This document shows positions 1-64,000 of a stretch of 64,000 nucleotides of DNA, one piece after another. The notes under the pieces are model-generated. The model was not told the DNA's origin and did not search any database. It worked only from the letters and a program-made list of their open reading frames with translations. Positions within the stretch are counted from its first letter, which is position 1. Each line of letters begins with the position of its first letter. This stretch comes from Hydrolagus colliei (lineage: Eukaryota). Location of the stretch: assembly GCA_035084275.1 (NCBI GenBank), contig CM068742.1, positions 154,814,001 through 154,878,000 of the forward strand, in the 5' to 3' direction. The translations under genes and the position numbers were made by a program.

Positions 1-640
1 GGGATGCCACTCCCCAGCACCAGCCAATAGGAAACTAGCTGCTGCAACTGTATAGGGCTCTGGTGACACTGCACCTAGAGTATTGTGTGCAGTTTTGGTC
101 TCCTTATTTAAAAAAGGACATACTTGCCTTAGAGGGGGTGCAGCGTAGATTCACTAGGTTAGATTCTGGGATGAGGGGACATGACCTATGAGGATAGGTT
201 GAATAAACTAGGGCTGTACTCTATAGAAGAATTACAGAAGAATTATGGGGGATCTTATTGAAACATATAAGATTCTTAAAGGGCTAGATAAAGTAGGCAC
301 TGAGGAACTGTTTCCCCTGGTAGGAGAATCTATAACCAGGGGTCACAGTCTTAAAATTAAGGGTCAGCCTTTTAGAACAGAGTTGAGGAAACATTTCTTC
401 ACTCAGAGGGCAGTGAATTTATGGAATTCACTCCCCCAGAAGGCTGTAGATGCTCAGTCCTTGAACATTTTCAAGGCTGAGACTGATCGATTTTAAAAAA
501 ATAGAAGGATAAGGGAATATGGGGATAGGGCAGGTAATCAGAGTTAGGTGAGAAGATCAGCCATGATATTATTGAATGGTGGAGCAGGCTCGAGGGGCCG
601 AATGGCCTACTCCTGCTCCTAATTCTTATGTTCTTATGCT
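1..640 (+). mobile_element. CR1 LINE, 3' portion (RT C-terminus and tail)
   Basis: ORF 245..496 (GDLIETYKILKGLDK..GHSLKIK..RKHFFTQRAVNLWNSLP) is the typical CR1 ORF2 C-terminus; ends in a (TTCTTATG)n tail at ~623-638. Confidence 0.92.
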
Positions 641-766
641 CATCATCACCTTCCTTCACTGGGAACACTCGCTTCCTATTGCCCATCCTGGGATGGGATA
701 TGTCCCACTGACTCCGGCACCAGTGAGGATCATCACGTCTCATTCCCACTTCCCATCGTTCCTCAC

Positions 767-1156
767 CTGTAACATACATACGTGTTCTGGGGCCAATTTC
801 AAACTTTCCATCCTCACCCTGGAGCTCCACACGACAGGAGAACACCTTATCATTGTCCTCTCCCCTCAGCTGGTTTATCTTTATTGTAGCGTCGTTCCTC
901 CTCGGGTTCCCAATCACTTTGTATCGATCTCCCTCGTTTACATCAATGACATTTTGATACTTTCCCTGTGAATCTGGCCTATAGTTTGTATATTTAAAAT
1001 ACACAGGACCAGCCCAGCCTCCCTTCCACTTGATGGTGATGTTGCCTGTGTATCTGGGGTGAGGGTGAGTGAACTTGCAGTACATGATGACTGGTGACCC
1101 TAACCTGCCAGTCACTGTATCAGGGATCTCCATTGTCCAGCCATTCTCACTGATCC
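767..1156 (-). CDS. SIGLEC15-like: SIGLEC15-like copy C, V-set Ig exon (390 nt, phase 1-1)
   Basis: Acceptor ctcacag|GGATC at 1156, donor ACAG|gtgagg at 767. Translation CKFTHPHPRY..ITIKW..GNPRRNDATI..FSCRVE matches recalled Siglec-15 motifs (CTFTHPHRHY, GNPRRNDLSL, FCRVE); F-strand Arg present. Confidence 0.88.
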
Positions 1157-1295
1157 CTGTGAGGACACACATGGTGTAATGTGAACCAGAACACAATATA
1201 AAAAGCAAACAGATAACACTGAGCTTGGACAAGAGCTAGTTTTGGTCATGGCTGAGAGTAATGTGGACAGTTTTGGGATCCTCTGTAAGAACACC

Positions 1296-2030
1296 AACAA
1301 CAAATTACACTTATAAAGCGCCTTTCACGTCGGGAGGACATCCCACGGCGCTGCACAGGATGCGTGTGACCCGAGCTGGGAGGGGAGTGTACGGGAAGGG
1401 GTGAAACAAGTAGGGAGGTCGAAAAATTTGGGGTGGAACAAATGGCACGGTCGAAGAGGAAAGTCTTCAAACCGGCCTTGAAAGAGGAAAGGGAAGAAAC
1501 GAGATGGAGGGATTGGGGGATGGAATTCCATAAAATCGGAGCAGAAAAACTGAAGGCCCGGCCTCTGATGGTGGGGCGGTTCGGGCGGGGGGCTTGGAGC
1601 AGGCCAAGTCCTGCTGAACGGAGGGTCCGGGTGGGCTTGTAGGGGGAGAGTAGATTGGTTAAGTAGGGCGGGGCAAGGCCATGTAAGGCCTTGAAGGTGA
1701 GGACGAAGATCTTGAACTCGATCCTCTGGAGGATGGGGAGCCAGTGGAGACGGGCGAGGGTGGGGCTATATGGTCGCGGAGGAGGGTGCGGGATAGTACA
1801 TGGGCTGCAGAGTTTTGGATGACCTGCAGCCTGTGAATGGAGCAACTGGGGAGGCCGACGAGGAGAGAATTTCCGTAGTCCAGCCTAGAGGTGATGTATG
1901 CGTGCACGAGTGTTTCGGCAGCGTGGGGTGTAAGATAGTTGCGGAGCCTGGCAATGTTGCGAAGTGTAAATGGTGGGATATAAAAGAAGGATATAAAGTT
2001 GCAGCTTAGGTTCAATGAGATATCCCCGGA
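1296..2030 (-). mobile_element. L2 LINE, 3' portion with (TTG)n tail
   Basis: Frameshifted RT C-terminal ORFs (LRNIARLR..AETLVHAYITSRLDYGN; LHWLPILQRIEFKI..LKTFLFDRA); tail gcgcctttcacgtcgggaggacatccc at ~1318. Confidence 0.9.
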
Positions 2031-3010
2031 GATGAGGGGGTTCAGTTACAAACAGAGAATAGAGAGGTATGTGGCGTTTTTCATTAAAGCGGAGAAGGTT
2101 AGAGGCACCTGAAACTTGCACTTGTCGAATGTCAAATGACCAATTTGTGACTAACCTTGTGGAAGATTTAGGCATGGAGAAGTGAGCGGAGTCTCCTGGG
2201 AGCTGAATTGGCTACAGTGTGACACGTTTGGCAAAAATATCAAAATCAAGCAAACCTTTTTGGTTAATCTTGGTTATAATAATAAATAAGTATAATAATC
2301 CTTGCATTTGATTTAGCGCTCTTCACATCTTATCAACATCTCAAAGCGCTTCACAGAATACACTGTAAAGTGAATTGACTGTGTATTTGTGGGTGAAATG
2401 CGGCAGCCAATTGCGCACAGCAGTATCATAAATTGAAAATGACCAATTTTATTATTGTGGTTTTTTTGGATGGATTATTATTAGGCATGTGGTATAAATA
2501 AACTTGCCCCAAGGTTTCACCCTGATCTGCCTAGGTTCGAACACAGGTCTCACGCTTGTAAGGCGAGTTCTCTAACCACTGAGCTTCTGGTTGCTCAGGT
2601 CCTGAGTAATTGCTGCTTGCCCAGTTAGAACCATCCTATCTGTTACTGCTTTAGTTTGCTGGGTCAACAAAAGCTGAGTGGGAAGACATCAGGTCATCAT
2701 TGACATGATGGGGCAGGAGCAGGGGAATGGGATTAGGTTAGAGGGTTTCACTGGGGAGCAAACACCAATACAGACAAGAGGAGAAATGAGCAGGGAATGG
2801 GATTTGATTAGTCAGCTAGAATGGGGACAGAGCAGGAGAATAAGACAGAGGCAGAGAGTTGAGAAACAAACATTGTGAGGCTCTGTGAGTAACAATTAAC
2901 TACACAAATCTAACAAATTGAAATCTATTTTCCAGGGGATGTCACATTGCTCCAGTATGCCAATAAAAGGTATAACAGAAATTAAAGTAAATTACTTGCA
3001 AACTACATAC

Positions 3011-3062
3011 GTGTGGCAGAGGCTGAAAGGACCAAGGCACAGAGCACAGCTCCCAGCATCAT
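3011..3062 (-). CDS. SIGLEC15-like: SIGLEC15-like copy C, signal-peptide exon (MMLGAVLCALVLSASAT, 52 nt)
   Basis: ATG at 3062, hydrophobic leader, phase-1 donor C|gtatgt that joins in frame to the V exon at 1156. Confidence 0.8.
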
Positions 3063-3439
3063 CGTCCCTCATTCAGGACACACTCCTTCCCCTGACACGT
3101 CTGCCTCGCACTGACACAGCTGGTCACACTTCTCTTTCCTTCCTCTGATTCTGTGGTCACCACCAAAGCTCCACCTCATACATTTGCTTCATTCTGATGC
3201 TCGGTAGTGTTTCTTCCCCACACTAACCCTGCCCCCACCCATATTACAGTTATCGGGTGACTTTCAAAGCTCTTTCACATGTCATACTTCTGTTATATTG
3301 GTAATGTTTACAGAACAAATGTTTAATAACCTTTATGTTTCTTGTTTAATATGGAATCTATAATGGTTCAATGCTTCAAACGTCTTCAAAAGATAGTGAC
3401 TGTGTGTTCATGGGCCAACCCAGTAGCCAGTTTGCACAA

Positions 3440-3715
3440 GCGATGCTACATACACAGCCATAAGATAAATGAACGATTAATCTGGTAAATTGTCGTGCTG
3501 GAAGCTGGGAGGAACTCGCTCCTGTTTACCTTGACTATTGAGTGATCTTTCATGTCAGATCCTTGGGTTAATGTCTCATCTGAAGGACAGCACCCTTGAC
3601 AATGTACTGGTCCCTCAATGCTGGAGCAGCAGCGTGGATTCTGAGCACAATCCCAATATGGGCATGAATCCACAGTCTTTAGACCCAGGGGTGAGATGTG
3701 ACTGACTGAGCCATG
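3440..3715 (-). mobile_element. Deu-domain-type SINE fragment (SacSINE1/AmnSINE-like)
   Basis: Resembles the reverse complement of the recalled shark SINE head and body (tggctcag..gagggagtgctgcactgtc..tcagatgagac); similar pieces at ~43200-43420 and ~63600-63960. Confidence 0.55.
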
Positions 3716-6700
3716 ATGACTTCCTATTGACTAATGGCTGCTCGGAGTCAACTGTGGAAAGTGACAGGCAGATAATTATGATACAAATAATAATTTATAA
3801 TCCTCGTATTTGATATATTGCTTGCCTTATCATGTCTCTGAGATGTCTCAAAGTGCTTTACAGAATATACTATAGAATTGACTGTACATTTTGTGGGTGT
3901 ATCACAGCAGCCAATTGTGCACAACAGTGTCCCACAAACAATTGTGGATTTAGTGAGCAAATTAAACCCAAAATTTGGAAGCAATTACTAGCTCCTGAAA
4001 AAGCAATCGACCATTCGATTGACAAACGGGTCCCTTCTTACTGGGAGTAAACAAATTCTGCCCAGCATTGAACCCATGTCCTGTTGCTTGCAAGGCGAAT
4101 ACTCTAACCACTAAACTACAAGACTTTATTATTGACTCACAGATTCTCCTGACCGCACGCACATTAACCCGCATGACCACAAAATACTTTTACAATCATT
4201 TTATTCAGTCATTTTCAAACAATGTTTACTATGGACCACAGGTTTAGCAGCAAAAACAGTAAATAAGAGAATGGGGAGAGTGTGTGAGTATGAGGAGAGG
4301 GCTGTGAGGGGGGCAGTGGGAGTGGGGCCAGTGAGGAGGAACAGTGAGGTGGTGCAGTGAGGGGGCAGTGGCGGTGGCAGTGAGGAGGGGGGGCAATGAT
4401 GTTTACAGTGAAATGGCAGTGGAGGGAGGCAGTGATGTGGGGGCAGTGAGGAGGGATTAATGAGGAGGAGACAGTGTAGGCATAATGATGGGGGCAGTGT
4501 GGGGGTCAATGAGGAGGGGTACTGAGGATGCAAAATTAGGGTAGTGAGGGGGGGAAACTTGCTGCTCACAAACGGCTCCCTCTCAGCTTTGCTCAATTAG
4601 GAGGACACATTTTGTAAGGATACCCTCTTGCCTTTCTCTCAGCTCGAGAGGGATTTCTTGACTGCAACAATGGTTGCTATTGTTTAACCTCTCTGCGCAT
4701 TCAGCTGCTGAATTGAGAGGAGGACGGGGGGTGGGGGAAGGAGGGGGCGCGGTTGATGGAAAGTTGGAAGAGAGATAACTTTCTGCAGTTGAATATCAAA
4801 TAAATATTAAAAGAACGAGGTCTTCCTGATCGACTCCCATCAGCATCCTCAAAGTCACTGACAGAATCTCCATTCAGGGATGTATACTCCATTGAACTGA
4901 GCCAGCCCAGAACCTTGGCATCTTGTTGACTCTCAACCTTCCTTGCTATGCAGTGTGTGATATGACCAACTCTGCTCTCCCCGTCTCTGCAATGGGTCAT
5001 AGTCATCCTTCCTAACCCTTCTCTTAAGATACTTCAGGTCATCCAGAAATATGTAGCTTATATTGGGATCCACACAAGAATCTGTAACACCCTCACCTGG
5101 CTCCACTAACTCCCATCCCCCAGAATATAAAGCTCAATATCCTTCTCCTCACCTTCAAGGTTTGCATGGCTCTGGCCAGCTCCACATTGACCACCTTGTG
5201 TGCCCCAACATTGGCTGTCAGACCTTCAGCTTCTGTCCTCCAGGATTTGGAGCTCCATCCATAGTACTTTAACCATGCTCCCTCCCTTGCTTCCTTCAAA
5301 GCATCTCTCCAGGCCTCCTCTTTCAGAACCCTCCTACCCTCCATGCCCTCTGCCCTCTCTGATCCCAACAACTCCTCTTTATGGGTGGGTCCAAATGCAT
5401 GAATATCCATCATTTGGGGATGTCAGCACCTTGGAACATCCTCCCAACATGAAAGGCGTTATACAAATTAATTTTTTTTTGTCCTTCCAAGATGAAATGC
5501 GCTAAACAAATATAATACTGTATTGGCATTTTGTATTGTAATAATCCTAAATAATATTCTCTAAAGTTCATTCACTGTATAATTTGTGGGAAAACTACAT
5601 CAGTGAATTAGGCACATTACTGTCCATAAACAGTCATGGATAGAGTGAACAAATTATTTTTTGAAATTATGCTTTTAAGCAATTGACTAACAACTGGGTT
5701 CCTACTGACTGACAGATAAGTAGAGGCATGTGGAGTAAGGGAATTGACCACAGATCCTTCTGACTACAAACACATCAACCCACACCACCAAGTGATACTT
5801 TCACAAGTATTTTATTCAGTCAATTTGAAAACAGAATAGTTACTATGGGGCACAGGTTTGGCAGCAAAAGCAGTTTATAAGAGAATTTGATTAAATGTCT
5901 TAAAATCAATGATGTTCAACAATATTCTTCAAGGTTGGAAATATTCCAGGAGGCAGTGAGGAGTTGATGTGTGAAGCTGTAGGCAAAGGGTGAACACAAT
6001 CCCCAAATACAGTTGCATTCCAAAATGGTTAAGAAGAATGATGACATCAAGATTATCACTGGCAGTGGCAGCAAAAGAGGTAAGAAGCAATATTTTCAAA
6101 CGCATAGAATATGGAATACTTTGCATGAGAGGCTTTGGAGGCCATAACCTTCAAATGCACAATAACAACAATGAGGCCCTTCATGTAGGCCAGTGACTTG
6201 GAGTGTTTAACACTGATGCAGGCCAACAACAACAACTTTGATTTATATAGCGCCCTCTATGCCAGACGGCCAAGCCAGGGGAAGGAAGGATGTGATTGTA
6301 AGCATGGGCGAAGCAACCCAATGCTATAATGGGAGGACTCTAGGCTGGTTTTTACTGCAAGGAGATTGGCTAAAACATCTTCAACATCAGAAGCTCTGCT
6401 TCACCTGACGCTCTTGTAATTTTGTGGGACCCACTTTCATGGGCACTGAATACAGGCACAGATGAGAGAGCGGTGACTATACAGAGCTTCCTCTTTACTG
6501 GGCCTCAGGCTGGAGACACCTTAACTCAGTGTGAAAAGAAAAAGAATGGGATCACTTTTCAGCCAATGCTAAAATGCTATTATTTGAAGACATGGGCTCA
6601 CATGTTCCCAGAGGCTCAACAGAATTATCAAATTCCACTTGGTCTCAATCTTTGAGAAGTTTTGCCTTCCAATATAGGATGGTATACAAATATGGTAAAT

Positions 6701-7169
6701 CCAACCACAACATGAAATCACACAGCATAACATCGTAGAGCACTTTATAGAGGCAAGTTTTGATGCCAAGCAATGGAGTAGGATAAGGTGACCATACACA
6801 TAATTGAAGTGTTCGGTCTCAGCTGGATATCTGAAATGCATCACCTTTCTTAACAGTTCCGTGCACCCCACCTGAAATGGTCTGTGTTAGCTGAGCTAAT
6901 GGTCTGGGAAAAGAGTGGCCTATGAAGCGGCCAGGGCTGCTCCATGTCCAGGTAGGTTCTAAAGTAGAATTTAAATATAATTAGGTGGAAAAAATAGGCT
7001 TTGATGCAAGGAAATCCAGAGAAGTATGCCATAGTGGCAGAAGGCACATCCTCTGATGGTGGTATGGTGGGGTCAGAGGAATTGCAGCAAACCTGTGTTA
7101 GCTGAGCAAAGAGGGTGGGCAGAGAAGTGTATGAGGGTATGAGGTGATGGCGAGGTAGTTGGAAACTTT

Positions 7170-8200
7170 TTAATTGACCTTCTGTTGTGGGAATCCAACA
7201 TAAAGGGGCAGAGACTAAAATTTTGCATCATTTTGATGAAGTAATGGAATGGGTGGATGAGGGTAGTGCACTTGATGTAGCTTATATGTACTTTCAAAAG
7301 GCATTTGACAAAGTGCCATATGAAAGGCGTATAAAGAAAATAGAGGCCCACAGCGTAAAAGGGACAGTGGCAGCATGGATCCAGAACTGGATGGGAGACA
7401 GAAAGCAGAGAGTTGTGATGAACGGCTGCTTTTCTGACTGGAGGGACGTACAGTGGCATCCCCCAGGGATCGTTATTGGGGCCACTGCCCTTTATAATGT
7501 ATATTAATGGTCTGGACTTGGGTATAGGGAGTATAATTTCAAAGTTTTTCAAAGTTCAAAGTTTGCAGATGATACAAAGTTAGGAAAACTAGTAAATAGT
7601 GAGGAGGATAGTAGTCAACTGCAAGACGATATAGACCAAATGGTAAAATGGGCAGCTACATAGCAACTGAAATTTAATGTAGAGAAATGCGAGGTGATGC
7701 ATTTTGGAAGGAGAAATGAGGGGAGGCAATATAGGCTAAGTAGTGCAATTTTATGGGGTGTGAAGGAACAGAGAGACCTGGGGATTTGTGTGAGTGATTC
7801 TTTGAAGGTGACAGGTAGACAAGGCTATCAAAAAAGCATATGAGATACTAGGTTTTATAAATAGGGGCATAGAGTACAAAAATCAGGGAGTTCTGACTAA
7901 ACTTTCGTTAGGCCTCAGCTAGAATACTGGTACAATTCTGGCCACCACACTTTAGGAAAGATGTTAAGGCATCGGAAAGGGCGCAGAGGAGGTTTACTAG
8001 GATGGTACCAGGAATGAGGAACTTCAGCTATGAGGAAAGGCTGGAGAGACTAGGTTTACCTCATTGGAACAGAGAAGGTTGCGAGGAGACCTAATAGAGG
8101 TTGTTAAGATCATGAGGGGATTCGACAGAATAGATAGGGAAAAAGTGTTTCCACTGGTGGGCGTATCAGTGACTCGTGGTCACAGATTTAAAATACAGGA
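7170..8200 (+). mobile_element. CR1 LINE, degraded RT region
   Basis: Broken ORFs with [28 protein letters not shown] and [12 protein letters not shown] motifs, many stops and frameshifts. Confidence 0.9.
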
Positions 8201-8321
8201 AAAGCCCATTTATCTGGCACCCTCAGGACCTGGCCAATGCCGGTTAAACTGCATGCCGGATAAATAATAACAGAATATTGTATGGATAAGTACCAATAAT
8301 GCAATAAGTATCAATTACGGT

Positions 8322-8530
8322 CTATTTGTCTGTCTCTGACTCCCTGGGGTTGGAGCGGGAGGTGAGGTCAAGAGTGTCATTAGAAACTGGCTGCCCTTGT
8401 GGCCTCCCTCTCCTCCAAATCACTGTGACTGTGGCACGATTCAGGTATGTGTTGGACCTGGTGAAGGAGCAGGGCAGTGTGGCATCACCTCCCTTGGTAC
8501 CAGTCACTGACGGGAGCTTCTCTTCATGAC
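8322..8530 (-). pseudogene. SIGLEC15-like copy B, truncated second V-set exon
   Basis: Acceptor ctgtcacag|GTCATG at 8530. HEEKLPSVTGTKGGDATLPCSF..VIWRR is paralogous to V2 of copy A, but ends in TAG at 8322-8324 before the D-G strands. Confidence 0.75.
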
Positions 8531-8822
8531 CTGTGACAGGAACAGGATTGGAATACTGAAGCGCAGTCAGTGTGACACAGTACATGTTACACGCATGTGA
8601 GGAGCCTTGGCAAATAGACATTCCCACAGTGACAGGTCAGTGTACAGCACAGCCCTCCCTCCCATCAGCCGCTCACTCACTGTCCCTGCCAGCCCCTGTT
8701 CCACACCTTCCTTCACTGGGAACACTCGCTCCCTATTGCCCGTCCTGGGCGAGACACTTCCGACTGACTCCGGCACCAGTGAGGATCATCACGTCTCATT
8801 CCCACTTCCCATCGTTCCTCAC

Positions 8823-9212
8823 CTGTAACATACAGACATGTATCTGGGCGAGTTTCAACCTTTCCATCGTCACCCTGGAGCTCCACACGACAGGTGAACA
8901 CCTTATTATTGTCCTCTCCCCTCAGCTGGTTTATCTGTATTGTAGCGTCGTTCCTCCTTGGGTTCCCAATCACTCGGTGTCGATCTCCCTCCTTTACATC
9001 AATGACATTTTGATACTTTCCCTGTGAATCTGGCCTATAGTTTGTATATTTAAAATACACAGGACCAGCCCGGCCTCCCTTCCACATGATGGTGATGTTG
9101 CCTGTGTATCTGGGGTGAGGGTGAGTGAACTTGCAGTACATGATGACTGGTGACCCTAACCTGCCAGTCACTGTATCAGGGATCTCCATTGTCCAGCCAT
9201 TCTTACTGATCC
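8823..9212 (-). CDS. SIGLEC15-like: SIGLEC15-like copy B, V-set Ig exon (390 nt, phase 1-1)
   Basis: Same splice sites as copy C; 21 of 390 nt differ by hand alignment; FTCRVE retains the Arg; frame open. Confidence 0.85.
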
Positions 9213-10829
9213 CTGTGAGGACACACATGGTGTAATGTGAACCAGAACACAATATAAAAGCAAACAGGCAACACTGAGCTTGGACAAGAGCTTGGTTAGG
9301 TCACAGCTGGGAGTAATGTGGACAGTTTGGGATCCCCTGTAAAAAGGATATAAAAGCGATAGAAAAGATGCAGCGTAGATTTCAGGTGCAACCAGAGACT
9401 TGAGAATTTGTTTTTTTTTACATTTGCTCAAAAAGGATTATCTGGTAAAGGCTCAAAGAATTACACCAGTGTATTTTCGGCTGTTCAGCCTGTTAGTCAC
9501 AGAAGAAATAAATCTAAATCCATCACAAAAAATGAACTAAGAAGAGGTTAGAAATCCTGTCTTTACACAGAGGAGCTGCGATTGTCTCTGCCACAAACTA
9601 GACTTGAGTTTGTCTAGTTAATAAGAATAAGTGCTATATCAAATGCAATGATTATTATTCTTCTGATTATTAACCACAACTTTGCATTTCATAGAATCAT
9701 AGAATCATAGAATCATAGAATTTTACGGCACAAAAGGAGGCCATTCGGCCCATCTAGTCTGTGCCGGCTCTTTGAAAAGAGCGATTCAATCCCACTGCCC
9801 TGCCCGCTCCCCATAGCCTAATAGACCCGTTCTCCCTAAATAAAGATCTAATTCCCTTTTAAAAGTTGTTATCGAATCAGCCTCCACCACCTTTTCAGGC
9901 AATGCATTCCAGATTCGAACAACTCGCTGAGTGAAAAAAATTCTCCTCAGCTCCCCTCTACTGCACCTTGAAACTATTTTAAATCTGTGACCACGAGTCA
10001 CAGATTCACCCACGAGTGGAAACAGTTTTTCTCTATTTGCCCTGTCGAAACCCCTCAAACAAACAAACAAACAAAACTTACATTTATATAGCGCCTTTCA
10101 CGTCGAGAGGACATCCCAAGGCGCTGTACAGTCAGGTAGGACAAGAGCAGGGTGGGAAGGATCAGGCAGGATGAAGAATAGTAGGAAAAGTAACTGTATT
10201 AGTGGGCGAAACGCGGCAGCCAAATTGCGCACAGCAGTGTCCCACAATCAGTGACGGAAGTGGGACTAGGGGCAAAAGGGGGTAAAGAAGCAAAAGGGGA
10301 GGGGTCGAGGCAGGGGAAGAAAAGCAGGAAAGTCGACTGTATACTTGTGGGCGAAACGCGGCAGCCAAATTGCGCACAGCAGTGTCCCACAAACAATCGC
10401 GAAAATGGGGCCAGGGGAGAAAGGGGGAAAAGAGGGTAAGGGGGGAGAGGGAGGGAAAGGTGGGATGGGTTAGGGTTAGGGAGGAAGAGGGGGGAGAAAG
10501 GGGGGTAAGGAAGAGAGGGAGGGAAAGATGGGTGGGGGCCAGATCAGGAAGAGGGAAGAGGGAGGGAAGGGGGAAAGGGAGGAGAGAAAGTGGGGAAAGG
10601 GAGTGAGGGAAGAAGACGATGGGGGCAGGGGTGGGGGGAATCAAACAACAATAATAAACAACAAAAGCAATAATATTAACAACAAAAACAGCAACAAACA
10701 ATAACCAACAATCGTCCAACAATCGTCCAGCAACCACTCCCTGTCCTCGCCGCCCGCCCGGACCATCCCTGAGATGGCGGGAAAACAAGGTCCCAGTCGT
10801 GGTGTCAGGCCCCAAAACCCACCGGCTCC

Positions 10830-10968
10830 TCAGTCGGTGAACCCGGGGACTCTGTGATGGCCCTGGCACCTCGGACATGGTGTGTCTGGCCGGCTCGCAC
10901 AGCAGCAGCAGCAGCAGCCCGATCACCGTCTGGATCTCCCGCCACGAGATGATCCGTCGCTTGCAGCA
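10830..10968 (-). pseudogene. Histone H2B C-terminal fragment (diverged, 1-nt frameshift)
   Basis: [35 protein letters not shown] aligns by eye to H2B [36 protein letters not shown]. Confidence 0.75.
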
Positions 10969-10969
10969 C

Positions 10970-11257
10970 CTGGGCGCTCTCCCCCTCGCTCTCCCCCTCG
11001 CCCTCCCCCTCGCTCTCCCCCTCGCCCTCCCCCTCGCTCTCCCCCTCGCCCTCCCCCTCGCCATCCCCCTCGCCCTCCCCCTCGCTCTCCCCCTCGCCCT
11101 CCCCCTCCCCCTCGCTCTCCCCCTCGCTCTCCCCCTCGCGGAAGACGTGCGCCACCCGCTGCCTGAGGAAAGTGCCGAGGTCGCGGCCTTCCCAGGTCCT
11201 GTCGAGGGGCCGCTCTTCGCACAGCCGGAGGAAGCGCCGACAGCGAGTGGCCGCCAT
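10970..11257 (-). pseudogene. UQCC2: UQCC2 N-terminal (first-exon-sized) fragment with internal repeat expansion
   Basis: [43 protein letters not shown](..)SAQ versus recalled human UQCC2 [46 protein letters not shown]. Confidence 0.85.
10976..11137 (-). repeat. 12-nt minisatellite GAGGGGGAG(A/G)GC, ~13.5 units
   Basis: Directly visible 162-nt tandem array; source of the (EG)n, (RARG)n, (LALP)n and (PPRS)n ORFs. Confidence 0.95.
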
Positions 11258-11259
11258 TC

Positions 11260-11357
11260 CCTCCGCGATACTCCCCGTCGTGCAAAAAGATGGCTTCGTT
11301 GGCCGACTGCAAATAGAGGAAGAAGCGGCAGCGATGGAAGCCGCCTCCAGCTGGTGG
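11260..11357 (-). pseudogene. PEBP-family (PEBP4-like) fragment
   Basis: Frame [32 protein letters not shown] versus recalled PEBP4 [33 protein letters not shown] (12 of 17 identical over the GxHR motif). Confidence 0.65.
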
Positions 11358-14209
11358 GCTGATCTTATAAACATGATCTTATAAACCTCTATTAGGTCTC
11401 CCCTCAATCTTCTCTGCTCCAGAGAGAATAACCCTAGCCTATCTAGCCTCTCCTCATAGCTGAAGTCCCTCAATCCTGGCACCATCCTAGTAAATCTTCG
11501 TTGTACCCTTTCCAATGCCTTCACATCCTTTCTGTAGTGTGGTAACCAGAATTGAACACAGTATTCCAGCTGAGGCCTCACCAAAGTCCTATAGAGGTTA
11601 GTCAGCACTTCCTGAGTTTTGTACTCTATACCCCTATTTATAAAGCCTAGTATCCCATATGCCTTCTTAACAGCCTTGTCTACCTGTCCTGCCACCTTCA
11701 ACGAGTCACTAACACAAATCCCCAGGTCTCTCTGTTCCTTCACACCATTTAAAATTGTACTATCTAGCCTATATTGCCTCCCTTCATTTCTTCTCCCAAA
11801 ATGCATCACCTCACACTTCTCTGCATTAAACTTCATCTGCCATGTGTCTGCCCACTTTACCAATTTGTCTATATCCTCTTGCAGATGGCTACTATCCTCC
11901 TCACTGTTTACTATTCTCCCTAACTTAGTGTCTTCTGCAAACTTGGAAACTGTACTCCCTACACCCAAGTCCAGATCATTGATGTAGATTACAAACAGCA
12001 ATGGTCCCAAAATTGATCCCTGTGGCACACCACTGCTCACTTCCCTCCAATCTGAAAAACAGCCGCTCACTACAACTCTCTGCTTTCTGTCTCGCAGCCA
12101 GTTGTGGATCCACGCTGCCACTGTCCCTTTTACGCCATGGGCCTTTAATTTCATAATACGTCTCTTATGTGGCACTTTGTCAAATGCCTTTTGAAAGTCC
12201 ATGTAAACTACATCAACTGCGCTACCATTATCCACCCATTCCGTTACCTCATCAAAAAATTCTATCAGATTTGTAAGGCACGATTTGCCTTTAACAAATC
12301 CATGTTGACTGTCCTTTATTAGCCTATTTCTTTCTAAGTGAAGATCTACCTTGGCCCTGATTATGGACTCTAGAAGTTTGCCCACTACCGACGTTAGACT
12401 GACTGGTCTGTAGTTACCAGGCTTGTCCTTCTGCCCCTTTTTATACAAGGGAGTAACATTAGCTATCCTCCAGTCCTCTGGCACGACCCCTGTGTCCAAG
12501 GAACATTGAAAGATCATGGCCAGAGTCCCTGCTATTTGCTCCCGTGCCTCACTTAGTAACCTAGGGTGCATCCCATCCGGACCAGGTGACTTATCCACCT
12601 AGAGCAACGTCAACCTTTTTAGCACTTCCACTCTGGTTATAATTATTCTATCCATTTCTCCTACCCTCTCCTCTAATACCATGGCATTGGCTGTATTATT
12701 TTCTTTTGTGAAGACAGAGGCGAAATACTCATTCAGTACATCAGCCATGCCCTCTGCCTCCACAATGAGATTTCCTCCTAGGTCCCTAATTGGCCCCACC
12801 CTATCCTTGACCAACCTTTTACTCTTAATATGTTGGTAAAAAACCTTAGGGTTCCCCTTAATCTTACTCGCTAATTGTTTTTCATGCAGTCTCTTTGCCC
12901 CTCTAACTTCCTTTTTTAGTTCTATCCTACACTTCCTATATTCTGCTTGGTTCCCTTCTGAATTTTGAGCCTGACACTTATCATAAGCCTCTTTTTTTTG
13001 TTTTATTTTGGCCCCGATTTCCTTAGTCATCCAGGGAGGTTTGGATGCCTTACATTTCACCTTTGTGGGGATGCTTTTGACCTGTGCCTGAACAATCTCC
13101 TCTTTGAACGCTGCCCACTGCTCGTTAGTTGTCTTACCTGCCAATTTTTCTTTCCAATCCACCTTGGCTAGGTCCCACCTCAACTCATTGAAATTAGCCC
13201 TTTTCCAGTTGAGTGTCCTCACCTGTGATCGTTCCTTATCCCTTTCCATAATTATTCTGAATCTAACGATATCTTGGTCACTATTCCCTAGATGCTCACC
13301 TACAGAAACCTGTTGAACTTGCCCTACCTCATTTCCCAAAACTAGATCCAGCAATGCTTCTTTCCTCGTTGGACTGGAAACATACTGATCAAGAAAGTTG
13401 TCCTGCACACACTTCAGGAATTCTTCTCCCTCCTTGCCCTTTACTCTACTATTCTGCCAGTCTATGTTGGTATAGTTGAAGTCACCCATTATCACTACTC
13501 TATTAGTTCTGCATTTCTCCGTGATACTCTTGCAGATCTGCTTGTCTATCTCCTCCCCACTATTTGGTGGTCTATAGTATACCCCTAACAGTGTAACTGC
13601 ACCTTTTTTATTCCTCATTTCTAACCAGATAGATTCGGTTTTTAGTCCTTCTTCCACCTCGTTCCTTTCTAAGGCAGTCACTGAGTCCTTCACTAAAATT
13701 GCCACCCCGCCCCTTTTTCTCCCTTCTCTATCCCTCCTGAATACATTATAACCAGGAATGTTCAACTCCCATTCCTGCCCATGCTGGAGCCAAGTCTCTG
13801 TTACTGATGGAGTTTCCTGTCACATCTATGAGAAGTTTCAAAGCTCTTCACAAAATATACTGTAGAAGTGAATTAAGCACAAAAAAATTGCACTACAGTA
13901 TGCTATGTAAATGTAAATTGTTGTTGTTGAATTCACTGTATATTTTCTGGGTGTAGGGAAGCAGCACATTGCACACATCCCACAAACAGTAGTGGATTGA
14001 TTAACCAATTTTTAATCATTTATTTTTGAATTAATTATTATCAAGGAAAAGCTATCCGCCAATCAACTAACAACCAGGTTCCTACTTACTGCTGGGTAAA
14101 CAGAGGAATGTTAAGTAAGGAAACTTACCCAACATTTCCTCTGCTGGGAATCAAACTCAGGTTTCTCTCACCTGCGAGGCGAGTGCTATTAATACAGGAG
14201 TCCACAGTA

Positions 14210-17200
14210 AAGTCTACCAAATGAAATTGGAAGATTGGTACACAGTGGCTTGTGAAGATATGATAGCTCAAGGTCTAAATAGATATATTCCCAAAAAAGG
14301 GAAATGTGCGACAACCAAGCCAGGCTGGATGACCAGGGATATTCTGTCTAGGATGAAAAAGAAGAAGACGGCATACGACAATTGGAAGACGCAAGATACC
14401 GAGGATCGCAAAGTGCATTATAGAAAATGCAGGAGTGATCTTAAAGGAGTGATAAGACAGGCTAAAAGATCGCATGAGAAGAGGTTAGCGGATAACATCA
14501 AGGGGAATCCTAAAATATTTTATAAGCACAAAAAGGAACAAAAGGTTTGTAAAAGGTAGGGTGGGGCCAATCAAAGACAATGAGGGCAATCTTGTTGTGG
14601 AGGCAGAGGGCATGGCTGATGTACTGAATGAGTACTTTGCATCTGTCTTCACAACGGAAATGGATGCCCCAAATGCTGCAGTATTGGATGAGAGGGTAGA
14701 GGAAATAGATTACTATAGACAGAGAGGAAGTTCTGAAAAGATTGACTGAGCTCAAAATTGATAAGTCACCAGGACCAGATGGGTTTCACCCAAGGTTGCT
14801 GTGGGAGATACGGGTTCAAATAGCGGAGGTTCTGGCCATTATATTTCAATCTTCATTGGACACAGGAGTGGTGCCAAGAGACTGGAGAGTGGCTAATGTT
14901 ACCCCCCTCGACAAAAAGGGGCAGAAAGACAAACCCGGATATTACAGGCCAGTTAGCCTTACTTTGGTAACAAGAAAACTACTGGAGACCATAATCCGGG
15001 ACAGAATAAATCTCTACTTAGAGGAACACAAGGTAATTAGAGACAGTCAACATGGATTTGTTAAAGGCAAATCTTGCCTAACAAATCTAATAGAATTTTT
15101 TGAGGAGGCGACTGCGAGGGTTGCTGAGGGAAATGCGCTGGACGTTATTTACATGGATTTCAAAAAGGCTTTGGACACAGGACCGCAGAAGAGATTAATA
15201 AACAAATGAGAGGCCCACGGTATTAAGGGAACAGTGGCAGTTTGGAATAAGAACTGGCTGAGTGACAGAAAGCAGAGGGTGGTGGTTAATGGTTGTTTCT
15301 CAAAATGGAAGGAGATGAGCAGCGGTGACCCCCAGGGATCGGTATTGGGACCACTGCTCTTTCTAATATATATTAATGATCTGGACTTGGGCACAGAGAG
15401 CACTATTACCAAGTTTGCAGATGATACAAAGTTAGGTAGGGTAATAAATAGTGAGGAGGACTGTAACCAACTGCAAGCAGACATACACAGATTGGTGGAA
15501 TGGGCTGACATATGGCAGATGGATTTTAATGTGGATAAGTGCGAGGTGATACACTTAGGTAGGAAAAATGATAGGAGGCAATATAGACTCGGTAGCTCAA
15601 TCTTAAGGGGGGTGAACGTACAGAGAGATCTGGGTGTTCAAGTAAGCGAATCATTAAAGGTAGCAGGGCAAATAGATAAGGCAGTAAACAAGGCATTTGG
15701 TGTACTGAGCTTTATTAGTAGGGGCATAGAGTATAAGAGTAGGGAGGTTATGGTTAATCTATACAAAACACTGGTTAGGCCTCAGCTTGAGTGCTGCGTC
15801 CAGTTCTGGGCACCTTACTTCAGGAAGGACAATAAGGCACTGGAAAGGGTGCAGAGGAGATTCACGAGAATGATACCAGGAATGGGGAACCTTAGCTATG
15901 AGGACAGACTGGAGAAGTTAGGACGTTTCCCATTAGAGCAGAGAAGGTTACGTGGGGACCTGATAGAGGTCTTCAAGATCATGAAAGGTTGCGACAGCTA
16001 GATAGGGAAAAGCTGTTTCCGCTGGTAGGTGTGTCTGTGACCCGTGGTCACAGTCTTAAGTTATCAACGAAAAGAAGCAGAGGGGAGGTTAGAATAATTT
16101 TTGTAACTCAGCGAGTTGTTCGAATTTGGAATTATCTGCCTGAAACCGCCAGCAGTACATCTCCACAAACGTTTTTTCCTCCCGCACTCACCCAGTTACC
16201 TGTGGGGTACCCCAGGGATCCATCCTTGGCCCCCTCCTTTTCCTCATCTACACACTTCCTCTTGGGGATGTGATCCGCAGACATGGGGCACACTTCCACA
16301 TGTACGCGGATGACACCCAACTCTATCTCTCCACTTCACTTTGTGACCCCCCCAGTCCCCCGATATTCTATCAGCCGCCTGTCACACATCAGGGGCTGGA
16401 TGAGCACAAATTTCTTGCAGCTGAATGTTGACAAGACGGAGGCCATACTCCTTGGCTCTCGTCAACGTCTCCATTCACACGGCTCTCACCTCCTCCACCT
16501 TCCCGGCCAGGCCCCTAAAACTCTCCCAACCTGTGCGCAACCTTGGCGTCAGGTTCGACCCCCGACTGTCCTTCCTCCCCCACATCCGGTCCCTCACCAG
16601 CACCGCCTTCTACCACCTCCAACGGATTGCCCATCTCTGGCAATACCTCACCTCAAAAGCCACTGAAACCCTGGTCCAGGCCTTTGTCACCTCTCGGCTG
16701 GACTATTGCAACGCCCTCCTCTCTGGTCTCCCCTCCACCACAATCCACAGAGTCCAGCTAATCCAACTAATGCCGCCCGCATTCTCACCCGCACCAAACT
16801 CCGCTCCCCCATTACCCCAGTCCTTGCCAGACTTCACTGGCTCCCTGTCCCTGAGAGGATCCACTTCAAGATCCTCACCCTTGTTTTCAAATCCCTCCAC
16901 TCCTCTGCCCCCCCTGTCTCTCTGATCTCCTCTCCTCCCAACCCAGCACCCGCTGCTTTCGTTCCTCTGGGTCTGGCCTCCTCCACCCTCCCGAATCCTC
17001 TGCTCCACCCTCGGCGGCCGTGCCTTTAGCCACTACGCCCCGAGGCTCTGGAACTCCCTCCCTCACTCGCTTCGCCTCGCCCCCTCTCTTCCCAGTTTCA
17101 GGTCACAGTTGAAGACCGTTCTCTTCGACCGACTTTTGGTCACCTTCCTGCCCCTGCCTCTGGCTCAATCCCGGGATCTGCTACTGTGAAGCGCTCTGAT

Positions 17201-17450
17201 TCACTGTCCGGCGTGGAGGGCGCTATATAAATCTAAGTTGTTGTTGTTGTTGAAAGGGTAGTGAGGTCCGATTCAATAGCAGCTTTTAAGAGAGAACTAG
17301 ATAGGTATCTGGGAAAGGCGGGTTTGCAGGGTTATGGGGTGAAAGCTGGTGATTGGGGTTAATGATAGTGACTTGCTCGGTCACAGAGCCAGCACAGACT
17401 CGATGGGCCGAATGGCCTCCTTCTGTGCCATAACATTCTATGATTCTATG
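14210..17450 (+). mobile_element. CR1 LINE (frameshifted ORF2) interrupted near its 3' end by an L2 element
   Basis: ORFs 14221..16001 carry [23 protein letters not shown] and FADDTK; the CR1 3' end resumes at 17251 and ends in an ATTCTATG tail at ~17435-17450. Confidence 0.92.
16146..17250 (+). mobile_element. L2 LINE 3' portion with (TTG)n tail, nested in CR1
   Basis: [22 protein letters not shown] and LHWLPVPERIHFKI motifs; TGAAA repeated at 16141-16145 and 17251-17255. Confidence 0.9.
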
Positions 17451-18186
17451 AAGAAAGGAGCACTTCAACGTGGTATTAATGGGCCAGATAGGCTGGTTCC
17501 CTTGCAGTAAAAATGCAATGATTTTGATAGTCAGATACCGGATTAGGATAGAGAGCTCCTGTGAGAGCTGGAACCAGCACAGATACTTTGGGTGTGGTCA
17601 GCTGGATGTCTGATGCAAGTGCAAACACTGCGCTTACGCGTCTTCAAACTAAACTACAGAGAATCCCACCTGTACATGGAAATTTCTGATTGTCTGGAAT
17701 GAAATACCCAGAGGGATATATCGTGGTCACCAAATCACAGACAATATTCTGTATACAATGGGAAGATCATATATTCTACAGCAACAACTAATTATAGTAG
17801 TACAGTGCCTTTCACATCGGGAGGACAACCCAAGGTGCTGGCCAGTCAGGCATTGGATGTGAGCTGAAGGGAGACATTAGGAGGGGTGAAAGGCAGGGAG
17901 GGAAAGAGGGTGCCCGAAATTCCAGTGAAAGAGAAGAGTCTTGAGAAAGTCATTAAAGGAGGCAACAACAACAGCAAATTACATGTGGGAAGTGCCTTCA
18001 ATGTCTAGAGGATGGCAAGAGAAGGGTGAGGGAACAGACTGTGGGATGGAGTTCCAAAGAGTGGAGACAATGTATGGCTCAGTGAGTAAAGCAATTCTGC
18101 CCAGAAGATGTCACATGACAATGTAATTAATCCACTAAAATGAAAAGCATTAATTATAGCCAGTCAGGTTTCTGATTGGAAAATAC

Positions 18187-18232
18187 GTACGTGTGACAGA
18201 ACCAGGGTACAGAGCACAGCTCCCAGCATCAT
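18187..18232 (-). CDS. SIGLEC15-like: SIGLEC15-like copy B, signal-peptide exon (MMLGAVLCTLVLSHV)
   Basis: Paralogous to 3011-3062, including upstream flank. Has a 10-nt deletion, so frame is kept only if the GTATTT donor at 18186 is used. Confidence 0.55.
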
Positions 18233-21200
18233 CTTCCCTCATTCAGGACACACTGCTTCCCCTCACACGCCTGCCTCGCACTGACACAGCCGGTCATTCT
18301 TCTCTTTCCTTCCTCCCCTCATTTCCCTTGTCACCACCAGAGCTCCACCCCACACGTCCGCTTTGTTCTGATGTTCTTTAATGTTTCTCCCCCACATTAT
18401 ACCTGCCCCCCCTCCCCCTCCCCATCATGATGCAGTAATTGGGTGACTTTCAAGCCTCTTTTACATTTCACACTCATTTTATATACCGGGATAGGTAAAG
18501 TTTATAGAATACATTTTAAAATTATTTTTATGCTCAGTGAGTTTTTGGAATCTGGAATGCATTGCCTGAAAAGGTGGTGGAGGCCAATTCGATAACAAGT
18601 TTTAAAAGAGAGATATACATTTATTTGGGGAATACAGGTTTGCGTGTTTATGGGGAGAGAGCTGAGTAGTGGGATTGAGTTGCTCTTTTCAAAGAGCCAG
18701 CACAGACCTGATGGGCCGAATGGCCTCCTTTTGTGCAGTAAGGTTCTATGATTCTATGTTTCTGTATTTAATATGGAACCTGTAATGGCTGAATGTTCAT
18801 GGGAAAACACAGTAGCCTGTTCTCACACTGAGATGCCACAAAAACAGCCATATGATAAATGAACAAATGGTGGATTGTCAACAATATCAACAAAATTAAA
18901 CTAGTTTCATGTCAGGAGGACATCCCAAGGTGCTGGACGGTCATTTTGTCCCCCCTGAGCTGGGGTCGGGGCAGGGAGGATGGAGGGAAAGTGGGGGATT
19001 TGGGGTGACCAATGGGACCATCGAAGAGGAGTTTCTTGAGGCGGGACTTGAAGGAGGGGGCCGGCAGGATCTTTGAGGGTTAGGAGGTCACAGAGGTAAA
19101 ATGGGGCAAGGCCATAGAGGGCTATGAATGTGAGGTCCAGGATCTGAGAGTCAGTATGATCATCAGGTGATAGGGAGCTGACGAGGCTGGGGGAGATGGG
19201 GTCACGAAGCTTGGAGCAGTGGAGGACATGGGCCATACAGTTTTGGATTATCTGCAACCTGTGGAGGGGGGAATTGGAAAGGCCAACAAGCGATGGTGGG
19301 TAGTATATTTGTGGGGAGAGTGTGTGAGTGCAGGGAGAAAGCAGTGACGGGCAGGGAGGGGAGGCAATGAGAGTGGGTCCAGCGATGAGGTGTCAGTGAT
19401 GGAGAGGCAGTGAGCAGTGGGTTGTGGTGTTGACAGTGAGATGCAGTGAATGGGCACAGTGAGAGGGGGCAGTTTGTGGGGGTGCGGTAACGACGACACA
19501 GGAAGGGGTTAGTGACGAGTAGGAGGAGGAGGTAGCGAGGAGGAGGCAATGAGTGGGCACAGTGATGGGGAAAGTGATGGGGGCAGTGAGGAAGGGGAAG
19601 TGAAGCCGGGTAGTGATTAGGAGGCAGTGAGCGAGACAGTGAAGAGGGGGTAATGCGGGGACATTGAGGGGACAAGGAAGGTGTGTAGTGAGGCATCCCA
19701 CAAGCAGTCGTGGAAAGAAGTGACCAATTTATTATTGTTCGGTTTCCTTGAGGGATTATTATCAGATGTGTGGATTAAAGAAATGTGCCCAAGGCTTCGT
19801 CCTGCCTGGAATCGAACCCAGAGCGCATGGTAGCCACTTATGTGCAATCATGGTAACAATGCCAGGTACTGTATATTACTGACAAAATATCAAATTGGAG
19901 CAAAACAGATACACAAATGAATGCTTTTCGCTGTTACTGAGAAATAAAGGATTTGCTGAAGGAGACTGAACGAGCACAGAAAAAGTTCTAAGATGGAGGG
20001 CGCTATGTAAATGCAAGTTGTTGTTGAAAAAGATGATCTGACTATCTTTGAGGGAAGGATGTTTTCCCCTCATGAGATAGAAGCATTCTGACCGGGTTGA
20101 ACGAGCGAGCGAGAATGCTACTGATTGCAATGTCATGTCTTTCACATGAATTAAATGCTTCTAAACGTGAGGACTTTGTTTTTAATCTAGCTGATAATGA
20201 ACGCTTCTGTCTCTGTTTCGAAAACTTCTGCAAATTAACTATCTGAACAAAACAAACTCCTTACAGTTAATGTTTTACCATTCCTTCAAAATTATTTTGA
20301 TGCAGAAAAAGATTAGTTAGTTTGAACACACACACATACACACACAAAATAGACTTCTAAATGTGAGGATTTTGTTTCTAATCTAGTTGATAATGAATGC
20401 TTTGTCTCTGTCTCAAAAACTTCTGCAAATTAACCATCTGAACAAAGCAAATACCAACAGTGTGGAACGATGATGCAGCAAGGTTGTTGAAACATCCAGA
20501 AGTTTGGAGGGAAGGAGATTTACACTCTACTCTGATTCGTATGTAAAGGATCTTCAAATTTCAATCCACGGCTGTTTGTGGGGACGCTGCTGTGCGCAAT
20601 TGGCTACCGCATTTTACCTACAAATATACAGTCACTTCACTTTACAGTATATTTGGTGAAGCGCTTTGAGACAGCGATAAGACGTGAAACGTGTTATATC
20701 AAATGCAAGGATTATTCTTATTATTATTATTATTTGAAGGAATTATTATTTCCAGAAAAGTGCACCACCAACTGACTAACAACTGGGTTCCTACTTAATG
20801 CTAGGTAAACATGTGTGGAGTAAGGAAATTTGCCCAACATTTCGTGCTGCCTTCAATTAAACCCAGGTCTCTCAGACTTGCGCTCTGGGACGCCGTCCGG
20901 TGTGGAGGGTGCTATATAAATCAAAGTTGTTGTTGTTGTTGCTCCAACCACTGAGCTACAGAAGTCCGCACAATGTTCCAATCTAAAAAATTACACACTG
21001 AATCATCATACCAATATCAAATGTTCTTCATGGCTGATGTACCCACCTATCCAAACCCCTGGGGGTGTGGAATGGAGTGCTGAGGACAAGTATTTCTAGA
21101 GACCAGGGAAGCATTGGCTGAAGATTAGGTCACCACTGCTGGGATTGAGCAAGTGAAGATCAGGCTTGAATAACCAACTTTGAACCAGAGGCGACTGAGC

Positions 21201-21859
21201 GAGGTTGACACCCAATAGGTAATGGGTGAACAGACCCAAGTGTGGAAGAAGGTGAGGAAAGATATGAAAGATTATTCCCACTGGTTGGATATTGGCGTCA
21301 CCATCCTATCCTGGGTTTGACAACCTGATTGATATTCACTGAATTCAGTTTGGATCTGGGCCAAACCCTATCCAACAACAACAAAATTACACATATATAG
21401 CACCTTTCACGTCAGGAGGACGTCCCAAGGCGCTGATCCAGGTACATTAACCCACAAGTCTATGTGAGTAGTTTATTCTTAATATTCAGTCACCTCAAAG
21501 GGAAACATTACTATTGATCTCACGTGCCTACATTTAGAGTTTCTAAGAATACCTGATACAAGATCTTTGAAATAAAGGTTACCATGTTCATCAGATCACA
21601 AAATTATTTTGGATAAACATCCACCCGACCACCACATCATCAAGTCATTGATTAAATAAGCCTCAGTGTCCTGGCTTCAAGCAACCTTCCAAGCCACCTG
21701 TTCCAGTGATTAATTGCCCACTGAGTAAAGAGAAACTTCCTGTTGTCTGTGTGGGGAGTGTGATGGATCTGTGCTGTAAATGGGAGGACTGCAAGCTGAG
21801 GATTACTGGAAGAATGAGATCTAATAGTCTGAATAATCTTCGCTGTCAGAAATTTTCCT

Positions 21860-21903
21860 TCATCCGAAGCTCTTGCGATCTTGTACGTGTCGCTTGATGG
21901 CCA
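21860..21903 (-). CDS. SIGLEC15-like: SIGLEC15-like copy A, candidate terminal (cytoplasmic) exon VAIKRHVQDRKSFG*
   Basis: Strong acceptor tgtgtctgtctccag at 21904 in unique sequence; phase-1 join gives a short tail with TGA at 21860-21862. Confidence 0.5.
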
Positions 21904-24900
21904 CTGGAGACAGACACAGGTGAGAGTGTGGGCATTATATAGAGCTCCATCTTCACTTGTCCTCAGGCTGGAAACAGATTCAATCTGTGGGAAAAGTGAA
22001 AGGATTCACGATCCTTGTTCAATTAAAATGGAATCACTTATCAGCCAGTCAAACCCCATTTTGTGTACTGCTGAAGCAAAACCAACACTTTGTCTCCACT
22101 AATGGGGTTTTTCTCCCATCCACAGTAGGTTCTGCAGCTTATCCCAAATCTCCATCTGTGGCCCCATCCTTTTCTGACTTATATACTCCCTCATAATGAT
22201 GTCACATGCAGACCCAGGGAGAACCTCCAATGTATGCAGATGACACACAAATCCCATCCCCCAGAGGATCAAATTCAAGATCCTTGTCCTCATTTTCAAG
22301 GCTATTCACGGCCTTGCCCACCCCCCTCCACTATCTCTTTGACCTGCCTGCCATCCTCCTATGAATCTGCCTGCACTCTCCGATCAGAGGGCTCTGGTCT
22401 GCTTCATGTCCCCCGCCTGACCCGTCCTACCAACAGTGGACGGGCTAACAGCCTCTCTGCCCCCACACTCTGGAACTCCATTCCACAGTCCCTTCACCTC
22501 ACTCCCTCCCTCGCCACCTTCAAGGGAGGGAAGGTCTCAAGACACTCCTCTTTGATCATGCCTTCTGCTGCCCTCCCAACTCTCTCCCCTCCTGACTCTC
22601 TTTCGCCCTCCCTTGCTCGCATCCCAACAACAACAATAACAACAACAAAAACTTATAAAGCGCCTTTCACGTCGGGAGGACGTCCCAAGGCGCTGCACAG
22701 GAGGCGTGTGACCCGAGCTGGGAGGGGAGTGTTCGGAAAGGGGTGAAACGCGTAGGGGAGGTCGAAAAATTCAGGGGGGGAACAAAAGGCACGGTCGAAG
22801 AGGAAAGTCTTCAAACCGGCCTTGAAAGAGGAAAGGGAAGAAACAAGGCGATTATAACATGACTGTTCAGCACCTTGGGACGTCCTCCTGACATGAAGGT
22901 GCTCGAGAAATGTAATTTTCTTGTTGCACTTCTCCACCAGTTGCTACTCCAGGTTTGCTAATGGTCCTCACCTTCAAAGCCCTACATGGCCTCATCCCAC
23001 CCTCTATTTGCGACCTCCTAACCCCCTACCAACCTGCCCGCTCCTTCCACTTAGTGAGCTCTGGCCTGCTCCATGTCCGCCAACCCACGCACCCCCACCA
23101 TTGGTGGGTAACCCTTTAGCCACTCTGCCCCTAACTTCTGCAATTCCATCCCATAATCCCTCCTCTCACACCCTCCCTAGCCTCCTTCAAGTCCTGTCTC
23201 AAGTCCTCTTTAACGGTCCCATCAGTCACCCCAAATCCCCTGCATCATCCCCAATCCCAACCTCAGCGTGGGTCTGAAACATTGACTTCTAACCCCTTGG
23301 GCCGTCCTCCCATTGTGAAAGGCGCTATACAAAAGTGGTAATTTTGTTGTTGTTAGCTTGCTTATAATAAAACTTACAATTTGCTAAACCATTTTTCATG
23401 TCTTCTAGATGTCTCAAAGCGCTTCACAAAATATATTGTATATTTGTCTGCGAAACAGCGGCAGCTAATTGCTCACAGCAGTGTCCCACAAACAGTCATG
23501 GATTGAAGACCAATCTTTTTTTCGAGGGATTATTATTATGTGTACGGAGTAAAGAAATTTGCCCAAGGTTTTGCCCTGCCTGGAATCCAATCCGGGTGTC
23601 TTGATTGCATGGTGAGTGCTGTAACCACTGAGCTACAGGGCTCCACAGGCCTGGATGAGCACAAACAACTTTCTGCAGTTGAATATTGACAAGACTCCTT
23701 TGAAGCTACTGTCAATATCTTCTCTGCTGTGGCTCTGACCTACTCAAGATCTCCGGCTAATCCCTCAGACACACCAAACCTGTGCATAACACCTAGGTGT
23801 CAGGCTCGATCTGCAAGTGTGCTTCCTAACCCACATCAATTCACTGACCAGGACAACCTCTTTGCTCCATCTCCACCACATTACCCGGCTCTCACAACAA
23901 CAACTACTTCTTACACATATATAGTGTCCTCCATGCAGTGTAGTGTCTCAGAGCACACCCATCCAATGCAGCCCAAACCCTTATCCATTGTTTTGTTATC
24001 TCCCACCTTGATTATTCCAATGCCCTCCTCATTATTTTCCCCAACTCAGTCTCCACAAATTCCAGTTAATTCAAAATGTCTACAAATTCCTTCACAACCT
24101 AGGTCCTGACCCTACCATATGCATCCTCCACTCAGCTGGCTTTGGCCTCCTCCTTGTCCCTCGTTCCCTTTGCTCCGCCATTGCTGACCATGTTTTCAAC
24201 CACTAAACCCTAAAAGTAAGGAATTCTTTCCCTTAATTCTTCTGCTTTGAGTACCCCATCTCCATCAAATCTGGAGACCTAACCTTTTGACTTTGCTGAT
24301 GGTGATTTCTCCCCCCGGCTGAGTGTCCCCACCATTGCTAAACCCACTTGAATGGTGATATATAAATGCAAGTTTTATTTGAAGGGGTGGAATCCCATGT
24401 TCTAAAGTTGATGACATAGTCACAAAAGTCCACCATGTCACCACCTGTGAGACATGTTGTCTTCATATCTAAATTGGTGCAGAAATGTGGAAATCCTTCA
24501 ATCAGACTTAATTGGGAACTATTTGGGACTTGTGGAAAACATTCTCTAGCTAACATTCTCCCACCCCACTATCGGTGGTCAGACTTTCAGTGTATCTGCC
24601 ACTCTCTGGAACTCCATCATGGATGCCCTTCAGTATTCCCCATCCATTGCCAATTTGAAGCAATCTGGAACTCTATCCCACTTGAAGGGCACTACATAAA
24701 TGCAAGTTGTTGTTCCTGCCCCCTTCAAGATCCATCTCAAAATCTTCCTCTTTAACCGCACTTTCAGGTATCCCCATCTTATCCCCTCTTATCCCCATCA
24801 TGTGGTCCCCACATCCAGCTCACGCACAAACCCTGGAGACCAGTGCATTGGGATGTCCTCCGATATGAAAGTTGCTGTGTGAATGTCAATTTGTATGGCA

Positions 24901-24934
24901 AAAAAGGTGCGAGACTTAAGACTTAATGACAAAC

Positions 24935-25315
24935 CTCCCATTTTACAAACGAGAATAATCCCCGTGACCAACATTAGGAAAAATTTAGCTGCAGGTATCA
25001 GACACAGCATTGCGATGATGAAACTGCCATCACGCTGTTGTCCAGGAGCGAGGATGTCTCGGGTGTCACTTCCCTGTGTGTTCTCAGCTACACAGCGGTA
25101 AGTTCCCCTCAGCTTCAGGCCCCAGATCTTTCCCACGGTTAGATGCGTGTCTGGTACGTGTGTGACTGGTGTGTGGCTGGTGTTGACGGGCAGCGTGTTA
25201 TTCTGGGGGTCGATCCATGTGATGGTGGCTGGTGGTTCCCCCTCAGCCGTGCACACGATGCCACCTCCGGCTCCATCACCGGCCACGAGGGACAGAGTCA
25301 GGATGACAGCCGGAG
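24935..25315 (-). CDS. SIGLEC15-like: SIGLEC15-like copy A, C2-set Ig + transmembrane exon (381 nt)
   Basis: Acceptor ccaaag|CTCCG, donor GGAG|gtttgt. CTAEGEPPATITW and YRCVAENTQGS match Siglec-15 C2 (CTAEGEPPPALAW, YTCTAANSLGRS). TM IIAMLCLIPAAKFFLMLVTGIILVC contains Lys. Confidence 0.85.
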
Positions 25316-25668
25316 CTTTGGGTATAAAGAAACACAGTTAATCTCGCTCAGTAGACTCCTCACAAAATGGGATCTGGATTAAGAAAGCTCTTTGGCCAAT
25401 CTGATTGTATTCCTCCAGTGTTGGCAAAAGAGTCAGAGGATAGAGGAGGACAATTGCTTTTACACAACAAGTGTTTTTTTCAGTCTGGAATGGAAAGAGG
25501 TGCCTAGAATGATATGGCATTAGCCAATTCATCCCAATGAGAACCTCATATATTACTCTCTAGTCTCTGGTAACATGGTTATATGTGTAACCATGTCACA
25601 CGTTATATTCCACTGCATCGCATCCAAACCTATCGGAATCTTGACACAGTAACAGAGGTTTCACTTAC

Positions 25669-26190
25669 CAACGACTCGCAGCCACAGCAGATTCTGTGTC
25701 ACATGTTCCTGTGTAGTGTGTCCACGAGTCACAGGTCCCAGCATCGCATGTTCCGGTGTAATTTGTCCACCAGTCACATGTGCCTGTGGCACATGTTCCT
25801 GTGTCGTGTGTCTACGAGTCACATGTCCCAGCATCACATGTTCCTGTGTAGTGTGTCCACGATTCGCATGTCCTTGCGTCACATTTTCCCACAGTGTGAA
25901 CGTGATGTGCACATGACAGAAATACTGGTCAGTGTCATTTAATTCCAAGTCCCTGATCCTCAAGGAACCATCTCCATCCCGCACATTCCCAACCAGCAGA
26001 TAGCGATTTTCATTGTTCAATGGCTCTGACTTCCCAGAGTTGTCAAAGGTTTCATTAATAATGGGACGGCTTTGTGGACTCCTTCGCCTCCAAATGACAT
26101 TGACGTTACTTGGGTGTGTGCCTGGCACGGTGAAGGAGCAGGGCAGTGTGGCATCACCTCCCTTTGTACCAGTGATTGACAGGAGCTTCC
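25669..26190 (-). CDS. SIGLEC15-like: SIGLEC15-like copy A, second V-set exon with repeat insertion (522 nt)
   Basis: Acceptor tcatgaag|GGAAG, donor TTG|gtaagt. Has ATLPCSF, VIWRR, RYLLVGN, GSLRIRDL, DTDQYFC and G strand LWLRVV; frame fully open. Confidence 0.82.
25691..25870 (-). repeat. Coding minisatellite, 4 x 45 nt (15-nt subunits)
   Basis: Encodes HANRGHTTQEHVMLG / HVTRRHTTQEHVPQA / HVTGGQITPEHAMLG / PVTRGHTTQEHVTQN. Confidence 0.9.
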
Positions 26191-26229
26191 CTTCATGAGA
26201 GAGGAATATAATTATCAGAATGACCTTCA

Positions 26230-27600
26230 GTGAAAGCCATTGGGTAAAGGAGCAGGTTAGCAATCAGGGGTTTACTGGCCCATCGGCAACTTCCCTTTCC
26301 TATCTAATATCCTTGAAACAGCCATTGCCTACCAGCTTTGCTCTTTCCTCTCATCCGACTCCTTCCATGAGCCCCTCCAATTGGGCTTCCGTGCTGCCCA
26401 CAGCAAAGAAATTGCTCTAATTGAGATTACAAATGATATCCTGACCATTTGTGACCAGGGCTTCCTCTGCCTACTCATCCTCCTTGAATATCCACTGCAT
26501 TTGACACAGTGGACCATTCAATCATCCTCCACTGCCTCTCCTCCCATCTCAACCTTCAAGGTTCTGTCCTTGACTGATTCAGGTCGTACAATTCACACTG
26601 TCTCCACTTTGTTTCTTTTGCACCATTCCTCAGGGCTCTGATCTTGGTCCACTCCTCTTCACCCTCTACTTGCTCCCCCTCAATGACATCATCCTCAGCC
26701 ACAGGGTAAATTTCCACATGTATGTGGATGACACCCAACTCTATTTCTCTCCTTCAACCCTCAACCCCAGGATTACCAGAGGCCTGATTGCCTGCCTGTC
26801 CAACATTGAGTCCAGGATGAGCATCAACTTTCTTCAGCTGAATGTCAGCAAGACTGAGGCCCTCCTGATTGGCTCACGTTAGTGCCTCCGCACCTCAGGC
26901 ACTGGGAGCATCAACATCCATGCCTGCATTCCATCTCATGAAGCCAGTCAGGAACCTAGGCATCTTGTTGTCCCTGAACTGTCCTTTCTCCATCACATCC
27001 ACCCCATGACCAGCACTCACTTCCACCACATCCATAACATTGCTAGAGTCCTCCACTACTTCACCTCTCAGGTTGCCAAAACCCTCACCAATGCATTTGT
27101 AACATCAAGGCTTCACTAAGGAATCTCCTTCCTTGTCGGACTGACCAGCCATTCATCCAAAACTCTGCAGCTCGTGTCTTCTCCCACACCAGGCTCTGTG
27201 ACTGCATCACTCCCATCCTCACCCAGCTCCATTGACTCCCATCCCCAAGAGGATCAAATTCATGATCCTCATCCTCACATTCAATGCCATCCCCCTTCCT
27301 ATCTCTCTGAAACCCTACCAACCTGCCCGCCTCCTCTGTTCAGCGGGTTCCAGTCTGCTCCATTTCTCCCAGCCTACTATCGGTGGCCAGGCTTTCAGCC
27401 TCTCTGTCCCCACACCCCGGAATTCCATCCCACAGTCCCTTCACTTCCTTTCCTCCCTTGCCTTCTTCAAGCTCGGTCTCATGACCCTCGTTTTCGATCG
27501 TGCCTTCTGCTTCCCTCCCACCTGCCATTCCCCCTAACCTGTCCCTACCCTAGGCTCAGGTCCTGACCCCTGATTGTTCAGTGCCTTGAGACATTTGGTA
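26230..27600 (+). mobile_element. L2 LINE, degraded RT and 3' region
   Basis: [30 protein letters not shown] and [11 protein letters not shown] motifs in broken frames. Confidence 0.88.
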
Positions 27601-27877
27601 TCAGGCTTTTCACGTCTTCTAGACACGTCAAAGCGCTTCACAGAATATACTGTAAAGTGAAATGACTGTATATATGTGGATAAAATAAAGCAGCCCATTG
27701 GCTGGCTTTTTTTTAGGGAATATTATGAGGCATGTGGAGTAAAGAAACTTGCCCAAGGTTTCAGCCTGCCTCGAAAAGAACCCCAATCTCTCGCTTGTAA
27801 GGCAAGTGCTCTAACCACTGACCTACAGGGCTCTAGGTGATGACCCCAGGTGGGACCCGCTGCCCCTGATTACTCAC

Positions 27878-28282
27878 CCAACACCAGGAGAGTGGTTTCA
27901 GTCAAGCTCACGAGCACCTCGGGACCGTGCCCAGTGAGTGCCACCCAGCACTGGTACCTGTGTTGACTGTCAGGCATAGCGAGCTTCTCCACCGCTAGTG
28001 AGGCGTTCATCTCCCTCGGGTTCCCTGCCAGCCAGTATCGCCTGCCTATGTTCTGATGGATTAAGTTCTCAGACATGTTGGAAGGAGAATTCGTCGGCAG
28101 ATAGTTTGTGCAGTTGAATACTACAGCTCGGTTGCCCTTTCTCTTTGTTGTCCACACGACCGAGATGTTGCCTTTGTATCCGGGGTCAGGGAGGGAGAAG
28201 CTGCAGAGCAGAATGGCGGAGTCCCCTTCCTGGCCAGTCACCATGCCTGGGGCAGCCATCACCCAGCCGTCAACACCGACAT
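27878..28282 (-). CDS. SIGLEC15-like: SIGLEC15-like copy A, first V-set exon (405 nt)
   Basis: Acceptor ggctggcag|ATGTC, donor TTGG|gtgagt. Has AILLCSF, ISVVW, RYWLAGNPREMNASL and RYQCWV; phase 1-1. Confidence 0.85.
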
Positions 28283-28669
28283 CTGCCAGCCAACAAGAGG
28301 GCAGAGGGTAACCAGAGCACTCAATCATTCAAATCAATATCATAGGAACAGGTGAATGGCATAAAGTGATTTGAACCTGTTCTGCTATGCCTTTGTATTA
28401 CGATTGATCTGTACCTCAACTCCAATTATCCGCCCTTGATACGCTAACCTACATCAACAGCCTAGCCCGCCCAACCATTGGTGTGTGGGTCTGCATACTT
28501 GAGTTTAGAAGGTTGAGCGGTGATCTAATTGAGGTTTTTATTATCTTGAGTTTAGACCCTCCTGGGAGAGAGTAGAATGCTCATTCCACTCCAGGAAACA
28601 GAAATTTCATTGTACAGTATATGGATTGGAGATGCTTAAGCACAGTGATGGAATTCCTCTTACATCAAC

Positions 28670-29120
28670 ACCAGGGTTCCTGGAATGAGGGGGTTGACCT
28701 ATGAGGATAGGTTGAGTAAACTAGGTCTGTATTCACTAGAATGTAGAAGAAACCTATAAGATGCTTAAGAGGCTTGACAGAGTAGACAGTATGAGACTGT
28801 TTCCCCTGGTTGGAGAATCTAAAACTAGGGGTTATAGTCTCAAAATTAAGGGTCAAACTTTTCAAACAGGGTTGAGGAAACATTTCTTTACTCAGAGGAT
28901 AGTGAATTTACGAAATTTGCTACCCCAGAAGGATGTGGATGCTCAGTCCTTGAACATGTTCAAGACTGAGATTGAAAGATTTCTAAAGGCTAGGGGTATT
29001 AAGGGATATAGGGATAGGGCAGGTAAATGGAATCAGTAGATCAGCCATGGTCTTATTGAATGGTGGGGAAGGCTTGAAGGACAGAATGATCTACTCCTGC
29101 TCCTATTTCTTATGTTCTTA
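28670..29120 (+). mobile_element. CR1 3' fragment
   Basis: ORF 28761..29039 is the CR1 C-terminus; ttcttatgttctta tail. Confidence 0.88.
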
Positions 29121-30520
29121 CCAGGCTGACCACAAACTAAGTGTTTGTGCTGCTGCTAGCTTTTACTGGAGCTCTCAATTCTAATCTAGTTTCTGGTGTT
29201 CAAATTATGCTATTTTTAAAGCACAGAAACAGCATGTTCAGTCCAAATTGGTGTTTTTCTCTACAAGAGCTACCAGAATAAAGGCACAGCTTAAGAGATC
29301 CTTTATCTGGGCTATTGATGGTGGGGTGGGTGGGACAGGAGACATGAAGCAGGCTGGAGCCCACTGAGCGGAGGGTGCAAACCGGTTGCTAGAGGCTTGG
29401 AGGTCACAGAGGTAGGATGGGGCAATGCTATGGAAGGTTTTAATGATAAGGCCCATAATCTTGAATTGAATCCTCTGAATAATGGGGAGCCAATGGAGTC
29501 AGGCAAGAATGAGCAGAAGGGTTCGTGGCTCTTGGGTTCATTGGATATCGGCTTGAGATGACTAACCAATTATTCTGAGGGCATTGTTGGTCAGGATAGA
29601 AGGAGGAATATCTACACAGCTCAGCCTCAACAACAATAACAAAATTACATTTATAGGGCGCCTTTCACATCCCAAGGCGCTGAACAATCAGGTCAGGATC
29701 TGAGCATGGGGAGAAGGGTCGAGGTAGGGGGAAGAGAAAGGAGGGGAGCAGAAGGTGCATTTGAAGAGGAGGGTCTTGAGACCAGCCTTGAAGGAGGAAA
29801 GAGAGGAAGTGAGGTGAAGTTCCACACTACGAGTTCCACAATGTGGGAGCAGAGAAACTGAAAGCCCGGCCACCGATGGTGGGGCAGTTAGGGCGGTGGA
29901 CGCGGAGCATGCCAGAGCCTGCTGAACGGAGGGGACTTAACACTGCGCTGGGATGTCAGCCTGGGCCGTTAGCTCAAATACTTCAATCTGTGGCTGGAAC
30001 CAACAACTTTCTGACCCAAAGTTGACAGACAGACTGACATTTGAGTGTCATTTGAATGTCAGTGTGGACTTTGAACAACTCAAAAATGCATCGCCTTCAT
30101 TGGATTCTTTCGGGTTTTCATTGGGTGCAGATCTAGGCGACTCCCTTTCAAATAAAATATCAAACCTACATTACCTTTTTCATTGGCATTTCAAATGAAG
30201 TCTTACAGTTTTTTTTAACTCTTTAGCTATTTCCTGAACTTACATTGTATCATTTCACCCACAAAATATAGACAATTCGCTTTACAGTATTTTCTGTGAA
30301 GTGCTTTGTAATGTGTGGAAGATGATTTAAGGCAGTATATGAAATGCAAGGATTATTATCATTTCCTCCTGAGACAGTTGGCTTGTCAACCAGCACTTAA
30401 TATATGTGTTAAGGAGAACTTCACTGAAGGGGAAATTGTTGGCCATGACACCAAGAGAAACTCCCTTCTCTTTTCTTGTGGTGTGATTGCTAACATCCTC
30501 CCAAACAAATAGACTGGACC

Positions 30521-30630
30521 CAAAACAGAAATCACTGGGAACACTCAACAGGTCAGGCAGCATCTATGGAGAAATGAGAGTGAGTCAACGTTTCAGGTCC
30601 ATGACTCTTCGTTATGACCCTTTGTCAGAA
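30521..30630 (-). mobile_element. Penelope-like terminal-repeat relic
   Basis: Reverse complement reads ctgacaaagggtcat..gacctgaaacgttgactc..gatgctgcctgacctg, as recalled for chondrichthyan PLE repeats. Confidence 0.6.
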
Positions 30631-31109
30631 CAGGAAACAAATAGACGTTGTCAAAAAATAGATTGGATCTTGGGTGAATATTCAATCTACCGGGCAATGC
30701 AGACCTCTCCCCCTTTCTAAACTGGAGCATTAGCCGAGACTGTGACTTGACCCCGAGGCACTATCTGACGCACACAAAAACCCAACACTGTTTAAGCATT
30801 TTTAACCCATGCAGCATTCCATATATGTAAGTCATCCTATTTATCTAATTACAGATAATATTGGGCACAGTTTGGAGAGAGCCAAAGCTTGGGAACCCCA
30901 GAGTGTGCGGTAGGCTAACTGCTGGAGTCAAATCAACTAAAAGCTCATAGCTCGCCATTTATAACACCGTCTGGCAAGCTTTCCTGCTGTATGTCCAGCT
31001 AGGACCACCGTAATCTTTAGGGCTTTGGCTTGCAGGGTTTGGCTTGCACCTTACTCAACTCCTATTAGGCTTTGTCCTCGGTCCCCTCTTCAACCTGCAC
31101 ATGCTCCGT

Positions 31110-32010
31110 CTTGGTGACATCATTTGGTCAACTTCCACATGTACGCAGATGACACACAACTTTGCCTCTCCTCCTCCACCCTCAACCCCATGACCACTTT
31201 CAGCCATCAAACCCTGGATGAGAACCAACTTCCTACAGTTGAACAACAACAAGACTGAAGTCGTCCTGATAGGCTCACAACTGCGCCTCCGCACCTCAGG
31301 CACTGGCAGCATCAGCAAGAGCCAAAACCCATTAACTTCCAACGATGACACACCACTGCACCAAGCCAGTCGGGAGCTTAGGTGCCTTGTTCAACCTGCA
31401 ACTGTCCTTTCTCTCCCACATCCATGCCTTTCCCCACGTCCGCCACATTGCCCAACTCTGCCACTGCCTCATTCCTTAGAATGCCAAAACCCTCATACAC
31501 GCCTTCATTATATTGAGGTTCAACTATTCCCATGCTTTGCTTGTTGGCTTTCCCAACTCATCCCTCAACAAGCTGCAGATCACCCAGAACATTGCAACCT
31601 GAAGTCATCGCACACACCATGCTCTGGGTCCTATCATACGCACTGTGGCCTGGTCCTATCATATTCACTGCCTCTCCATTCCTCAGCGGATTGAGTTCAA
31701 AATTCTCATTCTATCATCAAGGCCCTCCATGGCTTTGTCCCCTCCTACATGCTAACACCTTATCACCTCATCATTCAGCACCCAACACCATTGGCAGTCA
31801 GGCCTTCAGCCTTTCTGCCCCCACCCTCTGTAACTCCCCACATTACCTTCGCCTCACACTCCTCAAAATCCTCCTTTTCTTCCTATCCTCACCGGCCCCA
31901 CTCTCCACCCTCCCTGATCCCAACTCCCTACTCTCCCAGCTCAGGTCCTAATTCCATGACAGTTCAGCACCTTGGAGCGCCCCCCAATATGAAAGGCACT
32001 TTACAAATCT
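31110..32010 (+). mobile_element. L2 LINE fragment
   Basis: YADDTQL and NFLQLNNNKTE motifs, with an L2 3' end. Confidence 0.85.
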
Positions 32011-32279
32011 AACTTTGTTATGTATTATTCAAATACACAGTCGCCACACATGATAGTAATAACTGTGAATTTCTGTAATTCCTGTAATTACTGTGACTGT
32101 AATAACCGTGAAGCAGTTTGAGAGATAGGTCAGTGTAAAATCCAAGTCCTTTGTTTTCCATTGAGACAATAGGTCTTTCTTTATACTCGAGAAAACTTCA
32201 AAAAACTTTTCTGGCTCCGAGTTCAGAAAGTCGTGGTGTTCAAGCCCAATGTCAGGACTAGGCTGACTGATACTCAAGT

Positions 32280-32700
32280 AAAGTCGATCCAGAGAGGATC
32301 GACTTCAAGATCCTCACCCTTGTTTTCAAATCCCTCCACTCCTCTGCACCCCCCTATCTCTCTGATCTCCTCTCCCCACCAACCCAGCACCTGTTGCCTT
32401 CACTCCTCTGGGTCTGGCCTCCTCCATGTCCCCCGAGTCCTCCGCTCCACCCTCAGCAACCGTGCTTTCAGCCACTGCGCCCCGAGGCTCTGGAATTCCC
32501 TCCCTCACTCCCTTCTCCTCGCCCCCTCTCTTCCCAGTTTCAGGTCACATCTGAAGACCTTTCTCTTCGACCGGGCTTTTGGTCGCCTTTCTGCCTCTGC
32601 CCCTGGCTCGTCCCAGGATCCGCTACTGTAAAGATCTCTGAGATGCCGTCTGGCATGGAGGGCACTATATACATCAAAGTTGTTGTTGTTGTTGTTGTAT
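32280..32700 (+). mobile_element. L2 3' fragment with (TTG)n tail
   Basis: RLWNSLP..HLKTFLFDRAF; close match to 16850-17250. Confidence 0.88.
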
Positions 32701-33025
32701 AGCGCTGCATTACCAGACATAAGATATTAAACCAGGGTCCCGTCTACCTGTCCAAGTGGAAGATAAAGATCCTGTGGCACAAATTTATACACAAAAGGTT
32801 GTTTCTCATGGTGTCCTCGCCAACAAACCCCTCAAAAACAGTCATTTATTTCATAGCTGTTTGAGAGCAAATGAGCAAATATTGCCGCGTTCCTCCACAA
32901 AATATACAGTTACTACACTTTACAGTAAAATTCGGAAACGTATTTTGAAATATCTCGACCACGGGAATAAGGTGTTATGTGATACACAAGGAAAATTACA
33001 CAGTGAAGTAAAGTAAACTACATAC

Positions 33026-33077
33026 GTGCGACTCGGGCGGGCGCTAAAAGTGTAGACAGTACAATCCACAGGATCAT
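33026..33077 (-). CDS. SIGLEC15-like: SIGLEC15-like copy A, signal-peptide exon (MILWIVLSTLLAPARVA, 52 nt)
   Basis: ATG at 33077, hydrophobic leader, same length and C|gtatgtagtt donor as copy C; joins V1 in frame. Confidence 0.75.
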
Positions 33078-34813
33078 CCTCTACGGTTCAGGTGGAATTT
33101 TAGACTGATTAATTCTGTTCTGTGGGTTTTCTCAATTCCTGTGAGTACTTTGTTAGAGAGGTGGATTCAAGCCCCACCTCCTCTCACTTAACCGTTCAAC
33201 TGCCAGATATACGTGTACTGTACATCTTACTTTGTTAAGAGTGCCTGCCACATCAAAACGCCTCAGAGCTTCACATTTCGCTGCTGTCAAGTGTAGTCAG
33301 ACCAACTAAACGTGGACCTGCTGTACACCGAATGAGATGTAATAAATAATAATAATAATCTTTGAATTTGAAATAGCGCAATTCACATCTTCTAGACGTC
33401 TCAAAGCGCTTCACAGAATGTACTGTAAAGTAAATTTACTCTATATTTGTGGGCAAAACGCGGTAGCCAATTGTGCACAGCAGTGTCTCACAAACAGTCA
33501 CAGATTGAAAATGACCAATTTATTATAGGGTTTTTTTATGGATTATTATTAAGTGTACGGAGTAAGGAAGCTTTCCCAAAGTTTGTACGCTTGTAAGGCG
33601 AGTGCTCTAACCACTGAGCTAACTATAACCAGGTTCCATGGCACTATTAGTCAAGAAGCGAGTTTGGTATCCTTAATAATAATCCCCATGTTGCCTGCTC
33701 CAATATCGGTGGTCAGGCATACAGCCTTTCTGCCTCACTCTCTAGAACACTATCCTAGAGCCTCTCTTCCACACTCTCTCCCTTGCCTCCTTCAAGGCCC
33801 ATCTTGTGATCGCGTCTTTGGCCATCTTCCGTCCTCCACCCTTCCTGCCTTCACCTCTCTCTGAAATCCCAAACCCCAGCTTGTGTGCAAACCCTTCACT
33901 ATCTACCGCCTTGGGATGTCCTCACGATGTGTAAATCCAACTGTAATTCGGAGTTGTTGTAAGGATTATTATCTTTAATGGCTGACAGGACCTGGAGTTA
34001 ACATCTCATATGAGAGATGGCACCTCCACCAATGCAGTGCTCCCTTCCTTTACTGCACATGATCAGTAACAAAATGACACTTCTATACTGCATTTCACGT
34101 CAGGAGGACATCCCAAGGTGCTGACAGGTTACTGCTTCAGACCCGAGCTAAGGACGGGGGTGCCGTGGGGTGGAGGAGTCGACGATGGGACCATCGAAGA
34201 GGAGTGGTTGTCTCAGTCTCTGCCTGGATTGTAAATTAAAGTCCCTTTAATTTAGAGGCAAGAACCCTGTGACCACAGCCAGGCATGACACATGACAACC
34301 TCCCTGAATTTACAGGAAATGCTTTTGCTTATCTGTGACGCAAAGACTGCCATTTGCATTGTAAAAAAAAATCAGTGATTTACTCAGTCATTCACTTAAT
34401 CAGTTACAATAAAAGCACACTGAAATACAGTACTGTACTTCATATCTGGAGCAGATTGTAAGTTCACAATCTAATTCCCATGATTAAAGGACTATTTACC
34501 CGTGCTTTCAAACAGTTTTTTTTACAACTTTAACAATGTACATAATGAGATACAGATCTGATGACCCCCTACATGGAGTCCTGCAGCTCAGTGGTTAGAG
34601 CGCTCGCCTTACAAGCATGAGACCTGTGTTCAAATCCAGGCAGAGCAGGGCGATAGCTTGAGCAAGTTTCCTTACTCCATATTTCTAATAATAATCCCTC
34701 AAAAACAAATTTGGTCACTCAACCCACGACTGTTTGTGGGACACTGCTGTGTGCAATTGGCTGCCAGGTTTCGCCCACGGTATATTCTGTGAAATGCTTT
34801 GAGAAAAGCTCTA

Positions 34814-35272
34814 CAGGTATTCTTTGCTTAGCGTCGTAGTTTGGTTCTTGAAAAGTGCGGCTTTAAGCGAAACGACATTAAGCGAACACACTTTTCCCAT
34901 AAGGATTAATGTATAAACTGGAGTTACATTCTTTTGGACATTTTTCATCAAAGTGTTCCAAAAAAAACACGTTATACTCGCTCCCTGACTGCTTCCTGGC
35001 TCACTCACTCGCTGTCGGTCTCACTCGCTGCTGGCTGGCTAGCCTCACTCACTCACCGATGGTCTCACTTGCTGCCGGCCTGCCTCGCTCTCTCGCTGCT
35101 GGCCTGGGTCACTCCCAGCTCACTCAAGAGAGTGACGAGCAGGCCCTACCATCGTCGTGCCCCCTCTCCACTCGCTGGCGAACGACATAATGGCGAACGT
35201 CGCAAGGTTAGACGAATATATGTATCAGCAACGCAATAACGAAAGAACGTTAACCGAGGCAACGTTAACCTG
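34814..35272. mobile_element. Tc1/mariner (Tigger-like) MITE inserted in a SINE
   Basis: TA-CAGG...CCTG-TA ends with imperfect TIRs; removing it restores the SINE tail gaaaagc..TA tcaaaatgcaag. Confidence 0.65.
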
Positions 35273-36329
35273 TATATCAAAATGCAAGCTTTCTGACTCA
35301 TTCGATCACAAGATTGATTCGGGTGGAATAAGTCCATTTGAATCCATCCTTCAACAACAACAACAACAACAACAATTTACATTTATATAGCGCCTTTCAC
35401 GTCGGGAGGACGTCCCAAGGCGCTAAACAAGAGGCGTGTGACCCGAGCTGGAAGGGGAGTGTTTGGGAAGGGGTGAAACACGAAGGGGAGGTAAAAGAGT
35501 TTGGGGTGGAACAAAAGGCACGATTGAAGAGGAAAGTCTTCAAGAAGGAGAAGAGAGTTTGCCTGTCTCTCCCAGTGTTCTGGCAGACAATTCCGCTCCA
35601 CTCCCCACCCCCCCACCACCCCCACCCTGCACCGAACAATAAAAATGAATCACTGATTTATTTCATGGCTGTATGTGGGACACAGCTATTTGCAAACATG
35701 ATAAATGTTGCTGCAGCAACTACAATGATCATTAATATTTTTGTGATGAGAATAATCATCACCCATCCATTCCCACGCTTTCAAACAAGCTCTACTTTTG
35801 GACTCGCCCAGCATCCTGGAATGCTAACTCAGTGATTACTTACCCTCTGGGTACAGATTTCTTCCCCCCCCCCACTCTCTCTGCCAAACCGGCCTCCTCC
35901 ACTTCCCCTGCCTCACCATGACTGAGTGGCATGGAACCCTTTGCCACTTTGCCCCCACTCTCTGCAACTCACTCCATGATTCCCTCCTCCCTGCACCCTC
36001 CCTCTCCAATCTCAAAATCCTGCCAAAATCCCTCTGACCCTCCCTGTCTCCTCTGCCAAAGTCTTTGAGATCTTTACTGCATGAAAAGGCCTGCCTATAA
36101 AACTGTACTTTATGTTGTGCAATAAAAGACCATTCTCCAGCACAAAGCTTATTTATTTAAGACATTTGCAGTTACAGTATATTGTAGCTTCTATCAAATA
36201 ATCTCAAAGCACTTTACAGTGCACTTTATTGTTCACCAGTTGGCTTTTTTGTCTGGACAAAAGTCGTGGCCATTTTCTACATGATAAAAGACAGTTACAA
36301 TACAATATAAAATTATATTTGTATAGGTC

Positions 36330-38860
36330 ATCTCCCATTGAGAGGACGTCCCAAGTCGCTGGACAGTCAGGGATTTTGACCAGGGCAGGGGTGGGGGTGG
36401 GTTAAGGAACAGTGCACGGTAAAGAGGGTGGGTGAAGACAAGGTCGAAGAGGAGGGTGACATGTCGTGAAGGAGATAAAGGACGAAGTGAGGTGAAGGGA
36501 ATCTGGGATGGAGTACCATAGGGAGGGGCGGGAAGAGAGACTGAAGGCTCCACCGCCAATGAGCCAGACAGAGGACGTTGAGCAGACGGGATTGGAGGCA
36601 GCGGACAGCTTGTTGAAGGATTATCAGTAGGTCATAGAAGTAGGAAGTGGCAAGGCCATGGAGTGTCTTGAAAGTGAGAACAAGGATTTGGAACTCCAAC
36701 CTCTGATGGATGCAAAGCCAATGGAGTCAGGCGAGGGTGGGGGTGATGGGGTTCTGCAGCCTGATACGGGAGAGGATACGAGCTGCAGGTTCTGGATGTG
36801 CAGCTTGTGTAGGATAGAGTTGGGGAAGCCGACAAATAAAGAATTTGCGAAGTCGAGCATAGATGTGGTGAATGGGTGTTTGAGCATCTCAACGGCCTGC
36901 AGTTTGAGACAGTGGTAGAGCCAGGCGATGTTATGGACATGGAGGAAGGCAAGGCAGGTCATGGAATAGATGTGGGGTGAGAAGGACAGTGGAGGCTCAA
37001 ACAAGTCGCCGAGGTTCCCGACTGGCTCAATGAGGTGGAATGTGCATCCATGAATGGTGGAGTTGCCAGTACCTTAAGTGTGGAGAAACTGACAGGAGCC
37101 AATCAGGAGAGCCCGACATTAACATTCAACTGTAGAAGGTTAGCTCCCATCCAGGACAGCTATCCACCACCCTATTTCATCTCTCTCACCTACCCTATCC
37201 TCAACTCTTACCATGGCCCCCATCCTATATTAATATCCCCCCATCTCTATTTCCTCCCTCTCATCCACCATCACCAGAATAAAATCCACCACCTGCTGCC
37301 TCGACCCCCTCCCTATCCAACTGCTGATCACCCAGCTCCCCCTCCTCTGCCCACTGCAGGCAGATACTATTAACCAGTCCCTCTCCTCAGGATAAAACCT
37401 ACCTCAATCCCTCCAACCTCAGCCACTTCTTGCCAAAGCTCTGGAACATAACCAACTTCACACACACACCTTTCCCTCCACATGCTACTCAAACCCCTCC
37501 AGTCTGGTTTCCACCCTACCAACAGGACAGAACCAGCGCACATGAAAGTCACAAACTGTCCTCTCTATCTATGACCAGCTCCCTCTGCCTTCTCATCCTT
37601 CTGGACCTGTCCTCTACGTTCGACACAATCAATCACAGCATCCTCCTTCACCCACTGTCCTCCGTCATCCACCTCACTTGCTTGGTTCGAGTCCTACCTT
37701 ACAAACCACTACTACCTTTCTGCAAATAGCTTTTCTTCTCGCTTCGGCCCAGTCACCTGCGTGGTACCCCGAGGGTTTATCTTTGGCCCCATTCTATTTC
37801 TCATCGATATGCTCCCGTTTGTGATGTCATCCTCAAACATGGGGTTAACTTCCACATGCAGAAGACACTCAACTCTATTTTTACACCTCCACCTGTGATC
37901 CTCAGTTTCCTAATGATCTGTCAGCTACTCTTTTGGACATCAAATGCTGGATGAGCGCAAATTTCCTGCAGTTAAATATCAACAAGACAGAAACCATACT
38001 CTTTGGCTCGGTCGCACGATTGAGACCTCCTCGACCTACCAGACGTGTCCCTAAAACTCTCCAAACATGTGCGCAACATAGGTGTCAGGTATGATCCCCA
38101 GTTATCATTCCTCTCCCAAATCCGGTCCCCCACCATCCAATTCTGCACATCCAGCATCACTTTCCAAAAATACCTTACTCCAAAACCTGCTGAAACCCTT
38201 GTCCATGCCCTTTTCATCTCTTGACTGGACAATTCATCTCTCGAATGCCCTCCTCACCAGTCTCCCCTTCTCCTCTATTCACAAAATTCAGCTCATACAA
38301 AACTCCGCTGCCTGCATTCTCACCCGCACCAAACTTCGTACCATGATTACCCCAGTCCTTGCCAAACTCCACTGGAACACTGTCGCAGAGCAGATGAACT
38401 TCAAGATCCACACTCCAGTGGTTAAATTCCTCCATTCAACAACAACAAAATTACATTTGTAAAGAGCCTTTCACGTCGGGAGGACATCCCAAGGTGGTGG
38501 ACAGTTTCGGACCTGACCTGGGGTCAGGATTAAGAAGGGTGGAGGGAAGGGAGAAGGTGACCGATAAAACAATCGAAGAGGAGGGTCTCGATGCAGAATT
38601 TGAATGGGGTTAGGGAGGGGATGAGATGGAGGGATTTCAGGATGGAATTCCAAAGATTGGAACAGGTTGGCTGAAGGCTTGCCCGCCGATGGTGGGATGG
38701 GTGGGTCAGGGCACATGGAGGAGCCCGGATCCTACTGAACAGAGGGAATGGACAATTTGATAAGGAGGTCACAGAGGTGGGAGGAGCAAGACCACGGAAG
38801 GCTTTGAAGGTGAGGACCAGGATCTTCAATTGAATCCTTTGTGTGACGGCAAGACAGTGG
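36330..38860. mobile_element. Cluster of L2 fragments in both orientations
   Basis: Minus 36330-37060, plus 37130-38450 (QSGFHP, LDLSSTFDTINH, KIQLIQNSAA), minus 38450-38860. Confidence 0.8.
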
Positions 38861-41124
38861 AGTCGACCGAAGACTCATATTCCGTTTGTTCAAGTAGCAC
38901 TATTGGTAAATGAGAAAGGAATTTCTTCTGGTATCCTAGCTGACAATCCCCAGATATTTTTTGACCTTCCAGGTATCTGATACATACAGAAATCCATTGC
39001 CATGCTGAAGTGTCTCCAAACCAGACAGGGAGTTGTTAACTGGATTTTTCTTTTTGTAACTCCTTGCTCAGGATGAAAAAATGTAACCTGCTGTTTTTTT
39101 AGACAAGTTGAGAGAGTGAGCATGGGGCAGGGAAGGAACAAACCAGTTTCAATCCAATCCTGGTTGTGTTGTATCTGTTTGAACTGCACATTAAAGGTAC
39201 TTTAGTTCTCAGGAAATACATTTGTGTCTGCTTAAGGTTGTGCAATAGTTCTGTTAATTGAATACTACATTTGAAAGCGAAAATTATTCAGTAATCCAAA
39301 CTATTCGTAAAACCGGAGTAAATATGAGGAGACTCACCTCCTGGAGCTCAAGCCTCTGATCTGAAAACACTCTCCTCCACCAATCAGACCCCTCCCTCGG
39401 ATGTGGCTAATTACCAGCAATCGCTCAGGGGGGCGAGGGGAGGGGGAAGCAGGAGAAGACAATGGTGTTTGTGTTTTAATGTAGAAGACAGTGATATTTC
39501 GCCCACAAAATATAGTCAATTCACTTTACAGTAGATTCTGTGAAACGCATTGAGGTATCTCAAAGACATGGATAAAGCGCTGTATTAAATATTACTGTAA
39601 TATACTGTAGCTTAGTGGTTAGCACACTCACCTTGTAAGTAAAAGACCTGGGTTAGATTCCAGGCAGGGCAAAACCTTGGGCAAGTTTTCTTACTCCACA
39701 TATCTCATAATAATCCCTCAAAAAAATATAATTGGTCACTTTAATGCACGACTGTTTTTGGGACACTCCTGTGTGCAACTGGCTGCCACATTTCGCCCAC
39801 AAATATACCATCAATTCACTTTGTAATATATTCTGTGAAGCGCTTTAAAACTTCTAGAAGACGTGAAAAGCGCTATATCAAAGGATTATTATTATCATTA
39901 TTATAATAAACTTTGCATTTGAGATAGTACCTTATTACATGCAAGGATTATTATTATCTCATTATTATATCAAAATGCAAGGAATATTATGTGCGACCAT
40001 GTGTTAAATGGTCACAGAAAAATTTATTTTAAACACCCAGTAATAATCTCTTTTCATTGGGCTATCCACCCATCCATCAACCAGGCTCTCAATGGCCGAT
40101 CCCCATTTCTTCATTCTGGATTTCAGAGCCCATACACACCTGGGTATAACGTTTGATCTTTTATTGGGGACCTCAAATTTGGAAAACAGTGCAACAACAA
40201 GATTACATTTATAGAATGGCTTTCACGTCGGGAGGACGTCCCAATTATAACATGATATGGCTGTAACAAGAAATACTCAAACCACACCAACAAGAAAAAA
40301 GTAAACTTGTACAGCTCCTTTCATGTTAGGAAGACATCCCAAGCCTGGTGAAGTCCAATGGTACATTAATAGAGAAAGTAGTTGTCATTGTTGTTGTTGA
40401 GAAAGTAGTTAGTTATTTGGGGAGGACAGGTTTATGGGTCTATGGGGAGAGAGCGAGGGAGTGGGATTGATCTGGACAGCTCTTTTCAAAGTGCAGGCAC
40501 AGACACGATGGGTTGAAAGGCCTCCTTTTGTGCGGTGTAATTCTATGATAACATTAAGCGAGGAGAGGTGTTTGTCGGCTCAGCACTCTCGATGAGGGAT
40601 GAGCACTTCTTGAGTCCGTGACCATTTCATTGTGACATGACAAGTGTAATTTTGTTGTTGTTGTTGCTTTATGTGCATCTCTGAGTTGGCAAACCTCATG
40701 TCACTGTGTGACCCTGAGCCACCCAATGTGACCACTGGACCCCCAGTGTGAAGCCAAGGTGATCCAGTGTGACCCTTGACTCCCCGAAATGTGACCCCTG
40801 GGCCCCAGTGTGACCCCCAGAGTGACCCAGTGTGATCCCGCCGCCTCCACTTGGTCCCCACATTCCCGCTGTTTCTCCTGTATCGCCCAAACACCTTGGA
40901 TAGGCTTTTGGTTTGATTCCTTCACTCAATCGGCTGTGGATTGTGACTGGAACCATTCACACCCAGACTGAGGTGGGTGAATGTTTCCTGTGTTATCGGG
41001 TATACGGGGAAAGGAGGGTAGTCGGAGTTGAAGTACAGATCAGTCATGATCCTATAGAATGGTGCAACAAGGCTAACTAGCCTCCTCCTGTTTTTATGTT
41101 TCTATAAAATTGCCTCTTTTCAGA

Positions 41125-41660
41125 AGCTATCACGCAGCGGGGGGCGTGGTAACAGGCTGCGCGTGCGTACTGGGTCGAAGGCGGGCGGCGGCCGCCATAT
41201 TAGTGCAGGGCGCGGCGCGTGCTACGATTGGTGGATCTGGGGCGCCGGCGCCATCTTGGTGAAGGTCTGAAGCCCGAATGTGCGCTGTGAATGGTCGGTG
41301 GGTGTACGGATCCGCCATGTTGGTTTAGTGCTGGAACCCCGCTCCATCCGGCGCTCTGATTGGCCTAGACCGGCCGGCGTGGGTGAACGCCATGCTTGAG
41401 TTGCATGGCAGGTGAATCGCGGCAGCGAGAGGAGGAAGGAGGAAGAGAACCAAATCTGGTAAGATAGGGTAACAGCAAACGGGGCGCTGAGATAGAGAGA
41501 GGGAGAGAGACACAGATAGAGGGCGTTGTGGGCGGCTGCTTCTCTGAGAGGCGGGAGCAATCACTGAGGGGAGGGAGGCCGCGCTTTCCTGCTGCCGACC
41601 ATAGGCGGCGCTGGCGTCACCCCCGGCCTAGTCATACACACCCCCCCCTACCCCCAGCCA
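41125..41660. promoter_or_regulatory. CpG-island promoter, probably bidirectional (SLC5A6 on plus)
   Basis: GC- and CpG-rich. YY1-type CGCCATnTT at ~41192, 41248, 41312 and 41388. Inverted CCAAT at 41227 and 41359. Plus-strand donor CTG|gtaaga at 41458. Confidence 0.8.
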
Positions 41661-41949
41661 GGCCATATGTACTGACCACGTGTGTGAGACCCCCCTGCTG
41701 ACACAACCCCTCTGTTTATGACAGCACTCGCCTCACATAGGAGAGGACCTGGGTTCGATTCCCCGGCCGGGGAGAAACCTGAGGCTAGTTTCCTTACCCC
41801 TCCAGGCCTCTGCAGTAGGCAGGACCCCGCTTGTTAGTCAGGATTGACAAGAGTTTATTATAAGGTTTGGCGTGATAAGGCGCTATATCAAATTCAAGGA
41901 TTATTATTATTATACACTCTCTCCCCGGAAACTAACTCCACAACTATCA

Positions 41950-43025
41950 GAAGGCATTTGACAAAGTGCCCCATGAGAGGCTTGTTTCCTTTTTAGACTG
42001 GAGGGAAGTGTGCAGTGGCGCCCCCCAGGGATCAGTTTTGGGACCACTGTTCTTTTTAATATACATTAATGATTTGGATTTAGGGAGTACGGTTTCCAAA
42101 TTTGCAGATGATACTAAGTTAGGGAGAATAGTAAATAGTGAGGAGGATAGTAGCCATCTGCAAGAGGATATAGAGGAAATGGTAAAGTGGGCAGACACAT
42201 GGCAGATGAAGTTTAATATAGAGAAGTGTGAGGTGATGCATTTTGGGAGAAGAAATGAGGGGAGGCAATATAGGCTAGAGAGTACAATTTTAAATGGTGT
42301 GAAGGAACAGAGAGACCTGGGGATTTGTGTTAGTGACTCGTTGAAAGTGGCAGGACAGGTAGACAAAGCCATTAACAAGGCATATGGGATACGAGGCTTT
42401 ATAAATATAAATAGAATACAAAAGTCAGGAAGTGCTGATTAACCTCTATAAGACTTTGTTAGGCCTCAGCTGAAGTACTGTGTACAATTCTGGTCACCAC
42501 ACTTTAGGAAGGATATTAAGGCATTGGAAAGGGTGCAGAGATTTACTAGGATAGTACCAGGAATGAGGGACTTCAGCTACGAGGAAAGGCTAGATAGGCT
42601 AGGCTTATTCTCTCTAGAACAAAGAAGATTGAGAGGAGACCTGAGAGAAGTTAATAAGATTATGTGTGTATTCGACAGGGTGAATAGGGAAAGACTGTTT
42701 CCACTGGTGGGTGAATCAGTGACTCGTGGTCACAGATTTAAAATAGTTTCTAAATGATGCTGAGGAGAGATGTTTTCACTCAGTGGGTTGTTGGAATCTG
42801 GAATGCATTGCCTGGAAAGGTGGTGGAGGCAGATTCCATAACAGCTTTTAAAAGAGAATTAGATTTTTATTTAGGGAGAACATATCAGTTAAGTTATGGG
42901 GGGAGAGCTGGGCAGTGGGATTGAGTTGCTTTGTTCAAAGAGCCGGCACAGACTAGATGGGCTAAATGGCCTCCTTTTGTGCCGTAAATTCTATAAGTTT
43001 AGAATCATAATTCTATGATTCTATG
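41950..43025 (+). mobile_element. CR1 LINE 3' portion with internal deletion
   Basis: [11 protein letters not shown] joined directly to FLDWREVCSG; FADDTK; ATTCTATG tail. Confidence 0.9.
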
Positions 43026-44609
43026 AACCCCCTCACTTTCACATCCCTGCTCCACCTCCCCCTAACCCCACTCTCAATATGAGCCCAAGCCCCACATTGA
43101 AAAGTTTGAGGTCACAGTTCAGGTTGAGACTCGAAACAACAACAACAAAAATTACATTTGTTTAGCACTTTTCACATTGGGAGGACACCCCATCAACTCT
43201 AGACGTTGATGGGGGACGAGTGCTGTGTTGTTGGAGGTGCCGTCTTTCAGATGAGACGTCCTTCACCTCATGGATGTTTGTGATTCTGGGAAAGACGATC
43301 CTATTGGAAACGAGAAGGGAGTTTGTTTGAGTGTCCGGGCCAACGATCCTCCAGTTTAGTCGGTCGTTCACCTCTTGTGTGGAGAAGGTTACCTTGCTGT
43401 GTGTACAATGGCTGCTGCTTTAGCTTACAAATAAACATCCAGGTAAGTTTACTCAATTGCTTGTGTCTGTGACTGCAGATGTTGGGGCTTGATAGGGAGA
43501 GAGAAACTTATACAAAGTAATGTTATTAAGAGGTAAGGAGAGAATTGAGGGAAATCAGCTATGATATGAGACTTTGTTGGAGGAAATTCAATGGCCTGAG
43601 TTGCTTCTTTTAATACAGGCATTACATTTTCCAACGCTAGATTTCTTTTTAGAAGGTAATATTTTGGGGTACAGTCTCCCAGGATGGTGGACTTAAACTT
43701 AGACTTTCATCTAGCAAATTCTTAAGTACAATATGAATTTATAGCTGTACGATAATAATCCTTGCATTTGATATAGCGCTTTTCACATTTTATCAACGTC
43801 TCAAATCGCTTCACAGAATGTATTGTAAAGTGAATTAACTGTATATTTGTAGGCAAAATGTGGCAGCTAGTTAATTGCACAGCAGTCTACCCAGAAACAG
43901 TCATGGATTGCAATTACCAATTTTATTATTTTAGCTTTTTTTGGAAGGATTATTATTAGGCGCGTGTGTGTGTGTGTGTGTGTGTGGAGTAAGGAAACTT
44001 GCCCAAGGTTTCGCCCCAATCTTCCTGGATTTGAACACAAGTCTCACACTTATAAGGCGAGTGCTCTAACCACTGAGCTACAGGAACTCTTACAGAATCT
44101 CTTCTGTTAGTTAGACATCTTCAGGTAGTTGTTCTGTTGTAATCCAACTGCTTTGTATTGGGCCCGCTGATCCCAATTAACTCATATAGATACAAACATA
44201 AACAGATACAAACATTAATTCCACTTATAGGGAACAAAGATTGTCCCCGAAGACAAACCCCACCCGCGCCCCCCCAAAACCTCTTCTAGGCCAGAATTTG
44301 GCAAAGGGAAATGCAGACCTGCGTCAGGTGGGGATGGCCTCTTCAGCAGTGCATGCCCGGCCCAGGTGCTCTGGTCAGCTCTGCATTACAGTGTCTCTGC
44401 TTCCTCTGTGTGAGGGCAGCTCACACTCTCAATACTGATCCCAGCCAACAGAGAGTTCAAATCATAGCTGCTACCAGTTCAATCTTTCCCTTAATGCCCA
44501 GATATGGGTGAGATTTTGGTGTGATCCAAAGACGAACCACAACGTAGAACGTTTCTGATAGATGCCAGCTCAGAACAGAGACTATACTTGATCTTAGCGA
44601 AGTAGAAAT

Positions 44610-45120
44610 CCAAATGCCCTGCTTTTTCCTCACCACAAGCTGCAGATCCTCCAGAACATGTCTTCTACTGCACCAGGCTCCACGACTTCATCATTCCCAC
44701 CCTCGCCCGGCTGCACTGAGCATCATCCCTCAGAGGATCAAGTTCAAAGTCCTCATCCTCACTTTCAAGGCCACCCATGGCCTTGCCCCTTCCTGCTTCT
44801 CTGACCTGCTTATCCATCTGTCCACTCCCTATGCTCAGCAGGCTCCGGCCTGCTCCATGTTCGTCGCCCGATCTAATATCATCGGTCGGGCATTCAGCCG
44901 CTCTGCCCCCACCCTCTGGAACTCTATTCCACATTCCCTTAGCCTTGCTTCCTCCTTCGCCTCTATCAAGGTATGTCTCAAGACCATCCACTTCAACCGT
45001 GCCTTCGGCCACCCTTTCTGCCCTCCACGCTCTCAGATGTCTTTCCACCTCCCCTCCCCGGCTTGGGTCCCAATCCCGGGGACGTCTTCCTGACGTGAAA
45101 TGTGCTTTACAAATGTATTA
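44610..45120 (+). mobile_element. L2 3' fragment
   Basis: PQRIKFKVLILTFKA..LWNSIP..LKTIHFNRAF and L2 tail. Confidence 0.85.
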
Positions 45121-45139
45121 TTGTATCACATACAATGAT

Positions 45140-45278
45140 ACAGAGAGCACCAGCACAGACACAATGGGGAGAGTATGGAATGGGATTAGAGAGCTCCAGT
45201 GGGGAAGAGCATTCCCCACTGGAGCTCTCTAATCCCATTCCATACTCTCCCCATTGTGTCTGTGCTGGTGCTCTCTGT
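45140..45278. repeat. Perfect inverted repeat, 67-bp arms with a 5-nt loop
   Basis: 45140-45206 is the exact reverse complement of 45212-45278; loop GAGCA. Confidence 0.95.
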
Positions 45279-45679
45279 TAATCCCGTTGTTCTCTATCCC
45301 TCTGTGTCCGTGCTCGCTGTAGATCTTTAGTCTAATCCCATTCCTCTGCTCTTTCCCCATCGATGGCTACTAATAAATCCAGTAATTACTTGACAGTAAT
45401 TTGAAACAATTTGAGAGGTTTGCTGTGATCATTATTAAAATACAAGTTCTTTGTTTGATCTTGTCTAAAGCTGTAAAGTGATCCACTGAGGTGAAGTGTT
45501 AATGTGCCTCACTATTTCTCAGACTTCAGCCAGGTTTGATCCTTCTTATGTGTCTCAAAAGTTCATTTTAGTCACACAGCTTAATCTATCAGAAGCATCC
45601 CGTACTAACTTTATCTGTCAGCTTGGCTCAGAGACTAACTGCCTCGTCTTTGGGTTAGAAGACGAATAATTATTATTCT

Positions 45680-46560
45680 AATTTGATATGCACCAATAAC
45701 TTGCACTTGTATGGTGTTCTTCACCAGGGTAATGTCTCAGAGCGCTTAACAGTGGCAGAGCCTGACTCCATGCCGAGGGTGGGGAGGGGGGCCAGGTGGC
45801 TGTAAGGTTGGGACTTGATAAAGGGAAGAGATGGAGACATGGCGGAGGGGTTGACGGAGAGTGTTCCAGAGGCGTAGTGGCTGAAAGCGTTGTTATGCTG
45901 TTATGGCGAAGTGTGGGAAGGATCAGTTGATGAATTGGACAGTGAGGAGGTTGGAGAGATAGGGGGGGTAGGTACAAAAGAGTGAAGGGATTTGACACGA
46001 GTGTTAGAATCTTGAAGTCGATCCTGTTCATTGATTGGAAGAACTGATGAGATGTGGGTGTGGAGATTGGTCTGGGTCAGTATGCGGACAGCAGAGTTCT
46101 GAATGAGCTGGATCTTTTGAGTAGTGCAGCTGGGGAGACCAGCAAGGAGTGCGTTGGCAGTAATCCAGGCAGGAGGTGACAAATGCTTGTACGAAGGACA
46201 GCTGGAGGTCGAACCGGACGCCTAGATTGTAAACTGGGTCAGTGAGTGTGAGGGAGAGCCCAGGGAGACTGAGGAGTTTGGAACCGTAGTGTGAAGATGT
46301 TGACAAAGGGTACGGCTGGCTTGTCCACATTCAGCTACAGTTTGTACTCGTTCAGGCCCTGATGTCTACCAGACAAGCTGATAGAACATCGGCAGATCTG
46401 GAGTTAGTGTTGGAGGAGGCAAAGTAGGTTTCTTTGTCATCTGCATACATGTGGAAGATTTGTTTATGGATGACATTACCCAGACTGAGAATATAGATAA
46501 GGAAAAGAAGAGACATGTGGAGTGAGACCAAGGATAGAACCCTGGGCTACCCCACAGTTG
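45680..46560 (-). mobile_element. L2 fragment
   Basis: YADDKET, VQAFVTSCLDYC and KIQLIQNSAVRILT motifs. Confidence 0.82.
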
Positions 46561-48257
46561 ACCAATTGCTGAGATGAAATGGGAATAGTTGGTTACGTAG
46601 AATTTGAACTCTGCGAATGCAATCCCACTAGGGTGGATTGGTGGAGATAGGCGTGGTTGGCTGTGTCGACATTGACAAGCACTGTCACTTGGCTGTAATA
46701 TAACGCTTTATCGAGTCTTTGAGACACTTCAAAGTGCATCACAGAATATACTGTAAAGTGAATTGAATGTATATTTTGTGGGTGAAACGCAGCAGCCAAT
46801 TGAGCTTGGTTGTGTTCCACAATTAATAATATTAATCCTTGCATTTGACATAGCACTTTTCATATTTTCTAGACATCTTAAAGCATTTCCACAGAATATA
46901 CTACTACTACTAATAATAATAATCCTTGCATTTGTTATAGCGCTTTTCACATCTTATCGACATCTCAAAGCGCTTCACAGAATATACTGTAAAGTGAATT
47001 GACTGTATATATTTGTGGGCAAATTGTGGCAGCCAATTGCGCACAGCAGTGTCCCACAAACAGTTGTGGATTGAAATGACCAATTTTATTATTGTGTTTC
47101 TTTTTGGAAGGATTATTGTTAGGCGTGTGGAGTAAGGAAACTTGCCCAAGGTTTCGCCCTGACCTGCCTGGATTCGAACACATATCTCCCCAGCTTGAGT
47201 CTCCCCAGCTTGCAAGACAAGTGCTCTAACCACTGAACCACAGGAGCTCCACAATACTGTATTGTAAAGAGAATTAATTGTATATTTCGGGGCAAAATGC
47301 GGTAGCCAATTGCACACAGCAGTTTCCCACTAACAGTCGTGGATTGAAGTGACCAAATTATTGGGGGTTTTTAAGGTCTTATTATCAGACGTGTGGAGTA
47401 AGGAAATTTGCCCAAGATTTTGCCCAGCTAGGAATCGAACTCAGGTCTCTCGCTTGTGAGGTGAGTGCTTTAATCACTGAGGGCAGGACTGCACAAAGTC
47501 ATGGTTTAATTCCTTTTTTGAAGGCCTTATTACCACGCCAGAAAGCCAATTGCCAGTTGAATAACTACCAGGTTCCTACATATTGCTAGATAAACAGAGG
47601 CTTGTGGAGTAAGGAACTTTGCCCAAAGTTTCATCCTGACTGGGAATCAAACCCAGGTCCTCCGACATCCATATCGACACTCCTGTATTCTTGATATAAT
47701 AATAATAATCCTTACATTTGATATAGCGTTTTATTACGTCTTCGAGACGCTTCACAGAATATACTGTAAAGTGAATTAACTATAATTTGTGGGTGGAAAT
47801 ATACAATAGATTGTTATTCAGTATGATACAGTATTAGGAGAAGGGGGGCATTGTCGGATGTGGTGCTTTGGGGATATTAAACTCAAGGCTCTGTCTGTCT
47901 TTTCAGGTAAAAATTAAAGATCTGGCGGGTCTATTGGTAATTTCCCTGGTGTGCTGAGCGTTACAAAGAGTTGCTACATTTGACACTTTGAATCATTCAG
48001 TTATGGTAAGCTGCTGAGCAAAAAAACATATTATCTGTATTCTCTCCATATCTATACTATTGCTATTAAATAAGAGATTTGCTGCAGCATGTCTGTCACA
48101 TATAATAATAATAATCCTTGCATTTGATATAGCGCTTTTCACATCAACGTCTCAAAGCGCTTCACAGAATATACTGTAAGGTGTATATTTGTGGGTGAAA
48201 CGCGGTAGCCAATTGCGCACAGCAGCGTCCCCACACACAGCCGTGGATTGAAATGAC

Positions 48258-48391
48258 GAAGGGTCGTGGACCCAAAACGTTGACTCACTTTTCCTTTCTC
48301 CATAGATGCTGCCTGTCTTGCTGAGTTTTCCCGGCAACTTCTGTTTTTGTTTCAGATTTCCAATATCTGCAGTCATTTGGCTTTATTTTGT
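48258..48391 (+). mobile_element. Penelope-like terminal-repeat relic inserted in a SINE with a 15-bp direct repeat
   Basis: gaagggtcgtggacccaaaacgttgactc..gatgctgcctg..ttcagatttcc; GTGGATTGAAATGAC at 48243-48257 and 48392-48406. Confidence 0.7.
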
Positions 48392-49071
48392 GTGGATTGA
48401 AATGACCAATTTTTATTATTGTGGGTTTTTTTCATGGACAGGTTATTATTAGGTGTGTGTGTGTGTGGAGTAAGGAAACTTGCCCAAGGTTTTGCCCTGA
48501 TATTGCTGGATTCGAGCACAGGTCTCACACTTGTAAAGCGAGTGCTCTAACCACTGAGCTCCAGGAGTTCCACACTTTCCTTTCTCCAGCATTCATTCCT
48601 TCTGGTCACTTGTTAAAGTTAATACTTGAAACATCAGTAAATCGTTCCCCTGGCTACCTTCCTCGTGAGGGCCTCCAGCCTAATGCTTGTGCTACTCACT
48701 GATCCATCTATAAATCCTTGTTTACCATGATACTGACACTGGGAGAAACTCACTTCACTTTCCTTGTGGTGTGATTGTTAATCCATCCAAACAAATAGAT
48801 TGGACCTTGAATTAACATTAACATTTCATCTACTGGGCAATGCAGTGTTTCTCCCCTCCCCCATCCCATTTCTGCGTCAGGCAAGACTGTGAGTTCAAAG
48901 TCCCTGAGACTTGAACTCACAGGCCTTCTAAACAACTGGCAATAACTGAACCTTACTCCCTAATCCACTGCCTCCGCAGCCTCCTGCAAGTACCTCCATT
49001 CCACCATCGGTCATTATGGCGCAAAACTCTTTTAAAACTCCGCCTTGTCCCTTTCCCATTCCTTCCATATG

Positions 49072-49368
49072 GAGTCCTGCAGCTCAGTGGTTAGAGCTCT
49101 CGCCTTAAAAGTGAGAGACCTGGATGAAATTCCAGGCCGGGTGAAACCGTGGGCAAATTTTCTTACTCCACATGTCTACTAATAATCCCTCAAACAAAAA
49201 TTGGTCATTTCAATCCATGACTGTTTGTGGAACAATGCTGTGCCCAATTGGCTTCTGCGTTTTGCCCATACATTTACAGTCAATTTACTTTAGTATATTC
49301 TGTGAAGCGCTTAGAGACATCTAGAAGACGTGGAGAGCGCAATGTCAAATGCAAGGATTATTATTATT
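49072..49368 (+). mobile_element. tRNA-derived SINE (dominant family, dozens of copies across the window)
   Basis: Head ggagtcctgcagctcagtggttagag, body ttgggcaa..ttactccaca, core ctgctgtgcgcaattggc, L2-like tail with (ATT)n. Further copies at 2280-2600(-), 46720-47480(-, nested), 53132-53450, 54816-55070, 56075-56382 and 62843-63165. Confidence 0.88.
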
Positions 49369-51427
49369 AGGTCGCGCCTGAAGACCTTCCTCTTCGACCT
49401 TGCCTACAGCCACCTCCCCCTCTCCTCCGCTTGGAGTCATGCTTCCATCACTGCTAAGCGCTCTGGGACACTACACTTAGGGGCACTATATAAATGCGTG
49501 TTGTTTGGGGTGAACATGTTATGCTATGCTTCTAATGTCACATTGGAAGAAGTGTTAAAATATCACAGGAAACCGACTCGATTTTACATTCATCCCATGT
49601 GGGATGAATGTAAACTTATTATTTAGTCTGAAACTTTGTCTAGATTTTGATAACAGTCGGGATATATGTAACACTTACTTTGTTCCAAGCAATAGTCGAT
49701 CATGTTCTGTGTTGTGTGTTAACTTTTAACCTATTTAACCTCACAAGCATGTCACTGGAGGGCAGCCAGGCAGATTGCCTCGCTATCAGAACAGACTGCG
49801 ATATCTTTTATTCCTCAACAAAGTCCCAATCTGTTCCCGATATCCTTCCTGTCATTGCAACTTTTCATATTTGGTCAACAAGGTCAACAAGGCCATAATT
49901 TCCAAACCAAATTATTTAGAGTTCCACATTAGCAATTTCTATTTGTCTGGTGTAGAATAGTATGTGGAGGGGTGGATCCTGCTTATCTATATCTGGGGAG
50001 TGTTAAGTACAGACAGGTAAGAATTGAGGTTAAACCAGCTAAATCTGCACAGTTTACCACAGCAGAGCACTGACAAGCTTTGCGTTACTTGTCCAACTAT
50101 GACCACCCTACGACCTCGCTAAACAAATGTAATTTTGTTGTTGTTGTTAAGATTTTGGTTTGCAGGGATAACAGGAGCTAGCTGGGAATACCATGTGCCT
50201 AGTGTCTCTTCTACCAAGTCCTTCCAATGAGCCATGCTGGCTGATCTGTTATTAGCAGTGTACTATACAATAGTCTAATTCAGAAACTAGTGAGACTACA
50301 AAGATCATCCCAATTCTAACATTGCATGGTATGTCACCTTAGAGTTAACGTTCTCTGAAGCGACTCTGCCTACCTCTATCCCTACCGTAGATGGATAGTC
50401 ATTGAAGTTTATGGGAGTGAAGTGATTTGGAATGAGAATTACCAATGGAAAAACCAAACTGAGATCCTCGCTGCTTCATCAATTAGACACTAAAAATCTC
50501 ATGGCACTGGAGAGGCAGCTCAAAAAGAAAAGCAAGTTTCTCGTCGATAATCCTCCAGATAGAATTGATCCTTGTTGCACTTAAAATGGCAGCAGACTTT
50601 GCCCAGGATTTTGTTTTGACAGTGATTACAGCTAAAAGCACTTTGACTTTGTGGCATGATAAGGCGGTTTAAAAATACAAAAGTCTTTTGTCTAAATCTG
50701 GAGTTTCTCAGAATAAGCAGCTTTTATTCTACAAATGGGATCACAAAGTACATTTCGACTTAATTTGCCCTACCTACCACTGTTCCCACTTGCTTAAAAT
50801 TTAGAGCATGTAATGCTGCTATATACCTGATTCCGCACTCTCACTTGTTAAATGCGTGTTTGTGAAATGTAGGGAAAGGGTTGTGCTTTGTCTGCTGTTG
50901 ATTAAATTCTCTCATTTTGTCTCTCTCTAGGCTGGCAGCAAGTGCCTCCCCTCGTTATCTCCCTTGGACGTGATGTTATTTGGGTGACTGCATTCGCTAT
51001 CTGAGCAAAGTTTTATGTCCTCGTGATGCCCTTGCGCCCAACTCTGCTTAAAACCTCCTCTTTGGGCGGTTTGTTTTCCTTGGAACAATTTCACAAGTAG
51101 TTGATGCTGAATCTTCTAATTCTGTTTTAATGAAAGGCTTACACTCGACAGAAAGTTCTTGTTCCAAATTGCCTCCCCTCGCATTCCCACGTGAGTCTCT
51201 CAGTGATTTGGCAAAGTCTTGGTGCAGGGAATGTTAATGATTCCCGCACTCTGTGCCCAGCGATCGCAATGTTAACTTTGAGGTGTACTCCAACCCTGAT
51301 CAGACTGAACCCTGTCTCTTCCAACTTCTCATGAGCTGCCTGAGCACCTGGATGTTAGCAGCTTTTGCTGGACTCAACGTCTTGGGTGCTCGCTGTCACT
51401 TTTAGCCAAAGATCTAGCAACCGGGAA

Positions 51428-51775
51428 ATGGCTTCTGCTACAATCATCCACTTTAGTCACATCGACTATGTTATCTTTGTTCTGCTCCTGGTCCTGTCCT
51501 CCGCTATTGGACTGTTCTACGCCTTACGCGGCGGGAAGCAAAGGACCACGCAGGAATTCCTGCTCGCCAATCGCAGTATGGGCTTCCTGCCGGTGGCTTT
51601 GTCGCTCCTTGCCACCTTCCAGTCGGCGGTGGCCATCCTTGGTGTCCCGGCTGAAATTTACACAAACGGCACCCAATACTGGTTCCTCGGCTGCTCCTAC
51701 TTCCTGGGACTCCTCATCCCGGCTCACATCTTCCTTCCCATGTTCTACCGGCTCAAGCTGACCAGCACCTACGAG
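51428..51775 (+). CDS. SLC5A6: SLC5A6 (SMVT) coding exon 1
   Basis: [59 protein letters not shown], near-identical to recalled SMVT; donor GAG|gtaaga. Confidence 0.95.
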
Positions 51776-53759
51776 GTAAGAGGGAATCGGTTACTCAGCA
51801 GTCCCTCGGTAAAACTGACAGGGGTGGGAGAGATGGAGGCAGGCGGGGTGGGGGGGGAGAGGAACAGAGAGGCAGAAAGAGATGACAATGGGGGAAGTGA
51901 GGCAGCATAGGGTGGGAATGGAGAGATGGGAGAGGAACAGAGGAAACGAGAAGATCAGTGGAGGTCGGGAGGGGGCAGAGGAGAAAAGTAATGGTACTGC
52001 ATAGAAGCTGGCTTTTAAATTAAGAATTTTTCACAATTTAATAATAATCCTTTTTAATATAGTGCCGCATTATGTCTTCAAGATGCCTCGAAGCACTTCA
52101 CAGTATATACTATAAAGTAAACTGACTGTATATTATGTGAGAGAAACACCATGAAGTTCAGGCGAAGACACTGAAGAATTGCTTCACTGCCCCTTTGTGT
52201 TGTGCCACTTGTGTGGCTTTAGTGAGCTAAAACATTAAGTTACCAATTCACAGATGTCTTACAGTTTGGCATCTGTCCTGTTACAGTGAGGCTGGAGGAG
52301 TCAACACAATCCAAATACAGGAGGCTCAATAAGTAACCTGATTCTCAGTTATTTACAGAGCGGCAAGAGATTATATAAACTTCAGTGGCGAGCCCAACAT
52401 GCACAACATGATTCTCAATATTTTTCATGCTTATCGTCACCTCTCCTTTCTTCCTGCCTCGACGTTGTTCATCGTTCTGAGACGCAATGGGCAATCTCTC
52501 ATAATGGGGTGGGGGCGTATAGCTCAGTGATTAGAGCACTGGCCAGGGTTCAATTCCAGTTAGGGTGAAACCCGGGGCAAGTTTCCTTACTCCACACGGC
52601 TGATAATAATCCCTGAAAGAAAAATAAAAAATTGCTAATTTTAATTCACGACTGTTTGTGGGAGGCTGCTGTGCATAATTGGTTGCCGCACTTCTCCCAC
52701 ATATATACAGTCGATTCACTTTATTGTATTTTCCGTGAAGTGCTTTGAGACGTCTAGAAGACATGAAATCATTATTAATACCGTTTTAACTAAAGAATAT
52801 ACCTCTGACAATACAGTACTTCTCTGTTGTTTGTGAGGTTAAATGCAAATGCGTCAAAATGTCTTGGCTCTAGGTCAGAAGGTTGTGGCTTCAAACCAGA
52901 TGTTGGGAGACTTGAGCTAACAGTTTGGTGGGATGTTAAAATGAGATCACTTCCGCCTGTTATTCAGCCATTTATCCTGACTGTGTTTGTGCCAAAGTGG
53001 CTGCGGTTTAACTGCAAAAAACAGTTGCTTCAAATAAGGGAGTTTATCTTCTCGGTGTCCTGGCCCATAGAACGCACAGTTACTACACTTTTCATCTTTC
53101 TGAGACGGAAAGGGTAATCTTGCGTTACAGTGGAGCTCCTGTAGCTGAGTGGTTAGAACACTCGCCTTACAAGCGTGAGACATGTGTTCAAATCCAGGCA
53201 GAATAGGGCAAAAACTTGGGCAAGTTTCCTTACTCCACACGCCTAATAATCCGTCCCAAAAAAACACATTAATAAAAATTGGTCACTCATTCTACAACTG
53301 TTTGTGGGGACGCTGCTGTGCGCAATTGGCTGCCACGTTTCGCCCACAAAATACAGTGAATTCACTTTACAGTATATCCTGTGAAGAGCTTTGAAGCGTC
53401 GGTATGTTGTGAAAAGTGCTATATAAAATGAAATGATTATTATGTTGTTATTATTTAAAATATATCCCGTGAAGTGCTTTTAGACGTCTCGAAAATATGA
53501 TAAGAATCTATATAAAATTTGGGACGTCCTCCCGACGTGAAAAAGGCACTATGTAAGTGCAATTTTGTTATTGTTATTGCTTTGAAACACTTCGAGCTGT
53601 TAGTATGATAAAGTACAATTAAAAATGCAAGTTTCTCCCACTGAGCACCAACATTGCTAACATCAACCATCTAGCTATCTATCTTGGATTCATAGACTGC
53701 ATGTTTGGATATGCTCTTAGTAAATACCGCTCCCACAGCTCAGCTTCCACCCTCTAGCG

Positions 53760-53830
53760 CAGTGGTTCTCAACCGTTTTCAGTAATGTACCCCATGTTAA
53801 TTTTCAACATTATCATGTACCCCCCACCCA
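53760..53830. mobile_element. hAT/Charlie-type MITE end fragment
   Basis: CAGTGGTTCTCAAC terminus preceded by a ctctagcg target-like 8-mer; partner end not found. Confidence 0.4.
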
Positions 53831-54602
53831 ACCACATACACACACAACTCACCCTCATTCCACTTACATTTAATAACCAAGCTCTTTTTTTTATAACAAA
53901 ATAACTAGCACATACAGGAGCATGTGGAGCTCCTGTGGCTCAGTGGTTAGAGCACTTGTCTTGCAAGCTGGGGAGACCCGTGTTCGAATCCAGGCAGGTC
54001 AGGGCGAAACCTTGGGCAAGTTTCCTTACTCCACAAACATACATGCCTAATAGTAATCCATCCCAAAAAACCACAATAATAACCCAAACATGGCAGCCAA
54101 ATGTGTACAGCAGTGTACCCACAAAACAGCCATGGATTGGAAGGATTATTTGGAGGGATTATTATTAAGTGTGTGGAGTAAGGAAACTTGCCCAAGGTTT
54201 CGCCCTGACCTTATTGGATTCAAAACTTGTATAGCTCCTTTCACATCTAGAGGACGTCTCTCACTGGCCTCACTGACATTACCAGGGAATGTAGGAACTA
54301 CTTCATGCAGAGAGTAGTGAGATTGTGGAACTCGCTGTCTGAAGTGATGGTGGAATAAGATAGTATATATGCACTCAAAAGGCAGCAAGACTTCCACGAG
54401 GCAGAGGTCGATAGAAGAGTATGGGCAAAGAACAGGTATTGCCTTGTGTGGAATATAAACACCAGCACAGACTGGTTGGGCCTGTTTTGGGGTTGTACTT
54501 TCTGTATATAAACATTTATAGACAGTTTATGAGACTGGGTTGTACTTGTTACCTCACATCAACATGACTACTCACCCCATTTCCCCTGTGATTTTCCCTC
54601 AG

Positions 54603-54668
54603 TACCTGGAACTCCGTTTCAACAAAGCCACTCGGCTGTGCGGGACAGTAACCTTTATCTTTCAGATG
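54603..54668 (+). CDS. SLC5A6: SLC5A6 coding exon 2 ([22 protein letters not shown])
   Basis: cctcag| ... |gtgagt, 66 nt, phase 0. Confidence 0.95.
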
Positions 54669-57600
54669 GTGAGTGCGGCGCGCTAATCGAAGATTACAGG
54701 GGATCACGCGATTGAAAGGGAGGCACGAGCTGCTCAACTGTAATTCAAACCGCGTCACAACAGCCATGTACACTTACACATCTTTCCATTTATATATATA
54801 TATTTATATATTTGTGGAGCTCCTGTGGCTCAGTGGTTAGAGCACTTATCTTCCAAGCTGGGGAGACCAAGCTGGGGAGACCTGTGTTCGAAACCAGGCA
54901 GGTCAGGGCGAAACCTTGGGCAAGTTTCCTTACTCCACACGCCTAATAATAATCCTAAATATAATCGCAAATATACAGTCAATTCACTTTACAGTATATT
55001 CTGTGAAGCGCTTTGAGACGTCTAGGAAACGGGAAAAGCGCTATACCAAATGCAAGGATTATTATTATTACTAAAATTAAAGTGTGATGGCCAGACACAG
55101 GGCTCTAGCTGAGGACTAACCAGTGTTTTACAGTGTTTTCTGTCCGTCCATCCCACATCCCCTCATACATATACACACATACAGAATATTTTTCCCATGT
55201 ACGGAATGGGTTAACCTCAACTAGGCTTGTGGAGGCACGTCTGCACCCTCCTTTGTTCACTTCTGAAGGTCAGAACAAACTTAAATCGGAACCAAAGTTC
55301 ATTTCTAATTCTGCATTCTCCAGAGTGGATTGATGTTTTTTTTAAACATAAATTAACTTGCATTTGACGCCACCACTTTCCATAGAGGGTTACACTGCAG
55401 AATAGCAATGTGTTGGTACCAATTAGGTCCTGTTCTGCACTAGCAGCACCCACAAAAAAGAGCTATGGCCAGAGTGAGTGATCAGCAGTTTTACTGTTGG
55501 TTAGTGCGGCAGGTGGTTTGATTTTTTTTAATCCAGGGGTCAGCGTTGCAGTCGTCCCAAACACCTTCCATTCGTTAGTTATAGAAGGTCATTAAATTGT
55601 ACTAATTCATCTCCACCTGAGTAACAGTGGGTATCCACTCCTGGATTTTGTGATTTTTTTCCATTAGCTTGGTTTGACCATATCTAGGTGTAAATTACAC
55701 CAAGTGACTGTTAAAGCAGGTACAGGCCATTTGAAAAATCCTGTGGCACTTGTGTTTTCCTCCATGTGAGCCTATCAGTCTAATTCTACCCTCACGCTCG
55801 CATCCATCCTTCCTCTCTTCAATATTTCTCCTCATCTAACATGTATTTCAGTTCCTTTAAAGAGCTGATGGATTCTGTCTCAACCTCAGCTCCTGGCTGC
55901 CTTTTCCACATACTCCTGAGTTTTTATAGCTTCCCTTTTAATTTTGGCAGAGTGGTTTCCAACACTGGGGTTCAGGTGATGAGGTAATTGAAGCAGAAGA
56001 ACAACCACTGAATTATTAAGTATTATAGCAACGAGATGGGTCGGAGATATCCGTGGCTGGAGCCACTTTTGATGTAGTCCTGTAGCTGGTGGTTGGAGCA
56101 CTCGCCTTACAAGCATGAGACCTGTGTTCGAATCCAGACAGATGAGGGCGTAACCTTGGGCAAGTTTCCTTACTCCATACCTAATAATAATCCCTCCAAA
56201 AAAAACACAATAATAAAAATCGGTCATTTCAACCCACGACTGTTTGTGGGGCGCTGCTGTGCGCAATTGGCTGTCGCATTTCGCCCACAAATATACAGTC
56301 ACTTCATTTTACAGTATATTCTGTGAAGCGCTTTGAGACGTCAAGAAAAGCACTATATCAAATGCAAAGATTATTATTATTACTAAGGGGGAGTGATGTG
56401 ACTCACATTGGTACTCACATTACACCTCTCAAAACCAGACGTTAATCCTTGGCCAATTTGTGTGTAAATGTCACGAGGCAAATCCTAAATTCATTCTTTA
56501 ATTGAAAAAAATCTGTCCGCACTTTGTGTTGAAATGAGCTATTATTGGCTGCTTCACACTCCACCCTCAAACTTCACTCCCTCTCCCCCACACCACACCC
56601 ATGCACTTTGCAGTCATTGGCTGAGATGTTAGCTGAGCGAGCGCTATACTGTAGGAAGTGCCGTCCTTTGGACAAGATGTAAACCGAGGTCCCATCTGTC
56701 TGTTCAGGTGGATGTAGTAATTTACAGCACAGAATGCCATTGTGCAATTCATTCAGTCCCATTTACCAGGCTTTTCCCCAAAACTGCTGCTAATTCTCGT
56801 TTACCAGTATTTATCTCCTTTACTCCAGTAAAGGTGATATAGATCCTGCTTTCACCATCACACCCAGGCCGGCATGGCCGGCATTCCACATCCTAACAAT
56901 ATATTCTGTGAAGCTCTTTGAGATGTCTAGAAGATGTGAAAAGCACTATATCAAATGCACAGATTTTTATTGTATTATTATCTGCAGATTTAGAAATTGT
57001 GCCCGCTTTTTAAGAATTCAGATCGTTTATTTATTAAGTGCAAGAATTATCATTATATATTAAAGATCCAACTATTAGAAACCTGCAGGTTGTTTTTCCC
57101 TATGTCCTGAACCATCCAGTTTATTGGCTCATTCCCCTCAGGTCGCTGTGATCATGCTGTGCACTAAAACGGTTGCTGTGTTTACCTACAATTATAGGTA
57201 TCACCTACAATTTAATTAAAAAATAAATCCTGTTTCCTTCTTTTTTATATTTAATCATTGTTTATATAATTGCTCTTGATAGAAACTCTGTGTGAAGCAT
57301 TTTGAGATTGTAAGATCTTTCTTCATGTGCTATACTTTCACCCACGAGTCAATCCACTTTACAGTATAATAATAATCCTTGCATTTGGTATAGCGCTTTT
57401 CACATCTTATCGATGTCTCAAAGCGCTTCACAGAATATACTGTAAAATGAATTGACGGTATATCATGTGAAGTGCTTTGGGTTGTCATCCCGACGTGAAA
57501 GGCGCTAAACCAAATTGATTTGGGGAGTGGGGAGTTTGGTCAATCAGGTGTCTGATAAATGTGGAGCCCCATCACCATGCCTAAGAACTCAACTAAGAAT

Positions 57601-58237
57601 TCCAATCATCTCATCTACACGTAGAAATCCCAGAGAGAGATTGCTGGAATGGAATGCGCTCTCTCTCCCTGGAGAGACGCATTCTGCTCACGTAATTCCG
57701 CAGTGCATTAGGCGCAGGTTAGCGAGAGCAAAGGCTTGGGGAGGAGCCCAGAGTTTCACTTGGGGTCTTGCTGGAGTCAAACCAGATAAAATTGCATAGC
57801 TTGCCATTGATATCACTTTCCCACTGCTGTCCAGCGAGGACCACCCAACTCATTAGGGTTTTCAGAGTTAACAGGAGCTGAGTGAGAGAATTCCCAGCCC
57901 CAGTTACTGGTCTAACCTTCCAGGATAGGTTCTGGGCAAGTTTCCTTACTCCACACACGCCTAATAATAATCCCTCCAAAAAAAACACAAAAATAAAATT
58001 AGTAATTTCAATCCACGACTGAAATGACCTGTTACTGCTTGTGGGGACGCTGCTGTGCCACATTTTGCCCACAAATATACAGTCAATTCACTTTACAGTG
58101 TATTCTGTGAAGTGCTTTGAGATGTCTAGAAGATGTGAAAAGCGCTATATCAAATGCAAGCATTATTATAATTAAATACTATACAATTCACATATTAGAC
58201 TTGCTCTTGATGCTGTTTTATTTGTGTTTTGTTTCAG

Positions 58238-58289
58238 GTTATATATATGGGTGTGGTGCTGTATACTCCTGCTTTGGCACTGAACGCAG
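58238..58289 (+). CDS. SLC5A6: SLC5A6 coding exon 3 (VIYMGVVLYTPALALNA)
   Basis: tttcag| ... |gtactg, 52 nt. Confidence 0.95.
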
Positions 58290-58679
58290 GTACTGTGAGA
58301 TTGAACGTGTTTGAAACATATTAATACACAGCAGTTGAGGGAGAGAGATAGGCATGCAGACATCTACATATCGGACGCTGGGGGTGTGAATGTTACTCGA
58401 GTATCTAGTATCAGTTTTGCTGCCCTTTATATAACTCCCTCATCAGTCACCATCGAGTTCAGCAAATGGCAACTGAATTGATTCATCCTTGGTTAGAGCA
58501 GGTAGTCAACCGGTGGCCCATGGGCTAAATCCATCCAGCCCCCTCCCACCCACCCCTCATTTCATATCTTGCCCGCTCACTCTGAATGTTATGCTTACAA
58601 AAATATTGCTTATGGGGCCTGTGGATGTTTCTCAAGTACATACTAACCTAGGAATTAGTAGCAAGAGTAGGACATTCAG

Positions 58680-59160
58680 CCCTCAAGCCTTCCCAGCCAT
58701 TCAATAAGATGATGGCTGATCTTCGAATCTAATTCCATCCGCCCCCTCTTATCCTCATGTTCCTTAATCCCCCTACCCATAAATAATCTATCAATCTCAG
58801 TCTTGAATATGTTTAAGGACTGAGCATTTATAGCCTTCTGGGGTAGAGAAATCCATAAATTCACCGCAGTCTGAGTGAAGAAATGTTTCCTCAACTCTGT
58901 TCGAAAAGGCTGACCCTTAATCTTAAAACTATGACCCCTAGTTATAGATTCTCCAACCAGGGGAAACAGTCTCCCACTGTCTACTCTGTCGTGCCTCTTA
59001 ATAATCTATAGATTTCTATAAGATCACCTCTAATTCTTCTATATTCTAGAGAATCTAGGCCTAGTTTACTCAAACTATCTTCATAGGTCAACTACCTCAT
59101 CACAGCAACCAATCTATGCTGTACCCCTTCTCTTAAATAAGGAGACCAAAACTGCACACA
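58680..59160 (-). mobile_element. CR1 3' fragment
   Basis: RKHFFTQTAVNLW..FKTEIDR motif. Confidence 0.88.
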
Positions 59161-59821
59161 GTATTCTAGATACGGTACAAGTATTGCATTCTACCCTTGG
59201 CAACCAAACGATTGGACTACCTGCATAGTGCAATGACAGTCTTTGCATTTAATACTTAGCTTTAACATCAAGAGGTCTCTGAATGCTTCACAGGGATCTG
59301 CTATCAAGTGTAGGGATGGCATCTTTGGGCTGCAGCAATTGGGCAAACACTACCCCTGGTATATTGTGATCTGTCAGTGCAAAGGCCAGGTTTTCTGAGT
59401 CGCACAATTATGAGTTAGCAATTGATTTGCTCCATCATTAGCCAATCATACAAATAGGGCTTGTGTTTTTTCAGCACTTGAATGCCTTTATCATATCTAA
59501 ACATCTAAGGACAGAAATTCCACTCAGTCTCTCGCTTCAAGACCATTTAATCTTGTGAAGTCCTGTAGTGTATTGGTTAAAGCGCTCGCCTTGCAAACAA
59601 GAGAACCTCGGTTCGATTCCCTGCCAGGGCGAAAGGTTAGATACGTTTCTCCACACGCTGCTTCCCTGGCAGTAGGCAGGTACTCAGTTGTTAGTCAATT
59701 GGCAAATCGCTTTCTGGAATAATAATCCCTCTTAACAAAATGCCATCCAGAATTCCAGCCTTGGTTTTCACCATGTGTGACTGTTTGTCAACTTCAACTT
59801 GACTGCCCTGTTTTCTTGCAG

Positions 59822-59889
59822 TAACCGGCTTTGACCTGTGGGGGGCAGTTCTAGCCGTGGGACTCGTGTGTACTGCCTACACGGCATTG
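59822..59889 (+). CDS. SLC5A6: SLC5A6 coding exon 4 (VTGFDLWGAVLAVGLVCTAYTAL)
   Basis: ttgcag| ... |gtgagt, 68 nt. Confidence 0.95.
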
Positions 59890-60009
59890 GTGAGTATCGA
59901 ACCAATCATATTGGGATTTGGTTTTCGTGGGAAGGGGATACTCAGTGACCAGGCGTCCTCTCGATGTTGATGATGTTCTTTGTGCATGTGGCATGTGTGT
60001 ATTGTGTGT

Positions 60010-60400
60010 GTGCAACAACAGCAACCACAAAATTACATTTGTATAGCGCCTTTCACGTTGGGAAGACGTCCCAGGGTGCTGGACAGATGGTGTTTTGGAC
60101 CAGAGCTGGGGGTAGGCAACGGGGTGAGTGGAGCGTCAGGTTAATGAGGTTGATCAAAGCACAGTCGAAGAGGAGGGCCTTGAGTTGGCTCTTGAAGGAG
60201 GGAAGGGATGGGGCGAAGCAGGTTGGAATTCCAGAGGGTGGGAGCAGAGTGGCTGATGGCCTGACCACTGATGGTGGGGTAGGCAAAGTTGGGGACATGA
60301 AGCAGGCTGGAGCCAAAGCAGCAGAGACGTGGGGTCTGGAGAATGTTGTCCAGGGGCATTAGGAGATGGAGGTGGGTTGATTGGAGGTGGGAAGAGGAAT
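60010..60400 (-). mobile_element. L2 3' fragment
   Basis: L2 tail at ~60015-60080; FKSQLKALLFDCA. Confidence 0.82.
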
Positions 60401-61517
60401 TGAGTTAAGGGAGATGAAGTCATGGTCCGAGATGGCTTTGTGGTGTGCATTTTCTTTAAAGTCTTCCAACCACTCCCTGTTTTCTAAAATTGATTTTGTA
60501 ATGACTACATTTATCTACTCAAATAAGGGGCATTAATAGTGGAAAATAAGACTGAATGTTGATTCTCTGCTTTCTGCCTTCGGGTTTGAGGGTTTAACCA
60601 ACTGTCTCTTCATGTCTCTTCATGGTAATGCTGTTCGGAAGATTTTCCGTTACATTGACTAAGCCACTATCTGAGCCTTGCGCACACATTAAAAAATAGT
60701 GGTCACTCAATCCACGACTAAGGGAAGGTGACTTTAGAATGGTTGAACAGGAAGGTCTTAAGGGGGCAGGGGGTGGGTTGCTCTGTGAGCTGGTGCAGAA
60801 TCAATTGGCTGAATGGCCTCATTCTGTGCTGTAGATTTCCATGTTTCTAAGTGACGGTTGATTCGGAATGTTTAAAAGGCAAAATGGTAGAAACTTTGTA
60901 GCATAATAATAATCCCTGCATTTGATATCGCGTCTTCTAGACTGCGTCTCAAAGCGCTTCACAGAATAGACTGTAAAGTGAATTGACTGTATATTTGTGG
61001 GCGAAACATGGCAGCCAATTGCGCACAGCAGCGTCCCCACAAACAGCCGTAGATTGAATTGACCAATCAGAAGAAGAGGGGAAAAGATTGGAAAATGGGA
61101 TTGAAAAATCTGACCTAATAAAATAGCAGGTGAACCGAATATCTTGTCTGTGTTCTTGGCCTGAGCACGATGTGGAGGCCATTGTTGGAGCCATTGACTG
61201 AGTGGGTGTGTGTGATTCTCAGTCACTGCTACAGGCCATATTCAGATAGGCCTCTGTGGTGCCTCACTGGCTTGTGGTTTTCATGCATGGAGTTGCTGCT
61301 TGCGCTGTTAGCTCCAACTTTTTAATCTCTTTAATGTTTCCCCTCTCACTTTCCCCTTTTCCCTCCTCTTCACATGACTGTGGAGGGCTTCTCTTTCTCT
61401 TCTCAATTTCCCATTTCCTCACCTCTCCTTACTGCCACTCTTCTGCCTCCGCCTCCTCTTTACTTCCACTCTACCTTGATCCCTGCCCCATCTTTCTATC
61501 CCTTTCTCCCCTCTCAG

Positions 61518-61672
61518 GGTGGGCTGAAGGCTGTCATCTGGACTGACGTCTTTCAGACTCTGGTGATGTTCTCTGGACAGCTGGCTGTCATCATCATCGG
61601 AGCCATTGAGGCAGGTGGGATGAGTGAGGTCTGGCGGATTGCCGTGGAACAAAAGAAGATCTCCACGATCAA
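61518..61672 (+). CDS. SLC5A6: SLC5A6 coding exon 5 ([18 protein letters not shown])
   Basis: ctctcag| ... |gtaagc, 155 nt. Confidence 0.95.
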
Positions 61673-62094
61673 GTAAGCGATATAGATGGAGAGTTTGGTT
61701 TTCAGACTCTTTAAGCATGGTGACGGTTTCCATTCAGGTCAGAAACTCAGCTGACTAAAAAACAATTGATTATTGGCCATGGCGGCGTGAGAAACTCTCT
61801 TCTCTCTTGTTTTGATTGTGTGTCGGGATCGGAGGAGTCTGTCCAAAGGCAGATTTCTCAAGGAGGAAGGTCTTGAGACGGGCCTTGATTGAGGAAGCAA
61901 GGAAGAGGGCGAGGCAAAGGGATTCGGGCATGGAGTTCCAGAGGGTGGGAACAGAAAAACCTGTCTGCCAATAGTGGGAGCTGACAGGTTGATATCGTAC
62001 TAAGGAGCATGACCATGGAGGGCTTTAAAAATGATGATAAGAAAGTAAGGAAACTTGCCCAAGGTTTTGCCCTGATCTGGCTGGATTCGAACAC

Positions 62095-62467
62095 CTTTCG
62101 CCTTTCCCTCTGCTCCCTTTTCCTCCATTCTTTCCCTCTCCCCCTTTCCCCCCTTCCTTCCCTCTTTCCCCTTACCCCCCTTTCTGCCCCCATTTCTCCC
62201 TGATTTTAACCCCCCACCTTTCCCTCCCTCTCCCCCCAATCTTTTCCCCCTTTCTCCCCTAACCCCACTTCCACGACTGTTTGTGGGACGCCACTGTGCG
62301 CAGTTTGGCTGCTGCGTTTTGTCCACAAATTTCCAGTCTCCTACTCTCCTTCCCCCTACCCCTCGCCTGCCCCCCCACTACCGTTTTGGTCCCTACCTGA
62401 ATGTTCAGCGCCTTGGGACATCCTCCCGATGTGAAAGGCGCTATATAAATGTAATTTTGTTGTTGTT
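62095..62467 (+). mobile_element. Mosaic element: pyrimidine tract + SINE core + pyrimidine tract + L2 tail
   Basis: Interrupts a minus-strand SINE head; same 3' architecture as 10056-10620. Confidence 0.65.
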
Positions 62468-62601
62468 AGCGAGTGCTCTAACCACAGGAGCTCTAATGAC
62501 AGTAAAACCTGTGAAACTTTGAGATGTTTTGTTGAGATATTAAAGTTTTACATCAAATCCAAGTATTATCATCATTATTTATGTTTATTTTTCTTCCACA
62601 G

Positions 62602-62742
62602 CTGGAACCCCGACCCCTTCGAACGCCATACGTTCTGGACGCTCTCCATCGGAGGTGTCTTTTTGATGTTGTCTCTGTACGGCGTGAACCAGGCCCAGGT
62701 CCAACGCTACCTCAGCTCCCGGACTGAGCGGGAGGCTATACT
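62602..62742 (+). CDS. SLC5A6: SLC5A6 coding exon 6 ([33 protein letters not shown]); gene continues past the window
   Basis: ccacag| ... |gtgagt, 141 nt. Confidence 0.95.
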
Positions 62743-63214
62743 GTGAGTTCTGAATCACCATAGACCACATTACTCCATGCTTGATATCTGTACTGGGCTT
62801 ATTCGCACCAGCAATATAAAAACATTGGACATGGGAAGATAGGGAGTCCTGTAGCTCAGTGGTTAGAGCGCTCGCCTTACAAACATAAGACCTATGTTTC
62901 GAATCCAGGCAGTTCATGGTGAAACCTTGGACAAGTTTCTATACTCCACACGCCTAATAATAATACGTACAAAAATAACCTATAATAAAAAATTGGTCAT
63001 TTCAACCCACGGCTGTTTGTGGGGACGCTGCTTTGCGCAATTGGCTGCCGCATTTCGCCCACAAATATACAGTCACTTCACTTTACAGTATATTCTGTGA
63101 AACACTTTGAGACGTCTAGAAGACGTGATAACGATCAAGTGCACAGATTAGGATTATTATTATTTATTGTCAACTGGCTCAGTTGGTAGCATTCGCCTTT
63201 AAGTCAAGTCCCAT

Positions 63215-63580
63215 AGATTCATAGAATTTTACGGCACAAAAGGAGGCCATTCGACCCATCTAGTCTGTGCCGGCTCTTTGAAAAGAGCGATTCAATCCCA
63301 CTGCCCGCTCCCCATAGCCTAATAGACCTGTTCTCCCTAAATAAAGATCTAATTCCCTTTTAAAATTTGTTATCGAATCAGCCTCCACCACCTTTTCAGG
63401 CAATGCATTCCAGATTCGAACAACTCGCTGAGTGAAAACATTTCTCCTCAGCTCCCCTCTACTTCGCCTTGAAACTATTTTAAATCTGTGACCACGAGTC
63501 ACAGATTCGCCCACGAGTGGAAATAGTTTTTCTCCATTTGCCCTGTCAAAACCCCTCATGATCTTATAAACCTCTATTAT
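63215..63580 (-). mobile_element. Young CR1 3' fragment, near-identical to 9700-10055
   Basis: Only scattered mismatches by eye; shows the uninterrupted EVYKIM-RGFDR junction. Confidence 0.92.
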
Positions 63581-64000
63581 GTTGGGATCTGGCCTCACAC
63601 TATCTAAGCTAACGAGCATGACCGTGGAGGGCAGCGCTGGGGGGATTGTTGCATTGTTGGAGGTGCTGCCTTCAGATGAGATCTTAAACCGAGGCCCAAT
63701 CTGCCTGTTCAGGCAGATATTAAAGATCCTGCGGTGCAATTCGTAAAGAGAATGAGTTTCTCTCTCCCAGTGTTCTGGCCAGCAATCCTCCAAATAAAAT
63801 CGGTCACTCAAACCACGGCTGTTTGTGGGACGCTTCTGTGTGTGACTAGCTGCCATGTTTTTCCCATAGAATACACGCTCATTTTACATTACAAGATATC
63901 CTGTGAAGCTCTTTGAGACGTCTTGAGGATGTGATGAAGCGCTATATCAAAATTGACAGATTATTATCATTATTATTATGACATTCCCAATGCAGTATGG

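Follow-up and report, generated by a model that had tools for sequence, protein, structure and literature searches.

Positions 10056–11371 of the 64-kb window (the whole stretch of DNA analysed), read on the minus strand, form a single ~1.3-kb insertion that precisely splits ORF2 of a young CR1-type LINE. The insertion joins a PEBP4-like exon fragment, coding exon 1 of UQCC2 and a decayed histone H2B fragment to the body, conserved 3' tail and terminal microsatellite of a SINE. With moderate confidence, we read it as a composite like SVA_F1, a non-autonomous element that would have captured its host exons through one round of splicing after another before being retroposed as a unit. A composite retroelement with PEBP4-like (11357–11260), UQCC2 (11257–10970) and H2B C-terminal (10968–10830) fragments had been proposed in a preliminary description. 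The empty site and the homology statistics reported here bear this out, and every part was found on the minus strand at those positions (Table 1).

Three uninterrupted CR1 copies aligned across the insertion point retain the intact empty site, ...GATCATG^AGGGGTTTCGAC. The host ORF resumes exactly after the insert, the junctions are clean and lie within a known repeat, and the window contains no N's. Endonuclease and reverse-transcriptase domains are encoded by the host ORF2, which has a single in-frame stop (12599–12601). Derived changes in the host number 2–8 per ~350 nt (at most 2.3%), which together with the single stop agrees with the youth claimed earlier for this CR1. Its own 3' end, (TTCTATGA)n, is present as (TTCTATGA)4 at 9689–9721 and differs from that of the insert, where the conserved tail and (TTTG)5 directly abut the target. 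This arrangement and the precise interruption indicate LINE-mediated (TPRT) retro-insertion. No canonical flanking target-site duplication (TSD) was found, the flanks having at most 2 nt (TG) in common. CR1/L2-type insertions are frequently without regular TSDs, so this absence does not exclude TPRT. The 12-nt filler TTTATAAGATCA at the 5' junction of the insert is an exact copy of host sequence 2 nt upstream (TRF: period 14, 1.9 copies, 100%) and is not a flanking TSD.

Table 1. Features of the composite insert and its host element (window coordinates)
Feature	Position	Strand	Evidence
Host CR1-type LINE, 5' side of insertion; ORF2	11372..13765	-	ORFs; Pfam Exo_endo_phos_2 and RVT_1
12-nt filler TTTATAAGATCA	11360..11371	-	TRF; empty-site alignment with 3 CR1 copies
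PEBP4-like fragment, 3' ~95 nt of the exon	~11265..11359/11360	-	BLASTP, hhalign, shuffles; exon limits from isoforms and Galeopterus
Junction zone, ~7 nt (GAGGGAA region), PEBP4 exon end to ATG	11258..11264	-	Alignments; ambiguous assignment
UQCC2 coding exon 1, ATG to ..GESAQ, minisatellite included	10970..11257	-	Pfam; C. milii match; nucleotide alignment to L001
Minisatellite (GAGGGGGAGAGC)n, 12-nt unit, 14.2 copies, 87% matches	10975..11139	-	Repeat finding; UQCC2 alignment
Decayed histone H2B C-terminal coding fragment, ~aa 84–125	10827..10969	-	PDB matches, BLASTP, shuffles
GC-rich stretch after H2B stop position	10740..10826	-	Neither histone stem-loop nor LINE/SINE tail remnant detected
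Decayed TTG-rich tract	10640..10739	-	Repeat finding; comparison of tail-family copies
Headless SINE body, CT-rich tracts and two conserved cores	10137..10639	-	Window self-comparison; ARAGORN, Rfam
Conserved 3' tail, ~60 nt, 8-bp stem (AGCGCCTT / AAGGCGCT)	10076..10136	-	Copies in window and L001
(TTTG)5 terminal microsatellite, abuts target	10056..10075	-	Sequence; repeat finding; empty-site alignment
Host CR1, 3' side of insertion	9686..10055	-	ORF2 C-terminus from AGGGGTTTCGAC, then 3' UTR and tail

The UQCC2 piece scored 28.8 bits against Pfam PF20180 (gathering cut-off 27.9), which places it in the UQCC2/CBP6 family. Its sole match among 5.8e9 proteins was Callorhinchus milii UQCC2 (86% amino acid identity, E 6e-14). 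With the 26-kb C. milii UQCC2 locus (L001) as the parental reference, identity to exon 1 was 90.2% over 132 nt. Homology begins at the ATG, perhaps with ~7 nt of 5' UTR; the junction zone GAGGGAA weakly resembles the last nucleotides of the C. milii UQCC2 5' UTR (GAGGACG). The 3' limit falls exactly on the final nucleotide of coding exon 1, at GESAQ/GT here and GESTQ/gt in C. milii (a CAG/GT donor). Comparison with the C. milii locus detected neither intron 1 nor exon 2 sequence past the GT. The minisatellite is an expansion of the last codons of the exon (EGES). Differences from the parent amount to 14/138 nt, three in synonymous and 11 in non-synonymous codons (dN ~ dS); eight lie at A sites, six of them A>G. 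All 14 parental CpGs counted in the alignment were retained, and the 632-nt gene block is CpG-island-like (GC 68.5%, CpG o/e 0.81 vs 0.28 in the host).

The PEBP4-like fragment was traced to the 'HRY' exon, which encodes SPPA..GFHR(Y>C)(Q>R)FFLYLQ, with the invariant Y and Q changed to C and R. Searches with its 51 aa returned no match in Pfam, PDB, the word index or 1.84e9 representatives. BLASTP against human PEBP4, with a query sequence validated as PEBP4, gave 13/18 identities (E 2e-8), and hhalign against six PEBP4s gave 95.5% probability (E 1.4e-8, 32 columns). The PEBP4 score was reached by none of 2000 shuffles. Its PP-x-G-x-G-x-HR-Y region is collinear with PEBP4, assigning it to that subfamily of PEBP (PF01161), and it aligns clearly to a real PEBP4 exon at the nucleotide level. 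The match is to one exon: exon-skipping isoforms in at least seven mammals remove exactly aa 134–172, and the genomic exon of Galeopterus reads cag/CC..ACTCGAG/gtaagg. The fragment is 5'-truncated by ~15 nt relative to this exon. At its other end, CGC G aligns to the conserved CGA G/gt, within a few nt of the exon end; amniote genes served to place that end, to a precision of a few nt.

The H2B fragment gave 19/41 identities by BLASTP (E 1e-6) and is collinear with the C-terminal helix region of H2B. Its PDB matches were exclusively H2B C-termini (E 0.3–1), none of 5000 shuffles reached its score, and the Pfam Histone family gave no match. The fragment contains a (CTG)6 expansion as well as, close to its end, a probable frameshift, and no histone 3' stem-loop was found after it. 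Across 90 kb of six-frame space, PEBP4 and H2B matches occurred only inside the insert and collinear with it. GC-rich and TTG-rich sequence of ~190 nt separates the H2B fragment from the SINE. In repeat type the TTG-rich tract matches the (TTG)n at the ends of other tail-family copies, and ahead of the tract no LINE or SINE tail remnant was detected.

The two SINE cores (10327–10411 and 10182–10266) arose by a ~145-nt tandem duplication, the units being 80.5% identical with 29/149 positions different. A monomeric relative lies at 62097–62465 (+) of the window, and the ~65-nt core occurs in ~20 places at 80–96% identity. Neither ARAGORN nor Rfam detected a tRNA head in the insert, whereas the standard SINE with the same core does have one; because this head is absent, the insert has no pol III promoter. 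Its 3' tail, which the preliminary description took to be of L2 type, is common to ~20 SINE-like copies in the window and also to copies in the C. milii locus, and no LINE bearing this tail was found in either sequence. The TTG-rich tract, pyrimidine (CT-rich) tracts, two cores and (TTTG)n of the preliminary description were all recovered, the last as (TTTG)5.

Decay differs markedly along the insert. The H2B piece, with 19/41 residues kept of an almost invariant protein, has undergone approximately three times the decay of the UQCC2 piece. Divergence between the SINE units is 19.5%, as against at most 2.3% derived change in the host CR1. Judged by this divergence, the host CR1 is younger than at least the H2B piece, the TTG tract and the SINE dimer, which indicates that the composite moved as a unit. 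For these three modules, the earlier proposal that the mosaic predates its insertion thus stands. With the A-site differences set aside, the age contrast for UQCC2 alone was not significant (p 0.003–0.12).

No second copy of the composite was found in the 64-kb window, the 26-kb C. milii UQCC2 locus, the protein database or two metagenome scans. Intron 1 of C. milii UQCC2 (L001 10139–12973) contained no relic or source copy of the element and nothing resembling H2B; SINE pieces were present there, all of them unrelated. Neither PEBP4 nor H2B turned up within 10 kb of this C. milii gene.

We propose that the 5' half of the composite was assembled stepwise, ahead of the present insertion. In the putative oldest step, a headless CT-rich SINE would have gained the 3' third of an H2B gene together with ~190 nt of downstream sequence. 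H2B is without introns, so its capture needs a mechanism other than splicing, most likely read-through (5' transduction) from the H2B locus or, alternatively, a template jump. In a later step, which is the best supported, a sense copy in UQCC2 intron 1 would have been transcribed from the UQCC2 promoter. Splicing would have joined exon 1 to an acceptor located in H2B-derived sequence, and retroposition of this chimeric RNA would have followed. The GC-rich, CpG-island-like exon 1 would thereafter probably have supplied the element with a pol II promoter of its own, and the VNTR would have grown from the end of this exon. Last, a copy in a PEBP4 intron may have been spliced behind the 'HRY' exon, with reverse transcription of the PEBP4-containing RNA halting within that exon to leave the 5' truncation. 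A LINE reverse transcriptase would have recognised the (TTTG)n and the SINE-type stem-loop tail ahead of it and copied the composite into the young CR1, the cDNA being joined to the target via the 12-nt templated filler, essentially without a TSD. The splice acceptors of the composite are beyond reconstruction, which counts against this account, as do the single copy, the lack of a relic in UQCC2 intron 1 and the lack of a canonical TSD.

The preliminary description had instead invoked serial template switching, in which a LINE reverse transcriptase began on the SINE tail and jumped to H2B, UQCC2 and PEBP4 RNAs during TPRT to yield a multipartite chimeric retrocopy. Such a product would have its pieces in the same orientation, directly abutted and with a LINE-recognised module 3', as seen here, and double template jumps are on record as a source of bi- and tripartite chimeras (PMC2104539). 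Run-off of the reverse transcriptase would account for a UQCC2 piece that begins at the mRNA 5' end or close to it. Histone mRNA can lack a poly(A) tail, with which the absence of poly(A) between H2B and the module that follows agrees. However, comparison of segment ends with parental exon boundaries gave an exact donor for UQCC2 and an end within a few nt of one for PEBP4. Two of the three upstream pieces end at splice donors, and not at mRNA 3' ends or arbitrary points, and had the enzyme jumped to the mature mRNA of UQCC2, exon 2 would have come along. A single event should also leave every part with the same age as the young insertion; uneven decay, together with parts that predate the host CR1, excludes such an event at the present site. 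Serial switching is thus not borne out as it was put forward, and we regard it as unlikely. A possible variant would place the jumps in earlier generations, with free 5'-exon splicing intermediates as templates.

An improbable alternative is that DNA rearrangement or nested insertions had already brought the SINE and the three gene fragments together at one old locus, and that a read-through transcript with the SINE tail at its end was retroposed once, with neither a family nor exon trapping. This would suit the single copy seen in the sequences searched and the combination of old content with a young insertion, and the TTG-rich tract between gene block and SINE suggests an older nested or tandem insertion. 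DNA juxtaposition nevertheless leaves unexplained why single exons are cut at donors without intron sequence, the TTG tract is not preceded by a tail remnant, and PEBP4 and H2B are absent from the 10 kb around C. milii UQCC2. Misjoined reads in the assembly, or an accidental resemblance to PEBP4 and H2B, would accord with the lack of significance of both matches in database-wide searches. This is very improbable given the strong pairwise, profile and shuffle statistics, the confinement of both matches to the insert in collinear order, and clean junctions in a known repeat with exact resumption of the host ORF and no N's. Because the UQCC2 and PEBP4 pieces end at donors and decay differs threefold, we favour stepwise exon trapping by splicing over jumps at arbitrary positions in one event.

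Among known systems, SVA_F1 carries MAST2 exon 1 and pt_SVA_D6 carries STK40 exon 1 with exons of eight other genes. Their acquisition by splicing was inferred from coincidence with exon 3' ends, and the GC-rich first exons are internal promoters (PMC6139936). The insert likewise combines unrelated modules, an internal VNTR and a SINE/LINE-recognised 3' module in a non-autonomous composite retroposon, for which we propose mobilisation in trans by a LINE. It also has a complete GC-rich host first exon ending at the exon 3' end, implying splicing, and a further upstream exon fragment from another gene; its 5' truncation recalls the variable truncation of SVAs (PMC6139936). The earlier analogy to SVA was therefore apt, extending even to the VNTR. 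Unlike these hominine elements, the insert resides in a cartilaginous fish, includes a histone fragment, has no flanking TSD and is known here from one copy. As its 3' module it has a SINE ending in a stem-loop tail and (TTG/TTTG)n, with putative stringent recognition of the CR1/L2 type, whereas SVA pairs SINE-R and poly(A) with L1.

U6-L1 chimeras and the Magnaporthe MINE/WEIRD chimeras are bi- and tripartite chimeric retrogenes made by LINE reverse transcriptase template jumps. They share with the insert the same-sense fusion of unrelated cellular RNA copies, a LINE-recognised 3' part and TPRT (PMC2104539). Exon donors do not dictate the junctions of those chimeras, whose parts all stem from one event, whereas the insert has two junctions at donors and parts of differing age. 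With the tRNA-derived SINEs of the same genome, the insert has in common the ~65-nt core and a similar LINE-derived tail that finishes in a microsatellite; it differs from them in its missing tRNA head, CT-rich spacers, duplicated core and 630 nt of host-gene-derived 5' sequence.

A tentative extension, which we consider possible but doubtful, is that holocephalan genomes hold an active SVA-like family. Such a family would pair a headless SINE with a stringent (L2/CR1-type) LINE, use the trapped UQCC2 CpG-island exon as a pol II promoter and continue to trap exons by splicing. To our knowledge, exon trapping by composite retroposons has been documented in detail mainly for the L1-driven SVA elements of hominids. 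CR1/L2-type LINEs, which require a specific 3' tail, are believed to produce few host-gene retrocopies. A SINE-tailed element with spliced host exons would show how exons can still move in genomes with tail-specific LINEs, and that the use of a first exon as promoter arose convergently in a lineage ~450 million years from primates. If true, a working exon-shuffling vehicle would have arisen far from the primate L1/SVA system and independently of it. Should the family exist, its copies would offer dated, ordered snapshots of stepwise exon accretion.

A ~1.3-kb SINE-tailed retroposon carrying PEBP4, UQCC2 and H2B pieces breaks ORF2 of a CR1-type LINE, whose reading frame resumes after the insert as RGFDRANREKLFPLV... 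at 10055. The window contains three further CR1 copies that run through this site uninterrupted (...GGTTTATAAGATCATG^AGGGGTTTCGAC... in the empty-site alignment), and the insert therefore sits exactly between ATG and AGGGG. Comparison of both flanks with the empty sites revealed no flanking target-site duplication, the flanks having at most 2 nt in common. At the 5' junction, 12 nt (TTTATAAGATCA) exactly repeat host sequence located 2 nt upstream, which can be read as templated filler from 5'-end joining. With that upstream sequence the filler makes up a perfect tandem repeat of 14-nt period (GTTTATAAGATCA, 1.9 copies); the repeat was rejected as a target-site duplication since neither copy lies 3' of the insert. 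At its 3' end the insert closes with (TTTG)5, preceded by a conserved tail of ~60 nt that contains an 8-bp stem. The same tail recurs in L001, the 26-kb Callorhinchus milii UQCC2 locus, and in many SINE-like elements of the window; most copies bearing it end in (TTG)n.

The host CR1 encodes Exo_endo_phos_2 and RVT_1 domains, and one in-frame stop (12599-12601) and the insertion are the sole breaks in its ~2.7 kb ORF2. Differences between the host and a 95% identical sibling were polarised with two older CR1 copies. Two changes are clearly host-derived, and at most 8 in ~350 nt (0.6–2.3%). Together with the precise empty site in three copies, this confirmed the preliminary description's placement of the composite within a young CR1. 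The sibling is 5'-truncated ~25 nt upstream of the position at which the composite entered the host, which is probably coincidence. Elsewhere in the window, two ORFs encode immunoglobulin V-set domains and a 646-nt segment is present in duplicate; the window may form part of a V-set (Ig-superfamily) gene-segment cluster. A further ORF may represent one exon of an SLC5-type gene.

Coordinates of features in the window
Feature	Position	Strand	Details
Composite retroposon (insert)	10056-11371	-	
14-nt-period tandem repeat	11360-11386		5' junction
Sibling CR1	63212-63582	-	95% identical to host
(CTG)6	10900-10918		perfect; inside H2B fragment
Headless SINE relative	62097-62465	+	76-78% identical to 3' half of insert
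tRNA-headed SINE	34578-34800	+	Rfam tRNA, 31-41 bits across the three copies
tRNA-headed SINE	49081-49360	+	as above
tRNA-headed SINE	44020-44087	-	as above
V-set ORF	471-1232	-	Pfam, 25.2 bits
V-set ORF	25661-26263	-	Pfam, 50.8 bits
646-nt duplicate pair	647-1291 and 8704-9345		93.8% identity
Symporter-like ORF	51365-51910	+	residues 65-131 match N-terminal start of sodium:solute symporter family (PF00474), 27.6 bits

All three gene identities proposed in the preliminary description were upheld. The frame-1 peptide of the insert exceeded the UQCC2_CBP6 Pfam cut-off, and its sole protein-database match was C. milii UQCC2 (86% amino acid identity, E 6e-14), the gene for which adjoins ITPR3. Insert positions 115–246 are 90.2% identical to L001 10001–10132. 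By tblastn, exon 1 of C. milii UQCC2 gives way to intron 1 after ..REGESTQ (CAG/gtaacc); the insert reads ..GESAQ, CAG/GTGCTG at the corresponding boundary and UQCC2 homology ends there, so coding exon 1 is present in full, without exon 2 or intron. A 12-nt minisatellite, now in 14 copies, has arisen from its final codons (GAGGGGGAGAGC) by expansion. Differences from the C. milii parent (3 in synonymous and 11 in non-synonymous codons, among them W16R, which alters the conserved CEEWP motif) look neutral.

In Pfam and PDB searches, the short PEBP4 and H2B pieces matched weakly or not at all. A word-index search with the PEBP piece yielded no candidates, and a full HMMER scan of its 38 amino acids against 1.84e9 representatives returned nothing at E≤0.001. 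Direct comparison by BLASTP with a human PEBP4 query, validated as PEBP4, gave 13/18 identities (E 2e-8), and hhalign against six PEBP4s gave a probability of 95.5% (E 1.4e-8). The observed score was reached by none of 2000 shuffles, and the only PEBP4 match in 90 kb of six-frame space was inside the insert. Exon limits were taken from mammalian isoforms and a partial Galeopterus gene: amino acids 134–172 are exactly deleted in exon-skipping isoforms of at least seven mammals, and the Galeopterus genomic exon reads cag/CCTACCAG...ACTCGAG/gtaagg. From this exon the insert carries the 3' ~95 nt, beginning 5 codons in. Its end, ...GAGTATCGC G, aligns with Galeopterus ...ACTCGA G/, and the piece therefore terminates at the splice donor or a few nt from it at most; the UQCC2 ATG follows ~7 nt later.

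The frame-2 peptide aligns with H2B residues 85–114 (BLASTP 19/41 identities, E 1e-6; score attained by 0/5000 shuffles), and the PDB matches of this piece were all H2B. The match goes on collinearly past a frameshift, this continuation being not significant alone. H2B is a nearly invariant protein, so 19/41 identities indicate heavy decay, about threefold that seen in the UQCC2 piece. An Rfam search (E≤10) found no histone 3' stem-loop downstream of the H2B stop position. The (CTG)6 run replaces the LLLPGE codons and is the second small repeat expansion in the gene block, the 632-nt 5' part of the insert.

Beyond the H2B piece lie ~87 nt of GC-rich sequence, a decayed TTG-rich tract and a CT-rich SINE body, in which a tandem duplication of ~145 nt has given two cores. 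No decayed LINE or SINE tail, as predicted by nested insertion, was found before the TTG tract at a similarity above shuffles. The headless relative in the window is a monomeric CT-rich/core/tail SINE ending in (TTG)4, with no gene fragments upstream. No tRNA head was detected in the insert; the tRNA-headed SINEs of the window carry the same core with another 3' tail, ending in (ATT)n, and the core is therefore common to at least two tail families. SINE identity is ~84% between the window and L001 and ~86% within the window.

That the mosaic predates its insertion and moved as a unit, as proposed earlier, was supported by three features set against a host changed by ≤2.3%: the H2B decay, the decayed TTG tract and the SINE dimer, whose units are 80.5% identical (29/149 differences versus ≤8/350 in the host; p 3e-10). 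Such content cannot have arisen inside this host; the composite was therefore already old when copied and moved as one unit via its terminal tail. The UQCC2 piece, 10% diverged over all sites (p 4e-4 or lower versus host), is weaker evidence of age because 8 of its 14 changes fall at A sites and the contrast without these gives only p 0.003–0.12. Between 11126 and 11257, 8/25 A sites differ from C. milii UQCC2, six by A>G, compared with 6/113 other sites (p 6e-4). In the PEBP4 HRYQ motif (11300-11320), the otherwise invariant Y and Q have become C and R, both by A>G. Possible sources of this bias are A-to-I editing of the RNA intermediate, GC-biased evolution and a prolonged period without methylation. 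No further composite copy turned up in the 64-kb window, L001 or the protein database, or in two metagenome scans for the junctions.

Simple DNA duplication of contiguous parental genes was rejected, as the suggested check of parental contiguity found neither PEBP4 nor H2B within ±10 kb of C. milii UQCC2. The preliminary description had invoked an SVA-like product or serial template switching by L2 reverse transcriptase. As the assembler, template switching at arbitrary points fared poorly: it gives no reason for two of three pieces being single exons that end at donors, nor does it predict their unequal ages. Template jumping (PMC2104539) remains a rival, especially in a variant landing on free 5'-exon splicing intermediates. 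We favour stepwise accretion by exon trapping in three stages, since splicing predicts the coincidence of piece ends with splice donors. Of the segment ends proposed for comparison with exon boundaries, that of UQCC2 falls exactly at the donor and that of PEBP4 at the donor or no more than a few nt away; H2B genes have no introns. For this reason H2B, gained first, would have been captured by read-through or a template jump. UQCC2 exon 1 would then have been spliced on from a copy resident in intron 1, with the acceptor predicted as ..YAG directly before GTGCTGCAAGCG; C. milii UQCC2 intron 1 holds no relic of the element. Finally, the PEBP4 exon would have been spliced on from a copy resident in a PEBP4 intron, with 5' truncation in the final insertion.

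The hominine SVA subfamilies SVA_F1 (MAST2 exon 1) and pt_SVA_D6 (STK40 exon 1 plus exons of eight other genes) resemble the composite in that their captured exons end at the exon 3' end. There, splicing is the accepted origin, argued from the same exon-3'-end coincidence, and internal promoter activity resides in the GC-rich first exon (PMC6139936). In the composite, none of the 14 parental UQCC2 CpGs has been lost and 3 have been gained, and CpG o/e is 0.81 in the gene block versus 0.28 in the host; the gene block has therefore behaved like an unmethylated CpG island.

Follow-up and report, generated by a model that had tools for sequence, protein, structure and literature searches.

The window analysed here is a stretch of 64,000 nucleotides that contains three minus-strand paralogs, referred to below as gene A, copy B and copy C (Table 1). 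Through introns and intergenic DNA it is collinear with the C. milii locus L001 (GCA_018977255.1), at a DNA identity of 65–90%, mostly about 70–80%. No database protein identical to any window exon was found, and this together with the collinearity identifies the window as the orthologous locus in a holocephalan other than C. milii. The closest counterpart of gene A is the C. milii gene of XP_007907096 (RefSeq "Siglec-15 isoform X1/X2"), which matches the whole query at 73% identity. It is the syntenic ortholog of gene A and carries the same kind of repeat array; dS between the two genes is 0.23–0.39. A Siglec-15-like receptor of the immunoglobulin superfamily is a known kind of protein. What is unusual in gene A is an F-G loop built by a minisatellite.

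Table 1. Coordinates of the exons and features of gene A and its paralogs in the window
Feature	Position	Strand	Basis or remark
Candidate signal-peptide exon of gene A, MILWIVLSTLLAPARVA + 1 nt	33026..33077	-	GTATGT donor, phase 1; conservation
V1 exon, membrane-distal V-set	27878..28282	-	Splice sites; 7zoz best PDB match, E = 1.9e-9
V2 exon, second V-set domain, phase 1/phase 1, host of the array	25669..26190	-	Pfam V-set, 7zoz match
Strand F of V2, YFCHVHITF	25898..25924	-	Translation; alignment to 7zoz; His in place of Arg
Pentad array x-H-(V/T)-T-x	25694..25888	-	Higher-order units of 45 bp (x4) and 90 bp (x2)
Strand G of V2, NLLWLRVV	25670..25693	-	Alignment A1; AF2 strand 154-172, pLDDT 89-97 in last part
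C2-set and transmembrane exon	24935..25315	-	Acceptor cccaaag/CT; Pfam I-set
Transmembrane helix FIIAMLCLIPAAKFFLMLVTGIILVC with lysine (codon 24984-24986)	24945..25022	-	Translation
Copy B	Signal exon 18232-18194, V1 9210-8815, V2 cut off at 8325	-	Within window
Copy C	Signal exon 3062-3006, V1 1148-759, remainder off window	-	Within window

Gene A and its relationship to Siglec-15

The assignment of gene A as a Siglec-15-like, activating-type receptor, in which a signal peptide is followed by V1, V2, C2, a lysine-containing transmembrane helix and a tail only a few residues long, is well supported. Among solved structures Siglec-15 (PDB 7ZOZ) is the nearest relative of both V domains by sequence, being the best PDB match of V2 (E = 5.5e-10) as well as of V1. 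The two receptors have in common the motif 'RY-L-GNPR-D-SL-I--L---D--Y-C-V', a V-set domain followed by a C2-set domain, a membrane helix that contains a lysine, and a very short tail. The C2 exon scores 26.7 bits against Pfam I-set (cut-off 23.7). Gene A departs from Siglec-15 in being one of several clustered paralogs and in having an extra V domain, so that its order is V1-V2-C2, with two V-sets, rather than one V-set and one C2-set. Moreover, to judge from its sequence and the alignment to 7zoz, V1 appears to have no second cysteine in the C'-C'' region, in which human Siglec-15 carries the pair C95-C104 (PMC10264397).

The arginine that is essential to the lectin site has also changed. 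In Siglec-15, R143 on strand F is essential and forms a salt bridge with sialic acid (PMC7799145, PMC10264397), and R153, Y154 and E155 also contact the sugar (PMC10264397). In the alignments to 7zoz, R143 is matched by a Trp in V1 of gene A and by a His in V2, so the arginine expected of a Siglec is absent from both domains; strand F of V1 reads YQCWVAL, and its W aligns with the R of YFCRVEF in 7zoz. The V1 domains of copies B and C have kept the arginine (CRVEL). Because the lectin arginine is gone from both V domains, gene A would not be a canonical sialic-acid receptor. The V1-V2-C2 order and the loss of both arginines are two features in which it fails to agree with Siglec-15, and it is for this reason named Siglec-15-like here and not filed as a sialic-acid lectin.

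At its 3' end the C2 and transmembrane exon has two possible endings: one, matching C. milii isoform X2, uses the donor GGA G/gtttgt at 24935, and the other, matching isoform X1, reads through to a stop at about 24800. The read-through tail past the membrane helix derives from a dispersed repeat. The form spliced as in isoform X2 gives the tail KMG(D), and a tail KMGD fits an activating receptor. If gene A is spliced in this way, it has the hallmark of DAP12- or DAP10-coupled receptors, namely a basic residue in the transmembrane helix and a short tail free of ITIMs. Siglec-15 pairs with DAP12 through the membrane lysine Lys274 (PMC6941304), and by analogy the lysine of gene A would pair with DAP12 in the same manner.

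Members of the family in C. milii and sharks take two forms, one with a transmembrane lysine and a short tail, the other with a long tail and ITIM-like motifs. The paralogs P0003 and P0004 are of the second form, with long tails, ITIM-like I/V-x-Y-x-x-V motifs and no Lys. Such a division is characteristic of paired activating and inhibitory receptors. Siglec-15-like paired receptors with two V domains form a cluster in chimaeras and sharks, and one member has lost both lectin arginines. A search of the literature found nothing on chondrichthyan Siglec-15-like genes or this cluster, nor on repeat-built CDR3-like loops in germline receptors.

The candidate signal-peptide exon, 52 nt long and 4.7 kb upstream of V1, is the sole signal-like match upstream of V1. 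It has a C. milii counterpart at L001 ~14666-14717 (MILWIALSAFLATAQVA, GTAAGT donor), in which the ATG, open reading frame, phase and donor are all conserved; the surrounding block has 79% identity, and the product in the two species is MILWI(V/A)LS(T/A)(L/F)LA(P/T)A(R/Q)VA. This conservation suggests that 33026-33077 is probably the true leader of gene A. The RefSeq model of the C. milii gene does not include the conserved exon. That model starts instead with upstream exons that do not code for a signal peptide. Its exon 1 (MAIDSREIAG...) was considered as the true N-terminus and rejected on this ground and because the corresponding stretch of the window is interrupted by a stop. At the 5' end of the C. 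milii gene, the RefSeq annotation probably omits the true signal-peptide exon.

The pentad array in the second V-set domain

The V2 exon runs from an AG acceptor (start 26190) to a GTAAGT donor (end 25669), both in phase 1. Its product matches Pfam V-set PF07686 with E = 1.8e-13 and 51 bits (cut-off 26). The B-F cysteine pair, the strand-C Trp and the D-x-x-Y-x-C before strand F are all present; in alignment A1, positions C17, W33 and Y89 are invariant and C91 nearly so. The insert lies between strands F and G of this domain, where the initial annotation had placed it, that is, in the loop equivalent to CDR3. The same annotation had described the splice sites and frame as intact and the insert as germline-encoded. 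Both points are borne out: the acceptor and donor are regular, one frame is open through the array, with stops in the other two coding-strand frames, and the whole array sits inside a single exon. A plus-strand open reading frame at 25583-25942, which overlies the array, was rejected as a gene; it is a by-product of the stop-free repeat.

The array occupies window positions 25694-25888 on the minus strand, 195 bp in frame, and encodes 13 pentads (65 aa) with 10 His and 12 Thr. Its basic unit is the pentapeptide x-H-(V/T)-T-x. On the 5' side of the gene the translation runs through DQYFCHVHITFTLW into the first pentad, and the array then reads ENVTQ, GHANR, GHTTQ, EHVML, GHVTR, RHTTQ, EHVPQ, AHVTG, GQITP, EHAML, GPVTR, GHTTQ, EHVTQ. 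It is preceded by YFCHVHITF-TLW and followed by NLLWLRVV, giving an F-G loop of about 70 residues, as against about 12 in Siglec-15. The initial annotation had seen four in-frame repeats of 15 aa at 25691-25870, with 10 His in 60 aa. The in-frame repetition is real, the location is right and the number of histidines stands, while the 15-aa units resolve into triplets of pentads, 18 bp on the 5' side of the gene had been missed and the array has 65 aa. The annotation had also missed the minus-strand orientation of the gene, its identity as a Siglec-15-like receptor of activating type in which neither lectin arginine survives, and the derivation of the amplified unit from the pentad at the start of strand G.

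The units stand head to tail and in frame, as in a coding minisatellite, with periods of 15, 45 and 90 bp and 0 indels. Tandem Repeats Finder reported 25699-25889 at period 45 (4.2 copies, 78% matches, 0 indels, score 249) and 25694-25889 at period 90 (84% matches, score 287). The self-identity of the array is 0.77 at a lag of 45 and 0.85 at a lag of 90, compared with a maximum of 0.44 at the best lag in 2000 shuffles. The 45-bp units are 73-91% identical to one another. A reading of the pentads as a beta-helix was rejected: no match to the pentapeptide-repeat profile PF00805, whose repeats follow A(D/N)LXX, was found at E up to 1, and position 1 of the pentad is Gly or Glu, unfit for an inward-facing site.

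Comparison with relatives indicates where the array came from. Paralogs and sharks have one pentad at this place, E-(N/T)-V-T-Q, followed by D-x-x-x-L-Q-V-V. The C. milii ortholog has an array of 5 pentads (EYTTQ, EHTTQ, GHVSH, GHTTQ, EHVTQ; L001 27418-27492) at the same codon. In alignment A1 the inserts of 60 aa in the window and 20 aa in C. milii fall exactly between ENVTQ and D/N-x-x-x-L-x-V-V, and the last pentad of gene A, EHVTQ, directly before NLLWLRVV, is the counterpart of the ENVTQ that opens strand G in homologs. Since the relatives have a single ENVTQ at the start of strand G, the array is a serial multiplication of that start. The pentad aligns with DRYES, D152-S156 of human Siglec-15 (7zoz), and it is well supported that this counterpart is the segment lining the sialic-acid pocket of Siglec-15. 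Multiplication proceeded by slippage or unequal exchange, with 15-bp units arising before a 45-bp triplet and the triplet before a 90-bp block; the lag identities and the unit comparisons point to this order. A coding minisatellite in the second V-set domain of a holocephalan Siglec-15-like receptor is thus well supported.

The comparison of repeat number across species, which the initial annotation had called for, shows that length is labile, the count being 13 pentads in gene A but 5 in its C. milii ortholog, and a single one in paralogs and sharks. The same annotation had contrasted the array with a loop of about 15 aa in copies B and C. A short V2 loop is indeed found in the C. milii and shark homologs, but the V2 domains of copies B and C are not seen. 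Within the window neither copy provides a V2 loop for comparison, as copy B is truncated at 8325, before strand F, and copy C has its V2 outside the window; the visible loops of about 12-15 aa in these copies belong to their V1 domains. In a search of 1.84 billion representative proteins, which gave 330 relatives, the best 150 all lacked a comparable F-G insert. Other His-containing repeats were rejected as homologs of the array: the matches found with the array (runs of HVSQA, HMTQP, GHITR, GHVTR, VGHVA and SLGHV) are unrelated low-complexity translations.

Constraint, predicted structure and competing explanations

Outside the array the gene is conserved. Relative to C. milii, dN/dS is 0.22 for V1, 0.41 for the V2 core and 0.40 for C2 and the transmembrane segment; at the sequence level, gene A is intact and its exons are under purifying selection. 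Within the array the picture differs. For all unit pairs combined, pN is 0.21 and pS 0.074, and between the two 90-bp blocks there are about 1 synonymous and 11 nonsynonymous changes, an excess that is not significant (11 vs 1, binomial p = 0.17). Positive selection in the array was considered because of the pN/pS of about 2.8 and rejected, yet only 12 between-block changes are available for that decision (p = 0.17), and the nonsynonymous excess could reflect positive selection instead of missing constraint. Between the blocks His was lost in 2 of the 6 His pentads, and 11 of the 30 codons changed overall. Histidines are thus kept no better than other positions in this comparison, and no selection on them was seen. 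Nevertheless, an in-frame array has persisted in two lineages with His at the second position of 10 of the 13 pentads in the window and 4 of the 5 in C. milii, so its composition could be selected.

Structure prediction by AlphaFold2 (AF2), run on V2 with a shallow alignment of 23 sequences, yields a confident V-set core (pLDDT 88-97), and the model has the two-sheet beta-sandwich of a V-type domain. Foldseek matched the predicted V2 to generic V domains, among them JAML, Nav beta4 and antibody/TCR domains (prob 1.00). In the model, strand F (87-103) and strand G (154-172) are both lengthened, and pLDDT falls below 50 at 104-120 and 130-153; the extended ribbon is predicted with no more than moderate confidence. 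The C. milii V2 gives the same picture, with strand F at 92-106, strand G at 121-137 and a low-confidence tip of 14 residues. On this model the last pentad and NLLWLRVV would still build strand G, which would allow the Ig fold to close. The first and last pentads may extend the F-G beta-ribbon, and the roughly 50 residues between them would form a flexible tip rich in His and Thr. Such a tip would project next to V1, from the end of V2 that faces away from the membrane, and the extended loop might reshape or occlude the former glycan-binding face of V2.

A slippage-generated, lineage-specific extension of the F-G loop, tolerated by the fold in a fast-evolving cluster of paired receptors, is on balance the probable explanation. 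As the residues of the array are without visible constraint, any effect would come from bulk, reach and pH-titratable charge and not from a defined binding motif. A stronger reading is that the array is a selected, His-rich loop whose binding is gated by pH or metal, with Zn/Cu/Ni, haem, heparan sulphate or other polyanions as predicted ligands; a V domain that has lost its arginine would thereby gain a new, non-glycan specificity. The array is certainly rich in histidine (10 in 65 aa, against 3 in the 101-aa V2 core), its calculated net charge goes from about -1 at pH 7.4 to about +7 (+6.9) at pH 5.5, and its frame and its His at pentad position 2 are kept in two species. It also occupies the F-G/G segment that contacts ligand in Siglec-15 (PMC10264397), and more nonsynonymous than synonymous change would suit diversifying selection. 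Against this stand the loss of His at a rate like that of any residue (2/6 vs 11/30 codons) and the single His per pentad, which provides none of the spacings (HxH or HxxxH) that metal sites typically show. The array of C. milii, moreover, is calculated to be acidic under neutral conditions (charge -3 at pH 7.4) and to carry barely any positive charge at pH 5.5 (+1), and no homologous His-rich binding module was found among the matches obtained with the repeat. Taken together, these points make the selected loop unlikely. Distinctly less likely still is a length-polymorphic VNTR whose copy-number alleles diversify an innate receptor within populations, the diversification independent of RAG that the initial annotation had proposed. 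Length does differ between species (13 vs 5 pentads), and the single synonymous difference or so within the 90-bp duplication implies that the last expansion is fairly recent. However, the two C. milii haplotypes compared, XP_007907096.1 and.2, are three amino-acid SNPs apart and have arrays of equal length, and the identity among the 45-bp units is below that of typical hypervariable minisatellites. Unconstrained residues and equal length in two haplotypes lean against a precisely selected motif and against hypervariability, respectively.

Threonine offers another explanation, in which the array is an O-glycosylated, mucin-like spacer predicted to stiffen or lift the loop or to shield the V1-V2 junction. 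The 12 Thr in 65 aa, the TT pairs in the GHTTQ pentads and an N-V-T sequon in the first pentad would agree with this, but with 0 Ser and 3 Pro the composition is far from that of a mucin domain such as the TIM-1 stalk, and the idea is very unlikely. Finally, the feature could be biologically meaningless, whether because the gene is a pseudogene or unexpressed, because the array is spliced out or because it is an assembly artefact. The missing signal peptide in the RefSeq C. milii model, the absence of the array from UniProt model P0005 and the truncation of the adjacent copy B would all suit such a view. It is countered by a four-exon open reading frame that is intact in two species with dN/dS of 0.22-0.41, and by the conserved signal exon. 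The array itself, at 195 bp, is short enough for reads to span easily and its units have diverged, and a related array stands at the same codon in the independent assembly of another species. Removal by splicing, which the initial annotation had named among the outcomes that would undo its proposal, does not occur in either C. milii RefSeq isoform, as both retain the whole V2 exon. P0005 was rejected as proof of splicing-out: its junction is not a GT site, an intronic SDGPR piece serves as filler and V strands are deleted in both domains, so that both Ig folds are broken, which marks it as an annotation artefact. There is hardly any probability left for a meaningless feature.

Comparison with known systems and significance

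Very long inserts at the F-G position are known from antigen receptors. The ultralong CDR H3 of bovine antibodies consists of a beta-ribbon stalk and a disulphide-bonded knob, produced by V(D)J joining and mutation, and shark IgNAR has a long CDR3. V2 of gene A resembles both in the position of its insert, and in the AF2 model it also resembles the bovine loop in that strands F and G continue as a ribbon at the base of the insert. The differences are considerable. The V2 loop is encoded by one germline exon and involves neither V(D)J joining nor hypermutation; the array contains no cysteines and therefore cannot form a disulphide-bonded knob; and it lies in the second, not the outermost, V domain, with a tip of low confidence. 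The likeness to bovine ultralong CDR3 drawn in the initial annotation consequently extends to a possibly lengthened beta-ribbon base, as predicted by AF2, and stops short of the cysteine knob and the recombination.

Coding VNTRs of immune receptors include the neck repeats of DC-SIGN and L-SIGN, the mucin-stalk insertions of TIM-1 (HAVCR1) and the decamers of PSGL-1. Like the array of gene A, they are in-frame tandem repeats of an ectodomain that change in length by gain or loss of units. They are polymorphic and form stalks or necks outside the binding domain, whereas the repeat of gene A lies inside an Ig-fold loop. Short tandem His units with pH-dependent charge also occur in other secreted or surface proteins related to immunity: histidine-rich glycoprotein has a His-rich region of tandem pentapeptides, and SpTransformer (185/333) of sea urchin has a His-rich region. 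In comparison with these proteins, which have several His per unit, the array has one per pentad, and it has no sequence homology to them.

The significance of the array depends on which of these explanations is correct. It is quite improbable that the array is a selected recognition module of a DAP12-coupled activating receptor that varies in length among individuals as well as species. If it were, a minisatellite would have turned the glycan-contacting strand-G segment into a long, His-titratable hairpin, copy number would tune the reach of the receptor to its ligand or its pH- or metal-dependent binding, and a CDR3-like loop would vary independently of RAG in the oldest jawed-vertebrate lineage. 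If the extension is merely tolerated, it shows how far the V-set fold accepts an in-frame minisatellite at the CDR3 position, and it provides a stepwise record of the origin of an insert, from 1 to 5 to 13 pentads, out of the start of strand G. Were the array functional or polymorphic, it would mean that in holocephalans an innate receptor of the DAP12 type can gain CDR3-like diversity of length through the germline.

Surroundings of the receptor cluster

Two exons matching the sodium:solute symporter family (PF00474) point to an SLC5-type transporter gene next to the receptor cluster, on the opposite strand.

Features of the window
Feature	Position	Strand	Remark
PF00474-matching exons	51359-51907; 61335-61673	+	n = 2
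LINE-type ORF pair	10808-13819	-	endonuclease (Exo_endo_phos_2) and reverse transcriptase (RVT_1, E = 4e-32)
Further RT fragments	14709-15998; 41936-42439	+	
(GRA/RGRA)n-coding simple repeat	~10900-11250	-	within stop-free stretch 10165-11364
Copy C V1	759-1148	-	
Copy B parts	8325-8537; 8815-9210 (V1); 18194-18232 (signal exon)	-	
Gene A read-through tail	24800-24934	-	…SEDIPMHWSPG…
Antisense ORF	25583-25942	+	119 aa, crosses array
Gene A V2 C'-C'' region	~26020-26050	-	
Gene A V1	27878-28282	-	
Gene A candidate signal-peptide exon	33026-33077	-	52 nt, conserved at L001 (collinear Callorhinchus milii locus) ~14666-14717

Copy B, a paralog of the Siglec-15-like gene A, is probably a truncated pseudogene in the window species, because its V2 ends at 8325 (last residues ...SETDK), similarity to C. 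milii is lost from the same point, and no C2/TM exon was found downstream of it in the window. Its signal exon and V1 are 9 kb apart, and a long LINE-type ORF pair sits between them, in the first intron. The (GRA/RGRA)n stretch, part of a long stop-free run, looks like low-complexity DNA adjoining the LINE rather than a gene.

Termini of gene A

The 52-nt candidate exon codes for a classical signal peptide and ends in a phase-1 donor; the ~60 nt before it are highly conserved between the window and L001. The C. milii RefSeq ortholog XP_007907096 leaves this conserved exon unused and begins with exons that specify no signal peptide, which makes an annotation error at its 5' end probable. At the other end, the coding tail reading through past the membrane helix is similar to a dispersed repeat, many copies of which are present in both the window and L001. 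C. milii isoform X1 therefore likely owes its long C-terminus to this repeat and not to a genuine cytoplasmic domain.

V2 loops and the lectin arginine

In V2 of gene A, the C'-C'' region has 5 aa fewer in the window species than in C. milii and is strongly diverged (ETF-----DNSGKSEPLNNEN vs DTLGLASHTNPGESETANEG). It reads as a second fast-changing loop of the domain, in addition to the F-G loop that bears the array of in-frame pentads. Two plus-strand frames are stop-free across that array; the antisense ORF was rejected as a gene, being an unsupported by-product of the repeat.

V1 of gene A carries Trp (CWVAL) at the lectin arginine position (human Siglec-15 R143); V1 of copies B and C retains the arginine (CRVEL). 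The Arg-to-Trp change is common to the window species and C. milii, which places the loss of gene A's canonical sialic-acid site before the split of the two lineages.
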